From positions 22,249-86,248 of IMG/VR virus record IMGVR_UViG_3300020021_000004: DNA of 64,000 nt; one strand, given 5' to 3'. Made by a program: the position numbers and the translations under genes. The notes below the pieces were generated by a model. The model made no database searches and had not been told where the DNA came from. It saw only the letters and a list, made by a program, of their open reading frames with translations. Below are positions 1 through 64,000 of the stretch, in pieces (position 1 is the stretch's first letter; each line of letters begins with the position of its first letter). This DNA comes from a virus.

Positions 1-3000
1 GATTGCGGATGTTCGACTGAACTTCGCAGTGCTGCATGAGCGCTGCGTAGACGGTCGTGCTCGTCGTCAAAGGCACCAGCACGTCCGGCTTCAGGTTGCC
101 CGGAAGCGGGGTCGCTAGTTCGTTGATGGCCGACAAGAAAGCCTGATCGCTTGCCTGATTGGTGTTCGGCACCTTCAGGACCTGCTTGATGCCCACGAGG
201 ACGGCCCCGTTGAGAATCATCAAGAAAGCACCGAGAGTGACGCGGTTATCGGCCGTGAGCGTACCGAAGTTCGCTTCCACAGTCTTGAACTGCTGGTACA
301 GCTGCGTCGAGAAGTCCTGCTTCATGTAGCTGTAGCTCACGAAGTAGAAGTCGCCGATCGCAGGCTCCAGACCCGCCGGGTTGAACGACTGGAGGGTCGC
401 CGTGTCGTTGACGGTGATGCCGACCGTGTCGGTCACAATCGTCTCCAAGCCCGCCATCGAAAGGTACGGCACCGCCGGGTTGACCTTCCAAGTCGAGCTG
501 ATCTCCAGAGTGAAGGACCCCGCGCCAGAGTACCCGGCCGCTAGAGCCGGAAGGATCGTGAACCGGAGGCCCGTGTTGGCATCCGTGTACGTTTGACCCG
601 GGTACCCGACACCCGACGACCCTTGCGGGTTGTTCGAGCTAACGACGTAGTTGTCCTGAGCGTCTTCACCGTTGTCACCGCTGGTGCCGGGAACGATCCC
701 AGTGCCCGTCGTGATGTTGAAGGCAGTCGCCGAACCCGACACGAAGACCACCGACGAAGAAGCGGCGCCCGTCGTGATCGACTCGATCGTGACGTACTTC
801 TGACCCTCGATAGTGCTCACGTAAGCAACGCCATCCGTGGCGAAACTTGCCGTTGCGTTGAGACGGTCGACAACCTCGGACGCAGCCACCAACGTCTGGC
901 TGGCGATGTCGTCTTCAGTGAAGCCGAGGACGTCGTTCGCCGAACCCGCCAAGATTTGGAGAGACGAGCTGGGGTCCGCGATGTTACTGGTGAGACGGAT
1001 CTTGTTGACGTTCGCCAACGTGCCGACAGCGGCCACGCTGGTGAGGCCCGGGACCGCATTGATGGCCGTGACAATCGCTGAAGCGGCCACAGTGGCGCCC
1101 GCAGGAAGCGTGATCGCGTAATCGATCCCGTTCATGCGGATGTTCAACGCATCGTTGACATCTGCCGTGATGAGGAAGGGACCAGCGTCCGCACTCAACA
1201 AGGTAGCGGGCTTGTTGGTAGCCGTCGAAGTACCGGCCGCCGACTGGAACGTCGCAAACCCCAAGAGGTTCTCGGCCGTGCCTTGACGAATAGCCACCGT
1301 CGACACCGCGTCGAACCCGCCCGGCAAAGCTGCCGGCGTCGAGTACGACTTGATGAGGAAGAAGACGGGCCCGTTGGTGCCACCCACCTGGACGAAGCTC
1401 GCCAAGGTGTTGGGCGCCGTACCGCTGAAGGCCGCATTGGCGTCAATCGCCGTGTTGATGTCCGTGACGATTTGTGTCGGCGTACGTCCACCAGGCGTCA
1501 AAGTGACGGTGATGTTCGTGCCGTCAATCGCTAGTTCGAGGTCATTCGCAGGGGACGCCGGAACCGTGATGTGATTGCTGCCGTCCACGACCACTCGGGT
1601 GGAGACCAAGTAGCCCCTCGTGGCCACATTCAGGTTGGTCACGTAGGCGTTGCCGTTGAGGGTCGTGCGCCACTGGTCGGAGAAGCTCGTGAAGAACGAG
1701 TATGGGCTGGCTCCGTCGTTCGTGAAGGCGGCATTCTGAGCCTTCGCTTGACCGAACGTCACCGTTACGGTTTCGGCGAGAGCCGTACCCGCACCGGTGT
1801 GGAAAGCGTCCGTGATCTGCTCGACACCACGAGGCCACTGCACGATCTCGGGCAAGCTGGTCTTGGTCCCGAAACGAGCCTGCATGACGTTCTGACCCGT
1901 CAAGGTGCTGAGCACCTCGAACTGACCCGTGCCCACCGGGCCCGGGACCTTGTTGGTCAGAATGTAGGTGTCGTCACGGAGACGGTTGTACCAGAAGGTT
2001 GCGTAGACGTTGTGGTCCGGGGGGACCGCCGACTTCAACGTGATCTTGCGGTTCGCACCATCGACCTCGGTGACCTGTACGGGCGAACGCCCGAGAGCAT
2101 CGAGGAGGTTGCGGCCCGTGTAGACCGTGATGAGGTCCGGACGGTTCGTATCGAGGCCGATACGACCATTCGTCACCGCACTGTAGACAGCGCTCCCAAG
2201 GGGCGTGTCACGACCGTTACCGGTCGTGGGGACCTCGGGCAGGAGGAAGTCGGTGTCCGACACGAGAGCCGGCACCACTGTGGTGTCGATCACACGAGCC
2301 GCCGCCGTCAAGAACAGCCGGTCATCCACGAGGGTGGGAACGATCTGCGTATCGTTGAACAACGTCGAACCCGGCGAACGAAGAGCCGAGGCCACCACAT
2401 AGCTGGCACCCCAGTGAAGGATCGAGACGTCCGGGCTCGGGTTCGAGACCACGAAGTCCTGGCCTTCGATGAAGTCGCTACGTCCGGGGGCGAAACCACA
2501 ACGAGAGACGCTCGTTACCAACGTGTTGGGCAGGTAATCGAACGTGTCCTGCCAGGTGTTGGCGAAGTACTGGACCTTCACCGTAGACCCGGCGGCGGGG
2601 CTGAACGGCAAGGTCACGATACCGTTGGTACCGTCCACCGCCGAAGCCACCACCTGCACGTTGTTGACCGTCACCACCACTTTGGTGGCGTCAGTCGTCG
2701 TGATACCGCCGTCCGTGCCGTCCACGATCGGACGCTGGAACACCCGGAAACTGGCGTTTCGGGTCGTCGTCGAATTGGCCATGAAGCCCAACGCACCGTT
2801 GGCGTTTCCGACGCCGATGGTGAGGCTCTTGGCCGACATCAGGCTCAAGTGGATGCGACCCTGGTTGTCGGTGAACACCGCCGTCGCGAGCCCCGGGATG
2901 AGGTTCGAATCGATGACACTCTTGAGGCCCGTCGCCGAATAGCTGCCGGCCGCGAACGTGATCGACTTCGCCACACCATCGACGCTGAACGCGAAGGTGT

Positions 3001-3580
3001 CGGTCGTACCCGCGACAATCTCGAAGGGAGCGTACCCCGGGGTCGTCAGAACCGCCTGGGTGGGCGTTACCTGACTGGAGACGTCATCCGTGAAGGACGT
3101 GTCCGACCGGTGGAAGTAGTAGGTGCAGCGGATGTTGTCACCCGGCTGCGGAGGGATCTGTAGGAAGACGTAGCCGCTTTGACCCTGAACGGACCCGACC
3201 GCGACCGGTGTACCGTTGACGGTCACCGTGACGCTGCGGATGCTGTTGGTCACGCGGCCGAAGCCCTGACCATCCACGAGCGGGGAGTTGCGGACCTTGA
3301 ACTGAGTGATGAGCCCGTTCACAGCCCCGAGGACGGGGTTGTTGGGGTTCGTGTTGTCCACGACGAAGCGTGAAGACACATCCTCGTTGACGATCTGCTG
3401 GTCGAGGTTAGCACTCGAGCCACGCACCAACTCCAAGTCCAGCTGGTCTAGTTCTTCCTGACCCACGCCAATTTCGACGGGGATACGAAGACCAGCGACG
3501 AGATTGGCCGCGTTGGCATCCGTCAAAGTGCGGGTGTAGACACCTGGGGGGACGTACGTAGTGAAGGGGCCGAGAGCCAT
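1..3580 (-). CDS. Contractile tail sheath protein, very large (>1193 aa), 3' end outside the window
   Basis: Missing from the ORF track because it runs off the edge. ATG at 3580 with AAGGAG RBS. N-terminus MALGPFTTYVPPGVYTRT is the typical sheath YxxPGVY start. Spot-translated segments near 3060, 1200 and 110 are all in the same frame (...PLPGNLKPDVLVPLTT...QHCEVQSNIRN). Several inserted beta-domains. Confidence 0.85.
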   Translation of the reverse strand, partial: MALGPFTTYVPPGVYTRTLTDANAANLVAGLRIPVEIGVGQEELDQLDLELVRGSSANLDQQIVNEDVSSRFVVDNTNPNNPVLGAVNGLITQFKVRNSPLVDGQGFGRVTNSIRSVTVTVNGTPVAVGSVQGQSGYVFLQIPPQPGDNIRCTYYFHRSDTSFTDDVSSQVTPTQAVLTTPGYAPFEIVAGTTDTFAFSVDGVAKSITFAAGSYSATGLKSVIDSNLIPGLATAVFTDNQGRIHLSLMSAKSLTIGVGNANGALGFMANSTTTRNASFRVFQRPIVDGTDGGITTTDATKVVVTVNNVQVVASAVDGTNGIVTLPFSPAAGSTVKVQYFANTWQDTFDYLPNTLVTSVSRCGFAPGRSDFIEGQDFVVSNPSPDVSILHWGASYVVASALRSPGSTLFNDTQIVPTLVDDRLFLTAAARVIDTTVVPALVSDTDFLLPEVPTTGNGRDTPLGSAVYSAVTNGRIGLDTNRPDLITVYTGRNLLDALGRSPVQVTEVDGANRKITLKSAVPPDHNVYATFWYNRLRDDTYILTNKVPGPVGTGQFEVLSTLTGQNVMQARFGTKTSLPEIVQWPRGVEQITDAFHTGAGTALAETVTVTFGQAKAQNAAFTNDGASPYSFFTSFSDQWRTTLNGNAYVTNLNVATRGYLVSTRVVVDGSNHITVPASPANDLELAIDGTNITVTLTPGGRTPTQIVTDINTAIDANAAFSGTAPNTLASFVQVGGTNGPVFFLIKSYSTPAALPGGFDAVSTVAIRQGTAENLLGFATFQSAAGTSTATNKPATLLSADAGPFLITADVNDALNIRMNGIDYAITLPAGATVAASAIVTAINAVPGLTSVAAVGTLANVNKIRLTSNIADPSSSLQILAGSANDVLGFTEDDIASQTLVAASEVVDRLNATASFATDGVAYVSTIEGQKYVTIESITTGAASSSVVFVSGSATAFNITTGTGIVPGTSGDNGEDAQDNYVVSSNNPQGSSGVGYPGQTYTDANTGLRFTILPALAAGYSGAGSFTLEISSTWKVNPAVPYLSMAGLETIVTDTVGITVNDTATLQSFNPAGLEPAIGDFYFVSYSYMKQDFSTQLYQQFKTVEANFGTLTADNRVTLGAFLMILNGAVLVGIKQVLKVPNTNQASDQAFLSAINELATPLPGNLKPDVLVPLTTSTTVYAALMQHCEVQSNIRN

Positions 3581-3597
3581 CCAGAACTCCTTGTGAG

Positions 3598-3724
3598 CTG
3601 GCAGTCGCCAGCGAATTTCGATTCCGATTTAAATCGAGGTCTTTTTGGATCTGAATCTGGGATCTGGATCTTCATCTTGACCGCAAGGACTCGCCTCCGG
3701 CCTCTATGTCTAGCTCTGGGTCAA
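3598..3724 (-). promoter_or_regulatory. Structured 5' leader of the sheath gene: hairpin, (A/G)AT hexamer array, hairpin
   Basis: Minus strand reads TTGACC...GGTCAA stem, then AGATGA AGATCC AGATCCC AGATTC AGATCC AAAA AGACCT CGATTT AAATCG GAATCG AAATTC, then GCTGGC-GACT-GCCAGC hairpin, then the RBS. The 17-mer at 3661-3677 is identical to 31890-31906. Confidence 0.6.
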
Positions 3725-3745
3725 CGAAGCATTATTGAAGGAGCG

Positions 3746-4162
3746 TTACGCTGGCGGTCGCTTTAGGACGCTCACCAGCTCGTCCCGGACTTTCTTCCGG
3801 CCTTCGATGGTCTGGTCGCTCCCCGCCTTGTACTCGATGTAGTCCGCCCCATTTTTGCGGATTAGAGCCCGGTTTCCCCCCACTTTGCGGACCTCGGTCT
3901 TGACCTTCTCCCGCTCCCGATACTCCTCCCAGCGCTTGTCGGCGCTCGACCCCACCGCGTAATCGTCGGTCGGGTAGTCGTGCTTGGTGACGCCCGAGTT
4001 GGCGGGCGCGGACCCGCCGGCAGCAAAAGCGAACCCGAAGCCCTCAAAGACCCGAGGCGCGCTCCCCTGACAGTTGGGACACTCGTGCGTTTTGTGCTCC
4101 CCCATCTTTAGGGTGCGGGTAAATCCTAAGCCACACGTGCATTCGAAGGTGTACTTGGGCAC
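3746..4162 (-). CDS. FmdB-family zinc-ribbon protein
   Basis: MPKYTFECTCG...ECPNCQG matches the MPxYxYxCxxC...CPxC signature. Confidence 0.75.
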   Translation of the reverse strand: MPKYTFECTCGLGFTRTLKMGEHKTHECPNCQGSAPRVFEGFGFAFAAGGSAPANSGVTKHDYPTDDYAVGSSADKRWEEYREREKVKTEVRKVGGNRALIRKNGADYIEYKAGSDQTIEGRKKVRDELVSVLKRPPA

Positions 4163-4165
4163 GGC

Positions 4166-4402
4166 TTACAGCTCTTGAGGGCCTTGGAACCCTCTAAAAT
4201 TGATAGTGTTGATCAGAGGAGCAGACTCCAGAGACCTCAACTTTTCGTAGTAATCCTCGAGGCTTTGCGGCTCCCCAAGAGACTGCCAGTAGGTGTAGGA
4301 GATGTGGATCGTCTGCGGAGGCGTATTGCCTCCCGTGTATCGAGGGTCCGGCTGCCAACCCTTGGGAGCCAACTTCACCATGGGGATCAAAATGTCGGTC
4401 AT
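4166..4402 (-). CDS. Hypothetical protein (78 aa)
   Basis: ATGA-coupled to the upstream gene and fills the gap in the operon. Confidence 0.55.
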   Translation of the reverse strand: MTDILIPMVKLAPKGWQPDPRYTGGNTPPQTIHISYTYWQSLGEPQSLEDYYEKLRSLESAPLINTINFRGFQGPQEL

Positions 4403-5556
4403 CCGATCCTCTCGTACGAATCGTTACGACCCTCAAGAATAGGGTGGGTCTCGAAGAAGAGGTCGCTAGCGACAGCCTTGATGCCAGGACCGCCGTCAGC
4501 CGTCGTCTGTGACATCTTGGAAATGGTGAGGGGGAGCGGGACGTGAGCCTCCCAATCGGCTCGAAGCTGTACCGACAAGGACGCCTGGTAGAAGAACTCC
4601 TCGCCCGTCTCGTCCGCGATCTCCTCTGCCTCGCCGCCCATCGAGACATCCAGGATCTCGATACCCTCAAACTCCAAGCGCTCTTTCTTGTGAGCCCAGA
4701 GGTACATCATCGTCAGGTCCGCGATCTCCTCCATCTGCACGGTGTCCCGTGAGATGACATCGAGATCGAACGACACTTCGAACTTGCCGCCAAACGCTTT
4801 GGCGGCGTCCACTCGGTCCTGGTACACAACAACCGCTACCTTCTGCTTGTCCTCGGCACGCTTACCGAAAGCCAGCACCACACCAGGAAGCGTCGTCGAG
4901 TCCGGGGTATTCCAATAGAAGGGGATGGGACCCAACGTGGCGCCGGGGTAGCGATAGTCAGCCGAAAGCGTCGAGCCCTTCCCGAAGTTCGTCAGTAGGG
5001 TGATGGCTCCCGTTTCGTAGTCGACCGAGTAGTCGGTGTTTTCCTTCAGGAGGAAGTTGCGGTTCTCGTAAAGCCGAAGCGTTTCCCGGACAGGGATCTG
5101 CTGAAGCTGCGCCTCCCGCTCGACGCCCGTCTGAAACATCAAGACGGGCTCTTCCGTGACGGTCAGCAACGGGTCGACCATGAAGGCCCCCTGCTCGCCC
5201 GGGTCCGTAGGAGCCTTCACGATCTCCACGTAATAGACGCCAGGAGCGGTCGGCATGCCTCCGAACTTCTGCACCGTCTTCAGGTCCTCACGGACCCACT
5301 CGAGCGGATAAGCGGGCTGGCCCACGTAAGCCAACATGACGTGGCTCTGGATGATGCCCACGTAATTGTCGGCCGCCAACGCCACCTTGTTAGCGCTCGA
5401 ACCCTTCACCACAATGCCGAACTGAGGCCGTTCACTGAACGAGAAGCGGTTCTGAATGAAAGGCGTGATCTTGCGATAAACTGGGTGACGCCCGAAGCTA
5501 TCCTTCAGCTCCAAGATCAACCTTCGCTTCAGCGAGTGGACGAGGTAATAATACAC
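4399..5556 (-). CDS. Putative tail completion/terminator-type structural protein
   Basis: GTG start just after the stop of the actin-like gene. Lies between neck genes and sheath. C-terminal FEVSFDLDVISRD...MEEIADL...FFYQASLSVQLRADWE is terminator-like, with an inserted beta-domain (DYSVDYETGAIT). Confidence 0.55.
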   Translation of the reverse strand: MYYYLVHSLKRRLILELKDSFGRHPVYRKITPFIQNRFSFSERPQFGIVVKGSSANKVALAADNYVGIIQSHVMLAYVGQPAYPLEWVREDLKTVQKFGGMPTAPGVYYVEIVKAPTDPGEQGAFMVDPLLTVTEEPVLMFQTGVEREAQLQQIPVRETLRLYENRNFLLKENTDYSVDYETGAITLLTNFGKGSTLSADYRYPGATLGPIPFYWNTPDSTTLPGVVLAFGKRAEDKQKVAVVVYQDRVDAAKAFGGKFEVSFDLDVISRDTVQMEEIADLTMMYLWAHKKERLEFEGIEILDVSMGGEAEEIADETGEEFFYQASLSVQLRADWEAHVPLPLTISKMSQTTADGGPGIKAVASDLFFETHPILEGRNDSYERIG

Positions 5557-5557
5557 C

Positions 5558-6571
5558 TCAGCCGCCTTCGTGTTCTTCAAGGGCTAGCACGAGCATGCCC
5601 TCCGCCACCGCTTGCAAGGGATCCTTGGCTTGACGGACTTCAGTGATCTGGATCGGGAATTTCTTCCGGACTAGTTCGAACTCTTCCCTAAAGATGTCCA
5701 TGAAGCCCTCGGCTTTCGTGGTCCCTCCCGATACGATGAACGGAATGGGTTCCGGGAGTGAAACATCGTTCGACACCTTCTTGAATTGAGCGGCGATGTT
5801 TTGGAGGCTGTAGTTGATGAGCGAGCGAACGTAGAGCACGATCGCCTGTTCCTCACGGCCCGCGGGAGCCAAAAGGTTGATGCCCTTCTCTTTGACGGCA
5901 CACATCTGACTCGCCGTCTTACCGACCGCCTTAGCCGATTGTGCGTCGATCCAGTCACCGCCACGAGCGAGAGCGAACTCCATGCCCTTGCTGGCTTGGT
6001 AGCTCAAAGCGATATTGGCCATACCGGCTCCAAAGCTCACGGCGAGACCCGAAAAGGTCTCGTCAGCGCATTGGCTGTAAATGATAGCCATCGCCTCATT
6101 CATCGGGTGAGCGTTGTAGCCCCGGTCCCGGATGATCTTTCGAAAGACTTCCGTGTGGAAGATGACGTCCTGAGAAGGGTCGTCGATAGGAGGAGCAGGC
6201 ACGCTGTAGAAGCAGTGCTCCCCTTCTTCGGAGGGTTCGTCGAGGACGTTATGGACCAGCAGACCTAGGATGGCTTGAGCATCCATCTCACCAGCAGAGA
6301 TCACGCCTCGGCTGAGGGGACGGCGAGCCTCTCGTTTGAAGAGGTTGGCCATCGTAAGGGCTGAGTCACCGAGGACAACCAAGTTGCCGTCCTGCTCGAT
6401 GTAGTTCACCTTCGACATCTTGAGGGAGCGCTTGGCATCCATCTCCAAGTCGAGGAAGGCGTCTCGGACACGCTTGTAGGCCGTCTTGCCGCTCTTCTTG
6501 CGGGCAGAGACAATGTTCATCGTCCCGATGTCGAGGCCCACCCCCAACTGGTCTTGCTCAGCTTTGCTCAT
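5558..6571 (-). CDS. Actin-like ATPase (MreB/MamK/FtsA superfamily)
   Basis: Phosphate-1 GLDIGTMN, connect-1 NEAMA, phosphate-2 SFGAGM, GGDWID, adenosine motif IVSGGTTKAEG, connect-2 DPLQAVAEG. Confidence 0.85.
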   Translation of the reverse strand: MSKAEQDQLGVGLDIGTMNIVSARKKSGKTAYKRVRDAFLDLEMDAKRSLKMSKVNYIEQDGNLVVLGDSALTMANLFKREARRPLSRGVISAGEMDAQAILGLLVHNVLDEPSEEGEHCFYSVPAPPIDDPSQDVIFHTEVFRKIIRDRGYNAHPMNEAMAIIYSQCADETFSGLAVSFGAGMANIALSYQASKGMEFALARGGDWIDAQSAKAVGKTASQMCAVKEKGINLLAPAGREEQAIVLYVRSLINYSLQNIAAQFKKVSNDVSLPEPIPFIVSGGTTKAEGFMDIFREEFELVRKKFPIQITEVRQAKDPLQAVAEGMLVLALEEHEGG

Positions 6572-6602
6572 TTTGAATTTCCTCTGATCTGTGTTTCTGA
6601 TT

Positions 6603-7259
6603 TCAGCCGCGGTTGTAGCTGTAGATCGCGACTGGTGGAGCTGTGAGGGCCTCAGGAGTCCCCCGCTGCTGAAGCAAGTAGACGAAGCCCTCGTGCTTGT
6701 CCGCTACCCCTTCAAGCAGATTTGAAGTGCCGTGTGTCAACGCATCGGCACTATCGAAAGCCGCTATCACAAGGCCCACGAGCCTTAGAATGGCTAGCTC
6801 ACCCCGAAGGCTCGACGACACCATCTCGTCCGGAGTGCTGGGCTGCCCGCATTGCTGCACGAACGTCAAAGCAAGGGATGCCTGCACGTGCGCCAAGATG
6901 GCCGGCTTACCTAGCCCCACCATACGTTCCGCCACCTGGTCGATGAACTCCAAGGACTCGTTGTACAGCCGCTCGAAGAGCAGGTGGTCGGCATAGAAGG
7001 CTCGACCCTTGGTGCTCCAGTGATGGGTCTGGTGCAAAAGAGCCGCTCCCTGAAGGGCACCCAGGAGAGATGTCATGGACGCCCCTTCAGGAACCGCAGC
7101 CACTTTGGCGCTCTTGACGAACGCCTTGATGTCGGACCGTTGCTTCGAGCTGAGGACCACCGGCTGATAGGGCATTCCCGGCAAATAGGGCGGCCCGTGC
7201 CTGAGGGCGTCGTATTCGGTCGGGGTGTGCCAAAGCACTCGGGAGGTCTCGTCGTCCAT
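6603..7259 (-). CDS. dps: Dps/ferritin-like protein
   Basis: HQTHHWSTKGRAFYADHLLFERLY...IDQVAER matches the Dps ferroxidase motif (HW..G..F...H...E...D..AER). Carries N- and C-terminal extensions. Confidence 0.8.
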   Translation of the reverse strand: MDDETSRVLWHTPTEYDALRHGPPYLPGMPYQPVVLSSKQRSDIKAFVKSAKVAAVPEGASMTSLLGALQGAALLHQTHHWSTKGRAFYADHLLFERLYNESLEFIDQVAERMVGLGKPAILAHVQASLALTFVQQCGQPSTPDEMVSSSLRGELAILRLVGLVIAAFDSADALTHGTSNLLEGVADKHEGFVYLLQQRGTPEALTAPPVAIYSYNRG

Positions 7260-7285
7260 CTGCTAACCTCGATCCATCAAAAGAA

Positions 7286-7840
7286 TCAGCCTGCCGAGCC
7301 CTTTCGGAGCTGGCGGAGCTTGCTCCGGGCGTCTGAAACGCTGTCGCCTTCCGAGAGCACTTCCTGCACACGGATCTGCACATCTCCCGTGGGGGCGACC
7401 GTATCGGGAAGGAACATCGGAATCTCCCCGCCCACCACCTCAGAAACCGGCTGGACCGCCACGGTGGAAACGGCTTGAAGGGTCACCTGCTGAGTCCCCA
7501 TCTTGGTTACCGCAGCCGCCAAGGCGCCCACCTGCTTGGCCATATCGTTCACGCTCTGCTGAAGCGCGGTGCTCTGCTGGGTGGACTTCATCAGGGCTTC
7601 CCGGAGCTGACGATTCTCGTCTTCCAGGACCCCCTTCTGATCTTGAGGTTTGCCGGTATGCATGGTGTTCAACATCTGAAAAATAGCCTTGCTGCCGATA
7701 GCCCTGTGGAGATCTGTTGAGTTCAAAACCTGATCGGCAGGGATGAAGGTCGGGATCTGATGGTGCACCATCACTTGGATGTCAGGGATCAGCAGTGACC
7801 CTGTAGTGGTCTTCGTAACTGTGATGCCGCCGTCACTCAT
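7286..7840 (-). CDS. Hypothetical coiled-coil protein
   Basis: Heptad segment LEDENRQLREALMK...LQQSVNDMAKQV; coupled to its neighbours. Confidence 0.6.
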   Translation of the reverse strand: MSDGGITVTKTTTGSLLIPDIQVMVHHQIPTFIPADQVLNSTDLHRAIGSKAIFQMLNTMHTGKPQDQKGVLEDENRQLREALMKSTQQSTALQQSVNDMAKQVGALAAAVTKMGTQQVTLQAVSTVAVQPVSEVVGGEIPMFLPDTVAPTGDVQIRVQEVLSEGDSVSDARSKLRQLRKGSAG

Positions 7841-8337
7841 CTGGACCCCATCGAAGCCCTAAGCTTCCGTTGAATTTCTTTCGTCAGTCGCTTCTTGATG
7901 ATCTCGCGAGCACTCTTGCGAGCCCTCTCGAGAATCGTCGAAGGCTGACGCCCGGGGTGGTACCAACGTCCCCGAGACATCGACCGTGGAGTAGCGCTCC
8001 GAAAGATCAGCTCGCCGTTGTCGAGGATGATGGGGATCGGACGTTTGGCTTTAGTGAGCCAGACCATTTGCTGCTTCTTCTGACCCTCAATCAAAGGGAA
8101 GAAGGCCGGATGCTTGGCAATGATCCGAACACTGTTGGTGCCGACCTTCGTTCCAATACCTGCCGCCAAGGCTCTCTTGGCTCGAGAAGAGAAGGCCGAC
8201 TTCTGGACCTCGTCCCGGACGGCTTTCAGAATCTCGCGCTGCACACTCTGAAGAACCTTCTTCGTGCTGATCTCACCCCCGCCGTTGGTCGAAACCAACG
8301 GCTTGAGGTTGATGCGAAAGATGGGTGGGACGAACAT
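7837..8337 (-). CDS. Putative neck/tail-completion protein (HK97 gp10-like, basic)
   Basis: ATG 8337 overlaps the upstream TGA. Basic protein with ...IEGQK...WYHPG...ILERA motif, located among neck genes. Confidence 0.55.
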   Translation of the reverse strand: MFVPPIFRINLKPLVSTNGGGEISTKKVLQSVQREILKAVRDEVQKSAFSSRAKRALAAGIGTKVGTNSVRIIAKHPAFFPLIEGQKKQQMVWLTKAKRPIPIILDNGELIFRSATPRSMSRGRWYHPGRQPSTILERARKSAREIIKKRLTKEIQRKLRASMGSR

Positions 8338-9353
8338 CAAGCCCACCGTTCCGTAAGCGGGTGCCACAAACGAAGGAGTCGTCGTTTCTCAGCACGGACG
8401 TCGGAGACCACCCCCAATAAGTGATCTAGGGCCCACCCACTTTTAAGCTCTGTCTCTGAGTATCGTATTACCGAGTACCCGAGAGCATAGTAGGCTTCTG
8501 CTGTAAGGGTGTCGTCCTGAACACGTCGAGCAGCATCTCCGAAGGCAAACCGAGGGCCATGGAAGGCTTCCCCGTCGCACAACACTACAATCTTATGCAG
8601 CCCTAGATCAATCTTGAGGTCGGCCTCACGAGGAACAAGAGTCCCTTGAATGGGTACAGCTTGCCAAACATTCAGAATAGGGTGTAGGCCGTGCTTTGAG
8701 AGGGCCTCAGCAAAGTCTGCCTCAAGCTTACAAGTCCCCCCATACAAGCGTTTGAGCCGAGCCGCCTTTGCTGAAGGAGCCAAACGTGCGTAATTCTTAT
8801 GAGCAACACTTAAGTTGATCCGCCCAACAGAAGACTTCCGCTCTTGACTCCACTTGAAGTAGCCTGCCACCCCCAAGATGTCTTCGGCAATTGTTCGAAA
8901 AACTTTGTAGGTCAGACCTAAGTCTCGCAGGACACCTTGAACAGGAGTCGTAGTTTGAAGCAAACCCCGTACGGCTTCGTAGGTGTTGTCTCCTCGGGAC
9001 CATTTGAACTGAAGGTCGTTCAAACCCACCCATCGAGCTTTGGAAGAAACTCTCACCCTAACATCGGCCGAAATCTCAGGCTTCCATTCCTCATAAGCCT
9101 TCTTACCCAAGAGTAGGTATTGAGACTCACAACGAGGACACCGCTTTGAGTGCTGCTCGGCCTTTGAGCTTACGGCCCAGACACCTCCACACTTTCTGCA
9201 TCGAAGGGTTGCCCTGTACTGTTGTCTCCAAGCCAACCAATCTGCTTTAAGCAGCAGGTGTGAAGAATCCGAATTGTGACGAAGGTGGCCTGCCAACCCA
9301 CGATAATTGTGGATCATTTTAGCACATACCCGACACGGCCCTAAAAATTGCAT
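8337..9353 (-). CDS. Putative free-standing homing endonuclease: Zn fingers plus Vsr/DUF559-like nuclease
   Basis: N-terminal CRVC..H...H, CRKC and CPRC. C-terminal EADLKI...VVLCDGEAFHG...GYSVIRYSE is DUF559/Vsr-type. Visibly more AT-rich than the flanks and inserted between neck genes. Confidence 0.7.
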   Translation of the reverse strand: MQFLGPCRVCAKMIHNYRGLAGHLRHNSDSSHLLLKADWLAWRQQYRATLRCRKCGGVWAVSSKAEQHSKRCPRCESQYLLLGKKAYEEWKPEISADVRVRVSSKARWVGLNDLQFKWSRGDNTYEAVRGLLQTTTPVQGVLRDLGLTYKVFRTIAEDILGVAGYFKWSQERKSSVGRINLSVAHKNYARLAPSAKAARLKRLYGGTCKLEADFAEALSKHGLHPILNVWQAVPIQGTLVPREADLKIDLGLHKIVVLCDGEAFHGPRFAFGDAARRVQDDTLTAEAYYALGYSVIRYSETELKSGWALDHLLGVVSDVRAEKRRLLRLWHPLTERWA

Positions 9354-10743
9354 CTACAATATGCGGGGCAAAAAGGAGAATACCGTAGGTGATGTTCTCC
9401 CAGGCGATGGTGCGGCCTCTCAGCTCACGTTCATCCGGGATGTTGGTTTTGTCAGTGATCTGAGCCGGAGAGTTAGCCGGGGGTACTGCCGCGTTGACCT
9501 GATTGGCCAAGTGCCGACTCGGGTTGTCGATCGGTACCCTGTATCGGATGTCCTTCTCGTCGAGATGGCCGAGCATCCCGTTCTGCTGAAGGACCATCCC
9601 ACGGTTGGTCTGCACCTGTACGGCTCCAACGCTGTACCGCTCACCGTTGAGCTTCACCACGAAGTCTCGTTGGGACAGTAGGGGCGAAGGGCCCGTCCAG
9701 AAGTCGTACGTGTGTTCGACCGTGCGGCCCGTGTCTTTTTGCGAGATCTTCTTCTCCCCGTTGTCGGGAGCCAGAAGGATGTCGTAAGGGCCTTCGTAGC
9801 CGCCGAGGATGCCCGTGCCGTAACATTTGAGGCAGTCGTTGAGAGGCTGTTGATTGGTGGCCGCGTAAAAGCAAGAGCAGGTAACGCCTACTTGCTTGCG
9901 GATGTAGAGCTTCACCCGCTCCCCACCCTGTTCAAGGATCCAACGATTCCTTCGAACGCCTTCACGCCAAATATAGTCGATTTTCTCGATCTCGTAGCTC
10001 GAGGTGAAGGCTGCCCTGTCCAGGGGCGTCTCCAAAAGCTCCGTGGGATCGTTGGGCCCACGCTCAGACGCAATGAGGTGACCTACCGTCGTCAGGCGGT
10101 AGAAGACCCGCTGCACCAAGTCGGTCCGCAAGAACGACCGTGTATGGCGATACGTTACCGTCACCGTCGTTCCTGGATCAGGCAGCACACTCGGGTCCCG
10201 GGTCTGAAGACCTACGTTGGGGTAATGATTGGGGTCGATTTCAATCTCCCCCGCCTCACCCAGGATGCTGAGAATCTTCACCGTCACGCCGTCGATACGG
10301 ACCTCCACGTCCTCCACGTTTGACGTAGGAAGCTTTTGCGAGCCCTCTTTGACGATGGGATAGCGAGTCGTCCGAAAGACGTACCGGGGCGCCTCTAGCT
10401 CAGCTGCGGCACCGAAGCCCCGCATGAGCCACTGGTCGTCCGTCACTTCTTCGTCGATCACCAAGACGTTGTCGGTCCGATCCCGCATGAAATTCGCTCC
10501 AAGCGGGTACTCGTTCACCCTGTCGTAGGGCCCGAACTCAGAGTCAAAGCTTCGGTAGATGTTGACCCCACAGATCTGGAACCTGCCGTTCAGGGCCATA
10601 TCTGAGGGATCGGTCCACACTAGGTCGAAAACACCAGGCTGATACCCGCTCGTGAGGAACAGGTTCAAAGGTGGAACTGGCCAAGGAGTCTTGGTCAGTT
10701 CCAGCAATGACGGCTCGCGGTCCCGATTTGAAGCGTAGGACAT
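9319..10743 (-). CDS. Putative head-closure/neck protein with Zn-binding motif
   Basis: GGERVKLYIRK...CSC...CLKCYGTGILGGY motif, typical of neck proteins of large myoviruses. FN3-like N-terminus (LVWTDP...GVNIYRS). Confidence 0.6.
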   Translation of the reverse strand: MSYASNRDREPSLLELTKTPWPVPPLNLFLTSGYQPGVFDLVWTDPSDMALNGRFQICGVNIYRSFDSEFGPYDRVNEYPLGANFMRDRTDNVLVIDEEVTDDQWLMRGFGAAAELEAPRYVFRTTRYPIVKEGSQKLPTSNVEDVEVRIDGVTVKILSILGEAGEIEIDPNHYPNVGLQTRDPSVLPDPGTTVTVTYRHTRSFLRTDLVQRVFYRLTTVGHLIASERGPNDPTELLETPLDRAAFTSSYEIEKIDYIWREGVRRNRWILEQGGERVKLYIRKQVGVTCSCFYAATNQQPLNDCLKCYGTGILGGYEGPYDILLAPDNGEKKISQKDTGRTVEHTYDFWTGPSPLLSQRDFVVKLNGERYSVGAVQVQTNRGMVLQQNGMLGHLDEKDIRYRVPIDNPSRHLANQVNAAVPPANSPAQITDKTNIPDERELRGRTIAWENITYGILLFAPHIVDAIFRAVSGMC

Positions 10744-10770
10744 CTTACCAGATGCCTTCCAAGAAGGGGA

Positions 10771-11082
10771 TTAGACGGCCACGGCAGGGGGCGGCACGGG
10801 GGCCGTGTCGTCCGCCGTGCGCGTGATCTTGCCCGTCCGGGCGTCGATCTCGACCTGCACGTTAGGCGCGATACCCCGCTCCACGAGGAATCCCTCGAAG
10901 AGTCGGTTGCGTTGGTCATCGAGCTTCTTCACCCCAGCTAGCAGCTGGATCTTGTCCTGCTCCAACGAAAGCAGGGTGTCGGCGAATCGCTGTCGGGCTT
11001 CCTGTACTCGGCGAAGCTGTTCAAGAGTTTCGGAGTCTACAGGGTCCTCGATTGTCAGAGGACGTTTCTCGGCTTGGCTCAT
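10771..11082 (-). CDS. Small coiled-coil hypothetical protein
   Basis: ATG 11082 (MSQAEKRP) preceded by AAGGAG. Confidence 0.65.
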   Translation of the reverse strand: MSQAEKRPLTIEDPVDSETLEQLRRVQEARQRFADTLLSLEQDKIQLLAGVKKLDDQRNRLFEGFLVERGIAPNVQVEIDARTGKITRTADDTAPVPPPAVAV

Positions 11083-11135
11083 TTGGCTCTCCTTTTCATC
11101 TGCCCTTCCCAAAGGGAGGGGATGAAGAGCCAAAT

Positions 11136-11145
11136 CGATAAAAGG
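11136..11145 (-). promoter_or_regulatory. Candidate late-promoter motif CCTTTTATCG
   Basis: The identical 10-mer also lies in intergenic DNA at 34099-34108 and 53731-53740. Confidence 0.55.
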
Positions 11146-11146
11146 A

Positions 11147-11422
11147 CTAGTCGATCGAAGCGCGGGCTAACCTGCGGTAATGCCTCGAAAGGACTTGCAG
11201 GAACTGCTCGAACTGCACCAAATCGATGTCGTGCTTTTGCAGCAAGCGAACCCGGCGGTCATCCTCGTTGATGTTTGGACAGTCTTTGCGATGGCGATAA
11301 TGGGCTCGTTGGCAGACCGCACACACCCCAAGCTGCCCCCGTCGTTGGACACACCCTCGCTGGTGGGCTCGAAGTTCAGGGTGGGTCGTGGCCTGAAAAC
11401 CACAAATGCATGATCCCGTCAC
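11147..11422 (-). CDS. Small Cys/His zinc-finger protein (probably leaderless)
   Basis: CICG...LRAH...C and CAVC..H..H...C. GTG start 6 nt after the GGTG-TATGTC promoter-like motif. Confidence 0.55.
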   Translation of the reverse strand: MTGSCICGFQATTHPELRAHQRGCVQRRGQLGVCAVCQRAHYRHRKDCPNINEDDRRVRLLQKHDIDLVQFEQFLQVLSRHYRRLARASID

Positions 11423-11516
11423 CCCTCGGACATACACCAACGGACAGGATCAAGAATCCCACAAAACAAGGAATTCGTCTTGCCAAATACCCCTATGAAA
11501 CCCGCTAGTTGGCGAA

Positions 11517-12416
11517 TCAGAATCCGATGAACTTCTGAGGGCTCAAGACACCCGCCCCCACGTAAGGGCCGAACGAACTTCTGATCCCAATTCCGAACCT
11601 GGGCTGCTGCAAACCGCCGATGATCTTCACCGTCTGCTTGGCACGTTCGAGCTGACTGTCGAACTGGTCCTTGACGGTCTGGAAGGCGCTCTCGTACTTG
11701 CTCGACTTATCGATGCTGAGACTGACGCCTCCGATGCTGTACTCGAACTCGTCAGCAATCCAGTTCGACATCAAGGCCAAGAAGGCGTACATCATCGCCC
11801 CGTTGAGGACCACAGTACGCCACTCTGGATAATTGCGAACCAAGATGTCGCAGTTGGGGATCGGCGTCCTAGGCGGAGCGGCCGACACCATGTCGAGACC
11901 GTTCTGCAAGTACTCCTGTAGCTCGTAGTCCTCCCAGATGTACCCGAATACCTTGTTGTACTGCCGGATCGTCTCTTCGTGAGCTGGCGGACGAAAGTGG
12001 TAATTTCGGTCGGGATTGTTGTCCCGAAGAAGGATGCGAAGCCGGCGGATGAGGTCGGTCTCGCAGGGTGTGAAGCACCCAGCCGCTCCGTTGCTGTCCG
12101 TCGCCTTATCGATGACGTTGAACTCTTGGACCACCTGATGAACAGGGCCCCCCACCATCTCACGGAAGGTCCAGCGAACGCGGTAGCTCCCCACGTTGGC
12201 GTCCAGCGGGATGATGACGCTTGCGTAATAGTGCCCCACACTGTCGTTGGCGGGATCTCGACGAGGGATGCCCAGGAGGGCCTCTTGACCTGTCGTGACA
12301 TCGTAAAGCGCGTAGGTGATTTCCGACACGTTGGTCGGATGCCCCGCCGCGTTGTCGAGGCAAATATCGAGGTCCTTCGTACCGAGCTGCTGACCTCTGT
12401 AGAACGCTGTGGACAT
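11517..12416 (-). CDS. Head-tail adaptor with N-terminal Ig-like domain
   Basis: Helical adaptor-like C-terminal half (LIRRLRILLRD...IWEDYEL...YSIGGVSLSIDKS) and a beta-sandwich N-terminal ~100 aa. Confidence 0.65.
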   Translation of the reverse strand: MSTAFYRGQQLGTKDLDICLDNAAGHPTNVSEITYALYDVTTGQEALLGIPRRDPANDSVGHYYASVIIPLDANVGSYRVRWTFREMVGGPVHQVVQEFNVIDKATDSNGAAGCFTPCETDLIRRLRILLRDNNPDRNYHFRPPAHEETIRQYNKVFGYIWEDYELQEYLQNGLDMVSAAPPRTPIPNCDILVRNYPEWRTVVLNGAMMYAFLALMSNWIADEFEYSIGGVSLSIDKSSKYESAFQTVKDQFDSQLERAKQTVKIIGGLQQPRFGIGIRSSFGPYVGAGVLSPQKFIGF

Positions 12417-12451
12417 GCTTCAATCCTCACGATCAATCAATAAAAAGGGCG

Positions 12452-15400
12452 TCACTCCCACCCGTGCTTGATGACGCGGGGTGGCTGGAACTTCTCGACA
12501 GGAGCTGCGTCCTGAACCAAAAAGGGCTGCTCCACGAACTGAAGAGGGGAACCGTAGGTCTTTTGGATTTCCCAACGGATGAGCCACTGACCGGGCTGAC
12601 CCTGCTCACCCGCCAAACCCACCACATAGTATTCACCCACGCCAGGGCCCACCACTGCCTTCTTACGACCTCCGACCGGCATCGGGACCCCAGAGGCTGC
12701 GATCTGGAAGAACGTGTAATAGACCGCCACAGGGCTGTACATACCCTGTCGATCCGCGAGCCGGAGACACAGATCCCTTGCCGTGAGAGTTTGAAGGTAC
12801 CGGAAGGTCTTGGAAGGTCCGACGGGGGTCGGCTTGGGCTGAACCCCGTTGTTGTACACACGTACGATGCAGTCGTCGAAGATCTGCACCGCTTCTGCGG
12901 GAAGGCGGGTGTAGTTGACCTGAACGAAGAGGGCGTCCGAAACACCCATCACGTCCGAAACTGTCCGGCTCTGCTCCTTGTCGACTAGGAGTAGATCCGT
13001 CAGATCGAGGCTGTCGATGACCCTGCGGATGTAGTCGGTCGAAGCCTGAAGCTGATCGGCAACAACCAGAGCGTCCGACAGGTCAATGAAGATCGCGAGC
13101 CCGGCCGCTACGTCATCTGTGACGCTGACCGTGTCCTGGACGGTCGCATCCTTCTCGGTAGAGAGAGTGATCGAGTCCGTGACACTGACGGTGTCTTGGC
13201 CTGCACGAATGTAATCGGTCGAAGCTTGGAACTGCTCGGTGACGACCAGAGCGTCCGAGGCCGACCGGACGTAGCTAACGATCTTCGAGAAACTATCGGT
13301 GATGTCGATCGCGTCTTGGACAGCAACCCCGCGTTCAGCAAAGATCTGAACTTCGTCCGTAACATCAACGACGTCTTGTACGGTTCGAACGTAGTCGGTC
13401 GAAGCCCTGAGGGTCTCGGTAATGCTGATCGTGTCCGTAAGATTACGGGCGTACTCAGCCACCAGAACCGCCTGGTCCGTAACACTGATGGCATCCGAAA
13501 CCGTCTTGCGGACTTCAATCGAAATGGCGTCCGTGACCGACACAATGTCGGAAGCCGTGCGGACGTACTGGCTCGAAGAAGAGAGCTGATCCGCTAGAAC
13601 CAGGGCATCCTGGAGCCTGCGGATGTAGTCGGTGTTCGGAGAGAGCTGCTCAACGACCGTGATCGTGTCGGACCCTGAGCGGCTCAGCTCTCGAGTAACC
13701 GCTACACTGTCGGTAACCGAGGCACTATCGGACGCCGCCCGCTCGTAGGTGAAGCTCGTGGCGGCACTGTCGGCAACAGCAACAGCGTCCGAAGCCGTCT
13801 TCGAGTATTGGGTGGACGGAGATAGCTGGTCCGTGATGCTAACAGCGTCAGTGACCAGGACAGAAAGACCCTGGAAAAGGTCGACCGTCAAAGTCTCGGT
13901 GACGCTGATGGTGTCGCTAACGGCACGGGCTATTTCGAACGAAGCACTCGCGGTGTCGGTGATGCTGACCGAATCCGAAAGGGTGCGGTTGTAGACCGAG
14001 CTGATCGATGTCTGGTCAGTGACCGAGACGATGTCCGAAAGGGTGCGGCCGTACTCCGCCGCCAAGGTAAGGGTGTCGGTGACGCTGGTTGCGTCAGCCA
14101 GCGTCTTGTCGACTTCGACAGAGAGGGCGTCCGTAACGCTGATGGCATCGCTGACGGTGCGGACCTTCTCCAGGCCCGCAAACACCGCTTCTGTGGTGCT
14201 GAAGGTGTCCGAAAGGGTGCGAGAGAAATCTCCATTGAGGGACGTCTGGTCAGTGACCGAGACCGTATCGGAGACGTTCTTGTGAACCTCAATAGAGGTT
14301 GCGTCGGTAACGACGATCGTGTCGTTGACGGCACGCGACACCTCGAAAGAGGCATTAGCGGTGTCAGAGGTGCTGACAGCGTCCGAGCCCGTACGGGCGT
14401 ATACCGTCGATAGTGTCGTCTGGTCGGTGACCGAAAGAGTGTCGGAAGCCGACCGGTCCTTGTCCTGGCTCGGGATGTCAGTGTCGGTGACCGAGATCGT
14501 GTCACTGAGGCTCTTGGAGAACTCCAGGGATGTGACACTTTGGTCAGTAACGCTGACGGCGTCGCTGACGGTGCGGACCTTCTCCAAGCCCGCGGAGAGG
14601 GTTTCGGTGACCGCTATGCTGTCGGAGAACGAACGCCCGTACTCTACCGAAAGAGCGGTGCTGTCGGTGACGCTGACGCTGTCATTGACTTCCGTCTCTT
14701 GTTCGGTAGAAGCCTCGTCGGTAACGCTGACCGTATCACTGAGGGTGCGGTTGTACTGTGCCGCCAACAGCAGTTGGTCGGTGACCGAAATGGCGTCCTG
14801 CGGGAACGCTTTCTCGATAAGGGCCTGATCGGTAGCCGAGAGGACATCCGAAAGGGTGCGAGAGAACTCGACGGAGCTAACCGTGGAATCTGTGACGCTG
14901 ATGGCGTCTGACCTGAAGACTTCCTCATCCAGGACCTGGTCGGTGATGCTGACCGTGTCCGAGAGGGTGCGAGAGAAATCTGCCGAACGGCTCGTGCTGT
15001 CGGTGAGCGAGACGACATCGACCCCGAAGATGGTCTCGACCAACAACTGGTCGCTGACCGTGACCGAGTCCGAAAGGGCGATGTCGTTGTTGGCGGTCTC
15101 CGACTCATCAGTGGTGCTGATGGTGTCCGCAGCACTTCTGGAAATTTCAAGCGAAAGAGTCGTGCTGTCGGTGACAGAAACAGCATCGTTGACCGTGACG
15201 GCTTCGAACGCACTGGTCGTCGCGTCCGACTCATCCGTGGTGCTGACGGTGTCCGAAAGAGTGCGGCTGTACTGGGCCGCCAACGTGAGAGTGTCGCTGA
15301 CGCTGACGGCATCCTGTGGGAACGCCTTCTCAGTCAGGGTCTGGTCAGTGGCCGAGATCGCATCACTGAGTGTGCGAGAGAACTCGACGGAACTGAAGGC

Positions 15401-18400
15401 GGAGTCCGTGGCACTGATAGCATCTTGGGGGAAGCTGGTCTCAAGGGTCGCCTGATCCGTAACGCTGATCGAATCGGTGAGCGTTCGACCATACACCGAA
15501 GCCAAGGTGGTTTGGTCGGTGACCGAAACGGCGTCCTGCGGGAAGCTGGTCTCACGGAAGAGCTGGTCCGTAGCCGAGACCGAGTCACTAGCAGACCGGC
15601 TGTACTGAATCGAAAGGGCGGTGCTGTCGGCGACCGAAACAGCGTCTTGGACGAACAGGGTTTCGATCAACAACTGGTCGGTGATCGAGATCGAATCGCT
15701 GAAGGTGCGGCTGTACTGTGCCGAAAGGGCGGTGCTGTCCGTAACGCTGACGGCGTCTTGGGGGAAGCTGGTCTCACGGAAGGTCTGATCAGTGATTGCT
15801 ACGCTATCGGAAACTGACCTACTGTACTGAATCGAAAGGGTTGTGCTATCGGTGACCGAAACGGCGTCCTGCGGGAAGGCCGTCTCACGAAGTGTCTGGT
15901 CCGTAGCCGAGACCGAGTCCGCAAGGGTCCGACCATATTCAGCTGAAGTGCTGGTGTTGTCGGTGACCGAGACCGTATCCGAAGGGAAGCTGGTCTCACG
16001 AAGGATTTGGTCCGTGACCGCCAAGGTGTCGGAGGCGGACCGAACGTAGGACGTCTCAGCAGTAAGCTGATCCGTGACAACCACGATGTCGTTAGCAAAC
16101 GCATCCAGGACTGCGTTGGTGGTGGCTTCAATGTCGTCAGTAAGGGTGATCGAGTCACTGAGAGTGATCGAATACTGTGCCGAAAGGGTCGTGCTGTCGG
16201 TGACCGAGACCGTGTCCGACCCGCTCCTACCGTACTCAGCCGAGGTGCTGGTGCTGTCGGCGGAGCTGACGCTGTCTTGAGGGAAGCTGGTCTCACGGAG
16301 GGTTTGATCCGTGACGGTGATCGAGTCGCTGAGCGACCGTCCGAACACAAATGAAGTGCTCGTCGTATCAGTGACGCTGACCGCATCCTGAACGAAACCC
16401 GTTTCGATCGTTGTTTGATCGGTGAACGTTACGCTGTCGCTGAGCGACCTGCTGTACTGGATCGAAAGGGTCGTCTGATCCGTGACACTGAAGGCGTCTT
16501 GCGGAAAGACGGTGTCGACCAGCTTCTGGTCAGTGACACTGACGTTGTCCGAGAGCGTGATCGAGTACTGAAGGGACGTCGTAGCGGTATCGGTGACGCT
16601 GACGCTGTCCTGACGGAAAACACTGTCGACCAACAACTGGTCGCTGACCGTGACCGAGTCCGCAAGCGTGCGGCCATACTCCACCGAGGTCTTGATCGTA
16701 TCGCTGACGCTAACAGCGTCTTGGGGGAAGCTGGTCTCACGAAGCGTCTGATCAGTGACCGAAACTGCGTCCGAAATGGTGCGGTTGTACTGTGCCGAAA
16801 GGGTGATGCTGTCTGTAACGCTGACAGCATCTTGGGGGAAGCTGGTCTCACGAAGCGTCTGATCAGTGACCGCTACGCTGTCGCTGAGCGACCGGCTGTA
16901 CTGGGCCGAAACAAGGGTCGAATCCGTAACGTCGATCGCATCAACGTTGAAAGTGGTCTCGACCAACAACTGGTCGCTGACCGTGACCGAATCACTTAGC
17001 GACCTAGAGAAATCTAGGGAGGCGGTGATCGAATCCGTGACAGCTGCGCTATCCGAAAGCGTCTTAGCGTACTCTAGGGACGTTGACGGGCTGTCGGTGA
17101 CCGAGACCGCGTCCGAGAGGCTGACGTCGGTGATGCGGCCTGTGGTGGCCGACACATCATCGGCAACCGAAAGACTGTCCGAAAGGCTGCGGCCGTACTC
17201 GACCGAAAGAGTTGAACTGTCGGTAACGCTGACGGCATCTTGGGGGAAGCTGGTCTCACGGAAGGTCTGATCCGCGAGGGTGATCGAATCACTGAGAGTG
17301 ATCGAGTACTGTGCCGAAAGGGTCGTGCTGTCGGTGACCGAAACAGCGTCTTGGACGAACAGGGTCTCGACCAACAACTGGTCGCTGACCGCTACACTGT
17401 CGCTAAGAGTGCGGTTGTACTGTGCCGAAAGAGTGGTGCTGTCTGTAGTCGAGACGGCGTCCTGCGGGAAGCTGGTCTCACGAAGGGTCTGGTCAGTGAC
17501 CGCCAGGGTGTCGCTGAGAGACCGGCTGTACTGAATCGAAAGGGTTGTGCTATCGGTGACCGAAACGACGTCCTGCGGGAAGCTAGTCTCGCGGAGGGTC
17601 TGGTCAGTGGCCGCTACACTGTCGCTGAGAGTGCGGTTGTAAGCGAAGGCTGTCGTCGTCGAATCCGTGACATCGATCGCATCAACGTTAAAAGTGGTCT
17701 CGATCAGCGTCTGATCAGTGACCGCTACGCTGTCATTGATCGACCGGCTGTACTGGATCGAAAGAGTCGTCGAATCCGTGACACTGGCGCTGTCCGAAAG
17801 GCTTCGATCAACAGTGATCGCCAACTGGTCGGTGACGCTCGCAGTGTCACTGAGGGTGCGGTCGTATTGGGCCGAAGTTGCGATCGAATCCGCGACCGCT
17901 ACGCTGTCCGACAGAGTACGAGCGTAAACCGTCGAGGCTGAGGTGCTGTCAGTGACGTCGGCCGCATCCGAAACACTGACGTCGGTTGCCGAGGCCAGGC
18001 TATCGGTGACGGTGATCGTGTCCGAGAGGCTGATGCTGTACGAGAGCGAAAGGCTGGTCTGGTCAGTGACCGAAATCGTCTCAGCCGGAGAAATGAGGTC
18101 GAAGTCACCCGATGTCGCGACGCTGATGCTATCGCTGAGAGACCTGGAGTACTGGATCGAGGTGCTGGTCTGGTCAGTAACGCTGACGCTGTCCTGACGG
18201 AAGACCGTTTCGACCAACAGCTGATCGCTGACCGCTATGCTGTCGCTGAGGGTGCGGTTGTACTGTGCCGAAAGGGTCGTACTATCTGTAGTCGAGACCG
18301 TGTCCTGCGGGAAGCTGGTCTCGCGGAGGATCTGATCCGTGACCGCTACGCTGTCACTGAGAGACCTGCTGTACTGGACGGACAGCGTGGTGCTGTCCGT

Positions 18401-19114
18401 GACATCGATCGCATCGATGTTGAAGCTAGTCTCGACCAACAGCTGATCAGTAATGGCTACGGTGTCACTGATCGACCTGGAGAAGGTCAGGCTCGGAGCC
18501 GCCGAATCGGTGACCGCTGCGGTATCGCTGAGGGTGATCGAGTACTGAAGGGACAGCTGAGTGCTGTCCGTGATCGAGGGTGCATCAGAGACACTGATGT
18601 CTGCGATCTGGCCCGCAGCAATCGTTAGATCCTCGGTGATGGTTACCGAGTCGCTGAGGGTGCGGTTGTACTGAGCTGAAGTGCTGGAGCTGTCGGTGAC
18701 GCTGACCGCATCCTGAGGAAAGGTCGTCTCACGCAGCGTCTGATCAGTAACCGCTACAGTGTTACTGAGAGTCCGACCATAGACCCAAGAAAGGGTCGTG
18801 CTGTCGGTGACCGAGATCGTGTCCGAGACCGACACGTCGATCGCCGACGGGTGTAGAATCTCGATGACATCACTGTCGGTGATCGAGATTTGATCGCGGG
18901 TGAACTCTTCCAGCAGAGCGCTGCTGGTGACCGCTACAGTATCGGAGAGAACTAGGCTGTAGACCGCAGCAGTGCGGACGCTGTCACTGATGCTGACATC
19001 ATCGTCGGTGATCTCCGCAAAGCCCGACGTTGATACTGAGATAGTATCCGAGACTTTGATGTCGAGTCGGCTCGCACCATTTGCGAAGAGCAGGAAGGAG
19101 CCAAGACCGGCCAT
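12452..19114 (-). CDS. Giant repetitive fibre/backbone protein (2220 aa) with C-terminal Ig-like anchor domain
   Basis: About 2060 aa of D-x-V-x-V-T-D repeats. The last ~120 aa are non-repetitive and align to the N-terminus of 11517..12416. Confidence 0.8.
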   Translation of the reverse strand: MAGLGSFLLFANGASRLDIKVSDTISVSTSGFAEITDDDVSISDSVRTAAVYSLVLSDTVAVTSSALLEEFTRDQISITDSDVIEILHPSAIDVSVSDTISVTDSTTLSWVYGRTLSNTVAVTDQTLRETTFPQDAVSVTDSSSTSAQYNRTLSDSVTITEDLTIAAGQIADISVSDAPSITDSTQLSLQYSITLSDTAAVTDSAAPSLTFSRSISDTVAITDQLLVETSFNIDAIDVTDSTTLSVQYSRSLSDSVAVTDQILRETSFPQDTVSTTDSTTLSAQYNRTLSDSIAVSDQLLVETVFRQDSVSVTDQTSTSIQYSRSLSDSISVATSGDFDLISPAETISVTDQTSLSLSYSISLSDTITVTDSLASATDVSVSDAADVTDSTSASTVYARTLSDSVAVADSIATSAQYDRTLSDTASVTDQLAITVDRSLSDSASVTDSTTLSIQYSRSINDSVAVTDQTLIETTFNVDAIDVTDSTTTAFAYNRTLSDSVAATDQTLRETSFPQDVVSVTDSTTLSIQYSRSLSDTLAVTDQTLRETSFPQDAVSTTDSTTLSAQYNRTLSDSVAVSDQLLVETLFVQDAVSVTDSTTLSAQYSITLSDSITLADQTFRETSFPQDAVSVTDSSTLSVEYGRSLSDSLSVADDVSATTGRITDVSLSDAVSVTDSPSTSLEYAKTLSDSAAVTDSITASLDFSRSLSDSVTVSDQLLVETTFNVDAIDVTDSTLVSAQYSRSLSDSVAVTDQTLRETSFPQDAVSVTDSITLSAQYNRTISDAVSVTDQTLRETSFPQDAVSVSDTIKTSVEYGRTLADSVTVSDQLLVDSVFRQDSVSVTDTATTSLQYSITLSDNVSVTDQKLVDTVFPQDAFSVTDQTTLSIQYSRSLSDSVTFTDQTTIETGFVQDAVSVTDTTSTSFVFGRSLSDSITVTDQTLRETSFPQDSVSSADSTSTSAEYGRSGSDTVSVTDSTTLSAQYSITLSDSITLTDDIEATTNAVLDAFANDIVVVTDQLTAETSYVRSASDTLAVTDQILRETSFPSDTVSVTDNTSTSAEYGRTLADSVSATDQTLRETAFPQDAVSVTDSTTLSIQYSRSVSDSVAITDQTFRETSFPQDAVSVTDSTALSAQYSRTFSDSISITDQLLIETLFVQDAVSVADSTALSIQYSRSASDSVSATDQLFRETSFPQDAVSVTDQTTLASVYGRTLTDSISVTDQATLETSFPQDAISATDSAFSSVEFSRTLSDAISATDQTLTEKAFPQDAVSVSDTLTLAAQYSRTLSDTVSTTDESDATTSAFEAVTVNDAVSVTDSTTLSLEISRSAADTISTTDESETANNDIALSDSVTVSDQLLVETIFGVDVVSLTDSTSRSADFSRTLSDTVSITDQVLDEEVFRSDAISVTDSTVSSVEFSRTLSDVLSATDQALIEKAFPQDAISVTDQLLLAAQYNRTLSDTVSVTDEASTEQETEVNDSVSVTDSTALSVEYGRSFSDSIAVTETLSAGLEKVRTVSDAVSVTDQSVTSLEFSKSLSDTISVTDTDIPSQDKDRSASDTLSVTDQTTLSTVYARTGSDAVSTSDTANASFEVSRAVNDTIVVTDATSIEVHKNVSDTVSVTDQTSLNGDFSRTLSDTFSTTEAVFAGLEKVRTVSDAISVTDALSVEVDKTLADATSVTDTLTLAAEYGRTLSDIVSVTDQTSISSVYNRTLSDSVSITDTASASFEIARAVSDTISVTETLTVDLFQGLSVLVTDAVSITDQLSPSTQYSKTASDAVAVADSAATSFTYERAASDSASVTDSVAVTRELSRSGSDTITVVEQLSPNTDYIRRLQDALVLADQLSSSSQYVRTASDIVSVTDAISIEVRKTVSDAISVTDQAVLVAEYARNLTDTISITETLRASTDYVRTVQDVVDVTDEVQIFAERGVAVQDAIDITDSFSKIVSYVRSASDALVVTEQFQASTDYIRAGQDTVSVTDSITLSTEKDATVQDTVSVTDDVAAGLAIFIDLSDALVVADQLQASTDYIRRVIDSLDLTDLLLVDKEQSRTVSDVMGVSDALFVQVNYTRLPAEAVQIFDDCIVRVYNNGVQPKPTPVGPSKTFRYLQTLTARDLCLRLADRQGMYSPVAVYYTFFQIAASGVPMPVGGRKKAVVGPGVGEYYVVGLAGEQGQPGQWLIRWEIQKTYGSPLQFVEQPFLVQDAAPVEKFQPPRVIKHGWE
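12880..19060 (-). repeat. Coding tandem repeat array, units of 17-20 aa, often forming a 37-aa (111-bp) super-repeat
   Basis: Example unit SDSVAVTDQTLRETSFPQ-DAVSVTDSTTLSAQYNRTL. gaagctggtctc recurs at 15431 and 15542, 111 bp apart. Over 100 units, estimated from length. Confidence 0.9.
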
Positions 19115-19215
19115 CTAAACCCTCAAAAAAGGACGGGCAGTAGCCATCGTTTGACGACCACTGCCCAGACGCAATCGATGTCAATGTCGATGGCGGTCGC
19201 CCAAAAAGCGACCCA

Positions 19216-19473
19216 TTACTGAGTGAACGCCGTGACCTGGTAGTACTGACTTGAGGTCAAGTTGTTGAAGATGGGCTTGATATCCGCGTCCAAGTCAAAG
19301 GCTTCAGTCAATTTGATCCAAAGCAGGGGTTCCGTAGTGATGTTCAGAAGGACTTCGGAAACATTTCCGTTGTAATCCAACGTGTACATGAGCACAGGAA
19401 TTTCGTAACCACCCGCATCTAAAGCAGAGAGCAAGGACGTAGCTTGAGCAGCGTTAACCACAACCTTGATCAT
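19216..19473 (-). CDS. Hypothetical protein (85 aa)
   Basis: ATGA-coupled to 19470..20105. Confidence 0.6.
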   Translation of the reverse strand: MIKVVVNAAQATSLLSALDAGGYEIPVLMYTLDYNGNVSEVLLNITTEPLLWIKLTEAFDLDADIKPIFNNLTSSQYYQVTAFTQ

Positions 19474-20105
19474 ACCGGAACCTCTTCCCAGGTCATCCCG
19501 AAGATGGCCAACGGAGTGGTGCCCGCAGCAGCAATTCCCTGCAAGGAGAGGCAGTTACCGGGCAGCACGATGAACTTGCCATCCGTACGATCCACCATCG
19601 GAGGACCTGGGGCGACAGCGCCACCTGCGAAAGCATTCAAGGTGAACACAGGACGGAGGATGGCTGAGGTAGCGGCTACAGTCGAGCCAGTGAAGATCAA
19701 GCCTTGACCCTGCGTTGGAGACCCAATGCGATTGCTCCTAGGGGTGAGCTGTGTACCACCAGTCGGGTTGGCATTCGTGGTCTGAGGGTTCCAAGCAAGT
19801 ACGACCGTGCCTGCACCCCAGGTACCCGACACATAACCCATGCTGATATCGATCAGCACCAAATTGACAGGAGATCCAATCGGGTTGTAGAGGGTGAAGG
19901 GCGGAGCCGTACCCAACGCAGTACCGGGCGCCACGCCAGCTGCGGCGTTAGTCCCTGAGTAAATGTTGCCGCGGTAGTTGGTCTCGTAGTAGCTGCCATG
20001 GGCATCGGCAACTGCGGTTGACCCATCCTTGAGGAGACGGGGATCCTGAAGAGTGCCGTCCTGAGCAACCACTACGCCAACACGGCCTTGAATTTCGATA
20101 GCCAT
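19470..20105 (-). CDS. Putative fibre-associated beta-sandwich protein, tandem paralogue A
   Basis: Close paralogue of 20137..20775 (MAIEIQGRVG...GMxWEEVPV). Confidence 0.7.
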   Translation of the reverse strand: MAIEIQGRVGVVVAQDGTLQDPRLLKDGSTAVADAHGSYYETNYRGNIYSGTNAAAGVAPGTALGTAPPFTLYNPIGSPVNLVLIDISMGYVSGTWGAGTVVLAWNPQTTNANPTGGTQLTPRSNRIGSPTQGQGLIFTGSTVAATSAILRPVFTLNAFAGGAVAPGPPMVDRTDGKFIVLPGNCLSLQGIAAAGTTPLAIFGMTWEEVPV

Positions 20106-20136
20106 TTTTACTTCTTCCCTTTAGAGACTTTGAAAA

Positions 20137-20775
20137 TCAGACCGGAACTTCTTCCCAGACCATGCCCAGGAGGATTAGAGGGGCAGTGCCCGCGGCACCC
20201 ACGCCTTGAATCGAAAGGCAGTTGCCGGGCAGCACAAGGAACTTGGCGTCCGAGATATCCATGACTGGAGGGAAAGGGACACCTGCGGTGGATGCCTGAG
20301 CAATCCCTACCGAAAGGAACGGGCGAAGGATCGATTGAGTGGCGGCGACGGTAGAAGCCGTGAAAGCCAAACCCTGACCCTGCGTCGGGGACCCTACGCG
20401 GCAGCTTCTAGGAGTGAGCTGAGTACCGCCGGTCGGGTTGGCGTTCGTGGTCTGAGGGTTCCAAGCAAAGACAAGGGCTACAATACCGAACAAACCCGAG
20501 ACGTACCCGAAAGAAGCCTCAAGGACTGACAAATTGACGGGAGAGCCCGCGGGATTGTAGAGGGTGAAGGGCGGGGCGGTGCCGAGAGCTGTACCGGGAG
20601 CCACGCCAGCTGCGGCAATAGATGCGCAATAGACGTTGCCGCGGTAGTTGGTCTCATAGTACTTGGAGTGAGCATCCGACACCGCCGTCGAGGCATCCTT
20701 CAGAAGGCGGGGATCCTGCAACGTGCCGTCTTGTGCGACGATCGGGCCAACACGACCTTGAATTTCGATAGCCAT
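20137..20775 (-). CDS. Putative fibre-associated beta-sandwich protein, tandem paralogue B
   Basis: Close paralogue of 19470..20105. Confidence 0.7.
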   Translation of the reverse strand: MAIEIQGRVGPIVAQDGTLQDPRLLKDASTAVSDAHSKYYETNYRGNVYCASIAAAGVAPGTALGTAPPFTLYNPAGSPVNLSVLEASFGYVSGLFGIVALVFAWNPQTTNANPTGGTQLTPRSCRVGSPTQGQGLAFTASTVAATQSILRPFLSVGIAQASTAGVPFPPVMDISDAKFLVLPGNCLSIQGVGAAGTAPLILLGMVWEEVPV

Positions 20776-20784
20776 TTTGCTTCC

Positions 20785-21429
20785 TTACGCAGAACCCAAG
20801 GGTCCCTGATTGTTGCTAGAGCCGAAGGCGTTGCTGAGGATCAGGATCAACTGATCCAACTGGGCGGAGATCACATCAAGCCGGCCCATGAGGGCCAGAT
20901 CCGCCACAAGAACAGTTCCGTCGGTCCTCGTGTAGACCGTGCTAGTAATGTTTCCTGCATCCGACCCCGCCATAACGTTGGCCAAAGAAGGTTGCGGCCC
21001 GCCTTCAGCGGCGTTCGAGGCCAGTACCTGACGGCCCGAGGTGTCGGTGAGCAGCGTCCTGACTAGCTTGCCGTCCGAGCCCGCTATCAAAGATGGGGCA
21101 GCAGTCGGGTTGAGGGCGGTTCCGCTCAAGACGGGGCCCACCACCACCTGACGGTTGTAAGCATCCAACGCCAGAGCTTGGCTCAGGTTCTGGCTGACCT
21201 GCATGGTCCCCAGGGTCAGCTGGTCGAGCACCGCCTGAAAAGCCTGCCTAAGTTCGTCTATGCCCGCCCCACCGACGGGGAACGGGTTGCTGTTGCTGAC
21301 GTCCCCAAAGTCGTTGTCCTGGTGCCCAAGACGGATCTTACTGACCGGGATCTTGGCTCCAGTGCCGGGATCCTCCGTCATGATGGTGTCGCCGCCGACA
21401 CCTGGGTTCAGGACTGTGTTGTCAGCCAT
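20785..21429 (-). CDS. Putative fibre/shaft protein
   Basis: MADNTVLNPGVGGDTI start; short beta-repeats (AGSDG..VRTLLTDTSGRQ / AGSDAG..TVYTRTDG) plus short coiled coils. Confidence 0.55.
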   Translation of the reverse strand: MADNTVLNPGVGGDTIMTEDPGTGAKIPVSKIRLGHQDNDFGDVSNSNPFPVGGAGIDELRQAFQAVLDQLTLGTMQVSQNLSQALALDAYNRQVVVGPVLSGTALNPTAAPSLIAGSDGKLVRTLLTDTSGRQVLASNAAEGGPQPSLANVMAGSDAGNITSTVYTRTDGTVLVADLALMGRLDVISAQLDQLILILSNAFGSSNNQGPLGSA

Positions 21430-21506
21430 CGAACAGGGCCTTCAATCAATGCACTATTGAGGGCATTTCTGAGGGCTTTCGTGGCCCTACGTGCCGTCCT
21501 CTGGCT

Positions 21507-22307
21507 TCAGTCGAAGCTCAGCCACCGCCGGTAGCCCCCTAGAACATCAAAAAAGAGTCCGGCATTGACGAGCGAGTCCGTGACCTTGAGGTCATCGCCC
21601 TTTTGACATTCGACCAAACCGGAGTCCGTGAGCGCTATGGTGTCGGTGCTGAGAGTCCGGTCATAGACGATCCCGACCGACATGTTGGGTTCGTCCGCAT
21701 TCGTAGTGACGGTCCCATTGATGGTCCAGTCTGAGGCGTTCCCAGACTGATCCTGTCCGACAGTGGAACCCAAGTCACAAGACAGGTAGTTGGCTAAACC
21801 TAAAGTGACGATTGGAGCCTTCTGAGTCGACTCATTGAAAATTTGTGTCGAGGTAAGGGCTGTGGGTGACGCCCATTCCTTGTAGGCCGAGCACCTTTGG
21901 TGAACCGTGTTGGACAAGAAGCTGTCGAGAAGCTCCCAAGCGTTCACGCCAGAGTTCGTAGAATCAGATTGGGTAGCGGACTGCAAGACAACGTCACCCT
22001 CTTTGCGCCAATAAACCTTGGTGCCGACGCCAGAGGTCGTGACGACGCACACGAAGACCCATCCAGGGTAGCTTCCGGAGTAGAAAGTCTGATAGCCACT
22101 AGGTGCACCTGTGACGGCTAACCCAAGGTCACCAGAAGCACCGAAGGTCCCGTCACCCGTGATGACGGCGTAGTCAGTGGTGTTTGCGGAGAACCGCATC
22201 TGCATGTTGTCACTTACGAATGACAACATGCGGAACCAGCCCATGCTGATGTTGCTGGACCCGAATCTCAGAATGAGAGAACCGGCGGACGCGCTGTCGT
22301 AGCTCAT
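21507..22307 (-). CDS. Concanavalin A/LamG-like domain protein with C-terminal backbone-type repeat
   Basis: WVFVCVV...KVYWR...AYKEW...ALTSTQIF resembles LamG. Tail YDRTLSTDTIALTD. Confidence 0.65.
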   Translation of the reverse strand: MSYDSASAGSLILRFGSSNISMGWFRMLSFVSDNMQMRFSANTTDYAVITGDGTFGASGDLGLAVTGAPSGYQTFYSGSYPGWVFVCVVTTSGVGTKVYWRKEGDVVLQSATQSDSTNSGVNAWELLDSFLSNTVHQRCSAYKEWASPTALTSTQIFNESTQKAPIVTLGLANYLSCDLGSTVGQDQSGNASDWTINGTVTTNADEPNMSVGIVYDRTLSTDTIALTDSGLVECQKGDDLKVTDSLVNAGLFFDVLGGYRRWLSFD

Positions 22308-22332
22308 GAGGATCCTTGAAGACGTGGGGCCA

Positions 22333-23754
22333 TCAGAACATCCTGATCTGCGTCCCTAAAAAGCGCCCGAACTCAGCCGCCCGCGTTCCAGTATCGGTCA
22401 CCGCCTGAGCGTCTGTACCTGCGTCGATGTCGTAAAAGACACCCGCTTCATTGAGCTTCAGAGACAGCGTGAGGTGCCACCTGATCTGAGTATCAGTGAA
22501 CGTAGCACCCACTCCGTTGGTAGCTGTAATACGCTTAGATTCCCAACGAGCTGCGTTCTGAGCCGCGAAGGCTCCTACCAGCACACCAAAGTCTGTGAAA
22601 CCTGTCCCTGCATTAGGAGGGAACGCCGTATCCATTTGTGCACTAAAACCAATCACGAGGGCCGGTTGGGATGTATTGGTGACCGTTCCCGCATCCCAAC
22701 CATCAGAGCCTCCCGTGCCCGAAGTGCTGGCCAACCCGTTGTGACCGTCAAGAGGAGCCGTCGTGACGTTCACGCACTCCATGACCCCGATGGTCTTGTA
22801 CTGCGTGGACGTAGAGAAGGTACAAGTGACGTTGATGGTTCCGCTTGCCGTATTGGGGAAGTACGATTGGTAGGCGTCGAAGTTGTCGAACGTATCATGA
22901 ATAGTATTCAAGGGAGACCCCCACGAACCATTCACATCATCCGCGGACGTTATCGTGCGGGTCGTCTGGCTACCGTTATCGCAAGTCGTGTACATGACGA
23001 GCGTCGAGCCCGCCAAAATATTAGTCAACTGACACGTTAGGGTCGTCCCCAGCGTACCGGGACCCGGAGTGTCTTCGTGTATGAAGGCTTGGCGAACGTA
23101 AGCCTTCGTGATGCCCATAGAGGGCTCATCAGCATTCGTGGTAATTGTGCCCGAGACGGTCCAGTTGTTGGCTGCTGCCGATTGGTCGACGCCGATCGTG
23201 TGGCCCGCATCACACTGAAGATAATTGGCCAAGCCTGTGGTGACGATCGGAGCATTCTGCGTCGACTCCGCAAAGATCTGACCCGGGGAGAGGGCGTTGT
23301 AGGCGGTCCATTCCTTGTAGGCCGTGATCCGACAATGAACGTTATGGCTGGTCGGAGGGTTGTTCATTAAGAACAACTGCGTGAACCCACCAGCACTAGC
23401 GGTGCCCAACGTCCCGAAGTGCAGGGCCGTTTCACCCTCAGCCCGCCAGTAACACTGATAGTTGATCCCGACCGTGTCGTCCGCGACCACGCAGAAGAAA
23501 AGCCAAGCGGTGTTACTACCGGTCGCTACAATCTGTGTGTCTGGCGGGCCGTCGGTTGTAAACCCAACTTGGGTGGTTGTGATGTTCGTGCCGTCGGCAC
23601 CGATCACTAACTCGTTAAAGGTGGCTTCACCGTAAAGCAGCGTCCAAAGGGTGGTGCCCGGGTAGGTCACCACCTTCGCCCAAAACATGATGATGTGACC
23701 AAGACCCGCGGTGCGGCTCAGGATCGCTGTTGTGCTGGCGTTGTCGTAGCTCAT
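22333..23754 (-). CDS. LamG-like plus second beta-domain protein with C-terminal backbone-type repeat
   Basis: Same N-terminal domain as 21507..22307. Tail YDIDAGTDAQAVTD. Confidence 0.65.
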   Translation of the reverse strand: MSYDNASTTAILSRTAGLGHIIMFWAKVVTYPGTTLWTLLYGEATFNELVIGADGTNITTTQVGFTTDGPPDTQIVATGSNTAWLFFCVVADDTVGINYQCYWRAEGETALHFGTLGTASAGGFTQLFLMNNPPTSHNVHCRITAYKEWTAYNALSPGQIFAESTQNAPIVTTGLANYLQCDAGHTIGVDQSAAANNWTVSGTITTNADEPSMGITKAYVRQAFIHEDTPGPGTLGTTLTCQLTNILAGSTLVMYTTCDNGSQTTRTITSADDVNGSWGSPLNTIHDTFDNFDAYQSYFPNTASGTINVTCTFSTSTQYKTIGVMECVNVTTAPLDGHNGLASTSGTGGSDGWDAGTVTNTSQPALVIGFSAQMDTAFPPNAGTGFTDFGVLVGAFAAQNAARWESKRITATNGVGATFTDTQIRWHLTLSLKLNEAGVFYDIDAGTDAQAVTDTGTRAAEFGRFLGTQIRMF

Positions 23755-23757
23755 CGT

Positions 23758-25824
23758 TCAATCCAAAAAGGTATGGGACTTGTAGGAGAACCGAAGGTAC
23801 ACGGTGGAGCTTGTTTCAGTATCCGTAATAGCTGGGGTGTCGGTCCCCGCATCCACGTCGTAGAGGGTCCCTGAAGATGCAGGGGCTAACGCGATATGGA
23901 ACCCTACGACGCCGAACCCTGTTGCGGGTCTTGCGAAGGTACCTGTAGCCGACGGAACCACAGCCGCTGTCCCCTGTCCGTTGTCCGCAACGCAAATGAT
24001 GTCCCAACCGCTCGTGTCAGCGAACGCTACACGTTCGACGTATCCCGAAGGTGGTACGAAATCAACGGTCGTGGGGGTGGAGGTTCCCGGATCTGCAACC
24101 CCCACCCAAACGATCTGACATCCGTTAGCTGTAGTGGTCAGGGTGGGGGCTATGACGCTAGCGGGAGTCGCACGGTCATCGTCATGTGTTTCTGAGACAG
24201 GCGTCACTTGAAGAGGCGTCGTAGGGTGAACGCCAGACCACGCGGAGATCACGAGCCCTTGGTTCAAGGTGATGCCAGGAGTGAAGATATAGCTCCCGCT
24301 CCCGACTGCCGATTTCTTGTACCAAACGTAGTAAGTGGCTCCATCAGTGATCGTCAACGAGGCATTGAAGATCTGTGTCCACGTCCCATCGGGCGGGCTG
24401 CATGTCTGTCCGCCGCCGTCACATTCCCAAACTGCTAGGAGGAAGTCCCCTGCCTGCCCAGGGTCCACTGCACTGATGGTGGCCCCGCTCAAAGAGCTAG
24501 CGGTCGAGGACGCTCGATAATTAATGGTCGCAGGATTCAGGGCCGCCATGATGACGATCCACGTATCGGCACCCCCCGTGCTCGTCACATAGTTGCCAGT
24601 CGAACCAGAGCTAACTAGGGCACCATCGTAGTAGCCTGAAAACCCGCTGTCGAGATTCAGAAACGAGGTGCCGTCCACTCTGGAAATAAGAGATCCCGCA
24701 CTCCCTGAAGGAGCAGCCGTCAAAGCATTGTCGTCCCCAAACCATCCGTAAACCAAGTATTCTTTGGCTTTGGCAGCTGAGAACCCTGTGCCGGTAACGG
24801 TTGAGTTGGCACCCCCACTGTTGTTGACCGAAAAATTATCAAACGGAGTCGTGTTGTTGACGCCCGAATAGGCACAGATGATAACGTCGATGTTGCCCGC
24901 CGTACCCGTGGCGGTAAATGTGTAGCTGGAAGACTCTGACGCCCCCGCTACTTTGTACATCATCGCGCAATTGAGGTCTGACCCGCCAGGTCCGCCGCGC
25001 TCTGAAGTCGCGGCCAGAACAGTCCACCCTGTAGACGCCCACAAGCTGACGAAAGCAGAGTTGTAGTTACCTAACCACGCAACCAAGACATCGCCCGCAA
25101 CAACCTCCGTAGGTTTGTTGCACACGCCACTTGAAGCCGAGACAGTGGCGGCACCGCGGATCTCGATCCGCGAGACCAACATATTGGGCTCGTCGGTGCT
25201 GATCGTTAGCGTTGTGCCCGTGACGGTCCAGTTCTGAGCCGCCGCCGACTGGTCATGCCCGATCGTGTGTCCCGCATCGCACTGAAGATAGTTGGTCAAC
25301 CCAGTGGTGACGATCGGAGCATTCTGCTGGCTCTCAGCAAAGATCTGGTCAGGCGTTAACGCCGCAGACGTCGACCACTCCTTGTAGGCCGTGAATCGCT
25401 TATGATTGGTGGACCCACCCCCTGTTCCAACTAAAAAGAACTGATTGACAGTACTAATGTTCGTGTCTGAAACATTAGATGTGTGGAGGAAATTCTCACC
25501 CTCATGACGCCAGTAGGCGGTGACACCAACGCCGTTCACGGCGACCGTGCACACGAAAATCCACGTTGAGTCAGAACCCGTGCTAACGATTTGTAGATTG
25601 CCCCCCTGAGTGTTCACACAGGTGTCGGTGATAACAGGGATACCGCTGCCTGCGATGTCACCGATGCTGTACGACCAGTCGTCCCCGTTACCTACCGCGT
25701 ACAGGGCAGGATCCCCACCATCAACGAACTCGAAGTACCTCACCCAAAAACAAGAGGTGACGCCAAGTGTGCCAGAATTCCGATTAAGTTCGGTGTTGCC
25801 TCCAGAGGTGGTTTCGTAGCTCAT
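23758..25824 (-). CDS. LamG-like plus two beta-domains protein with C-terminal backbone-type repeat
   Basis: Same N-terminal domain, then two GD-x-L-x-A...W...K.A...Y.FT domains. Tail YDVDAGTDTPAITD. Confidence 0.65.
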   Translation of the reverse strand: MSYETTSGGNTELNRNSGTLGVTSCFWVRYFEFVDGGDPALYAVGNGDDWSYSIGDIAGSGIPVITDTCVNTQGGNLQIVSTGSDSTWIFVCTVAVNGVGVTAYWRHEGENFLHTSNVSDTNISTVNQFFLVGTGGGSTNHKRFTAYKEWSTSAALTPDQIFAESQQNAPIVTTGLTNYLQCDAGHTIGHDQSAAAQNWTVTGTTLTISTDEPNMLVSRIEIRGAATVSASSGVCNKPTEVVAGDVLVAWLGNYNSAFVSLWASTGWTVLAATSERGGPGGSDLNCAMMYKVAGASESSSYTFTATGTAGNIDVIICAYSGVNNTTPFDNFSVNNSGGANSTVTGTGFSAAKAKEYLVYGWFGDDNALTAAPSGSAGSLISRVDGTSFLNLDSGFSGYYDGALVSSGSTGNYVTSTGGADTWIVIMAALNPATINYRASSTASSLSGATISAVDPGQAGDFLLAVWECDGGGQTCSPPDGTWTQIFNASLTITDGATYYVWYKKSAVGSGSYIFTPGITLNQGLVISAWSGVHPTTPLQVTPVSETHDDDRATPASVIAPTLTTTANGCQIVWVGVADPGTSTPTTVDFVPPSGYVERVAFADTSGWDIICVADNGQGTAAVVPSATGTFARPATGFGVVGFHIALAPASSGTLYDVDAGTDTPAITDTETSSTVYLRFSYKSHTFLD
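23821..23871. repeat. 51-bp direct repeat, copy 1 (copy 2 at 25949-25999)
   Basis: 49/51 identical; encodes GTLYDVDAGTDTPA(I/V)TD. Confidence 0.85.
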
Positions 25825-25873
25825 AGGTCCCGATCCGCGTAGGCTCCTCTACCTCTGAGGTGTCAAAAGAAAC

Positions 25874-26701
25874 TTAGTCGAGGAAAGGTCCTGTTTTACC
25901 GGGCAGGAAGATATCGAAGGAGGGCCTATTGGTTCCCGCAGTGATCGAATCCGTAACAGCTGGGGTGTCGGTCCCCGCATCCACATCGTAGAGGGTCCCC
26001 GCTGTGATTGTAGGAATCGACAACACCCACGCCATCACTCCACCAGCATCGGCCCCCGTCAACGGCGTGGACGTGATGTTCAGGGTAATGGTGCCCGTAG
26101 GACTCCCCGTAGCGGGAGCATCCATCGACAGCATGGCCAAAGAGCTGTACTCAGCAGTGCCTCCTGCGGCTCCTGACAACACGGCCCTCTGAGTAAACCC
26201 TGTGGCCGAGAACGTGAAGTCCTTGGAATTGTCGACAGCATCCAACGCGACGAAAATGAAGACCTGATCGCCGCTCGCTGTATTACAGCCGTTCAATGAA
26301 GCGGTCGTGTTGGTGACGTGATTTGTACCTAAGTTAGTGTGCTGAACGTCCGTGATCGTGGTGTCGTCCAACCCTGCCCACGTGAACAGAAGCAAGACCG
26401 TGGACGGGAAGGACTGCGAACTCGTCGTGAACGAATAGGTGCTGGGCAGGCCCGACGCCGGAGTACCGGCCCCACCGTTGCCCGTGTATTTGAAAATGCC
26501 TGCACTATTGTTGTCGAAACTACAGGTCTGGTAGCTATCAACAAGGGTGAAGTCACTTGGGATCGTCAGAGGGACGTTGACCTCGTCCGCGTTGTAGAAC
26601 GCCCACAGGCGGTCTCCCAAGGCATATGTAGGCGTAGTCCCTGTAACGGTGAGGGTCCCTCCTGCGTTGGGATCTATGGTGGCGTCCCTAAACCCCGTCA
26701 T
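25874..26701 (-). CDS. Single beta-domain protein with C-terminal backbone-type repeat
   Basis: GDRLWAFY...YSFTT domain like those in 23758..25824. Tail YDVDAGTDTPAVTD. Confidence 0.65.
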   Translation of the reverse strand: MTGFRDATIDPNAGGTLTVTGTTPTYALGDRLWAFYNADEVNVPLTIPSDFTLVDSYQTCSFDNNSAGIFKYTGNGGAGTPASGLPSTYSFTTSSQSFPSTVLLLFTWAGLDDTTITDVQHTNLGTNHVTNTTASLNGCNTASGDQVFIFVALDAVDNSKDFTFSATGFTQRAVLSGAAGGTAEYSSLAMLSMDAPATGSPTGTITLNITSTPLTGADAGGVMAWVLSIPTITAGTLYDVDAGTDTPAVTDSITAGTNRPSFDIFLPGKTGPFLD

Positions 26702-26816
26702 GTGCCCCTCCGCTTCGCTGACAAAGTACGGCTACTGCCGGAACAGCTGGAGCGTGTCTTAGGTCCAATGAAACCTCACTTCTGAGAGATCAAAAGGACT
26801 TTAGAAAAGACGTGGC

Positions 26817-27827
26817 TTAGCTAGCGTTCTGTAGCCGCCGACGGGCCTCTAGGTGCACTTCCATGAAGGAGACGCCGAATCGGTCACGGAGCCACTCGAT
26901 CATGACCGCCTCTTCGACCGAATGCTGACCGTTGTGACACTTCACACACAACCTTTCCAGGTTGGCGGGGTTGTTGTTCCAAGGGTTGCGATCCTTGTGG
27001 TTGATGTGCTTCCCGACCTCCCTGCACACCACACACGGACCTGGGGCTACGAGACGGCGGGCACGACCGTACATAACCTGTGACGTAACGGCATCACCTG
27101 TAACCCTCGGGCGTCCTCGGCCATCCGTGAAACCCTTGCCCACCAGGTCTGGAGATAACTCGACCCGCTTGATCCCAAGTCGATCTAAAGCCTGTTGAAC
27201 AGTTCTCGCAGCACACCCCGCCATTCGACCAACTTCAGCCTTAGACTTCCATTGGGTCACGTACTGCTCGGTCAACCACTCCTTGTTATGAAGGGTCTCT
27301 AGGAACTTAGCCCTAGGACGAGGAGCGTTGGACCCGTACTTGCGAAGTACACTGTGAGCCCGTGTGGCACTTTCACTACGTTTCGCAGGGTCGGATTCGT
27401 AGGTAGCGTGACCCGTGTGTGTCTCTACGGCTCGCTGTTTTTGAAGACAACCGCACGACTTAGCGCCACCCGTCTTTAGCGCTTGAGCGCTAATCGCCTT
27501 CTCATTGCCGCAATCGCAATGGCACCACCACCAAGCGGACCTCGTGGTCTGTTCCGTCAGCTCCCGAGTTAAGGGTGCTTCGGACCGTCGTAACACTTCC
27601 AAGCGACCAAACCGTTGGCCCGTGAGATCCTCTGCTTGACCTATCAAGCAGCCACAGGACTTCGTATGGCCAGACCTAAGCAAGGACCCTCGAACGATGT
27701 GCTCGGGCTTACCGCACGCTGAACAAAAGCAAACCCACCGAGCCTCTCCGCCCGGTGGGTACGCCGCTTCTCGAATCACCGTCAACGAACCGAATACCTG
27801 CCCAGTTAGGTCGATTTTCCTGCTCAT
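26817..27827 (-). CDS. HNH homing endonuclease with two DLTGQxFGxL / WxCxCxCG / SCGC repeats
   Basis: C-terminal CVVC...HINHKDRNPWNNNPANLERLCVKCHNGQH; inserted inside the fibre locus. Confidence 0.8.
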   Translation of the reverse strand: MSRKIDLTGQVFGSLTVIREAAYPPGGEARWVCFCSACGKPEHIVRGSLLRSGHTKSCGCLIGQAEDLTGQRFGRLEVLRRSEAPLTRELTEQTTRSAWWWCHCDCGNEKAISAQALKTGGAKSCGCLQKQRAVETHTGHATYESDPAKRSESATRAHSVLRKYGSNAPRPRAKFLETLHNKEWLTEQYVTQWKSKAEVGRMAGCAARTVQQALDRLGIKRVELSPDLVGKGFTDGRGRPRVTGDAVTSQVMYGRARRLVAPGPCVVCREVGKHINHKDRNPWNNNPANLERLCVKCHNGQHSVEEAVMIEWLRDRFGVSFMEVHLEARRRLQNAS

Positions 27828-27833
27828 TTCCAG

Positions 27834-27862
27834 AGCATATCGAATTCTAACTCGACTGTCAA
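27834..27862 (-). promoter_or_regulatory. Sigma70-type promoter giving a probably leaderless HNH transcript
   Basis: TTGACA (27862-27857), 17-nt spacer, TATGCT (27839-27834), 6 nt, ATG 27827. No Shine-Dalgarno. Confidence 0.75.
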
Positions 27863-27875
27863 CAGTCCGATAACT

Positions 27876-28382
27876 TCAGGTTACGCGAGCCCTGTAGGTT
27901 ATTCGTAGCTTGTCTGCCGTGGTCTTGTTGACGGCCGTGAAAGTGCTGCGGCTCAACGCACTGCCACCCGGCGACGTGTGCTGGTTCATGACCACCACTT
28001 CGCGGATGTTGGTAGCCGACTTGGTGCCGCCGCCCGACTGATACGACACCACCCACTGGAAGGTACGAGTACCCGACAGAAGGGTGATGGTGTCAGCAGT
28101 GCGGAGCGTGCCCGTCACGGGGCTGACCACGTTGGTCTGTGCAGAGTTCGCCGCAACACCGGACGTACCGATGCGGAGGAACTTGAACAGACTCGTGTTC
28201 AGACCAGTGGCTTTGCGCCAGATCTGCTTCTTGCCGGTGTTGACCACCAGGTTGGGGATTGTACGACGTTGCACAACCTCAGGACCGTTCTTCCCGTCTC
28301 GGAGCACCTCGACGACGAAAACGCCCTGGGCTTGCAGCTCGTCAGACAGCCCCTGCTCGTTCTGAATGTCCTTGGCCTGCAT
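27876..28382 (-). CDS. Small tail-collar-fibre-like beta-sandwich subunit (168 aa)
   Basis: ATG 28382 with GGAG RBS. NLVVNTG...IGT...IREV...SRSTFTAVNKT...LRITY resembles the collar-fibre N-terminal fold as a stand-alone protein. Confidence 0.6.
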   Translation of the reverse strand: MQAKDIQNEQGLSDELQAQGVFVVEVLRDGKNGPEVVQRRTIPNLVVNTGKKQIWRKATGLNTSLFKFLRIGTSGVAANSAQTNVVSPVTGTLRTADTITLLSGTRTFQWVVSYQSGGGTKSATNIREVVVMNQHTSPGGSALSRSTFTAVNKTTADKLRITYRARVT

Positions 28383-30198
28383 TGCTAATTGACTCCTCCA
28401 ACAGTGAGATGTTGGTTTTGGCTTCCTCAAACACGTCGGATTCGGCGTTGTCTGGAAGCAGCTCCAGCACCTTACGCGCCCAATAAAGAGAATCTTCGAA
28501 CCGACCCAACTCTCCGTGAACCATGGCCAGCCGTTGTGCTGGGATCCATGAGTACATGGGGAGGTCCACCCACCACAGGGTGAAGGGCGGCTCTCCAACT
28601 TTAGTCCCCGCATAAGTATACCATTGGAGGGCCTCTTCGAACTTGTCCTCCCGGAACGCCAAGTCCCCTAGCCGAACCCAATGTTCAGTCCGGCTCCAAT
28701 CGTCCCCGACCGCCCCTAAAAGGATGTCTCGAGCGCTGATCCAATCAGCCGCTTTCTGCTCTTCCGTTCGAGGTGGGGTAGTGGGATCCGAAGCCCTTTG
28801 GCTGTACAGCTTCGAGAGGATGAGGCGCGTGTGGTACCGCATGGGCCCGTTCTTCTTTGGGACCCTCAGGTACTCTTCCAACCGTTCGATCGCCTTATCG
28901 TTCGAGTGTTCACGCCATTCTGAGCCCAAATAGTGGAGCGACATGGCGTTGCCGTTGTGGACCCAGTCGTCCATCAACGTCACACGGTTCTGAGTCTTTC
29001 TCTGAACGTGACGAGCCATTTCACGGTCGATAGCTCGCTCGTGAAGGGTGCGGACCTGCGGCAGGTTGATGGCGTAGGTGCCGGTCGGGTAGTCCAGAAT
29101 GTTGTGCGTCTGACGGGCGTACCGGATGCGCGAGTCTTGTTTGCACAGCCAAGGGAAAGCCCACTGCTGATCGTTGCCCGTACGGAGGACGAATCCAAGC
29201 TTCGTCTGCGGGGGCATCTGGTCCAGCGAAAGCAGGGCTTCCCACCCTGAAACCAACCGCTCATGGCCCTCCGTCATGAAGATCCACTCTGAAGTGCACT
29301 TGTCCATGCACTGGTTGCGGATCCACCCGAAATGAACTCCACCCTCAGGGGTTTCGTCACCCTTGGGGCCTTCAGGGTCCTTCAAAAAGAACACCACTTC
29401 AGCGTACTTTTCGGCAATTTCCCAGGTGTTGTCGGTCGTCCGAGGATCGACACCAATGACGATTTCATCCGCCACCGCTCGGAAACTTGCAAGGGTGGCC
29501 TCGAGGTCCGCCCCCTCATCACGACAAGGCATCGTCACCGACAGGGTGAAGCCTTTTTCCCAACCGCAAACCCCCAAAAGGTACGGTCCAAGCACTTCGA
29601 TCCGTACGTGTTCGAAGTGCTGTTGCAAGTCCCTCTTGAAGGACATGGCGTTGTACTTCACCGTGTGCTGGGGCTCTTCATCAGGTCCCAAGCGATCGTT
29701 GGGTACCGAGAACAAGGCTCGCCCACGCTTGGCAGCGTGCTTGAACAACCGATGGCGGGTCTCCGCACTCAGGTGCTCGACCACCTCAGTGGCGATGCAA
29801 ACATCCAAGGGACGATCGAGAACTCGATCGAGGTCCGCATCGCTCTCCAAATCGGCGATGGCGGTCTCGAGTCCTAGTTCTCGCGCCTTCTCGAGAGCGG
29901 CCTCGCTGTGGTCCACCACAAGAGGCTCGACCTTCTTGGTGACCTTCAGACGCTCAGCCAAGATACCGGTGCCACCCCCAAGATCGACGATCTTGGACCC
30001 CGGGGTGAGAATGCGCTCGATGCGAGTGTAGACCTGGCTCAGAGCCTGCTTTCGCCACTCCTCTTGCCCCTCTTCCTTCCAGAGGCGATTCCAAAGGTCG
30101 GGGCTATTGGCAAGACGTGCTTGCCGCTCAGCTGCCTCTTCTTCTTTGGTCTTGGTCTTAGCTTCGTCGACTAGTTCCACAGCCTGAGTAGCTTCCAT
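28342..30198 (-). CDS. Class I SAM methyltransferase / GT2 glycosyltransferase / TPR fusion
   Basis: IVDLGGGTG...TEVVEHL (MTase); LSVTMPCRDE...ADEIVIGVD..TTDNTWEIA...FGWIRN (GT-A); C-terminal TPR-like helices. Confidence 0.8.
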   Translation of the reverse strand: MEATQAVELVDEAKTKTKEEEAAERQARLANSPDLWNRLWKEEGQEEWRKQALSQVYTRIERILTPGSKIVDLGGGTGILAERLKVTKKVEPLVVDHSEAALEKARELGLETAIADLESDADLDRVLDRPLDVCIATEVVEHLSAETRHRLFKHAAKRGRALFSVPNDRLGPDEEPQHTVKYNAMSFKRDLQQHFEHVRIEVLGPYLLGVCGWEKGFTLSVTMPCRDEGADLEATLASFRAVADEIVIGVDPRTTDNTWEIAEKYAEVVFFLKDPEGPKGDETPEGGVHFGWIRNQCMDKCTSEWIFMTEGHERLVSGWEALLSLDQMPPQTKLGFVLRTGNDQQWAFPWLCKQDSRIRYARQTHNILDYPTGTYAINLPQVRTLHERAIDREMARHVQRKTQNRVTLMDDWVHNGNAMSLHYLGSEWREHSNDKAIERLEEYLRVPKKNGPMRYHTRLILSKLYSQRASDPTTPPRTEEQKAADWISARDILLGAVGDDWSRTEHWVRLGDLAFREDKFEEALQWYTYAGTKVGEPPFTLWWVDLPMYSWIPAQRLAMVHGELGRFEDSLYWARKVLELLPDNAESDVFEEAKTNISLLEESISNAGQGHSERAGAV

Positions 30199-30226
30199 TC
30201 ATTTCCTCTGATTTCTGGGTTTTCAT

Positions 30227-30775
30227 TTAGCCTCCCTGTTTACGGGGAGGATTGGGATCCACAACAAAGTGTTCGGTCTGTACTGGGGCCGTCTTGGGCA
30301 GCACCTGTGCACGAGCGGGCATGCCCGCAGGAATGACAGCGACCTGCTTCTTCAACAACACCGCCCGTAGGTCCGCCGACCCATCCAGGGTAGCCATCAA
30401 GATCGAGTCGGTGCCCTTCCACGTGTGGATCGTGTCAGCCGTCCCCACGAGGTCCGAGAGTGCTTTGGCATACGACGTCTGAAGACTCACCTGATCAGCC
30501 GCCGCCATGCTGTCACCGAGCGTCGCCCAGCGTACGAAACCCGTAGAGGCTACGTCACTCGCGGCTACCGCATCCGAAACCGCGATCCCAAAGCCCTTCG
30601 AGATCAAGATGCTGTCGCTGATGTTGACGGTGTCGGTGTTGAAGGATGTCTCCACGAACATGGAGTCCCCCATCACGATGAGGTCTTGGAGGCTGTATTG
30701 GTACGACATCGCCAAGGCAATGGCATCCGCAGAGACCGAGAAGGAGTCGTTGACGACCGTGTCCAATAGAGCCAT
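30227..30775 (-). CDS. Short paralogue of the repeat backbone protein
   Basis: FVETSFNTDTVNISDS, VSDAVAASD and YAKALSDLVGTAD match the repeat units of the giant protein. Confidence 0.7.
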   Translation of the reverse strand: MALLDTVVNDSFSVSADAIALAMSYQYSLQDLIVMGDSMFVETSFNTDTVNISDSILISKGFGIAVSDAVAASDVASTGFVRWATLGDSMAAADQVSLQTSYAKALSDLVGTADTIHTWKGTDSILMATLDGSADLRAVLLKKQVAVIPAGMPARAQVLPKTAPVQTEHFVVDPNPPRKQGG

Positions 30776-30787
30776 AGCGCGCCTCCT

Positions 30788-31174
30788 TTAGGTGCAGAAA
30801 CCCGCCGTCAAGCCAGACTCGACAGCAAGGGGAAGGTTCACGACATCGAAGTCGATCCCGACGATTTGAGACGTCCCAGGATAGTTGATCAGCAGGTTCC
30901 AATGCCCAAGAGAGTTGGGAAAGAACCGAAGGCCATAGCCCTGATTGGGCAGCGCATCCCAGTAGACGGAGCCCGACACCACTTGGGCATCTGACACCAC
31001 CGAGCCGTCGAGAAGGGGCCACGCCACGACGGTGTTGTTCAGGAACAACGTCAACGTCACGTCAGCGGGCACCACTCCAGCAATTCGGGTGTACTGGTTG
31101 GCCGAAAAGAGGTCCACCTGATCGTAGATCAGCTGGTTGATCTGCACTAAGCGCGTTCGAAAAGTGGCCGCCAT
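30788..31174 (-). CDS. Small Ig-like structural protein
   Basis: GYGLRFFPNSLGHWNLLI is an Ig/YtkA-like strand pattern; located in the fibre locus. Confidence 0.55.
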   Translation of the reverse strand: MAATFRTRLVQINQLIYDQVDLFSANQYTRIAGVVPADVTLTLFLNNTVVAWPLLDGSVVSDAQVVSGSVYWDALPNQGYGLRFFPNSLGHWNLLINYPGTSQIVGIDFDVVNLPLAVESGLTAGFCT

Positions 31175-31179
31175 GAGGC

Positions 31180-31566
31180 TCAGCTTTCCGTGATCGAGAA
31201 GTACCCGATTGGGAAAAAGAGGGCGTCCTCCGCATACACGGTCTTCGGCGTCCCCAAGGTACCGAAGTACAGCATGTTGCCTGCCGTCAAGGCGTCGAAC
31301 ACCGCTACTCCAGGGACGTCACCCCAATCCAGCGTCGGGGTTGGGTAAGTGATGACGTTGGTGTTGTGGCTCTCGCCCGCCGAAGACGCAGAGAACACTG
31401 CTGCTCGGCGTATGTAGGACCCACCCGTCACTTCAGTGCCGCCGCCGGCACTCGTGGGCGTCACGTTGAATAACGCGACGTACCAGGCGGACGGAGGCGT
31501 GAACGTCACACCCCGAAGGACGTGGTTCGCCAAAGCGTTTCGCAGGTAGTCGGTTTTGTTCATCAT
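31180..31566 (-). CDS. Small phage fibre subunit (YVALF..P...G.EV.G..Y.R family)
   Basis: YVALFNVTPTSAGGGTEVTGGSYIR...WG.V..VAVFDALTAGNMLYFG is a recurrent phage minor tail/fibre family motif. Confidence 0.65.
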   Translation of the reverse strand: MMNKTDYLRNALANHVLRGVTFTPPSAWYVALFNVTPTSAGGGTEVTGGSYIRRAAVFSASSAGESHNTNVITYPTPTLDWGDVPGVAVFDALTAGNMLYFGTLGTPKTVYAEDALFFPIGYFSITES

Positions 31567-31579
31567 GACGAAGAAGCCC

Positions 31580-31825
31580 TCATGCCATATGGCAGATCGA
31601 TTTGAGAGCCTTCACCGCGTTAGCGTACTGAAGACCCGACACTTTGCCCGTCTGTGCAAACCAAGCGTTTTTGAGTTCTTCGATGTTCGAAATCGTCGGG
31701 TCGAAAACGAAGCTGACCCGTCCCGTCCCGCTCTTTTCCGTCCGGGTCATCGCTACTCCCGCTACCTGAAGATAGGCCGCGAAATAGAGGTCGGACGTTC
31801 GAAATTCTGTATCTTTGCTCAACAT
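31580..31825 (-). CDS. DUF5659-like small protein, candidate nucleic-acid-binding regulator
   Basis: FRTSDLYFAAYLQVAG...RVSFVFD matches my recollection of the DUF5659 signature. ATG 31825. Confidence 0.6.
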   Translation of the reverse strand: MLSKDTEFRTSDLYFAAYLQVAGVAMTRTEKSGTGRVSFVFDPTISNIEELKNAWFAQTGKVSGLQYANAVKALKSICHMA

Positions 31826-31841
31826 TTTGTATCCCAATCTC

Positions 31842-31931
31842 GCCCCTTCCGAAGAAGGGCCGTAAAATTCGAATCTGATTTGGGGTCTCGATCTGGATCT
31901 TCATCTGGAGGACCCCGGCTAGGGGGCCCTC
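31842..31931 (-). promoter_or_regulatory. Structured 5' leader: hairpin, hexamer array, UUCG hairpin
   Basis: GAGGGCCCC-CTAGCC-GGGGTCCTC stem; AGATGA AGATCC AGATCG AGACCCC AAATC AGATTC GAATTT; CCCTTC-TTCG-GAAGGG. Confidence 0.65.
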
Positions 31932-31950
31932 TTTCACGCGACAACCTGGA

Positions 31951-33072
31951 TCAGGTCATCGCCACCGCAGCGGTCGCCCGCTGACGGACCTGCACTCGAG
32001 CAGTCGTAGTCGTCAGCGTCGCCCCGGGGATGAGGGACGCCGGCACCACAATCGAGGTCGCCGACACCGACCCGCCAGCGGCCTCGATGGCCTTCTGGTG
32101 CAAGGTCTTGTTGATGCCCGGACCCGCTACTCGGATCTTGGTCTCCTTGTTGTCGAACCCGCCCAAGCCCGTACCCGTGAGCGTGAGCGCACCGGTGGAA
32201 GGCGTATTGAGGTCCGCCACCGAGAGGACCGGTAGGCCCGCTGCGAAGGGCGTGACGCCATCATCAGCCACCACCGAGATGGCAGCCGCACTCGGGAGGC
32301 CGCTTCGGCTGTCGGGATTGAAGGCAGCGTTCCGGTACTCGGAAATCATGCCCACCAGGTAGCTGTCGATCGCCACAGCCGTTTCAGCCAGCTTAGGTGC
32401 GACAGCGTCCGCCACTTTGCCCGTCGTCCCACGAGCGGTCGGGATGAGCGACAAGGCGTTGGTGGCCGTGCTGGCCCCCACAGCGTTGATGGTGGCGGTC
32501 GACACGTCCAAGGTGCCGTTGATGGGATTCAACGCCGTGATGAACGTCGCAGCCGACGGCATCGTGCGTTGGATGGCCGAAGAGCCAAAGCCGAGGGGCG
32601 TGTTGCCCGTCGCGCCGTTGCCCACAGAGTCGATACCAACGATGCTGTTCACACCCTTGGTCAGACTCTCGATCGACACCCGCTGCCCAGTGCCCGTGCC
32701 CTGGTAAGCCGTGATACCCGTACCCGCCAGAGCGACGTTGATAGCCGCCAAGAAGGTCGTGATACTGGCGTACACAGCGTGCACGATCGTGACAACCGTG
32801 AACGAACCCGCAGCCGTTGTGCGGACCCTCAAGGTGTCGTTCGAGCCCGTGATGGTGATCGAGAAGTTGCCCGAGATATCGGACCCCTGGATCACTGCAC
32901 CGGCGCCAGACGTCGAGTTGGCCAGAACCCCCTCGATTTCCGTGGTGGTCGGGCGCCCAATGTACAGCTCCTGACCCTTCGGTTCGGTGGGTGGATTGTA
33001 TTGAGAAACTGTCTCCAAGTCCACCAAGTGGATGGGCCCTGGAAGATCACCACGAATGACTCCGATACGCAT
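31951..33072 (-). CDS. Virion structural protein with a sheath-type insert domain and C-terminal IPT-like domain
   Basis: NDTLRVR...FLAAINVAL...NTPLGF resembles the inserted domains of the sheath; LTLTGTGLG is an IPT motif. Confidence 0.6.
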   Translation of the reverse strand: MRIGVIRGDLPGPIHLVDLETVSQYNPPTEPKGQELYIGRPTTTEIEGVLANSTSGAGAVIQGSDISGNFSITITGSNDTLRVRTTAAGSFTVVTIVHAVYASITTFLAAINVALAGTGITAYQGTGTGQRVSIESLTKGVNSIVGIDSVGNGATGNTPLGFGSSAIQRTMPSAATFITALNPINGTLDVSTATINAVGASTATNALSLIPTARGTTGKVADAVAPKLAETAVAIDSYLVGMISEYRNAAFNPDSRSGLPSAAAISVVADDGVTPFAAGLPVLSVADLNTPSTGALTLTGTGLGGFDNKETKIRVAGPGINKTLHQKAIEAAGGSVSATSIVVPASLIPGATLTTTTARVQVRQRATAAVAMT

Positions 33073-33087
33073 TTTCAGACTCCCTGG

Positions 33088-33447
33088 TCAGGTTGCTGTG
33101 AGACGTCCCCGTGCTTGGTCAATCTTGAGGTTCTGGAGGACGATCCCATAATCACTGTAGAACTTGGCGATGTACTGAACGAAAGCGAGGTCGTCCGCCC
33201 GCCAAGCAAATTGTGCCCCCTTGACCGACCGCCGCATGCGATCGAGGAGCTTGATGTAGAGGGGAGCCCGGTCGAGTTGCTGAAGCTCGGCGATAGCTCC
33301 TTCGAGCCGGTTGAGTCTCCCCTGCGCATCCTTGAGAAGGTTTCGCCGGTACGGATCCGGAATGAGGTTCTTCGGCATCCACCGGTGGTCGACCCGGTAG
33401 AAGCTTGTGCCCTCAACTTCGAGGATGGCAGGGAGGAGGCTAAACAC
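33088..33447 (-). CDS. Hypothetical protein (119 aa)
   Basis: Fills the operon gap; helical. Confidence 0.55.
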   Translation of the reverse strand: MFSLLPAILEVEGTSFYRVDHRWMPKNLIPDPYRRNLLKDAQGRLNRLEGAIAELQQLDRAPLYIKLLDRMRRSVKGAQFAWRADDLAFVQYIAKFYSDYGIVLQNLKIDQARGRLTAT

Positions 33448-33455
33448 TTCACGGT

Positions 33456-34067
33456 TCAGGTAACGGTGAAGGTGTTGCTGGTAAGAGCGTCCGAACGAAC
33501 CGTGACGTGGTCACCAGCCGCCAAGCCCGGCACCAACAAGGTGTCGATGACGATCGACACGTCGGTGAAGGCGCCACCCGCTCCGGCCAGGATTTGCGTC
33601 CTGTTCAGAGTGATGCCGCCTACGCCTACGCCTGCACCCTGCACGAACACCGTCGAGATCTCGGGAGCCACCGAAAGGAATCCGGTACCCGTGATCGTGA
33701 CGTCGCCCGTTCCGGGTACGCCGTGTACGGCGCCTGTGACGACCGGAGTCGCAATGTCGGTCGGTACGAACGACACCGTGGTGATGAGACCGGCCTGCAC
33801 GAGCTTGGAGATCTTGCCCTTGCTGGACGACAACGTCACCCGATTGGTCTGACGAAGGTCGATGTAACCCGCGACAGTAGCGTCGGTCTTCTTGACCCTC
33901 GGAACGTAGCAAGGCTGCTTGTCCGCACCGGCATAGCCGTCGCGCTTGTAAGCCTTGGGGTCGCCCGAGCTACCTAGCCGGTGGACTTCTTTGTTGGGGA
34001 GCCCGTCATCAAGGTCGTCGACCAAAATGGGTCCCTGAACCGTTTGTGCGTGTACTAGCCTCAGCAT
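33456..34067 (-). CDS. IPT/TIG-domain structural protein
   Basis: PVVTG...VTITGTGF...VTVRSDALTSNTFTVT. N-terminal GPILVDDL resembles GPIHLVDL of 31951..33072. Confidence 0.65.
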   Translation of the reverse strand: MLRLVHAQTVQGPILVDDLDDGLPNKEVHRLGSSGDPKAYKRDGYAGADKQPCYVPRVKKTDATVAGYIDLRQTNRVTLSSSKGKISKLVQAGLITTVSFVPTDIATPVVTGAVHGVPGTGDVTITGTGFLSVAPEISTVFVQGAGVGVGGITLNRTQILAGAGGAFTDVSIVIDTLLVPGLAAGDHVTVRSDALTSNTFTVT

Positions 34068-34098
34068 TTTCGCGATACTCCTCGCTGTGGATCACAGG

Positions 34099-34108
34099 CG
34101 ATAAAAGG
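34099..34108 (-). promoter_or_regulatory. Candidate late-promoter motif CCTTTTATCG
   Basis: Exact copy of the motif at 11136 and 53731. Confidence 0.55.
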
Positions 34109-34141
34109 AACCTCGGAACTCAAAACTGTGCAATCTCAGCG

Positions 34142-34789
34142 TCAAAGGGGAAGATAGTTGGTGAAGGAGGCCGAGAAGGCGGCCGTTCCACCTGCCCCAC
34201 GGACCATTAAAAGGTCGCTGGGGCCGTCGTAGTTGTGCATGACCTCTTGAGCGCTCACCTGCTGCTCGGCCCCGCCTACCGTGTAGGACACGTAAAGAGC
34301 GTTGCCCGCAGACGCATTGGCGTTCTTGATGTAGAAGTCCTGAGAATTCTGGGGAAGGTTGAGCTGAAGCGAGTTCGCAATGGCGGCTCCTTGAGGCGCC
34401 GTACCTGCGATCTGCACCCGACTGTTGCCGTAATGCTCGGCATCCGTGAGGATCAGAGTCCCGGGACCCGGAGTCCCAGGAGTACCCGAGAAGTCCACGG
34501 CAACGAACCTCATCCAGAAGTGAGCGGCATCCGCGATGCCCGCCACACCGTTGAAACTGTCAGGGTTGAATACCACCCTGATTTGGTCGTTGTTGTTGAC
34601 GGCGTTCAAAACCATCGGATTGATCGCAGGATCGAGGTATCCCGAACCAATCGGTGCCGTAATGACGGTCGTGTACGATTGGTCGAAGTTGGTGGCTACC
34701 TGAAAGCGGTAGCCCGCCACGTTCGCCCTTTTGGGGGTGAGAACGTCCACGATGTTCTTGCGGCGGCGAATGACACTGAAGTCCCTCAT
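34142..34789 (-). CDS. Putative beta-rich structural protein
   Basis: FN3-like N-terminal half, jelly-roll-like C-terminal half; coupled to the upstream gene. Confidence 0.55.
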   Translation of the reverse strand: MRDFSVIRRRKNIVDVLTPKRANVAGYRFQVATNFDQSYTTVITAPIGSGYLDPAINPMVLNAVNNNDQIRVVFNPDSFNGVAGIADAAHFWMRFVAVDFSGTPGTPGPGTLILTDAEHYGNSRVQIAGTAPQGAAIANSLQLNLPQNSQDFYIKNANASAGNALYVSYTVGGAEQQVSAQEVMHNYDGPSDLLMVRGAGGTAAFSASFTNYLPL

Positions 34790-35193
34790 AACGTGCGCTC
34801 CTTGGCAACGAGGGGTGCGTAAGTGCTTGCAGCCTCAGCGCCCTTAGTGCTCCGTACGTGATCCTGAATATCGGCCCAATTGTGAGCCTCTTGACCCTGG
34901 TAATTGGGGACCAGGCGAGACTTGAAAACGTGGTCTTTTTCCTTCTGAGCCATGACCACGCCCCGCTCTTTGCGGAACTTGTTCTCCTTGTTGGCCTTGC
35001 TCATCCACCCACCCGAGACGCCGTCCTTGAGGACGAAGCCCACGGTTCCAGGGTTGAACACGATCTCCAAAGACTGTCCCGTGTCGTCCACCAAGGTGGA
35101 CTCACCGGACTTCACCTTGTCGTACTCAGTGAAGCTCATACGCTTCGAGACCAAAGCTCCGTCGGTCGTTCGTTTGAAAGTATAGGTTGGCAT
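34786..35193 (-). CDS. Cys-less FmdB-like protein
   Basis: ATG 35193. MPTYTFKRTTDG...GFVLKDGVSGGW parallels the FmdB layout without cysteines. Confidence 0.5.
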   Translation of the reverse strand: MPTYTFKRTTDGALVSKRMSFTEYDKVKSGESTLVDDTGQSLEIVFNPGTVGFVLKDGVSGGWMSKANKENKFRKERGVVMAQKEKDHVFKSRLVPNYQGQEAHNWADIQDHVRSTKGAEAASTYAPLVAKERTL

Positions 35194-35201
35194 TTCTGGA
35201 T

Positions 35202-36398
35202 TTACATTTCTCGAAGCCATGCTTGCAGCTTGGGCGGGACCGATTCCCAACCCCTGTCCAACCCTAAACGACCCATGGCTCCGGCCAAGTCGCGGGTAGG
35301 AATCCATTTCGAAGACCATTCCTGGCCCTCTTTGCGAAGTTGATACTTCCCTTGCCCCTCAGCCTCTCCCTGAGCCCGTGCGTAGACGGTCAGGGGGCCG
35401 TCCTGCGCTTCGAAGGTTCGCTTCCAGCCCTTCTCTTGGTGCTGGGGATCGAGAGCGTAGAGAGCCGCACAGACCTGGCAAGCCCGCTTGTCCATGGCCC
35501 GCTTGAGGACCCGACGAACACGGTCCGCCTTCTTGACGGCCCGCTGAAGCTTAGCCTCAGGGAGAGCCCAGTTCTTGGTCATCGACAAAGCGGCGGCCAC
35601 GTGTTTGCACACCCTGTTGTCGCGCTCAGGGTCTCGAATGTCGGGCGTTGAAGCGGTCCCTACCTGCTTACCTAGCTGGTAGTCGTCCGTCCGGGCGTGG
35701 AACTCCGGCCCTAACCACTGCCACGCCTTACACGAGCACGACAACTCGAGGTCGAGCTTGGCGAACGCCAGATTGCGACCCTTCGGGATCGCTCGAACCT
35801 TCACGGCCTTGGGACCGTTCCCGCACTCTACAGCAAAGATCCAACGCAGGTTCTTGGTGTCGGCTCGCTTGAGGGCTGCCGAGCACTTTCGGGCTCGGGC
35901 TTGAAACTTGGAGTCCAGCCCGGTCAGGACCTGCGTCAGGTTCGCAGCCGACTTCTGGACTAGTTCGACCACCTCGTAAGGGGCCGAAGCCGCAACTATC
36001 CGTACAGGAGCGCCTTCGAGCTTCCACTGCTCGGCCAAGAAAGCGGCGTTGTGGGCGTTCGGCTTATCGTCCCTGTAGGGGTACTTGGTCTTGCCCCCTT
36101 CCTCAGAGGGCTTACCGCTGTTGAAGCTCGGACTCGCTTTCGAATGGTCGATGCTGTCGGGGACCGTCTGGTCCTTCGTCATGTCATCCGGACCCTCGAC
36201 ACGGTACATCGACTCGTCTTCGTTCTCAGGCTTCCGGATGTCGTCCACCGGCTTCGAGAACGTAGCCTCGCCCGGGATACTGGGATCCAGAGAGATCCCA
36301 GTATCGGCAGGACCGCCTCCAGGCAGCTCCGCTACCGCAAGAGGCATCCTTGGCTGGCCCTCTCCATAGGGCGGACGAGAAATGAGCGGTTGAGTCAA
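35202..36398 (-). CDS. SWIM zinc-finger protein with acidic N-terminal extension
   Basis: SCSCKAWQW...CKHVAAAL. Confidence 0.7.
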   Translation of the reverse strand: MTQPLISRPPYGEGQPRMPLAVAELPGGGPADTGISLDPSIPGEATFSKPVDDIRKPENEDESMYRVEGPDDMTKDQTVPDSIDHSKASPSFNSGKPSEEGGKTKYPYRDDKPNAHNAAFLAEQWKLEGAPVRIVAASAPYEVVELVQKSAANLTQVLTGLDSKFQARARKCSAALKRADTKNLRWIFAVECGNGPKAVKVRAIPKGRNLAFAKLDLELSCSCKAWQWLGPEFHARTDDYQLGKQVGTASTPDIRDPERDNRVCKHVAAALSMTKNWALPEAKLQRAVKKADRVRRVLKRAMDKRACQVCAALYALDPQHQEKGWKRTFEAQDGPLTVYARAQGEAEGQGKYQLRKEGQEWSSKWIPTRDLAGAMGRLGLDRGWESVPPKLQAWLREM

Positions 36399-36700
36399 TC
36401 GGCCGCCTTGATCCTCACCTTGAGGCCACGCTTGAAACGGTCGTTCGAAGACTCCAGGGTGTAAGCGCCATCCTTTTCAGAGACGACCTTGAAGTCGTAG
36501 GGGCCGCCCATCACCTGCCCCTTCATCTTGAGCTTGACGGTGCTGCCTACACTGCCCCCGTCCGTCACGGTGAGGATGGAGCCACGGTTGAACATATCAG
36601 AGGGCCACTGACCTTTCCGCATCAACACCGAAAGCTCAGTGTCCTTGGAGAGGGCGTCGGAAGCCACTACCCTGAAGTTGCGACGGTCGTAGCTGTACAT
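36395..36700 (-). CDS. Putative internal head protein (MYSYDRR leader)
   Basis: ATG 36700 overlaps the upstream TGA; starts MYSYDRRNFRVVAS. Confidence 0.6.
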   Translation of the reverse strand: MYSYDRRNFRVVASDALSKDTELSVLMRKGQWPSDMFNRGSILTVTDGGSVGSTVKLKMKGQVMGGPYDFKVVSEKDGAYTLESSNDRFKRGLKVRIKAAD

Positions 36701-38439
36701 CACGCCACATCCTCCATCCACGTCTTCTTGGTCACGTACTCGCCCTCTTTGCCGGCCGAGTAATCCCATACCTGCTGGATGACTTTGACCTTCTTGACGT
36801 CTTTGAAGTCGGTCTTGCTCTTGGCCACTGTCAAGGCAGCCGCTGCACTATTGTAAGCGCCGGTGCCGTAGCTACCGCCCTGAGGATTGACAGTGGTGAA
36901 ACGCCAACGAGAAGGGCTGTACTTCTGGACGAAGATCGTCCACTCACCCTTCTTGGCGTCAGACTTGTCGACCTCTTTTGGGCCCTCTTCGTCTTCACCC
37001 GCTACCTTCCACGCCAAAGCAGCGGACGCTTCTTTGAAGTTGTCCTTGTGGTTGTCATGCTCGACCTTCCACTTCTTGGCGTCCTCCGGCGACATATTCT
37101 CCGTCGGGTCTGCGGGCTTGCCCTCCTCGAACTTCGAGTAGTGGCCAGCGTCGGGACCCAACGCTACCTTCCACGCCAAGTCGTCAGCGGCCTTGAAGTT
37201 GTCCTTGTGGTTGTCATGCTCCGTCTTCCACTTGGCGGCATCTTCGGGCGACATATTCTCGGTCGGATCCGCCGACACGCCTTCTTCGAAGCGTGAGCGC
37301 TTGGCGTCCTCGGTGAGCGAGGCTTCAACCTTCCAAGGGTCAACCTCAGCCGACGCAGCCTGGATCGAGAACTCGCTCATCTCCTCGACGTTCTTGGCCG
37401 CCTGCGGGAGCTGCTGACGAATCTCACGCTTCAGAGCCTCGCTCTTCTGCGTGTCCATCGATCCGAGCTTCACCAGAACAGTGCCGATCTCGTCCACGAT
37501 GTAATACAGGCCCAAAAGGGCTGGCCGCCACCTGCTGACGTTCGCCGCTCGGGCGGCCGTGATGGCTTGGGTCCGAATGCCATCGAAGTTCTCCACCAAG
37601 GTCTGATCAGCGGCCGTAAGGGCTTGCTTGTCCTTGACGACGTCCTTGTTGTCCGACCACTGCTTGGCGATCTCGTTCAAGTCCTCATCCGAGATGTTCG
37701 GATTCTGCTCCTTGAACTTCTTCTTCACGTCGCCCACATCACCGAGCTGCATCATCTCCTGCGTGAGCTTTGGCTTGCCCGCCTGCTTCACCGTAGAGAA
37801 CGTGGCGTCGAACTCGGACTCCATCGCCATGCGGGAGAGGAGGGTCGCGAGCTGCTGTCGCGTCACCGACTGAGTGGTGGGAGCGTCCAAGATGCCCGCC
37901 AGCTTGTCGAGGGCGTCCGCCACCGGAAGGGCAGTACTGGCTTGACGAGTGGGGTCCAGCTCGCTGATGAAGGCCGCCACATCGTGCAAAGGCAAGGAAC
38001 CCTCTTCACGAGCAATGCGGGCAAACTCTCGTAGACGTTCAGCGGCTTGTTTGGGCGTGATCATAGGATTCTCCGAACGATGTTGTACGGGACGGATGCG
38101 GACCTCTTTGAGGACACGCTCCAGCTCTTCCACCTTTTCAGGCAGCAACTCCTGCTTCAGCTCTTCGTAGTCGATGCGGTCAGCCGCAAGGGCCACCGCC
38201 TGTAGAGCCTTCTGGAGCTTGAAGGCCGTCTCAGGCATCCCTGTAATGAGATGCCCCGCTACTTCCATGAAGTAGTCCTTCTTGCTCGATTTCTCGATGA
38301 GTTTTACCGCCTCATCGATATAGCGCATGAGCTGATCACAGCGAAGACGGGCGTCTCCCAACTCCTCCATGAGGTAGAGGGTCGCCCCGGCAGTTTTCTG
38401 CACGGGACGGCTCAAACACCCGTCACTGGATTGCGCCAT
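36700..38439 (-). CDS. Putative internal head protein with duplicated module and many K-x-A sites
   Basis: S(R/K)FEEGxxADPTENMSPEDAxKWKxEHDNHKDNFK occurs twice; KTA/KQA/KVA/KEA linkers. Confidence 0.65.
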   Translation of the reverse strand: MAQSSDGCLSRPVQKTAGATLYLMEELGDARLRCDQLMRYIDEAVKLIEKSSKKDYFMEVAGHLITGMPETAFKLQKALQAVALAADRIDYEELKQELLPEKVEELERVLKEVRIRPVQHRSENPMITPKQAAERLREFARIAREEGSLPLHDVAAFISELDPTRQASTALPVADALDKLAGILDAPTTQSVTRQQLATLLSRMAMESEFDATFSTVKQAGKPKLTQEMMQLGDVGDVKKKFKEQNPNISDEDLNEIAKQWSDNKDVVKDKQALTAADQTLVENFDGIRTQAITAARAANVSRWRPALLGLYYIVDEIGTVLVKLGSMDTQKSEALKREIRQQLPQAAKNVEEMSEFSIQAASAEVDPWKVEASLTEDAKRSRFEEGVSADPTENMSPEDAAKWKTEHDNHKDNFKAADDLAWKVALGPDAGHYSKFEEGKPADPTENMSPEDAKKWKVEHDNHKDNFKEASAALAWKVAGEDEEGPKEVDKSDAKKGEWTIFVQKYSPSRWRFTTVNPQGGSYGTGAYNSAAAALTVAKSKTDFKDVKKVKVIQQVWDYSAGKEGEYVTKKTWMEDVA

Positions 38440-38467
38440 TCACACGAAGGACGCTCACAAGAAGAAA

Positions 38468-38905
38468 CTAAGGGTTTAGCTCGATTTGCGGGTTCAGGGG
38501 TTCCGCCATCAATCGCTCACGAACACCCATGATGGCCGCCCTAGTGCTGTCGTCCGCTGCCTTGATGAGCCTTATACGGCTCTGACGGACTATCGATCGA
38601 CCCTCTTCAGGCTCGTACCGGACGAAGCCAATACAAAGCCTGCGGGGGTCGTCACACAAGGCCAGAGGGCCAGGCCCAGAGGCCAAGAAGAGCGCTAGCT
38701 CCTCGGGCTCGACCTCCGCCTTGTCGGGAGTAAGAGGTTCTTGGAATAAGGGCCACTCCAGGATTTCCGACAGGTCTTCACCGTCGTCACCCATGAAGAA
38801 GGCCAAAAAGCCCCGCATCCCACGTTCGGGATCATCCGCAGGGAGCATCATATGACCCTCCGCTGCGAGCTGCCGGGCTCTACCAAGAACCTCTTCTTGG
38901 GTCAC
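38468..38905 (-). CDS. Hypothetical protein (145 aa)
   Basis: GTG 38905 overlaps the upstream TGA (MTQEEVLGRARQ). Confidence 0.55.
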   Translation of the reverse strand: MTQEEVLGRARQLAAEGHMMLPADDPERGMRGFLAFFMGDDGEDLSEILEWPLFQEPLTPDKAEVEPEELALFLASGPGPLALCDDPRRLCIGFVRYEPEEGRSIVRQSRIRLIKAADDSTRAAIMGVRERLMAEPLNPQIELNP

Positions 38906-39996
38906 GCAAAAGCCCCGGGAAACTCCTCCACGAGACGCTGCCGGACTTCCAAGTCGGTGTCGGCCGCCGCTACCGCTCGAATGACGTCCGGGCGGTCGTC
39001 GAAGTCGGCCTGGAGACGAGCAATCTTCTTGCGTACCGGGTCGTCGAACACGTAATTGTTGGGGAAGTCGGGGCAAATCGCCAAAGCGATGCGACGACGA
39101 GTGTCCATGTCGGCCGCCGACGAAGCAGCCACAACCGGCCGAGCCTGGGGCTTCGGCTTCCCGACGTTCGTGTTGCGGAACACCATGCCCTCTTCGGAGA
39201 CCGTGCTCTCCACCACGTCGCCCCCCATGCCGCCCGCATCGGCGATCTCGATCCCACCACCGACCGAGTTGTTGATGTTGAAGCCCTCTTTCTGGGCATT
39301 CCTCATCGGAGCAATGTGGCCCACAATGACGGGCGCATCGACGTAGCCCGCTTTCTTGGAGTCCAAGACCGAGAGGTATTCCGCCTGTTCTTGCTCCGAC
39401 ATCTGGGCCAGCATCTCTTCACGAGTCCGCCCAATACCAGGCTGGACACGTGCCGAGTCGGCTCGACGGATGGCCTCCGCAGGGCTTTCGTACTCGAAGT
39501 TGGTTGTCTGCTTGGCGGGCGTCGTCAAATGGCGAACCGTCACACCCTCCTGAGACTCGACCGTCATGCTGGCCGTTCGACGGCCCGGCTGAGGCTGATA
39601 CAGGTTGGTGTTGCGAGCCTGCACCCCTTGAGCGTGGCTCCGGACATTACCCACTTCACGCTCTTCAGCCGCTGCGGTCGTGACGGGAATGCGAACCGGT
39701 GGATCCATGGGATTGCCACCCTTCGCCTCTCGGACCTGCACACCCGCCGGACGAGGGATTGAAGACGACAGGTCGTTGGGGTCGTAGTTAGCGGCTAGGA
39801 CAACCCAACCCGCCTTCACGGCTCCACGAAGCTGCGGCATGATCACCGGATGGCTGCCCGCGTAGCTGACGTGCGTCCCATCGAAGTCTAGTTCGGACCC
39901 CTGCTGGATGTTCATGCCCGAATTGCCCAGCGAAAAGCTGCGTGTGGCGATGAACTTTTGAGCGTGGCCAGCCCTAAATTGAATCTGAGTACTCAT
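38902..39996 (-). CDS. Hypothetical protein (364 aa), probably virion-associated
   Basis: GAGGAG RBS; long ORF with phage-like codon usage. Confidence 0.7.
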   Translation of the reverse strand: MSTQIQFRAGHAQKFIATRSFSLGNSGMNIQQGSELDFDGTHVSYAGSHPVIMPQLRGAVKAGWVVLAANYDPNDLSSSIPRPAGVQVREAKGGNPMDPPVRIPVTTAAAEEREVGNVRSHAQGVQARNTNLYQPQPGRRTASMTVESQEGVTVRHLTTPAKQTTNFEYESPAEAIRRADSARVQPGIGRTREEMLAQMSEQEQAEYLSVLDSKKAGYVDAPVIVGHIAPMRNAQKEGFNINNSVGGGIEIADAGGMGGDVVESTVSEEGMVFRNTNVGKPKPQARPVVAASSAADMDTRRRIALAICPDFPNNYVFDDPVRKKIARLQADFDDRPDVIRAVAAADTDLEVRQRLVEEFPGAFA

Positions 39997-40099
39997 CTGA
40001 ATTTATCTCCTCAGGGCACCCTGCGAACGGAAGGGGCCTCATATAGAAATGCAAACAAATGGATTAGCGGACCTTAGGCCCACCGGACGGACTCAACCT

Positions 40100-40279
40100 T
40101 CACTTCTTGCTCTTGAAGTACTCGACCTGTTCGAGCCGCTTCTCAGCCTCACCCTTTGAAGGATAGCAGCCGCCGTTCCAGTCCGCGTTGTCGGGGGACC
40201 GGACGCAGTACTCACCCTTCTCCTTGCGGATCACTGCTTCACGTTTGAAGCGAGCCACGAGGCGGCCGGCAGCTGTCAC
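40100..40279 (-). CDS. Small putative internal head protein (59 aa, below the ORF-track cutoff)
   Basis: MTAAGRLVARFKREAVIRKEKGEYCVRSPDNADWNGGCYPSKGEAEKRLEQVEYFKSKK; GTGA overlap with the upstream stop. Confidence 0.7.
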   Translation of the reverse strand: MTAAGRLVARFKREAVIRKEKGEYCVRSPDNADWNGGCYPSKGEAEKRLEQVEYFKSKK

Positions 40280-40881
40280 TTATCCTCAGCGAAGGCGACG
40301 ATTGCCTCACCCACGTCTTTGAACCCTGTACGGGCTCCCTCTTTCCTCAGCACCTTCGTGACGCCTTCGACAAGGCCCATGAAGAGCTTCTGGCCAGCAG
40401 GCGACTTCAGGTACGTGAAACCCGCCTCTCCCTTGTCATCCGAAGGCTCCTTGTCGGCGAACCATGCCCTGAGGACCTTGGCCACATCCCGTAGCCCGAA
40501 GATCAAGCCTTCCTTCTTGGCCGCCGCTCCCATCCCAAGTGAGAGGGTTCCGAACTTGGAATCCCGAAGGAAAGCGAACACCGCTTCCTTAACGTCGGCT
40601 TCAAGAGCGGCCGTGCGAGCTGAGACTGTCTTGATCGGCTCCAAATCATCCAAGTCGACGATGATGCGACCGTTCTTCTCACTCTCAACCCACGCCTTGT
40701 TGATCGGGATCATCTTGTCGATGGTGCCGGTGTCACCCCTGTAGTGAGCGAACCCATGGGACGGCAATACTCGAACGGAGTCCCCAGGCTTGAACCTACG
40801 ATAGGGGGTGAACTCAGCCGCACGACTGCGGGCTACTAGGTTCCTGACCGTCTTGAAGCGTGTAGCGAGATCTGAGGGCAT
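40276..40881 (-). CDS. Putative internal head protein with SH3/KOW-like domain
   Basis: RNLVARSRAA leader, FKPGDSVRV...G.TGTI (KOW-like), RTAA linker. Confidence 0.6.
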   Translation of the reverse strand: MPSDLATRFKTVRNLVARSRAAEFTPYRRFKPGDSVRVLPSHGFAHYRGDTGTIDKMIPINKAWVESEKNGRIIVDLDDLEPIKTVSARTAALEADVKEAVFAFLRDSKFGTLSLGMGAAAKKEGLIFGLRDVAKVLRAWFADKEPSDDKGEAGFTYLKSPAGQKLFMGLVEGVTKVLRKEGARTGFKDVGEAIVAFAEDK

Positions 40882-40914
40882 GGTCCTATTGGACGCAACC
40901 CATTAGAAAAAACG

Positions 40915-41271
40915 TCAAGTCTTGAGGGCTCTCTGCCTTGCTGTCTCCAAGAAGGTCTGGAATTTCTCAGGATCCATCCGCTCTCGAGCGACGTCGAGGA
41001 AGTGGCCTTCTACACTGTGCTGACGAGCGGTACGCAGCCGGCCCAACTCGAACTGGATTTGCTGACACTGTCGACCCTTGATTCGAAGTGCTTGGTGAAT
41101 CTTGCACCACCACAACACCTTCGCGAAACGGCCCATCTCTCGAGACTCCCTACGGGCTCGATCGAGCTGTGTCCTGATGGACGTGATCTCCGTCTCGAGC
41201 TGCTGCTTGGTACGTAGCAACTCCTCTCGGCTCTTACCCCGCAGGTTTAGGGCGAGGGAGGTCTCGGGCAT
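40915..41271 (-). CDS. Small coiled-coil hypothetical protein (probably leaderless)
   Basis: ATG 5 nt after GGTG-TATAAG. Confidence 0.65.
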   Translation of the reverse strand: MPETSLALNLRGKSREELLRTKQQLETEITSIRTQLDRARRESREMGRFAKVLWWCKIHQALRIKGRQCQQIQFELGRLRTARQHSVEGHFLDVARERMDPEKFQTFLETARQRALKT

Positions 41272-41390
41272 CGAGCCTTATACACCCGTCGCCGGATCGC
41301 CCGGTACGCTAGGGTCGCGAAATAGCTGCCCCAACAGATCGCGAGCCAGCTACCGGCCCACATAAAGAGGATCTGCTCTCGTGCGTTCAT
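41247..41390 (-). CDS. Possible 47-aa single-pass membrane peptide
   Basis: MNAREQILFMWAGSWLAICWGSYFATLAYRAIRRRVYKARCPRPPSP; ATGA-coupled; hydrophobic helix followed by a basic tail. Confidence 0.45.
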   Translation of the reverse strand: MNAREQILFMWAGSWLAICWGSYFATLAYRAIRRRVYKARCPRPPSP

Positions 41391-41551
41391 TGATTGGGCG
41401 CTGGGGCGGGCATGGTGACCCGCTGACGTAGCTCGTCCTGTACTTCTTCACCCGTAAGACCGAACGTGCGGTAGATGTAATCCACCCGAGTCCGAAGCTC
41501 TGACAGCTCACGTTCCAGCTGAGCGATGCGGGTCTTGTCGGTATCGGCCAC
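41387..41551 (-). CDS. Small coiled-coil protein (54 aa, probably leaderless)
   Basis: MADTDKTRIAQLERELSELRTRVDYIYRTFGL...; GTG 6 nt after GGTG-TATAAG. Confidence 0.55.
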   Translation of the reverse strand: MADTDKTRIAQLERELSELRTRVDYIYRTFGLTGEEVQDELRQRVTMPAPAPNQ

Positions 41552-41571
41552 AGCCCCTTATACACCAACCG

Positions 41572-42078
41572 TCAGTCGCCAAGGCGTCGCTGAAGGACCC
41601 GAAGAATCGAGGTTGTCTCCGTCATCTGCTGCTTGAGGGTCGTGCCGTGGCCCCTCTCCAGAGCGTTGACGATGCCTCCAAAGCGGTCCACCTGCGACTT
41701 CATCGACGTGACGTTGTCCAAGAGGGTCGCAATGCCCCGCTCCCAAGCCGAATTGGAGATGTTGGAGTCCGCACGCAGGTCTTGCGCGGACAGTATCTTC
41801 TGCTCGCTGATCCAATCGTTGCGGCGAGCAGCTTCACATTCTTTCCAGGAAGCCCACTTCTGTGTCTCGACCTTCACCTTCTCACGCTTGGCTCGATCGA
41901 GGAGCGCCTTCATGTGCGCTCCATCAGCCTTGCCTTCAGTGCGACCCGGCTTGCCCTTGTCGTCGATCCATTCGATGTACGCCTTCTCATCTCCAGAGTC
42001 CGAATAGGTCCGGATGTATGCCTTCGTGATCTGTTTGATGGAGGCGGTGACGGTGCGGCGGTCGTAGGAGTACATCAC
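41572..42078 (-). CDS. Putative internal head protein (MYSYDRR leader)
   Basis: Starts (M)MYSYDRRTVTAS. Confidence 0.65.
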   Translation of the reverse strand: MMYSYDRRTVTASIKQITKAYIRTYSDSGDEKAYIEWIDDKGKPGRTEGKADGAHMKALLDRAKREKVKVETQKWASWKECEAARRNDWISEQKILSAQDLRADSNISNSAWERGIATLLDNVTSMKSQVDRFGGIVNALERGHGTTLKQQMTETTSILRVLQRRLGD

Positions 42079-42096
42079 CTGGGCGGACCTATAAAA

Positions 42097-44031
42097 TCAT
42101 TCCACGGATGGCTTGCGGAACACAAACAAGGGCTCAGTACTCCGCATTTTACCCAAGAAGCCGAGCGGGATGTTCCAGGTGTCTTCCAGTTGGAATCCGA
42201 CCCGTTGAGCGCGGGTCTGTAGCTCTTGGGCGATGGGGTACGCTTGGCGTCCTATCCTCACGTTCTTAGTGTTGATAGCCATCACACACCCTGGCCGTAG
42301 ATGAGTCCAAGATTTCCGGATCAAAGGCTCAAGAAAACCTTCAAGCCAGTCATTCCAAGACCTGTAGCGAACCCAGCTCTGACGCGAATCTTCCGAATAA
42401 CGCTCCACCGAGAAATACGGTGGGGACGTAAAGACCAGGTCAGCTTGAAGCTGGCCTAGGTCCACGTCTTCGAAAGGTTGTCCGTGAAATGTGAAGCGGG
42501 GCTCCGACAACCCCAACAAGCGGCCCAATTGCTCGTACGCCATGCCGGCGTCGGGATGAGGGTCACACCCCACATATGGTCGACCACTTGCAAGAGTGCC
42601 CGTCGCACGACCTCCATAACCTGCGCAGGGGTCGAGGACCAAGCCCCCTTCTGGGCAAAGACTACTCACAACTGCCTTCGCAAAGCACGGCCTAAAATTA
42701 GTAGGGGCTCGAACGACTGCCTGCACGGCACGAAATATCCGGACGGGTGTCATTGGGTCTTTGACCCTCAACTGAAATCGGACGGCCTTCCGCAAAGAGG
42801 TGGGGTCGTACCAGGCTTCCCGGGCCGACAGATGTTCCCGATACCTAGCGTCCCAACGGTATGCAAACAAATGCTGGCAGAGACGGGCTCCAGCAGAGGA
42901 GATTCCAGAGAACTGACCGTCTTGGTAGTGGGCGGGAGATTTCATCAGGCGACACCAATCCAAGAGGGCTTCGTCCTGCGACGGCAATCGTAATGGGATC
43001 TCCGTCTTCAACAGGATCCCCAGCACGCTATCTTCATAGGTGGGGGAGGTTGCATCAAGACGACGAATCGCCTCCAACGCTGACCCGTCGTCCAACTCCT
43101 GACGAACGACTTTCTTAGGGCGGCCTGGGGTGTTCCGTGGAACGCCCATCCGATCCAAAGCCCTCCTCACACTGTTCCGAGATACTTGCAACAGTTCGGC
43201 GATGGCCTGTGCCGAAAAGCTTCGGTCGAGAAGAGGTTGAAGGCGTTCGGTCGTCAACAAGTCTCTTGGGGGAATGCCAGCCTTAGGTCTGTGGAAATCC
43301 AGCTTGTACAGCATGCTGGAATGCATATGAGGCTCTACCCTTTTCAGGAAGCGGTTCAAGGAGGTGCGGCTGTGAATGCAGATTTCAGCGTCCCCTGTCG
43401 TGTAGAGGTTGGCTTGGATCCCTAAATGACGCAGAGCCCGCATCAACACCTGCTGATTGGCGGGATCGGGGCTCACAGCAAATCGCACGCCGTTCTGGCC
43501 CTTAGAGCCATCGTCCATGAACCACACCGCAAGGGCAAGGTCGTCCACCCACTCCAAGGGCATCCCCGTGAACACCTTGTCTCCCAAACCTGTCGGGTAG
43601 AACGTTTGCCAGAATGGGAACAGCACCGAGCATCCATGGGTTGTGAGGACGTTTCCCGGGAAACCATGGTGCACCACATCTCGTGTGCTCAACCAGAAGG
43701 TTGCCCATTCTTGGACCTTCCAGTCGAGGTACGGGCGCTGCTTAACCGAATGATGCTCTGTGTAGGCCGCCGTCTTGGACCCAGTCTTAAACAGACGGCC
43801 ATCACCCAACATAGACCCCACAAGAATCGACCGAAGTCGAGGCTCCAGTTTTCCAGGTAACTTCAGGCGATCACTCTTACTTATCGTGAGGATCCCGAAC
43901 TGTTTTCGAAGACGGTTGATCCGCACTTGATAGGTGCCGTACAGGACTGCGATCTCAGTCTCTGTCCTGCCCTCTTCAACGTATAGACGGTAGAACTCGT
44001 CGGGACCTAAATTGGCCAAAGGCTGTGTCAC
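42097..44031 (-). CDS. HTH / LAGLIDADG endonuclease / HTH / amino-DNA-methyltransferase fusion (644 aa)
   Basis: ILVGSMLGDG and ALAVWFMDDG (LAGLIDADG_2); HTHs TETEIAVLYG and SAQAIAELLQVSRNSVRR; MTase motif I DPCAGYGG and motif IV TSPPY. Start placed at GTG 44031. Confidence 0.8.
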   Translation of the reverse strand: MTQPLANLGPDEFYRLYVEEGRTETEIAVLYGTYQVRINRLRKQFGILTISKSDRLKLPGKLEPRLRSILVGSMLGDGRLFKTGSKTAAYTEHHSVKQRPYLDWKVQEWATFWLSTRDVVHHGFPGNVLTTHGCSVLFPFWQTFYPTGLGDKVFTGMPLEWVDDLALAVWFMDDGSKGQNGVRFAVSPDPANQQVLMRALRHLGIQANLYTTGDAEICIHSRTSLNRFLKRVEPHMHSSMLYKLDFHRPKAGIPPRDLLTTERLQPLLDRSFSAQAIAELLQVSRNSVRRALDRMGVPRNTPGRPKKVVRQELDDGSALEAIRRLDATSPTYEDSVLGILLKTEIPLRLPSQDEALLDWCRLMKSPAHYQDGQFSGISSAGARLCQHLFAYRWDARYREHLSAREAWYDPTSLRKAVRFQLRVKDPMTPVRIFRAVQAVVRAPTNFRPCFAKAVVSSLCPEGGLVLDPCAGYGGRATGTLASGRPYVGCDPHPDAGMAYEQLGRLLGLSEPRFTFHGQPFEDVDLGQLQADLVFTSPPYFSVERYSEDSRQSWVRYRSWNDWLEGFLEPLIRKSWTHLRPGCVMAINTKNVRIGRQAYPIAQELQTRAQRVGFQLEDTWNIPLGFLGKMRSTEPLFVFRKPSVE

Positions 44032-44089
44032 TAACGTAGGTATAAACACACCACGTCGAAAAAGTCTACGTGTGTTTATACCTACGTTA
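44032..44089. repeat. Perfect 20-bp inverted repeat, 18-nt spacer
   Basis: taacgtaggtataaacacac (44032-44051) and gtgtgtttatacctacgtta (44070-44089), abutting the GTG start of the fusion gene. Confidence 0.95.
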
Positions 44090-44112
44090 AGTTCCACCTC
44101 AAAAGGGACGTT

Positions 44113-44153
44113 AAATAGACGAAACCCCCGGCCAGCTTGCGCCAACCAGGGGT
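44113..44153 (-). terminator. Rho-independent terminator after the major capsid gene
   Basis: ACCCCTGGTTGGC-GCAA-GCTGGCCGGGGGT stem (with G-U pairs) followed by TTCGTCTATTT. Confidence 0.7.
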
Positions 44154-44186
44154 CCCGACAATCAGCCCGTCAAGGCTGTTTTTGGC

Positions 44187-45065
44187 TCAGACGCGGGTCA
44201 CTACGAGACGGGTCAGAGCACGCGGGTTGAAGGCCCCGATGCCGACGTTCTCGAAGCAGCTGAAACCAATCGTGCGGGCCTTCGGGTCATCCGCCGACAG
44301 CACGGTCAGTTCCGTGCGGACGGGGAAGCGACCGAAGTTCTCCGGTTCGCCGCAGACGTACACGAAGCCGGCCGGAACGAGGCGGCTCGTGATGATCTGA
44401 GCGCCCCAGAGGGTCGCCTGGAGACCGGTCTTCAGCAAGGTTGCCTGAGACTCGATGTCCAAGATGTCGCGACCGAACTTGCGGATATCCGCGTAGTCGA
44501 CCGCGTTCATGTAGATACGAGCCACGCGCAAGTCGTGACGCTCGATCTCGGCGAAGGCGTCCGCGAGGACACTCGGCGAAATCGGGGCGACAACGGCCAC
44601 GTCGGGGTTCGTCTGACCCGGGAGAGTGTCGAAGCCCGAGACAGCGATGCTGTCCAAGACCGCGAACACGCGCTCGTCTTCCGCGGCCTGGATCTGGGCT
44701 TTCGCCAAGTCCTGGCTGCGTTCGATCAAGTCGAAGCGACGCTCCTTGATCTGCGTGAGCGGGATCTCCGGGTTCGAGGCGATCTCGAACAACGGGAAGA
44801 TCACGCGGCGAGGCTTCTGGATCGCGACGATGTTCTGGCCTTCTTCGCCGACCACGAACGCCGTAACTTCCGGGTCCTTGTCGTAGATGGGCAGAGCGCC
44901 GTCTGGCAACTGCTCGACCAAGAAGGTCTTGCGACCAACTGCCGTGTAGTCACGGCGAAGGCGGAGCGGCTGGATCATGGAGGTAGCGAGCTTGGCGCGA
45001 CCGGCGGCGGTCTTGATGTACTCGCTGATGATCTGCTGCTTGAGTTCGTTGGAAACTTGGTTCAT
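44187..45065 (-). CDS. Major capsid protein (HK97 fold)
   Basis: 292 aa, last gene of the protease-scaffold-decoration block, strong codon bias, terminator downstream. FEIASNPEI...AKAQIQAAEDERVF...LWGAQII...ENVGIGAFNPRAL fits HK97-fold capsids. Confidence 0.85.
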   Translation of the reverse strand: MNQVSNELKQQIISEYIKTAAGRAKLATSMIQPLRLRRDYTAVGRKTFLVEQLPDGALPIYDKDPEVTAFVVGEEGQNIVAIQKPRRVIFPLFEIASNPEIPLTQIKERRFDLIERSQDLAKAQIQAAEDERVFAVLDSIAVSGFDTLPGQTNPDVAVVAPISPSVLADAFAEIERHDLRVARIYMNAVDYADIRKFGRDILDIESQATLLKTGLQATLWGAQIITSRLVPAGFVYVCGEPENFGRFPVRTELTVLSADDPKARTIGFSCFENVGIGAFNPRALTRLVVTRV

Positions 45066-45107
45066 GACTTCTTTTCCTTGCGGGAATTCCCAGTTAGAGG
45101 TCGCCGC

Positions 45108-45716
45108 TCAGATGCGGAGGTCGATGACCATCAGTGAGTTGTTCGCGTCAGGAGCGATCTTGACGATGCCGATGATGGTCGGAGTCGTGCTTGCGCCCGT
45201 CTCGTAAGCATCCGCGATGTTGTTGGTCACGAAACCGTTGACGCTCGCGTACAGGAGGTTGCCCGCCGCGTACGTCAGAGCAGTTGTGTCCGCGATCTGG
45301 TCTTGGGTTTCCCAGATCGAGAGACCTACCGAGCCACGGCCGCACAGATACGGGCCACGACCGGACGCGATGCCGGGAGTGTTCTCGTAGGGGTTGCCGA
45401 GAGAGTCGTTGATGAAGATGCCGAGGGGGCGGAGCTTGGCGTCGTACGCGGTGGCAATCTTCACTGCACCGCCGTGATAGCCGTTGCCGGCGTCATAGCG
45501 CGTGAAGGCGATCGAGGCGCCGAGGACGCCCTTCTTGCTGATACCCGCGAGGGTGGTCGAGACGTTGCCGGTCGTGGTGATGACGGGGGGATTGCTCTGC
45601 GTGAAAGCATCCGCCGACAGGATTCCAAGCGAGTTGCGAATCCCTTCGTGAAAAATCTGGACACGTCCAGAAGTCTCCCTGAAGTCACCCGAGCCTTGGC
45701 CGATGGACATAGGCAT
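45108..45716 (-). CDS. Capsid decoration (cement) protein, beta-tulip-like
   Basis: Directly upstream of the MCP; PLGIF...SGRGPY...WETQ...YAAGNLLYASVNGFVTN...IGIVK. Confidence 0.65.
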   Translation of the reverse strand: MPMSIGQGSGDFRETSGRVQIFHEGIRNSLGILSADAFTQSNPPVITTTGNVSTTLAGISKKGVLGASIAFTRYDAGNGYHGGAVKIATAYDAKLRPLGIFINDSLGNPYENTPGIASGRGPYLCGRGSVGLSIWETQDQIADTTALTYAAGNLLYASVNGFVTNNIADAYETGASTTPTIIGIVKIAPDANNSLMVIDLRI

Positions 45717-45806
45717 TGTTGCGTTCTCCTAATTGGCTTCGTTTGCTGGGGTGGGACGATTTACATCTGGGATTTAGGAAACTTGGGGGTCGCTTTCAGA
45801 CGCGAA

Positions 45807-47183
45807 TCACGTGTCGAACACGCTCTTCACATCCGGAGCCGACGCCCAAAGACCCGACAACTTGTCGATCTCGCCGCCCGCTGAAGGAGCCGAAGCACCA
45901 CCGAGCTGTGCAACACCACCAGTTGGACGAGTGCCAACCGTGCGTGTCGAAGCCGTACGAGTCATACCTGCCGGAACGCTCGCCTGAATGGGAGTGCCAT
46001 TCTGGAGAGAGTAAGCGTGAGCTGCTTGCTGGACTTCGTCGTGGCTCGCGAACAAGGCCGTGAGGGCCTCATCCTCAGCACCGAGACGAACTTCAGTCAT
46101 GTCCATCGACGGACCTTCGAGCTGAATGTCCATCATGGCGCCAGTGCCTGCCGTCAGCATGGAGGTGTCGGTTGAAGACGCCGTCTGCTGCTGGAGCATC
46201 TGGTCCAACATCTGGTCGTCGCCCATGGGCTGCTGCTGTTGCGGCTGGCCCTGCTGACCCTGTTGCATCATCTGCGACAGCATCTGCTGAACCTGCTGCT
46301 GAGCCTGCTCCTGGCTCATCTGCTGCTGGGGCTGTTGAGCCTGCTGAAGCTGAGCCATCTGCTGGACGGCCTGCTGAGCACCCTGCTGATCACCCGACAT
46401 GAGGGCGTCACACGCCTTCTTCTGAAGGGCAGAGATCTGAGCAGCGGCTTGCTTCTGCTGGTCGTCGTCCTGATCCTTGTCGTCGTCCTTCTTCTTGAAG
46501 TTCTCGGGGATCTGACCAGCTTCTTTGTCCTGCTGTTGGCCCTTATCCTGGCCCTTGTCCTCGTCGTCCTTCTTCTTGAAGTTCTCGGGGATCTGACCAG
46601 CTTCCTTCTTGTCCTGCTGGCCCTTGTCTTGCTGACCCTTTTCCTCGTCGTCCTTCTTCTTGAAGTTCTCGGGGATCTGGCCGGCTTCCTTCTTGTCCTG
46701 TTGTTCCTTGTCCTGCTGACCCTTGTCTTCGTCTTCTTGCGAAGAGAGACGAGCCGCAGTGGCGACGATGTCGGCGTCCGCCATGTGCATGAACGCGAAG
46801 GCCTGGTCCTCGATCATCTGAGCGGAGGCAGTCTTCGGCAACATGCGCTTGGCAAGGCTCAAGCAAACGTCGGCCTTCTTCTCCAGGAAGTCGTCTTCCT
46901 CTTCGTCCTGAGCAGCCGTCTTCTCGGGATGGTTGAAAGTGTCGCCACGCATCTCGGGCATGCCGAGTTCGTTGCGCTTCACTTCGTCGCCGCTGTACTC
47001 GGCTTGCCAAGTACCGGGCGAGACGTCCTCACCGAATTCGGAGGGGCCGCCAATCTCGTACTTGTCAGCAGCGGGTTGCTGCTTCAAGTGATCTTGGTTC
47101 ATTGCTCGGGGGTCATCAGCCTTCTTGAGGCTGTTGGCCAACTTGACGATTTGGTCTCGGTTCCAAGTAGTTCGCTCGCGCAT
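45807..47183 (-). CDS. Putative scaffold/core protein, Q/K/D-rich
   Basis: Between protease and decoration/MCP; KEAGQIPENFKKKDD three times; poly-Q tract; ATG 47183 with GGAAGGT RBS. Confidence 0.65.
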   Translation of the reverse strand: MRERTTWNRDQIVKLANSLKKADDPRAMNQDHLKQQPAADKYEIGGPSEFGEDVSPGTWQAEYSGDEVKRNELGMPEMRGDTFNHPEKTAAQDEEEDDFLEKKADVCLSLAKRMLPKTASAQMIEDQAFAFMHMADADIVATAARLSSQEDEDKGQQDKEQQDKKEAGQIPENFKKKDDEEKGQQDKGQQDKKEAGQIPENFKKKDDEDKGQDKGQQQDKEAGQIPENFKKKDDDKDQDDDQQKQAAAQISALQKKACDALMSGDQQGAQQAVQQMAQLQQAQQPQQQMSQEQAQQQVQQMLSQMMQQGQQGQPQQQQPMGDDQMLDQMLQQQTASSTDTSMLTAGTGAMMDIQLEGPSMDMTEVRLGAEDEALTALFASHDEVQQAAHAYSLQNGTPIQASVPAGMTRTASTRTVGTRPTGGVAQLGGASAPSAGGEIDKLSGLWASAPDVKSVFDT

Positions 47184-47226
47184 GACGGGACACCTTCCTA
47201 TGCCCTTCACAGGGTCATAAAGAGAA

Positions 47227-48783
47227 TCACGACACCCCTAGGTCGAAGATTCGACCCTTCGTGATGAGGGCGTCACGTTCTGAGGTAGTGAGTTCTCGGC
47301 CAAAAAAGCGGCGACATGCCGCTAAATAGCTATCTACATCTCCGTAGGGTGAGACTCCGCCAACCGCCAAGACAGTGCGGTAGACACGAGTCTCCCCTGC
47401 GATCATTGATCCTTGAAACACGTCCAAAAACCGAGAGATTGCGAGCACTTCGCGACCTGAGTAAGAATTCGCTTCTCGGATCGCGTGCCAACCACCGCTC
47501 TTGAACAGCATAAGACCCGTCACGATGTGACCCGCGAGAGCCCGATCCTGTAGTTTGGACAACACCACCCTGGCGATCGATCTCCAGTGTGGGCTTCTCG
47601 ACGCTTGATGAACGAGAGTGTTATTCTCGTTCTCACTGAGATCCGCACGAGGAGTGACCTCCTTCTTGGTGATCTCCCCACGTACTTTCTCCAGGGCTTT
47701 TTCCTTGAGAATGTCCGCAAGATCGTTGACCGCTTTGTTCAGCGGGTCGTCGCCTCCACCAGCCGGGGGCTTCTTGGGGGTCGCATCATCTGCACCCTCA
47801 AATTGCTCTTCACCTTGCTGACCCAACACTGTGTGGAAGTGGTGGGGAGTCTGCACTTCACGAACGACCTGACACTCGTTCGTCTGGATCTGAGCCAGAC
47901 GAGTATCGCGAGCCGCTTTGGCGCGTAGCAGCGGATCCGCCACCGGTGCGGGCATCGAGAACGCGACCTGCATGCGGTCGCCCACCGTCGCTAGTTCTTC
48001 AGGCGTGAGGATGTCACGCAGCACAGCACCCGTGAACGCCGGATTGGCGACCCACGAGGCTTCAATGAACTTGACGCTCTGGAGGTCCGTGTAGTGACCG
48101 CACAGCTCGGCGATCTTCCGGACCTTGCCCAAGCCGTCGATGAAGGAGTTGCCCTTCATGTAACGGATGTGCGAGCACAGCTGTGTCTCGTCCTCAGCGA
48201 CGTTGCCGCACTTCGAGCACATCGTGTACGCGACCGTGCAACCCATCGAAAGCGTCGAGAGCTGCTTCGAACGGATCGCAGAGATCAACGGACGGTGCTT
48301 CAGCTCCGTCGCTACGAGGATGTCGACGTAGATCGAGTCCCCAATGTCGCGAGCTGCGGCATCGATGATCCGGCCCTTCGACATCTCAGGGATCTGAAGG
48401 TGCTCGACGTAGTTCTGGCCACCAATGAAGGTCCGGAACGTGCCGAGCAAGAGCTTGCGCTCCCAGGAATCTTGGTTGTTGTTGATGTACTTCGTCGTCC
48501 CCGGAGTGATGTAGTAGTCCGAGTACCGACGATCGATCTGGAAGTTGCCGTCGATCTGACGACCCAAAGTCCCGGGACCGTTCTCAACGTCCACGGAAGC
48601 GATGATCGTGCAGTGACTCAGCATGTACTGCTGAGGATTGAACTTCTGCACCAACATCTGCGAGTGAGCTGCTCGAGTGGCGAACGCAGAGCCCGACATC
48701 GCCTTGGCACGCACGTCGTCCCAAGCCGCCATGTTGATGACAGGTTGAGCGACTGCTGCGTTCGCGAACTTGGAGAAAGCCAT
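47227..48783 (-). CDS. Prohead maturation protease (HK97/S78-like) with Zn-finger insertion
   Basis: EH...KGRIIDA, LSMGC..CSKCG...CSH, FIEASWVANPAF (His/Ser/Glu motifs). Confidence 0.8.
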   Translation of the reverse strand: MAFSKFANAAVAQPVINMAAWDDVRAKAMSGSAFATRAAHSQMLVQKFNPQQYMLSHCTIIASVDVENGPGTLGRQIDGNFQIDRRYSDYYITPGTTKYINNNQDSWERKLLLGTFRTFIGGQNYVEHLQIPEMSKGRIIDAAARDIGDSIYVDILVATELKHRPLISAIRSKQLSTLSMGCTVAYTMCSKCGNVAEDETQLCSHIRYMKGNSFIDGLGKVRKIAELCGHYTDLQSVKFIEASWVANPAFTGAVLRDILTPEELATVGDRMQVAFSMPAPVADPLLRAKAARDTRLAQIQTNECQVVREVQTPHHFHTVLGQQGEEQFEGADDATPKKPPAGGGDDPLNKAVNDLADILKEKALEKVRGEITKKEVTPRADLSENENNTLVHQASRSPHWRSIARVVLSKLQDRALAGHIVTGLMLFKSGGWHAIREANSYSGREVLAISRFLDVFQGSMIAGETRVYRTVLAVGGVSPYGDVDSYLAACRRFFGRELTTSERDALITKGRIFDLGVS

Positions 48784-48785
48784 GT

Positions 48786-49178
48786 TCAGACCCCCTGGAA
48801 ACGAGCCACGAGGCGCTGAGCGGCGTTCTTGGGCTGGACGCCGTAATAGCGAGCCACTAGGCGCTGAGTCGCGTACTTGGGTGCTTTTCCGGTCGCCAAA
48901 TACTCGTCAATCATCTTCATGACGGCTTTGACGGGCGGCATGTGATCCACCAGAAACTCTTTGGTGAGAGCTTCCTTCAAAGCGTCGAGAGCCTGAGGGG
49001 TGGAGTCGTCGAGGTATCGCTTAACCCGAGCTTCGACCTTCTCTTTGGCCGCGAACAGCAACCCCAGGCGATAAATGTTGGGCTGCTTGGCATCCAACTT
49101 CTTGTCGTACTGAGTCAAGCGACCCACCAAGATGGTGAGAAACCCCTTCACAGTCGGAGGAACGCTCGACGTCACCAT
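48786..49178 (-). CDS. Putative internal head protein with two C-terminal RLVAR(Y/F) motifs
   Basis: ATG 49178; ends TQRLVARYY...AQRLVARFQGV. Confidence 0.6.
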   Translation of the reverse strand: MVTSSVPPTVKGFLTILVGRLTQYDKKLDAKQPNIYRLGLLFAAKEKVEARVKRYLDDSTPQALDALKEALTKEFLVDHMPPVKAVMKMIDEYLATGKAPKYATQRLVARYYGVQPKNAAQRLVARFQGV

Positions 49179-49888
49179 GTAATGGGCTCCCCTTGCGGAC
49201 CGAGGATGTCGGTCTGCTTGATGAGGTAGAGGTCCTGCGGGCACGCAAAGAGGCGCATTCGCTGACCCTCGGCCATCTTGTAGGTGGCCTTCCTCATGGC
49301 AGATCCGCACTTCGGGCAATTAGGGCGCTTTGCCGTGACTTCGTTCTTGGTCGCCCGATGCGTGCGGTTTTGGGCGAACCAATAAGTAGCGGCTTTCTGA
49401 GCATGCTGGCTCAGGAACAACTCCAGGGACGTATCGGCAAACCGATAGAGCTTCGCCACTTCATCCCGAAGAGCCTCGTCATCCGCGTACGAAGCAAACC
49501 GGTGCCACAACTCGTCGTACGCTTGGATCTCGTTGGCACCCTTATGAACCAGCCGGGCTAGTTCTTTGTGGAAGCCAGGCGGCAGCTCGGTCGTCCTCCA
49601 AGGCAGCTTGGAAGCCAACCGAGCCCGCATCTGTTCGAGCCCCGGATAGTACGAAAAGTCGTGCATCGGAGGTAGGTACGCAGCGAACTCCTTGTTCACC
49701 TTGACCACTTCCTCAGGGCTGACCCGCTCGTTGCCGAACGGCCATTGGACGTCAAGAAACCCAATGCCACGCAGGACCGCAGTTACGCGGCCCACGTACG
49801 GCGAAAGGGTAACGTTCCGGCTCGGGACGTACTTCTGTACGAAGTCCCCGGGCGCGAAGTCCTTACTCAGCTCCCAGTAATCGATCAA
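49172..49888 (-). CDS. Hypothetical head-module protein, SH3-like N-terminus and C-terminal Zn ribbon
   Basis: FAPGDFV...GRVTAV...VQWP; CPKCG...ACPQD. Confidence 0.65.
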   Translation of the reverse strand: MIDYWELSKDFAPGDFVQKYVPSRNVTLSPYVGRVTAVLRGIGFLDVQWPFGNERVSPEEVVKVNKEFAAYLPPMHDFSYYPGLEQMRARLASKLPWRTTELPPGFHKELARLVHKGANEIQAYDELWHRFASYADDEALRDEVAKLYRFADTSLELFLSQHAQKAATYWFAQNRTHRATKNEVTAKRPNCPKCGSAMRKATYKMAEGQRMRLFACPQDLYLIKQTDILGPQGEPITW

Positions 49889-49912
49889 GACGAGACCCTC
49901 CGAAGAAACGGA

Positions 49913-50308
49913 TTACGGAGCCAGTGCGCGACCCGTCTCGGACTTGCCCACTTGGACAGCCTGAGACTGGTCGTCGGCATAAGCCGACATGTAAGGCTCG
50001 TCCGCATCCGTCTGGATCGGGGCCATCGGACTGTTGAAGGTCTTCATGTAGGACTCGTCGGAGTCCTGCTGAATCACCTTCGCAGTCTTGAGGACATCGA
50101 TCTGACGACGCTGGAACGACGCCGCACCAAAGAAGCGTGTTTCCAAATCATCAGCGAGTTTGTCGATGGTCTGCACGAGCGGACGGGCATCCTCCAAGGA
50201 CATCCCCCAGCTCGCGTGATTGACCTGGATCTCGTGGGCGATTCTATCGACCCGACCCAGAAGTTCGCTGGCCGTCTTGGCCTGCTCGGCCGAAAGTTTC
50301 GTGCTCAT
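49913..50308 (-). CDS. Hypothetical head-module protein (131 aa)
   Basis: KTA motifs; (S/A)DExYM repeated twice. Confidence 0.65.
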   Translation of the reverse strand: MSTKLSAEQAKTASELLGRVDRIAHEIQVNHASWGMSLEDARPLVQTIDKLADDLETRFFGAASFQRRQIDVLKTAKVIQQDSDESYMKTFNSPMAPIQTDADEPYMSAYADDQSQAVQVGKSETGRALAP

Positions 50309-50331
50309 GTTTCGATCCTATCCGTTGGGGG

Positions 50332-53300
50332 TTAGCCCAGGTCCTTGAGGGCCTGGAGAATTGGCAACCAAGGACCGCGTTGCGACGCTTCGACGCCTGC
50401 GGCCTGCTTGATGATCAGCGTCCGCAGAGAACCGAGCTTGATGCCCGCTTCTTTCTGCTGACCCTTGTCTTTGTCGTCGTCCTTCTTGTCCTCGACCTTG
50501 TCCTTCAACCAGGGAGGCATCGACTTCTCCTCCTCGGCGATACGGTCGGCAGTCGACAACATCTCGAAGGCGAGCTTCGAGTTGGTCTTGGCGACTTCAG
50601 CTGCAAACTTGCGGATCTCGGTAGACGCCTTCATGGATGTACTGCCTCCAGTGGGAACACTGGGTGGTGGGCTAAAAGAAGAAGCGCGAAACTGTGGGAG
50701 GTAACCAGGAGTGGTCTTCTCCACTGTGATCTGGAGCGGGGTGAGGGCCGCCTGCATGCCCCGTAGGGCCATCGACTCAGATCCTTGCGGGAAGTCGATA
50801 CGCAGGACCGTCTCTGCGACCTGCCCTGTAGGCGCGATCTCGGAGGCGGACACCGTTCGAGTCACACGAGCCGCAATTTGCCCGCCCTTACGACTCTTGC
50901 CGTCTTCGTCCGTATACGAAAACTTTTGACTCTCGACCGCTGCCAAAACATCCCGGCTGATGGGAGTCGAACCCGAAACCACGAAGTATCGAGTCTCGGT
51001 CTTGAAGTTGTGATTGGCCTGGACGGTCAACAGGGTTTCACCCGGACCGGGCTCCGGAACGCCCGCTAGTTTGGCCAGAAGCTGGTTGTACTGAACCGAG
51101 TTGATGGCCCGGTTGTAGGGGCTGTCGTAGATCGCAAGGTCGAGAGCAGCCCGATAACGAGCGTCCGGCACCATTCCGTCGATCGCCACCGAAAGCATCG
51201 GGGACTTCAACCAATCACCTGCCGAGCCCAAAATGAGCTTGAAGTCCGCCTCGCCGATATCCCGCTGGTGGGGCTGAAGCCACCCGGGATACGCAGCCGG
51301 ACCATAGGCGTAAGGGTCGATACCGTGATAGACGGCGCTTTTGCTGGCAGAACCCATCACAGGTGCTGCCGAATAAGTAAAATCGCTGGCTTGCTTGTCG
51401 TTCAGCTTCGGAGGGTCCTTGACCATCTCCTCCGCCAGCTGGTCGATCTCCGAGCTTTCAGCGTCGTCGACCGAAAGCTCCTTCGAGTCCTTCTCGGGAG
51501 CCTCTTCCTCATCCAGCTTCGGGGGCTTCTTGACCTTTTCCTCAGCCTTTTGAGCTATTTCCTCACGCTCCTGATCGTCGACCGACACCTCCCCCTTCTC
51601 GTTTTTCGCAGGGGCGGGGGGCCCTGTCTCAGGCCCCTCTGTCGGTTTATCGACCGAGGGCGGTACCTTGGCAGGAGCCTTCGCGGCAAAGACATCCGGG
51701 TTCCAAACGTCTTCACCGTTTTTCGGCTGTGTCGCGGGGGCCTTCGGTTCAACAGGTTCGGGGTCGTTGAACTCCCCCGGGGGCTTATTTCGCCCCGGGT
51801 TGTCCGTGTACTCTTGAACGGCCTTCTCATGATCGGCATTTCGGGCCGACCACTCACGGTACTTGGACTCCCATTGACGGTGATGCTCTTTGTACTCTTG
51901 CTCTTCCAACGCAGGAAGAGCCGCCGAAACCATCCTTGCTTTCTTAGGGTCGAGGGCTCGCAACCTCGTCATCACCCTTGATCTAAAGAAGGTCGAGGCA
52001 GGATGAGGTGACCCGTCTTCACCATAAAGAGCGCTACGTTGATCGAAGAACTTACTGGCCGTTCGAAGGCCATTGAGGATCTCCCTAGGATCCTGCCACT
52101 CCGAAAAGGTCTCATCGTCACCCTTTAGAAACTTGTCCTTCGCCAGACCGTAGTCATTAGCCTGCAAATAGGCGGTAGCAGCCGCCTTTGCGGCAGGGTG
52201 GTCTTTCAGCTGGTCGAGCAGCGACTTGGCCGACTTGTCACTGATGTTCGCAACGTTACCCTGTTGGATTACAGTGTCGAAAACATGAGCCGCGATCTCT
52301 CCCGACTTCTCAGGAGGAGCCTTGGTCAGGACCAGCCCCGCTAACGTAGAAGCCAAAGGCTTGGGAACCCTTGATTTGCCGGTGAGGCCGCCCTTGCCCT
52401 CAAATTTCTTCGTAAGCATCGCCTTCGCGGCAAGACTCATTGCGGCGATCTGAACCTGATGTTGACGAGTCGCTTCCGACTGCTCCTCTGGAGATAAGTC
52501 GTCAAAGGACACCAGCTGCCCCTGTTCATTCTTACCCGCAGCAGGAGGCGGAACTTGATCAGGATCCGGCTGATAGAATGACGACGCCTTAGCGATCACA
52601 TCGTCCATCGCCTTGGGCTCAACCCTCTGAGCCGCGTGATACGTCTGAACGAGCGAACGCACGTCGTCCGGATGCATGTGCTTGGCGATCAGCTCTGACG
52701 AGATCTCTGGTGGAAAAGTATCGACCAGAAGGCTCAGCGCTTCTTCACGTTCAGCTGAATTGAAGGGACGTCGCTTGGGCGGAGCTATCCCCGCCTTCTC
52801 GGCCACAGTGGGCTCAGGCTTCTCCGGCTCTTCGCCATCCTTGGGCTTCTCGCCATCTTTAGGCTTCTCGCCGTCTTTGGGCTGCTCAGCCGGCTTTTCG
52901 CCATCCTTGAGCGCTTTACCCTTGGGCGCTTTGCCCTTACCCTTTGGAGTCGCGTTCTTGAGCGCTTCGTCCAAATCCCCAACCGTATTGAGGCCCTTCG
53001 GGAGCTTCACCCCAGGGAAGAACTTCGCCACCGGAAAGTCAGGGTTGTCTTTGGCGATCGACTTGAGCTGGTTCTCAGGATCTTTGACGTAATTCTTGAG
53101 GGACCCTTTGAGTTTAGGGTCCTCCTCCGCCAACTGGTTCAAAGCATCGCCAATGCCCCGATAGTACTTCTGCTTCTCGGTCTCCTCTTGAGGAGCCGAT
53201 TCCCCAGTTTTCGGGCCTTCAGGCTCAGCCTCGGGAGACTTCGCCTTATCGGGAGCTGGGCTCTGCCCAACAGGCTTGTCCTTCTGGTCTAGCTCCTGAA

Positions 53301-53715
53301 GGCGCTTACGGCGCTTCTCAGCGCGTGACTCATCCTTGTTCTCTTCGACCGCCGGAGCTGCGGGCTCAGCCGACTCATCCTCTTCGTTTTTGAGGACCTC
53401 ATACTTGCCCGGCTCGTCCTTGAGCGTATCGGGCGAGATCATCACCGTCTCGCCCGTCTCCCGGCTCTTGGCGGGGATCCGGTCCTTACCCGCACGTTTG
53501 GCACGCTCAATGAGCGCACGTGCGGCCATGGTCTTGTAGTTGCGGCTGCGGTCCTTCTTGTCCGAGGCGTCGTCCTGGTCCTTGTCGACGTCAGGACTCA
53601 CCCGTTCCCGCCGCAAATCATGCCGGGCGGGTTTCTCGGGAGGATTGGGCCGGACTAGACGCTCGGTCTCTTCCTGCTCACGCTCTGAACGGGTCTTGGT
53701 CGCCCAAACATCCAT
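50332..53715 (-). CDS. Large putative internal head/core polyprotein (1127 aa)
   Basis: Directly downstream of the portal; K/E/P-rich linkers; C-terminus KKDDDKDKGQQKEAG is shared with the scaffold. Confidence 0.65.
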   Translation of the reverse strand: MDVWATKTRSEREQEETERLVRPNPPEKPARHDLRRERVSPDVDKDQDDASDKKDRSRNYKTMAARALIERAKRAGKDRIPAKSRETGETVMISPDTLKDEPGKYEVLKNEEDESAEPAAPAVEENKDESRAEKRRKRLQELDQKDKPVGQSPAPDKAKSPEAEPEGPKTGESAPQEETEKQKYYRGIGDALNQLAEEDPKLKGSLKNYVKDPENQLKSIAKDNPDFPVAKFFPGVKLPKGLNTVGDLDEALKNATPKGKGKAPKGKALKDGEKPAEQPKDGEKPKDGEKPKDGEEPEKPEPTVAEKAGIAPPKRRPFNSAEREEALSLLVDTFPPEISSELIAKHMHPDDVRSLVQTYHAAQRVEPKAMDDVIAKASSFYQPDPDQVPPPAAGKNEQGQLVSFDDLSPEEQSEATRQHQVQIAAMSLAAKAMLTKKFEGKGGLTGKSRVPKPLASTLAGLVLTKAPPEKSGEIAAHVFDTVIQQGNVANISDKSAKSLLDQLKDHPAAKAAATAYLQANDYGLAKDKFLKGDDETFSEWQDPREILNGLRTASKFFDQRSALYGEDGSPHPASTFFRSRVMTRLRALDPKKARMVSAALPALEEQEYKEHHRQWESKYREWSARNADHEKAVQEYTDNPGRNKPPGEFNDPEPVEPKAPATQPKNGEDVWNPDVFAAKAPAKVPPSVDKPTEGPETGPPAPAKNEKGEVSVDDQEREEIAQKAEEKVKKPPKLDEEEAPEKDSKELSVDDAESSEIDQLAEEMVKDPPKLNDKQASDFTYSAAPVMGSASKSAVYHGIDPYAYGPAAYPGWLQPHQRDIGEADFKLILGSAGDWLKSPMLSVAIDGMVPDARYRAALDLAIYDSPYNRAINSVQYNQLLAKLAGVPEPGPGETLLTVQANHNFKTETRYFVVSGSTPISRDVLAAVESQKFSYTDEDGKSRKGGQIAARVTRTVSASEIAPTGQVAETVLRIDFPQGSESMALRGMQAALTPLQITVEKTTPGYLPQFRASSFSPPPSVPTGGSTSMKASTEIRKFAAEVAKTNSKLAFEMLSTADRIAEEEKSMPPWLKDKVEDKKDDDKDKGQQKEAGIKLGSLRTLIIKQAAGVEASQRGPWLPILQALKDLG

Positions 53716-53730
53716 GCAGCCCTAGAGAAA

Positions 53731-53740
53731 CGATAAAAGG
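53731..53740 (-). promoter_or_regulatory. Candidate late-promoter motif CCTTTTATCG
   Basis: In the 35-nt gap between the portal and the next gene. Confidence 0.55.
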
Positions 53741-53750
53741 GCGACCGGAT

Positions 53751-55598
53751 TTAGAACCGTCCTTTGCCTCCGCCATCCTCGTCTTCGTCCTTTTCGGGCT
53801 TCAACTTGAGGTCCATGTACTTGGCGATGCGCTCGATGACATCGGTCTTCTCGGCCAACATACGGCCCACCTCGTTGTAGAGGGACCGAGAGATCTCGTT
53901 GAAAAGTGCGTCATTGACCGTGAACATGTCGTTCTCGATCTTCACGCGGGTGTCGTTCGGGTCGATGTTCAGCATCTCCAGGATGAGGTCGATCGAGATC
54001 GAACCCTTCGAGTAGAGGTTGTACAAGGCATCGAACGTGTCCTGGCTGTCTCGGAGCGGCAGGCGGGTGAAGCTGAGCTTGGGGAAAAGCACAACCTTTT
54101 GGCCCCACTCATCCTCTTCGACGAAGCCCATGCGCTCGGCCACCGGGCGGAACAGGTAGTCCTCCACATACTCCTGAAGGATTTCCCGCAAATGCAGGTA
54201 CCGCTGATTGATGACTTCGAGCTTCAGACGGTCGCCCGAATAGAGGCTCTCGCCGCTCATCAAACTCTCGGTCACGCCAAGACCTGCGAGCAAGCGACGC
54301 TCCGTTTGCTCGTATTCCGTCGAGAGATCGAGCAGGCGGTCTCGCGAGCCCATCTCCTCCCAGTGGATCTCATAGTTGGCGACGATCGAGTAGTCAGGGT
54401 CCACAAGTGACAAGTCGACCTGCTCACGAAGCTGATCGACGTCCGTATCAGAGAGCCCCTCGGCCCACACAATACGCTTGGGCGTCATCGCTCGGCTGGC
54501 GATCGAAGTCTGCGCCTGACGGAGCTTCTCACGGTAATACAGGGTGCGGAGACAACGGTTCAGGATCGACTGACCCAAAACCTCGTCGGCACTCTTGCTG
54601 CCCGTGAGGACATACGCAAAGGATCCCTCATCAGGATCCGTCCCGAGTGGGATGAGGCGGCCATTCTCGATGTGATCCCGCACTTCATGGGGGATCTCAT
54701 CTACCAACTCGGCGGCTGTAGGGTCACCGTTACGAGCCCTTTCGATCAAAGCCTTGTCACGATCGGACGGGATTAGTTCGAGGATCGACTTGTCGGTGTA
54801 CGAGAAGGTCGAAATCAGGACCTTGTCGATCGGCAAGACGATGAGTTTGTTCCAACCCTGGTAGTTCTTGCGATAGTACTCGAACTCCTTGTCGGCAGTG
54901 GTCTCGTCTTCTTCCCAAGTGGTGGTCTCACGCTCCCCCACGTTGCCGTCTTCATCCAAAACAGCTGTCTTGGTGATCCGCTTCTGGTGCCCCACCTCAA
55001 CGGGGGCTTGGACTTCACCGTCCTCCGCAAAGATGACCGCGATGCCGTCCAACCAAAAATGGTGGGTCATCGTAATCAGCTTCTGGAACAGCTTCACCCG
55101 CTTACACATCCGCTCGAAGCGATCGAGGATGTACTTGCCGTAGTTCTCTGGGCTGGAGAACCCTTTCGGAGCCTTGCGGGGCTTCGGGGCCGCCAGCCTG
55201 ACCTTCGAGAGGGGTAGTTCGGTGTGCAGGTCTAAAGCCTGCCCGACTAGTTCGTCCGAGTTGTAGAAGTGGCGGTAAATCTCCCGCCGCTCTCGAAGCG
55301 ACTGGGGTAGTTCGAGAAAATCGGGCGAAAGCTGCGGGCTGAAGAAGTTGCCCTGCGAACTCTGAACGGTGCCTCCACCGATACCGCCCATCCCTCCAAG
55401 GCCGATCCCGCTGCCACCCACGCCGCCAAAGCCGCCAAGCTGACCGCCGTTGGCCATGCGAAGCTGCTGACGAGCCAGCTGCTCCTTGTAGGTGAGCTGG
55501 TTCGTATAGTTGTGGGCCACGTAAGGACGGTGCTGACGAACCTGCGTTCGCACCAAATACTGTGGGGCTCCCTGTCGATTGGAGTAATTCTCAGGCAT
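53751..55598 (-). CDS. Portal protein
   Basis: Downstream of TerL; RHFYNSDELVGQALDLHTELPLS, GQSILNRCLRTL and LLAGLGVTESLMSG fit portal wing/stem/crown segments. Confidence 0.8.
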   Translation of the reverse strand: MPENYSNRQGAPQYLVRTQVRQHRPYVAHNYTNQLTYKEQLARQQLRMANGGQLGGFGGVGGSGIGLGGMGGIGGGTVQSSQGNFFSPQLSPDFLELPQSLRERREIYRHFYNSDELVGQALDLHTELPLSKVRLAAPKPRKAPKGFSSPENYGKYILDRFERMCKRVKLFQKLITMTHHFWLDGIAVIFAEDGEVQAPVEVGHQKRITKTAVLDEDGNVGERETTTWEEDETTADKEFEYYRKNYQGWNKLIVLPIDKVLISTFSYTDKSILELIPSDRDKALIERARNGDPTAAELVDEIPHEVRDHIENGRLIPLGTDPDEGSFAYVLTGSKSADEVLGQSILNRCLRTLYYREKLRQAQTSIASRAMTPKRIVWAEGLSDTDVDQLREQVDLSLVDPDYSIVANYEIHWEEMGSRDRLLDLSTEYEQTERRLLAGLGVTESLMSGESLYSGDRLKLEVINQRYLHLREILQEYVEDYLFRPVAERMGFVEEDEWGQKVVLFPKLSFTRLPLRDSQDTFDALYNLYSKGSISIDLILEMLNIDPNDTRVKIENDMFTVNDALFNEISRSLYNEVGRMLAEKTDVIERIAKYMDLKLKPEKDEDEDGGGKGRF

Positions 55599-56046
55599 TG
55601 CTTACTACCTCTCCGTACAGCTCGTCGAAAGCATCGTTCGTAGGCAGAACCATTCTTTCGACTTGCTTTTGAGCCCGGCGGGACTCAGCCCACTGACGCT
55701 CTTGAGCTTCTCTACGCTGATTCTCTTCTTTTTCGGCTTTCGCCCGGTCCAACATCCTATCCATAGAGGACGTCCGGCGCATGCCTTGTTGGGCCGCAGC
55801 CGCAAAACGTAGATGTGCGTTGGCAAAAACCACGAGACTTGAAGACGTCTCAGGGGATCGGCGAGCCCGACTCCGCATTTCGTCCGCCAAATAGGTCAAC
55901 TTTGTGAGGGAGGATTCGACATCTTTCCTCGCCTCTCTGATCTGCCCAATCAAAGCCTCGACCTCGCGAGAGGTCGTCTCCTCAGCTCTCTGTCGAAGAG
56001 CCTCCAAGGGATTGACTTGTGGGGGTCGGACTTCAGGCATGATCAC
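55591..56046 (-). CDS. Hypothetical coiled-coil protein
   Basis: Helical and charged; overlaps the portal start. Confidence 0.65.
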   Translation of the reverse strand: MIMPEVRPPQVNPLEALRQRAEETTSREVEALIGQIREARKDVESSLTKLTYLADEMRSRARRSPETSSSLVVFANAHLRFAAAAQQGMRRTSSMDRMLDRAKAEKEENQRREAQERQWAESRRAQKQVERMVLPTNDAFDELYGEVVSNA

Positions 56047-56052
56047 TCAATA

Positions 56053-56568
56053 TCACATACTGGTCTGAATACCGAGCCAGTTGTTGTTCAATGTCTTCGG
56101 GATCTGAGCTACGAAGCCAACGAAAAAAGCAGGAGCGAGCAAGCTTCCCGACAGCGTCAGTTCGTCTTCGTTCGTCCAATACCCTCGAAGGGAAAGGTAC
56201 AGGATGTCGTTCGGCTTGTAGGTGATGAGCACGAGAGGGCCGCTGAGGCGAGAAGCGTACGTGTACCTCTCGTACGTGGATGTCGAGATCAGATTCCCAC
56301 CAAAAAACATCGTAGCGTAACGATAGGTGGTCTGCTGGTCGGTCATCGCCGTGAAGCGATCCCCCGGTTCGGCTGAACCCCAAACCAAGAATCCCCCGTA
56401 AAAACCACCAGAATAGGTCACCACCCGGTCGTCTTGGGTGACACCCGTCCACTGCACGCCCTGCCCGCCTGCCCATCCGCCGGACACCATGGCGCTCGAC
56501 ACCGTCACGGTGGTGGAATCGCCTTTGAAGAAGACGATGCAGTCTCGAGTGCGGAAAATTTCGCTCAT
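56053..56568 (-). CDS. Decoration-like protein, tandem paralogue 3
   Basis: MSEIFRTRDC...YKPNDILYLSLRGYWTNE. Confidence 0.65.
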   Translation of the reverse strand: MSEIFRTRDCIVFFKGDSTTVTVSSAMVSGGWAGGQGVQWTGVTQDDRVVTYSGGFYGGFLVWGSAEPGDRFTAMTDQQTTYRYATMFFGGNLISTSTYERYTYASRLSGPLVLITYKPNDILYLSLRGYWTNEDELTLSGSLLAPAFFVGFVAQIPKTLNNNWLGIQTSM

Positions 56569-57086
56569 CAGATCGCCGTTTGGATTCCCAAGTAATTCTC
56601 GTTAAGGACGCTGGGGATCTGCACCACAGACCCCACGAAAAACCCGTTGGGCTTCCGAGGATCGTTGGCCAGTGTCCATTCATCCTCGTTCGTCCAAAAG
56701 CCTCGAAGCGAGAACAGAAGCCGCTGGCCCGTCGTGTACGTGATGGGTATGAGAGGCCCCGATTGCCGGGAAGCGTACGTGTATTTCTCGAAAGTCGTCG
56801 TCGAGATCAGCCATCCGCCCAGACACAGGACCGTGTAATTGTAGGTCGTCTGATTCTGGACGAAAGACACGTATTGGTCTGAAGGCTCGTTGGAGCCCCA
56901 GAGCATGAAACCGCCGTACAGGCCGTCCGAGTACGTGACCCGAAACTCGTCGACAGAAGAGTCGGTCCACATGGCGGCCTGACCGCCGAGCCAGCCGGTT
57001 TGATGCATGGCATCCGAAATAGTAACCGCGTACGAGTCCCCCTTGAAGAACACCACGCAGTCCCGAGTGCGAAAAATCTCGCTCAT
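56568..57086 (-). CDS. Decoration-like protein, tandem paralogue 2
   Basis: MSEIFRTRDC...YTTGQRLLFSLRGFWTNE. Confidence 0.65.
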   Translation of the reverse strand: MSEIFRTRDCVVFFKGDSYAVTISDAMHQTGWLGGQAAMWTDSSVDEFRVTYSDGLYGGFMLWGSNEPSDQYVSFVQNQTTYNYTVLCLGGWLISTTTFEKYTYASRQSGPLIPITYTTGQRLLFSLRGFWTNEDEWTLANDPRKPNGFFVGSVVQIPSVLNENYLGIQTAI

Positions 57087-57607
57087 ATGGACACCTGAAT
57101 GGTCAGGTACTGCTCAGTAGCGACCGTCGGACCCTGCATGACGAAGCCGATGTAGTAGTTGTTGGGCTTTCGGGGGTCGTTAGCTAGGGTCCACTCGTCC
57201 TCGTTCGTCCAAAAGCCTCGAAGCGAGAACACCAGACGGTCGCTCGCATTGTAGGTGATGAGCACGAGAGGCCCCGATTGCCGGGAAGCGTACGTGTATT
57301 TCTCATACGAGGTCGTCATGATGATCCAACCCCCAGCACCAGCCGTTGCAAACTTGTACGCCGGCTGGTTGCGGGTCATCGCCGTGAAGCGATCCGAGGA
57401 CTCATCCGAACCCCAAAGAAGGAAGCCCGCGTAGTAGCCATCCGAGTACGTGACCAAGAACTCGTCTTTGGACGAACCTACCCATTGGACGCCCTGCCCG
57501 CCGCTCCAGCCACCTTTGGCCATAGTGTCGTCCACAGTGACCGGATAAGCGTCACCCTTGTACAGGATGACGCAATCCCGGGTGCGGAACTGCTCGGGCG
57601 TGGCCAT
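57083..57607 (-). CDS. Decoration-like protein, tandem paralogue 1
   Basis: QFRTRDC...YNASDRLVFSLRGFWTNE. Confidence 0.65.
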   Translation of the reverse strand: MATPEQFRTRDCVILYKGDAYPVTVDDTMAKGGWSGGQGVQWVGSSKDEFLVTYSDGYYAGFLLWGSDESSDRFTAMTRNQPAYKFATAGAGGWIIMTTSYEKYTYASRQSGPLVLITYNASDRLVFSLRGFWTNEDEWTLANDPRKPNNYYIGFVMQGPTVATEQYLTIQVSI

Positions 57608-57858
57608 CAGATCTCTTCCTCTTCAGGCTCGTCCGGCTTCTTCACCTTGCCCCAGTTGGTGATCACCTTCTCCAGAGTCGTGATCTGCTTGATGTCCCCG
57701 TGGATGAACGCATCCCATTGGCCCCCGAGCTTTCGGAAGACCAAGCGGATGATCATGTAGTCCCGAGGACGGATGGTCTGGGTAATGCCCAGATGGTCCG
57801 CAAACTGACGGATCACACGATTGGCGAAGACCAATGGGACTGCGGGTGCGTCGTCCAT
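57607..57858 (-). CDS. Hypothetical protein (83 aa)
   Basis: ATG 57858 overlaps the TerL TAA (MDDAPAVP). Confidence 0.6.
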   Translation of the reverse strand: MDDAPAVPLVFANRVIRQFADHLGITQTIRPRDYMIIRLVFRKLGGQWDAFIHGDIKQITTLEKVITNWGKVKKPDEPEEEEI

Positions 57859-59858
57859 TATCTCGACCTTGGGCGCATACCTAGAGTGCTTCGATCCCCG
57901 ATGCCATGGTGACGAGCACGGCTCATCTGGTACCGTTGAGGGGTCATCCCGCCCGAAGAGACGGCAGGGCGGTAGGGCGTGCCGTGAGCGGTGTGCTTCT
58001 GGTTCAACAGCTGGTCGTGTGAAAGCCAAATCGCTCGCACCAACGCATCGCTCAAGTCGTCGTGCGCTCCAGCCTTCTGGGGAGCCGCTACCAACACCGT
58101 ATTCTTCGAGACGTGGTTGGCCTGTAGGGTCAACAGCTCGGCAATGAGCGGGGAGTGCCGGCCTCCATCACCCTTGGCTCGCTCAGGGAGGGGCCAGTCG
58201 TAAAGCTCAAGCTTCTTGTCGTACATGAGCATCTTCGCCGCCTGATAGATCTTGCTGGTCTGATCTCGCGTGAAGAACTCGCTCTTGAATTGACGGAGCC
58301 CTCGCTTGTGAAGCGCTTGCTCCAAAGGAATGCCGTTCCACCTGTCGAAGATAGCGGATGAAATGTGGAACTTCTTAGTAAGGGCCACGATCCAGTTGGC
58401 GATCTCATCGAAATCAAGGCGCTCTACATCTTTCAGGACCTTGGCGTAGTCGGTGGGGTACCGATTTTCGAGATGAGGATTCGCCTCTCGCCAGTCCATC
58501 CCTGCATACCAAACCTCATGGTAGTCGAGGATGACCCGGCTATCCTCGATGTGAGTGATTGCAATAGCGGTACCGTCCCCAATGAGGCCCACGTCGATCC
58601 CCATCTGGTGGGGCGTCCGCGGAGTGGCCATGATCTTGGGGCGGGCCGCAGGGTTGATGCACTCCGTGAGGTCCGTCTCTCGTTCGATCCAACCTCGTGC
58701 CTGATCCGAGAATTGAGCCCCGTGCTCAACCATGAATGAGGTGGGATTCTCGTGGTACTTCTCCTTGTAGTACGAGCTGGCGACCGTCGGGTTGATCTCC
58801 CAAGTCGGGGCCTGAATGGCGAGGATGTTGTACGCTCCCTCACCGCCCCGCATCGCAAGGTCGAACTTCTCGTAAAACTTGCCACTCTTACCTAGGGGTG
58901 ACGAAATCAGGATGATCCGGCTGTCGACCGGTACTTGCTTACCCGTCCGAGAGTCGATCGCCGGGCGACCCGTCTCGGGGTTCTTCCTCGAGTAGGCGGC
59001 AGCTGACGGCACGACAGCGTTGTAGATCTCGTCGGCCGAACTGTTGCCCTTGTCCTGAAAGTGGGCCACCTCATCAAGGATGATGACAATGTTACCTGCA
59101 CCACGAAGACCCTTGGCGATGCAGCTCTTGAAGGTGACGCGAAGGCTCGCCTTGCCGTTGAAGCTGACGAACTTACCATTGTCCTGACGTGACGTGGGAC
59201 CGAACTTCTCGATGTCGTAGGGCGTGCGAAAGTTCACGTGCGACAGAGTGTTGTTGGTCACGAAAGGCGTGAAGTAGTTGCACTTCGCCAAGTGAGTCGT
59301 CACCTCACCGAACAACAAACCGGCCTGCTCCTTGTCGGTAGCGACCGAGATGATCTGAATACGATTACCGTTCGGCAACCCGTAGTACTCTTGAGGGTTG
59401 TACAAGTTGAGGAGGCGGTAAACCTCGTAGCTAGCAAAGATGCCCGAGAGGGTCGTCTTGCCTGCTCGACGACCGATCGCGAGCACTAGTTCCCGACGCT
59501 CGTGGTCCTGCTCCCCGATGTTGCAACGACCCTCGTCGAAAAGGAACTTCAGGTACTCCCGTTCCGTGAACTCGTACCGGATCTTCGTGTTGAACATGTC
59601 CGGGATCTGGATACGCTTGAGCGGGTCCTCGGGCAGTGTCTCGTCGAGCGGCAAGTTGTAATAGAGCTTGACCAGGAAGCGCTGTGCGGGGAACAGCTTC
59701 ATGTCCAGCCCCCACGGCTGCTCGATGTAGTCCAGCACACTGAAGATGCGTGTGGGGCCGCCTTCGCTGCCGCCCGCTGCCGCTTCACCCGCCTGAAGGC
59801 GGATCTGTTGGCCCACCTGGCGGGCTAAATGGGCGATGCCCTTTTTGTTGTCGGCCAC
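57858..59858 (-). CDS. terL: Terminase large subunit
   Basis: Walker A GRRAGKT, Walker B IILDE, motif III ISSP, RNase H-like nuclease MGIDVG and HDDLSDA. Confidence 0.92.
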   Translation of the reverse strand: MADNKKGIAHLARQVGQQIRLQAGEAAAGGSEGGPTRIFSVLDYIEQPWGLDMKLFPAQRFLVKLYYNLPLDETLPEDPLKRIQIPDMFNTKIRYEFTEREYLKFLFDEGRCNIGEQDHERRELVLAIGRRAGKTTLSGIFASYEVYRLLNLYNPQEYYGLPNGNRIQIISVATDKEQAGLLFGEVTTHLAKCNYFTPFVTNNTLSHVNFRTPYDIEKFGPTSRQDNGKFVSFNGKASLRVTFKSCIAKGLRGAGNIVIILDEVAHFQDKGNSSADEIYNAVVPSAAAYSRKNPETGRPAIDSRTGKQVPVDSRIILISSPLGKSGKFYEKFDLAMRGGEGAYNILAIQAPTWEINPTVASSYYKEKYHENPTSFMVEHGAQFSDQARGWIERETDLTECINPAARPKIMATPRTPHQMGIDVGLIGDGTAIAITHIEDSRVILDYHEVWYAGMDWREANPHLENRYPTDYAKVLKDVERLDFDEIANWIVALTKKFHISSAIFDRWNGIPLEQALHKRGLRQFKSEFFTRDQTSKIYQAAKMLMYDKKLELYDWPLPERAKGDGGRHSPLIAELLTLQANHVSKNTVLVAAPQKAGAHDDLSDALVRAIWLSHDQLLNQKHTAHGTPYRPAVSSGGMTPQRYQMSRARHHGIGDRSTLGMRPRSR

Positions 59859-59861
59859 GAT

Positions 59862-60710
59862 TCACACCCGGGCCTCATACTCAAGACCGAAGCTCCGAAG
59901 ACCCAGATGGTCCCGCTCCCTTGAGTAAAAGTCTGAAGGAATGGTCGGGTTAGCATCCTGCGTAGGGATCCTCAGGGTAAGAGCACCCCGCTGTTTAGCC
60001 TGACGATAGAAATCCCTGAACGTCTTCGAGCCATCGGAGGTCGTCGTGATGGTGATCCGGCCCCCGCAGGGCGCCACTATGCTGTGGATGAGCGGGAGGT
60101 CCTGAAAATAGGCGGCATTGTCGAGCACCACTGATGATGCACGAAGGCCCCTGAGATCCTTACCCTGGGCGGACTTGAACATAGCCCTGACCCGGCCCCC
60201 GCCTTCACCTTCGAAGTTCAGGTAAGAAGCAGTCCGGTTCTTCAAGTACGGCTGAAGGTGAGATTCCGCCAAACACGCGGCATAAACGTCAAGGTGAACA
60301 CCGGCCGAAGCCCTGTCGTGAGAGACAGAGATCACACCTCTGGGCTCAGATCCTTGAGTCCGTAGGAGTTTGAGGGTCTCGTACAACTGGACCGTCTGGC
60401 CTAGCCAAGACATCCCGCCACGACGGCCCACAATGAGCACCGCCTCTTGCGAACCCTGACGAGCGGGCGTGCAACGACCTGTCCGCTCCAAGCGAACCAA
60501 GTACTGACGCTCCCGAGCATCTAGTTCGAGACCGTACATCATCTTCAGTATGAAGCGCTGTGCGGGAAACAGCTTCGGAACCCCAAGAGCACCTGAGTCC
60601 ACTAGTTCGATGATGGAGGGTTCGGAGGATTCGGGCTTCACGGAGAAGCCTGCCACCAAAGGCAATGCTGAGGTGAGCCCCAGCATCTGCATGAACGAAC
60701 GGCGGTTCAT
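59862..60710 (-). CDS. Degenerate TerL-ATPase paralogue with twin-arginine-like N-terminus (282 aa)
   Basis: ATG 60710 coupled to the upstream TGA. MNRRSFMQMLGLTSALPLVAG, then collinear with the TerL ATPase but GRRGGMS and VVLDN; no nuclease domain. Confidence 0.8.
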   Translation of the reverse strand: MNRRSFMQMLGLTSALPLVAGFSVKPESSEPSIIELVDSGALGVPKLFPAQRFILKMMYGLELDARERQYLVRLERTGRCTPARQGSQEAVLIVGRRGGMSWLGQTVQLYETLKLLRTQGSEPRGVISVSHDRASAGVHLDVYAACLAESHLQPYLKNRTASYLNFEGEGGGRVRAMFKSAQGKDLRGLRASSVVLDNAAYFQDLPLIHSIVAPCGGRITITTTSDGSKTFRDFYRQAKQRGALTLRIPTQDANPTIPSDFYSRERDHLGLRSFGLEYEARV

Positions 60711-61345
60711 AGGTTCTGAGCCTTTTCCTCCCACCCTTCGAGCTTGGTCTCCAAACGGTTGAAGAGAAGGTCGATCATCTCGGGGGAAAGCACATCACCG
60801 GCCGCTGCTCGAACGGTCTCCAAAAAGAACGCAAAGATCTTCTGGAACTTCTCACCCTTGAGGTCGATCATCGTAGCGCCCAAGCGACGAATCTCTAGTT
60901 CGAGATGGGCCACTTCACGCAAAGCCGCAATACGGCGGCTCGACATCTGCGACGTGTCCTTGCCGTACTTTTCCTCTTCGATGCGCTGGAAGTGCAGGGC
61001 CGCCGATTCACGGGCGATCTCCTCCTTCACCCTCTGAAGGGTCTCGATCGATTCTTGACGCTCACCCGTCGAACGTACGAGGGGGTCCGCGTTGATGAAC
61101 GCAGTCTTCTGGCGAATCATCTCCGCGTGATAGATGAGGTCGTCCCTTGTGGGTTCCGTTCGGATCTTCTTCGGGCGGCCGGGTCCTCGTTTGATGGCTC
61201 CGGTTGCCGCATGGATGGGCACCACCGTGCCATTGGCGTGAGCCAACGGTCGCTGAGAATCGACGGCCTTCTGCTCTTGAGCCTTCTTGGCCTCAGCTTC
61301 AGCGTCAGCCTCGTCATCGTTGTAGATCTCGGTATCGTCGGACAT
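60707..61345 (-). CDS. Candidate terminase small subunit
   Basis: Upstream of TerL; AT-hook KRGPGRPKK followed by oligomerisation-like helices. Positional inference. Confidence 0.5.
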   Translation of the reverse strand: MSDDTEIYNDDEADAEAEAKKAQEQKAVDSQRPLAHANGTVVPIHAATGAIKRGPGRPKKIRTEPTRDDLIYHAEMIRQKTAFINADPLVRSTGERQESIETLQRVKEEIARESAALHFQRIEEEKYGKDTSQMSSRRIAALREVAHLELEIRRLGATMIDLKGEKFQKIFAFFLETVRAAAGDVLSPEMIDLLFNRLETKLEGWEEKAQNL

Positions 61346-61347
61346 GG

Positions 61348-61755
61348 CTACTTCTTCTTCCCTTCTTCGGTTCCCTCACCGCCGTTGCCCTCTGTCCGGA
61401 TCAAATACTGGGACAGGTTGTAGGCAACGTCGTAACCCTTGTCTTTCGGGACTTGCTTATCCAAAGCGTTGGACAAATCCTTGCCCGATTGAACAAGGCT
61501 GAGGACCCCAGTGTTGTTGGGGGTCGCAGGAAACACGTCTTTTGGCTGAATATCTCGGCTATGAGGCTTGATGATGTCCTCACCCTTGGTTTTCGAAACG
61601 CCGTTGTCTTTGACCACGTCACGGTCGATGCCCTTAGGCTTGTTGATGGGCGTGACGTTCTGTTTGGCCTTCTGGCGAGCACCAGGAACCTGATCGGCCC
61701 GACGGTGGCGGTAAGCCGCCACCACCCGACGAACGGACTCGATGCTGTTCTTCAC
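61348..61755 (-). CDS. Basic putative internal head protein
   Basis: Starts ...VRRVVAAYRHRRA, a variant of the RLVAR(F/Y) motif. Confidence 0.6.
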   Translation of the reverse strand: MKNSIESVRRVVAAYRHRRADQVPGARQKAKQNVTPINKPKGIDRDVVKDNGVSKTKGEDIIKPHSRDIQPKDVFPATPNNTGVLSLVQSGKDLSNALDKQVPKDKGYDVAYNLSQYLIRTEGNGGEGTEEGKKK

Positions 61756-63740
61756 AGTTTGATCTCGTGACTCCCGAACTGGATCGAAGTGCTGAACTTC
61801 TGGCCTTCGGGGTTGAATTCGATCGAAGCCTCGTGATGCTGGAGCTGGTACTCCTGCATCATCGTCAAGCCGTTGTTGGCCATCAAAGCCTCAGCATTGG
61901 GCATCGTATTAGCGGGACCCGACGCCAGCATGGCCTGCTGTTCGGCGTACTTGTCGATGTAGGGCGGCTCCACCACGAGCTGCTTGTTGAGCACCGAGCA
62001 ATGCCCAATACGGGTCTGGTGCACGCAAGAGCTGCACTTGTCGCCGACCTTGGCATACTTCACGGCCCCACGTGAACGATGGAGGCTAGCGGCCCGCTGG
62101 CAGCCCTTGCCGTAGTCGTCGTACACAGTGGGGTCGATATATTTGAACCCCTGGAGGCCCTGCTCAGCCAAGACAGCTCGAAGCTCCGGTCCCGTCGCCA
62201 AGAGGGCTCGGGGATCGAACGCCTGACGGAGAGCCATCAAGAGATCGGTCCCGTAAAGGCCCTCGTTCAGGTACTCGGCCGCCTTCTTGAGGATATTGCG
62301 CTTCGTCAGCTCACCGGCGGTAACCTGATGAGAGCTTCCGTAGAAAGCGGTCTCGATGCTGCCCCGCTGCGACTGCTGCGTGATGCTAGCTACCGGCATC
62401 GAGGAGGCGTTGTGGATGTTCTTGAGAGCCTCGACAGGTGTGGACCCCCACTTCATCCGGGACGCTTCCTGGGGCAGCTTGCCAGCGATCCGCTGCTCGT
62501 CCACGACCGCTTGCACGGTTTCGTTCGTGTACAGGTCGGTCGCGTTGGCGACCAGCTTGCGGCCGTACATCATGCAGCGGCCGACCTTGTTGAAGATGCA
62601 AGAGCTGCACTTCTCGCCCGCCACAACCGCACGAACCTTCGAAGCGTGACGGTTGATGTAGTCGGCGCCCACGCGGCAGTCGTCGAACGAGTCCTGCGTC
62701 AGGTAGACGGCCCCGTACAAGCCCGCTTCCTTGTAAGTGGGACCCCACTCGGCCTTCGTGGCTTCCAGATCCCGGAGGTCGAACGCCAAACGAAGCCCGT
62801 GCGCTAGTTCAGACTCCGTCCGACCCTTGAGCATCTCCTTGCGGAGGAACGCGATAACGGGACGGGCCTTGAGGGCCGCCATCTTCTGCTGGGACTCCAG
62901 ATCCCGCTTCTTGGTCAAGCTCGAAGCCGCAATCAGCACCTGCTGAGTGTCCACCTTGGCTTGAGGCGGGGCGTACTGCTGATGGCCACTGAAAGCCTGG
63001 CCAACCGCCTCTTGAGAGGCCAGGAAAGCCCTTTGAATGCGCTCACGAGGCGTACCGGCCGAAGCTTGAACGCCCATACCCTTCGCCTGTTGGGTGCGCT
63101 CGACATCCGAAGCCAGATTGTCCGTGTACGGGACATCCATTTGGATCTGCTTGTGGAAGACCCCGCAATGGCTTGCCCCGTTCGTCACGTGACGGTGGCT
63201 GCAATCCCCGCAAGCCGTCTTGGCCACTACGAACTTGGCTTCAGGTGCGTACCTTCGCACGAAGTCCGACGCCTCTTTGGAGCCACGGTTGCAATTCGGG
63301 AAGTCCTGAGCGGCCACGTAGTAGCGACCCAAGAGTCCTCGTTCTGCGAACACCTCCGCCAACGCTGTCTTGGCGTTCGAAAGAGCTGTCCCGTCGTAGC
63401 GGGTCGCCAGAATACTTCGGATCTTCGTAGGATCGGTCGTCTGCATGATCGCCAAACGGGCGGTTCGCAGAAGGCCCGGTGAGGCCATCTCCATCGCCAA
63501 ACGACCATGAACTTCCGACAAGTCGCCCATCGTCCTAGGAGCCCCTGTGTTGGGCACGAAGTTCGAGGCCGGTTCGTCTCGATGACGCCAAAGCGCTTCG
63601 AGGTCCGGGACCACGTCGAGATTCTGCTTGGGCAGGGTGTCCAGCTCGCGATAAGCCTTCGCATCCACGTCCAACCAATCGAGGTTGGAAACGGCGGAGC
63701 CCTCTTTCAAGTAGTCCGTGAGGTCACCTAGTTCAGACAT
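61752..63740 (-). CDS. Protein with three Cys4 repeat domains (662 aa)
   Basis: ATG 63740 (MSELGDL). Three copies of GLxGxxY...C...CxxC...C. Confidence 0.7.
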   Translation of the reverse strand: MSELGDLTDYLKEGSAVSNLDWLDVDAKAYRELDTLPKQNLDVVPDLEALWRHRDEPASNFVPNTGAPRTMGDLSEVHGRLAMEMASPGLLRTARLAIMQTTDPTKIRSILATRYDGTALSNAKTALAEVFAERGLLGRYYVAAQDFPNCNRGSKEASDFVRRYAPEAKFVVAKTACGDCSHRHVTNGASHCGVFHKQIQMDVPYTDNLASDVERTQQAKGMGVQASAGTPRERIQRAFLASQEAVGQAFSGHQQYAPPQAKVDTQQVLIAASSLTKKRDLESQQKMAALKARPVIAFLRKEMLKGRTESELAHGLRLAFDLRDLEATKAEWGPTYKEAGLYGAVYLTQDSFDDCRVGADYINRHASKVRAVVAGEKCSSCIFNKVGRCMMYGRKLVANATDLYTNETVQAVVDEQRIAGKLPQEASRMKWGSTPVEALKNIHNASSMPVASITQQSQRGSIETAFYGSSHQVTAGELTKRNILKKAAEYLNEGLYGTDLLMALRQAFDPRALLATGPELRAVLAEQGLQGFKYIDPTVYDDYGKGCQRAASLHRSRGAVKYAKVGDKCSSCVHQTRIGHCSVLNKQLVVEPPYIDKYAEQQAMLASGPANTMPNAEALMANNGLTMMQEYQLQHHEASIEFNPEGQKFSTSIQFGSHEIKL

Positions 63741-64000
63741 CGTTCGTCCCTGTGAGATGGCGTTGAGGCCAGTTGTGTAGGGGGTCGTCCCTATAGTCGT
63801 GTGTGGTGTCATCGTAGCGGACATAGGGGGTCGACATGTCCTGCGTCACGTAGTCGGTGTTCATCAATCCTGGAGAATACTCACCCTGAGGAGTCGCCTC
63901 GCCCGGGAGATCCGACTGCGCCATTTGGGTGTTCACCAAGTTGCCCTTGTCCCCTTGGTAATAATCGGACCGGGCCACCGGGCTCTCGGTGTCGTTGGGT
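63733..64000 (-). CDS. Partial hypothetical protein, 5' end outside the window
   Basis: The frame stays open to the window edge. Confidence 0.55.
   Translation of the reverse strand, partial: PNDTESPVARSDYYQGDKGNLVNTQMAQSDLPGEATPQGEYSPGLMNTDYVTQDMSTPYVRYDDTTHDYRDDPLHNWPQRHLTGTNDV

What the first reader, a model, noticed from the sequence alone, without database searches (positions are those of the whole stretch)
59862..60710. Catalytically dead pseudo-terminase with a Tat-like signal, inserted between candidate TerS and TerL
Seen: collinear with the neighbouring TerL ATPase (KLFPAQRF.LK; ER.YL..L...GRC; ISV..D...AG; FKS...K.LRG; PT...NPT....Y), so it is probably a local duplication. Walker A GRRAGKT has become GRRGGMS, Walker B DE has become DN, and the nuclease domain is absent. 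The ORF is nevertheless intact and translationally coupled, and has gained MNRRSFMQMLGLTSALPLVAG (RRxF plus hydrophobic helix). Known: Avs/AVAST STAND NTPases sense phage terminases. Inference: it could be a decoy for terminase-sensing immunity, possibly membrane-tethered, a dominant-negative regulator of the packaging motor, or a membrane anchor for packaging.
Basis: partly seen in the sequence, partly recalled or inferred. Interest (0 to 1): 0.78.

Follow-up and report, generated by a model that had tools for sequence, protein, structure and literature searches.

The report
Exported-looking dead copy of terminase motor
A very large soil phage carries, right in front of its DNA-packaging enzyme, a conserved but fast-evolving half-copy of that enzyme's motor domain that has lost its ATP-burning residues and carries what looks like an export signal, so a packaging-motor fold may have been reused outside the cytoplasm.

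Summary
Window 59862-60710 (-) encodes a 282-aa protein homologous to the ATPase half of the adjacent TerL (BLASTP E 9e-24). Its AF2 model has pLDDT 92 and its best PDB matches are TerL ATPase domains. Walker A Lys is Met, Walker B Glu is Asn, and there is no nuclease domain.

It is a real gene. Four full-length homologues (47-60% identity) keep an invariant MNRRxF start plus a hydrophobic stretch. It evolves much faster than TerL: 54% against 91-92% identity for what is probably the same pair of phages.

It is absent from close relatives, where the upstream gene abuts TerL.

It belongs to a large, apparently undescribed pool of short TerL-ATPase-only proteins. 97 of the 152 proteins examined are under 400 aa and about half are catalytically degenerate. 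Twin-arginine-type leaders recur in that pool, almost always with degenerate motifs.

Best reading: a Tat-exported, non-catalytic TerL-fold protein acting in the envelope. Export is predicted only; no experiment bears on it. The Avs-decoy and motor-regulator ideas remain untested and fit the leader less well. The 'recent local duplication' idea is not supported. Novelty: a new variant of a known kind, the closest precedent being T4 vs.8.

The parts
59862..60710 (-). Gene for the 282-aa TerL-ATPase-domain-only paralogue (P0001), stop codon included
   Evidence: ORF list and translation; BLASTP to TerL E 9e-24; AF2 pLDDT 92.3, pTM 0.86; Foldseek top hits are TerL ATPase domains, 4znl E 3e-10; four full-length homologues at 47-60% identity
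60630..60710 (-). Codons 1-27: twin-arginine-type leader (RR at 3-4, F6, hydrophobic stretch, small residues before a polar linker)
   Evidence: MNRRxF invariant in 5 of 5 orthologues; hydrophobicity screen; low-confidence, non-globular region 1-30 in the AF2 model; lies outside the structural match, which starts at residue 28. The Tat HMMs do not hit P0001 itself but hit 4 of 12 leader-bearing family members
60408..60428 (-). Degenerate Walker A (residues 95-101; Lys replaced by Met)
   Evidence: Motif table from profile alignment; Met at this position in 6 of 8 members of the orthologue clade (P0001, P0004, P0006-P0009); Lys kept only in P0005 within the five orthologues
60114..60131 (-). 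Degenerate Walker B (residues 194-199; Asp kept, catalytic Glu replaced by Asn)
   Evidence: DN in 4 of 5 orthologues, DE only in P0005
57858..59858 (-). Full-length TerL (P0002, 666 aa) with intact Walker A/B and nuclease half; GTG start 3 nt after the paralogue's stop
   Evidence: PHROG phrog_2 E 1.2e-20; tblastn to huge-phage TerLs; junction sequence
60707..61345 (-). Upstream 212-aa all-helical protein (P0003), the conserved left neighbour of TerL in relatives; candidate TerS by position only
   Evidence: Homologue ends just before TerL in 18 of 31 related loci; alignment A3; no family hit; low-confidence model
60707..60710 (-). ATGA stop/start overlap between P0003 and the paralogue. P0003 here ends two residues earlier than all 8 aligned homologues.

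Best explanation
The ORF is a functional, lineage-specific gene. It encodes the ATPase-domain fold of a large terminase that no longer works as an ATPase: in this copy the Walker A Lys is Met and the Walker B Glu is Asn. Its 27-residue N-terminal leader has the layout of a twin-arginine (Tat) signal peptide.

Proposed mechanism. The gene is co-transcribed and translationally coupled with the packaging genes, so it is made late. It folds in the cytoplasm and is handed to the host Tat translocon. The leader is cleaved, and the roughly 255-residue domain then acts in the periplasm or envelope by binding something, not by catalysis. Candidate ligands are nucleic acid, a nucleotide-like ligand in the conserved but re-tuned pocket, or an envelope or competitor-phage component. 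Its patchy distribution and fast evolution suggest a conflict or timing role rather than a core packaging role.

Shown: homology, fold, loss of catalytic residues, conservation of the ORF and the leader, insertion between two genes that are adjacent in relatives, and recurrence of such leaders in related short TerL-like proteins.

Inferred: inactivity as an ATPase, export by Tat, cleavage, late expression, and everything about the role after export.
For: (1) Real gene. Four homologues (P0004-P0007) cover 100% of the length at 47-60% identity with only small indels. By my rough arithmetic (not a call), neutral drift to that divergence would give about 10 stop-creating substitutions per pair.

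(2) Fold. AF2 pLDDT 92.3. Foldseek hits P74-26, T4 gp17 and HK97 TerL ATPase domains, E 3e-10 to 8e-8. The Atlas gives TM 0.79 to TerL clusters over residues 28-282.

(3) Leader. MNRRxF plus L10 and G11 are invariant in 5 of 5 orthologues, so the leader is better conserved than the body (mean column identity 70%). Residues 1-30 are non-globular.

(4) Recurrence. 9 of the 150 listed profile hits have RRx[FL] plus a hydrophobic leader ahead of the TerL-like domain; with the window protein and two more orthologues that makes 12 distinct proteins. Pfam TAT_signal hits 4 of these 12 (best E 3.9e-4) and TIGR01409 hits 4 of 12 (best E 5e-5).

(5) Leader goes with dead motifs. 11 of the 12 leader-bearing proteins lack the Walker A Lys/Ser-Thr or the Walker B Glu. 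One search counted 13 (these 12 plus P0008) as 1 canonical and 12 degenerate, against 38 canonical and 45 degenerate among short leaderless ones (Fisher p 0.013, not corrected for relatedness). This fits a site of action without ATP.

(6) Cysteine. Content is lower in leader-bearing members (median 0.36% against 1.53%). Mann-Whitney p is 0.0006, or 0.04 with one value per group.

(7) Accessory and fast-evolving. It is absent from three near-complete relatives and from LR745208. It is 54% identical between two phages whose TerL exteins are 91-92% identical.
Against: No signal-peptide predictor was available. The Tat HMMs do not hit P0001 itself at E <= 10, and among the five orthologues TIGR01409 hits only 2, at best E 0.089.

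The residues after RRxF (M-Q) depart from the usual L-K, and the signal-peptidase site is only guessed from small residues.

One orthologue (P0005) keeps both Lys and Asp-Glu, and P0010 keeps the full Walker A. So export and loss of catalysis are not strictly linked.

About half of the leaderless short relatives are degenerate too, so loss of catalysis does not need export.

The host, and therefore its envelope type and Tat system, is unknown.

A late packaging operon is an odd place for an envelope protein.

No expression data exist. No periplasmic ligand for a TerL fold is known. No dN/dS could be computed because no orthologue DNA could be fetched.
Confidence: 0.42

Rival explanations
1. 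Cytoplasmic or membrane-face partner of the packaging machinery. The dead ATPase domain joins or caps TerL rings, or binds the upstream TerS-like protein or the portal. It would then act as a regulator, dominant-negative brake or assembly factor. The RR-hydrophobic N-terminus would serve only to park it at the inner membrane and would not be translocated.
For: The gene sits inside the terminase operon and is coupled on both sides. It keeps the N-terminal subdomain, the P-loop glycines and arginines, the Walker B Asp and the C-motif-like T/S-S of TerL. An independent leaderless 282-aa TerL-N paralogue occupies the same slot in another huge phage (L014), so a packaging-linked role for such paralogues is plausible.
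Against: The hydrophobic stretch is about 12-13 residues long with Pro, Gly, Ser and Thr, too short for a stable anchor. With RR on the N side, the domain would face outward. The gene is dispensable in relatives with a 63-72% identical TerL. It evolves several times faster than TerL, which is unlike a tightly fitted motor subunit.
Confidence: 0.22
2. Decoy against terminase-sensing immunity (Avs1-3, Upx). The dead TerL-like domain would soak up or mis-assemble sensors that recognise the TerL ATPase domain.
For: EcAvs2 and Upx are activated by the TerL ATPase domain alone, and the T4 TerL-ATPase-like paralogue vs.8 also triggers EcAvs2 (PMC13601566, passages read). Fast evolution and patchy distribution fit an arms-race gene.
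Against: A conserved export-type leader would remove the protein from the cytoplasm, where these sensors act. EcAvs2 recognition uses the ATP bound in the TerL Walker site through a bridging ATP, and P0001 lacks the Walker A Lys. A TerL-like fold would be expected to trigger such sensors rather than silence them, as vs.8 does. No defence or anti-defence family was tested against it here.
Confidence: 0.08
3. The leader targets the host Tat receptor itself. A folded passenger with a strong RR leader would occupy or jam TatBC late in infection, altering envelope biogenesis or lysis, and would have no role of its own in the periplasm.
For: The same evidence for a Tat-type leader. The passenger's active site is free to decay, which fits a passenger that matters only as bulk.
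Against: The body is conserved in specific motifs: invariant P49, Q51, R52, G95-R97, D197 and others in 5 of 5 orthologues. That argues for a function of the domain itself. There is no precedent that I know of (recall).
Confidence: 0.05
4. A decaying tandem duplicate of the TerL 5' half with no function.
For: Loss of catalytic residues. A position next to TerL, as expected for a tandem duplicate.
Against: Five intact, length-conserved orthologues at 47-60% identity, with an invariant leader and invariant core motifs. More distant intact relatives carry the same Met at the Walker A position (P0008, P0009). The model folds confidently.
Confidence: 0.03

Closest known systems
Large terminase (TerL) N-terminal ATPase domain, e.g. 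Thermus phage P74-26 TerL (PDB 4ZNL), T4 gp17, HK97 TerL
   Same: Same fold and collinear sequence motifs, including the upstream P-x-Q-R-F motif, the P-loop backbone G-R-R-x-G, the Walker B Asp, a C-motif-like T/S-S and the closing E-Y-G-A motif.
   Different: No nuclease domain. Walker A Lys is Met and the catalytic Glu is Asn. It has an added N-terminal RR-hydrophobic leader. It is dispensable in close relatives and evolves several times faster than the true TerL.
T4 vs.8, an uncharacterised stand-alone TerL-ATPase-like paralogue (PMC13601566; passages read, supplementary figures not seen)
   Same: A phage-encoded, separate, ATPase-domain-only relative of the phage's own TerL, of unknown function.
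   Different: The paper says vs.8 keeps Walker A and B and mentions no export leader. Homology between vs.8 and P0001 was not tested here because no vs.8 sequence was at hand.
Tat (twin-arginine) signal peptides of bacterial exported proteins (Pfam PF10518, TIGR01409)
   Same: N-terminal position, RRxF core, short and weakly hydrophobic h-region with Gly/Pro/Ser/Thr, and a basic residue in the c-region of most orthologues. The HMMs hit 4 of 12 leader-bearing family members.
   Different: P0001 itself is below detection by both HMMs. No cofactor-binding passenger of the usual kind is present. The passenger is a phage motor domain, which my paper searches did not find described.
T4 antiholin RI (PMC8385771; only the start of the abstract seen in a search listing)
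   Same: A phage-encoded protein sent to the periplasm by a cleavable signal. It is believed to sense DNA from superinfecting phage there, so it is a precedent for an exported phage protein with a nucleic-acid-related role.
   Different: Unrelated fold, Sec-type export, and a known partner (holin T). The resemblance is only an analogy for the boldest reading.

Membership tests
Functional large terminase (TerL) | ASCE ATPase fold of TerL type | tested here: met
   AF2 model plus Foldseek against PDB; top hits are TerL ATPase domains. BLASTP to own TerL E 9e-24.
Functional large terminase (TerL) | Walker A lysine (G-x4-G-K-S/T) | tested here: not met
   Met in place of Lys in P0001, and in 4 of 5 orthologues.
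Functional large terminase (TerL) | Walker B catalytic Glu after Asp | tested here: not met
   D-N in P0001, and in 4 of 5 orthologues.
Functional large terminase (TerL) | C-terminal RNase-H-fold nuclease domain | tested here: not met
   The protein ends at the position equivalent to TerL residue ~382. 282 aa against 666 aa.
Tat-exported proteins | N-terminal twin-arginine motif (S/T-R-R-x-F-L-K-like) | tested here: met
   N-R-R-x-F is invariant in 5 of 5 orthologues. Positions +2 and +3 after F are M-Q in P0001 but V-K or L-R in the orthologues.
Tat-exported proteins | Weakly hydrophobic h-region and a c-region with small residues at -3/-1 | tested here: inconclusive
   The best 12-residue window has a Kyte-Doolittle mean of 1.6-2.5. 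Candidate small-residue sites were read by eye only; no cleavage predictor was available.
Tat-exported proteins | Match to curated Tat signal profiles (PF10518, TIGR01409) | tested here: inconclusive
   P0001: no hit at E <= 10. Orthologues: 2 of 5, best E 0.089. Wider leader-bearing set: 4 of 12, best E 5e-5 and 3.9e-4.
Tat-exported proteins | Tat-dependent, RR-dependent export | not testable with these tools
   Needs a fractionation or reporter assay in tat+ and tat- hosts.
Stand-alone TerL-ATPase-like paralogues (T4 vs.8 type) | Separate gene encoding only the TerL-like ATPase domain, alongside a full TerL | tested here: met
   G000 holds only this ORF and the TerL.
Stand-alone TerL-ATPase-like paralogues (T4 vs.8 type) | Conserved Walker A and B (as reported for vs.8) | tested here: not met
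   The vs.8 feature is taken from PMC13601566 passages.
Small terminase (TerS), for the upstream gene P0003 | Recognisable TerS family or fold | tested here: inconclusive
   No Pfam or PHROG hit. AF2 pLDDT 59, all-helical, unfit for a fold search. Only its conserved position directly upstream of TerL is shown.

The most novel reading that the evidence does not exclude
A DNA-packaging motor domain has been recruited as an exported, non-catalytic sensor or blocker. After Tat export, the TerL-fold protein would bind DNA (or a nucleotide) that reaches the periplasm when a competing phage tries to inject. It would thereby exclude the competitor or delay lysis, making it a functional analogue of T4 RI built from a terminase. 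The many short, half-degenerate TerL-like proteins of huge phages would then be a toolbox of re-purposed motor domains, and the twin-arginine-bearing ones would be its extracytoplasmic branch.
Probability: 0.1. Interest if true: 0.85.

Novelty: new variant of a known kind. Interest (0 to 1): 0.62.

Why it matters
TerL is the hallmark enzyme of tailed phages and a prime target of bacterial immune sensors. This finding shows that one group of 300-480 kb soil and sediment phages holds a large pool of stand-alone TerL motor-domain proteins. About half of them have lost catalytic residues, and a subset carries export-type leaders. If export is real, it would be the first case I could find of a terminase fold working outside the cytoplasm. 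It would also be a clear example of a pseudoenzyme born from a core virion-assembly enzyme. Even if export is wrong, the family is a practical hazard: these proteins can be mis-called as TerL in phage phylogenies and marker-gene counts. They are also candidate players in terminase-sensing immunity. The test is simple: a leader-reporter export assay with an RR-to-KK control.

Tried and rejected
Scans of viral, metagenome and genome contigs with profile A1 returned only full TerLs or other short paralogues at <=32% identity and no orthologue DNA. So no dN/dS was computed. Single-protein scans for two distant leader-bearing members (P0010, P0035) found nothing.

Expression and microdiversity. No RNA holder was listed; only two runs of one soil sample hold the stretch, and that sample is possibly the source. 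Their contigs laid on 57800-61400 show no differences.

Binding. One complex job was run, P0003 residues 60-212 with P0001 residues 28-282. It gave no verdict (score 0.00, mark 0.32, controls not folded), which is neither for nor against binding.

TerS test. The P0003 model was too poor (pLDDT 59) for a fold search.

Independent origins of the leader. The free tree needs 6 changes of the leader label. It is largely unresolved, with 34 of 67 inner branches open, and an AU test does not reject a single leader-bearing clade (p 0.116). I therefore claim neither multiple gains nor one origin.

Capsid-targeting or prohead-protease leader. This idea was prompted by earlier notes. The two MYSYDRR leaders in the window have no hydrophobic stretch and no likeness to this leader, so I rejected it as the main reading.

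Lipoprotein. There is no Cys after the hydrophobic stretch in any orthologue.

Recent local duplication. Not supported, though an old tandem duplication cannot be excluded.

Promoter and terminator scan of 55500-64000. Nothing above chance: 0 promoters, and 7 terminator-like sites against 6.3 expected.

Literature. There were no papers for 'pseudo-terminase'. Judged from titles and abstract starts in the listings, none of the 15 listed for terminase + twin-arginine + phage, the 12 listed for twin-arginine + phage-encoded + periplasm or the 12 listed for terminase-like / ATPase / huge phages describes such a protein. Term searches in PMC7824862, in the bioRxiv preprint 10.64898/2026.10.24.761521 and in PMC13673990 found no relevant passage. 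Supplements are closed, and Supplementary Figs 15-16 of PMC13601566 on vs.8 may bear on the comparison.
Full report
**What is there.** The window is the right-hand 64 kb of an 86,248-bp IMG/VR virus record that CheckV rates as 18% complete. The protein database also holds the same protein on a 404,268-bp contig. All long ORFs lie on the minus strand. Around the finding the order is: a 690-aa protein, a 135-aa ORF, P0003 (212 aa, 60707-61345), the ORF in question (P0001, 282 aa, 59862-60710), TerL (P0002, 666 aa, 57858-59858), three tandem ~172-aa paralogues, a 151-aa ORF, the portal (53751-55598; phrog_16240, E 7e-23), and further on a prohead protease. The nearest TerLs in GenBank phages are a 485-kb uncultured phage (LR745208.1, 44.5% identity) and the 309-kb Tunturiibacter phage Tunturi_5 (27.7%). 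This is the packaging and head module of a very large soil phage (soil metagenome).

**Checking the observation.** P0001 aligns collinearly with the N-terminal ATPase half of its neighbour TerL: residues 46-281 against 54-382, 27% identity, E 9e-24. Pfam gives no hit, and PHROGs gives only weak TerL hits (phrog_2, E 1.7e-4).
- An AF2 model built on a 67-row alignment is confident (pLDDT 92.3, pTM 0.86) from residue 31 to the end. Residues 1-30 are of low confidence.
- Foldseek against the PDB puts TerL ATPase domains first: P74-26 4znl at E 3e-10, then T4 gp17 and HK97. The ESM Atlas model agrees, with TM 0.79 to TerL clusters over residues 28-282.
- Walker A reads G-R-R-G-G-M-S against G-R-R-A-G-K-T in TerL, and Walker B reads D-N against D-E. 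The protein stops where the ATPase domain stops.
- The ATG overlaps the stop of P0003 (ATGA), and the TerL GTG follows the stop after 3 nt.

**It is a gene under constraint.** A search of 5.8 billion proteins found four homologues (P0004-P0007) of 282-287 aa. They are 47-60% identical over 100% of the length and come from separate metagenome contigs of 1.2 to 324 kb. Their alignment has only small indels. 92 columns are invariant, including M1, N2, R3, R4, F6, L10 and G11 of the leader. Also invariant are P49, Q51, R52, the P-loop G95, R96, R97 and G99, and the Walker B D197.
- By my own rough arithmetic (not a call), drifting neutrally to about 50% identity would introduce around ten stop codons per pair. 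Five intact copies therefore argue strongly for selection on the reading frame.
- No orthologue DNA could be fetched, so dN/dS was not computed.
- The constraint is much weaker than on TerL. The TerL on a 323,560-bp NCBI contig (P0157, which carries an intein) is 91-92% identical to P0002 in both exteins. The pseudo-terminase on a contig of the same length and source (P0005) is only 54% identical to P0001. That the two lie on one contig is an inference from those labels.

**It is an insertion specific to a sub-lineage.** In 18 of the 31 related loci fetched from IMG/VR and JGI, the P0003 homologue ends just upstream of the TerL match. These loci have TerL at 63-72% identity. Several are the same contig in two collections, and at least 8 are distinct by sequence. 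tblastn finds no second TerL-like stretch in any of them.
- Whole-record profile searches find only the TerL frame in G001 (416 kb, 87% complete), in G002 and G003 (398 and 411 kb, both with terminal repeats and rated complete), and in LR745208.
- In LR745208 the same intergenic slot holds a TnpB-type transposase gene.
- P0003 in the window ends two residues earlier than all 8 aligned homologues, exactly where the new gene's ATG overlaps it.

**Origin.** P0001 is no closer to its own TerL (27%, E 9e-24) than to foreign short proteins such as P0012 (31%, E 6e-33) or P0010 (E 4.5e-31). In the profile search, the first full-length TerL of the window's type ranks 15th, behind 14 shorter proteins. 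The IQ-TREE tree of 70 domains is star-like, with 8 of 67 inner branches starred and 34 open, so the donor cannot be named. An old tandem duplication remains possible. Another huge phage (L014, a 304-kb record) has an independent, leaderless 282-aa TerL-N paralogue in the same slot, with Walker A intact.

**A wider family.** The profile of the five orthologues, run against 1.84 billion cluster representatives, gave 829 hits at E <= 1e-3, 220 at <= 1e-10 and 8 at <= 1e-30.
- Across the 152 proteins examined (the 150 listed hits plus the window protein and two further orthologues), 97 are shorter than 400 aa.
- 85 of these 97 reach the end of the ATPase-domain profile. Of those, 57 stop within 15 residues after it and 25 carry a 16-60-residue tail, several of which look like CxxC zinc ribbons. 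They are domain-limited proteins, not random fragments.
- Two that I could inspect (L020, L031) have no nuclease domain after them within 1.3-1.6 kb.
- Catalytic status in the profile alignment: among the 84 short proteins without a leader, 38 are canonical, 45 are degenerate and 1 is not aligned. Among proteins of 500 aa or more, 29 are canonical and 9 are scored degenerate. By my reading of the motif strings, 6 of those 9 are intein-junction misalignments.

Stand-alone, often 'dead' TerL motor domains are thus common in this phage group. The only precedent I found in print is T4 vs.8, a TerL-ATPase-like paralogue with intact Walker motifs and unknown function (PMC13601566, passages).

**The leader.** A screen for RR within the first residues followed by a hydrophobic 12-mer flagged 13 of the 155 stored proteins. 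These are 12 distinct sequences plus one cluster mate: the five orthologues and P0009, P0010, P0033, P0035, P0111, P0126 and P0138.
- In each, the leader is an extension of about 25-35 residues ahead of the point where leaderless relatives begin.
- Pfam TAT_signal hits 4 of the 12 (best E 3.9e-4). TIGR01409 hits 4 of 12 (best E 5e-5). One protein also hits the Rieske Tat-signal model.
- P0001 itself is not hit, and among the five orthologues only 2 are, weakly. The direct profile evidence therefore concerns relatives, and for P0001 the case rests on the invariant RRxF and the overall layout.
- P0008 groups with the orthologues, but its recorded N-terminus lacks RR, possibly because of a short gene call.
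- 11 of the 12 leader-bearing proteins have lost the Walker A Lys/Ser-Thr or the Walker B Glu; only P0005 keeps both. One search counted P0008 in this class too, giving 1 canonical against 12 degenerate. Against the short leaderless set this gives Fisher p 0.013, uncorrected for relatedness.
- Leader-bearing proteins are also poorer in cysteine: 0.36% against 1.53%, p 0.0006, or p 0.04 with one value per group. This is a soft pointer to life outside the cytoplasm.
- On the free tree the leader label needs 6 changes, but an AU test does not reject a single leader-bearing clade (p 0.116). I cannot say whether the leader was gained once or several times.

**How it most likely works.** I take the leader at face value. 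The protein is made late with the packaging genes and folds in the cytoplasm; a pre-folded RecA-like domain is what Tat, not Sec, can carry. It is exported by the host Tat system, trimmed, and then acts by binding rather than by hydrolysis in a compartment that has no ATP. The pocket is not simply rotting. Met at the Lys position recurs in 6 of 8 clade members, and the adenine-side P-x-Q-R motif, the P-loop glycines and arginines and the Walker B Asp stay invariant. This suggests a re-tuned ligand site. Fast evolution and patchy presence point to a conflict or timing role.
- My confidence is about 0.9 for 'real constrained gene', about 0.97 for the fold, about 0.8 for 'not an ATPase' and about 0.55 for export.
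- For the whole chain it is 0.42.

**Rivals.**
- Cytoplasmic or membrane-face regulator of the motor (0.22). This fits the operon position, but it fits poorly with a 12-13-residue h-region, with dispensability in relatives and with the fast rate.
- Avs/Upx decoy (0.08). This is weakened by the export leader, by the lost ATP-binding lysine (EcAvs2 reads the ATP-bound site) and by the fact that vs.8 triggers rather than blocks EcAvs2.
- Tat-jamming (0.05) and plain decay (0.03) are less likely still.

**Novelty and verdict.** The searches named under Tried and rejected found no description of a terminase-fold protein with a twin-arginine leader, nor of this pool of short, degenerate TerL-like proteins. 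I class it as a new variant of a known kind (stand-alone TerL-ATPase paralogues, pseudoenzymes). Interest is 0.62: the finding is surprising to a specialist and cheap to test, but export, expression and function are all still predictions.

Noticed in passing
L014:7093-7941 (+), next to TerL at L014:7932-9728 (IMG/VR record of 304,025 bp): An independent 282-aa TerL-ATPase-only paralogue sits in the same slot, between a 178-aa upstream gene and TerL. It has no leader, Walker A is intact, and the Walker B Asp is replaced. It is 29% identical to its own TerL.
   Followed up: partly
L017, L018, L019, L032 (TerL match split at residue ~135); proteins P0157, P0051 and about 30 others of ~1100 aa: Many TerLs of this phage group carry an intein with a LAGLIDADG domain inserted right after the Walker A G-K (PF14528 and PF14890 on P0157). 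This causes false 'degenerate P-loop' calls in profile alignments.
   Followed up: partly
L001:4605-5906 (+) (LR745208.1): A TnpB / IS605 OrfB-type gene (PF01385 E 3e-26, PF07282, PF12323) lies between the P0003 homologue and TerL. This is the same intergenic slot that holds the pseudo-terminase in the window, and a second TnpB lies just after TerL. The slot seems to tolerate insertions.
   Followed up: partly
L031:792-1700 (+) and L031:2667-3293 (-): A solo 302-aa degenerate TerL-like gene (P0084) lies about 1 kb from a gene whose product starts with a ribosomal protein L15-type domain (PF00828, E 1e-16) followed by a Lys/Ala-rich region and an unknown C-terminal part.
   Followed up: no
Proteins P0017, P0019, P0049, P0067, P0087, P0098, P0104, P0120: Several short TerL-like proteins end in CxxC-type tails in place of the nuclease domain, suggesting a zinc-ribbon variant of the family.
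   Followed up: no
window 56053-57607 (-): Three tandem ~172-aa paralogues lie between TerL and the portal, joined by overlapping or abutting stops and starts. None has a Pfam or PHROG hit.
   Followed up: no
window 61752-63824 (-): A 690-aa protein with repeated Cys-rich segments lies two genes upstream of P0003 and has no family hit. A 614-aa ORF with a similar Cys motif lies in a comparable position upstream of the P0003 homologue in LR745208. Homology between them was not tested.
   Followed up: no
window 61180-61203 (-) (P0003 residues ~48-55) and homologues in L028 and L015: P0003 and its two closest homologues carry an R-G-x-G-R-P-[KR]-K, AT-hook-like motif. The other six homologues have a different Gly/Arg-rich stretch at that point. 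This could be the DNA-contacting part of a TerS-like protein.
   Followed up: no
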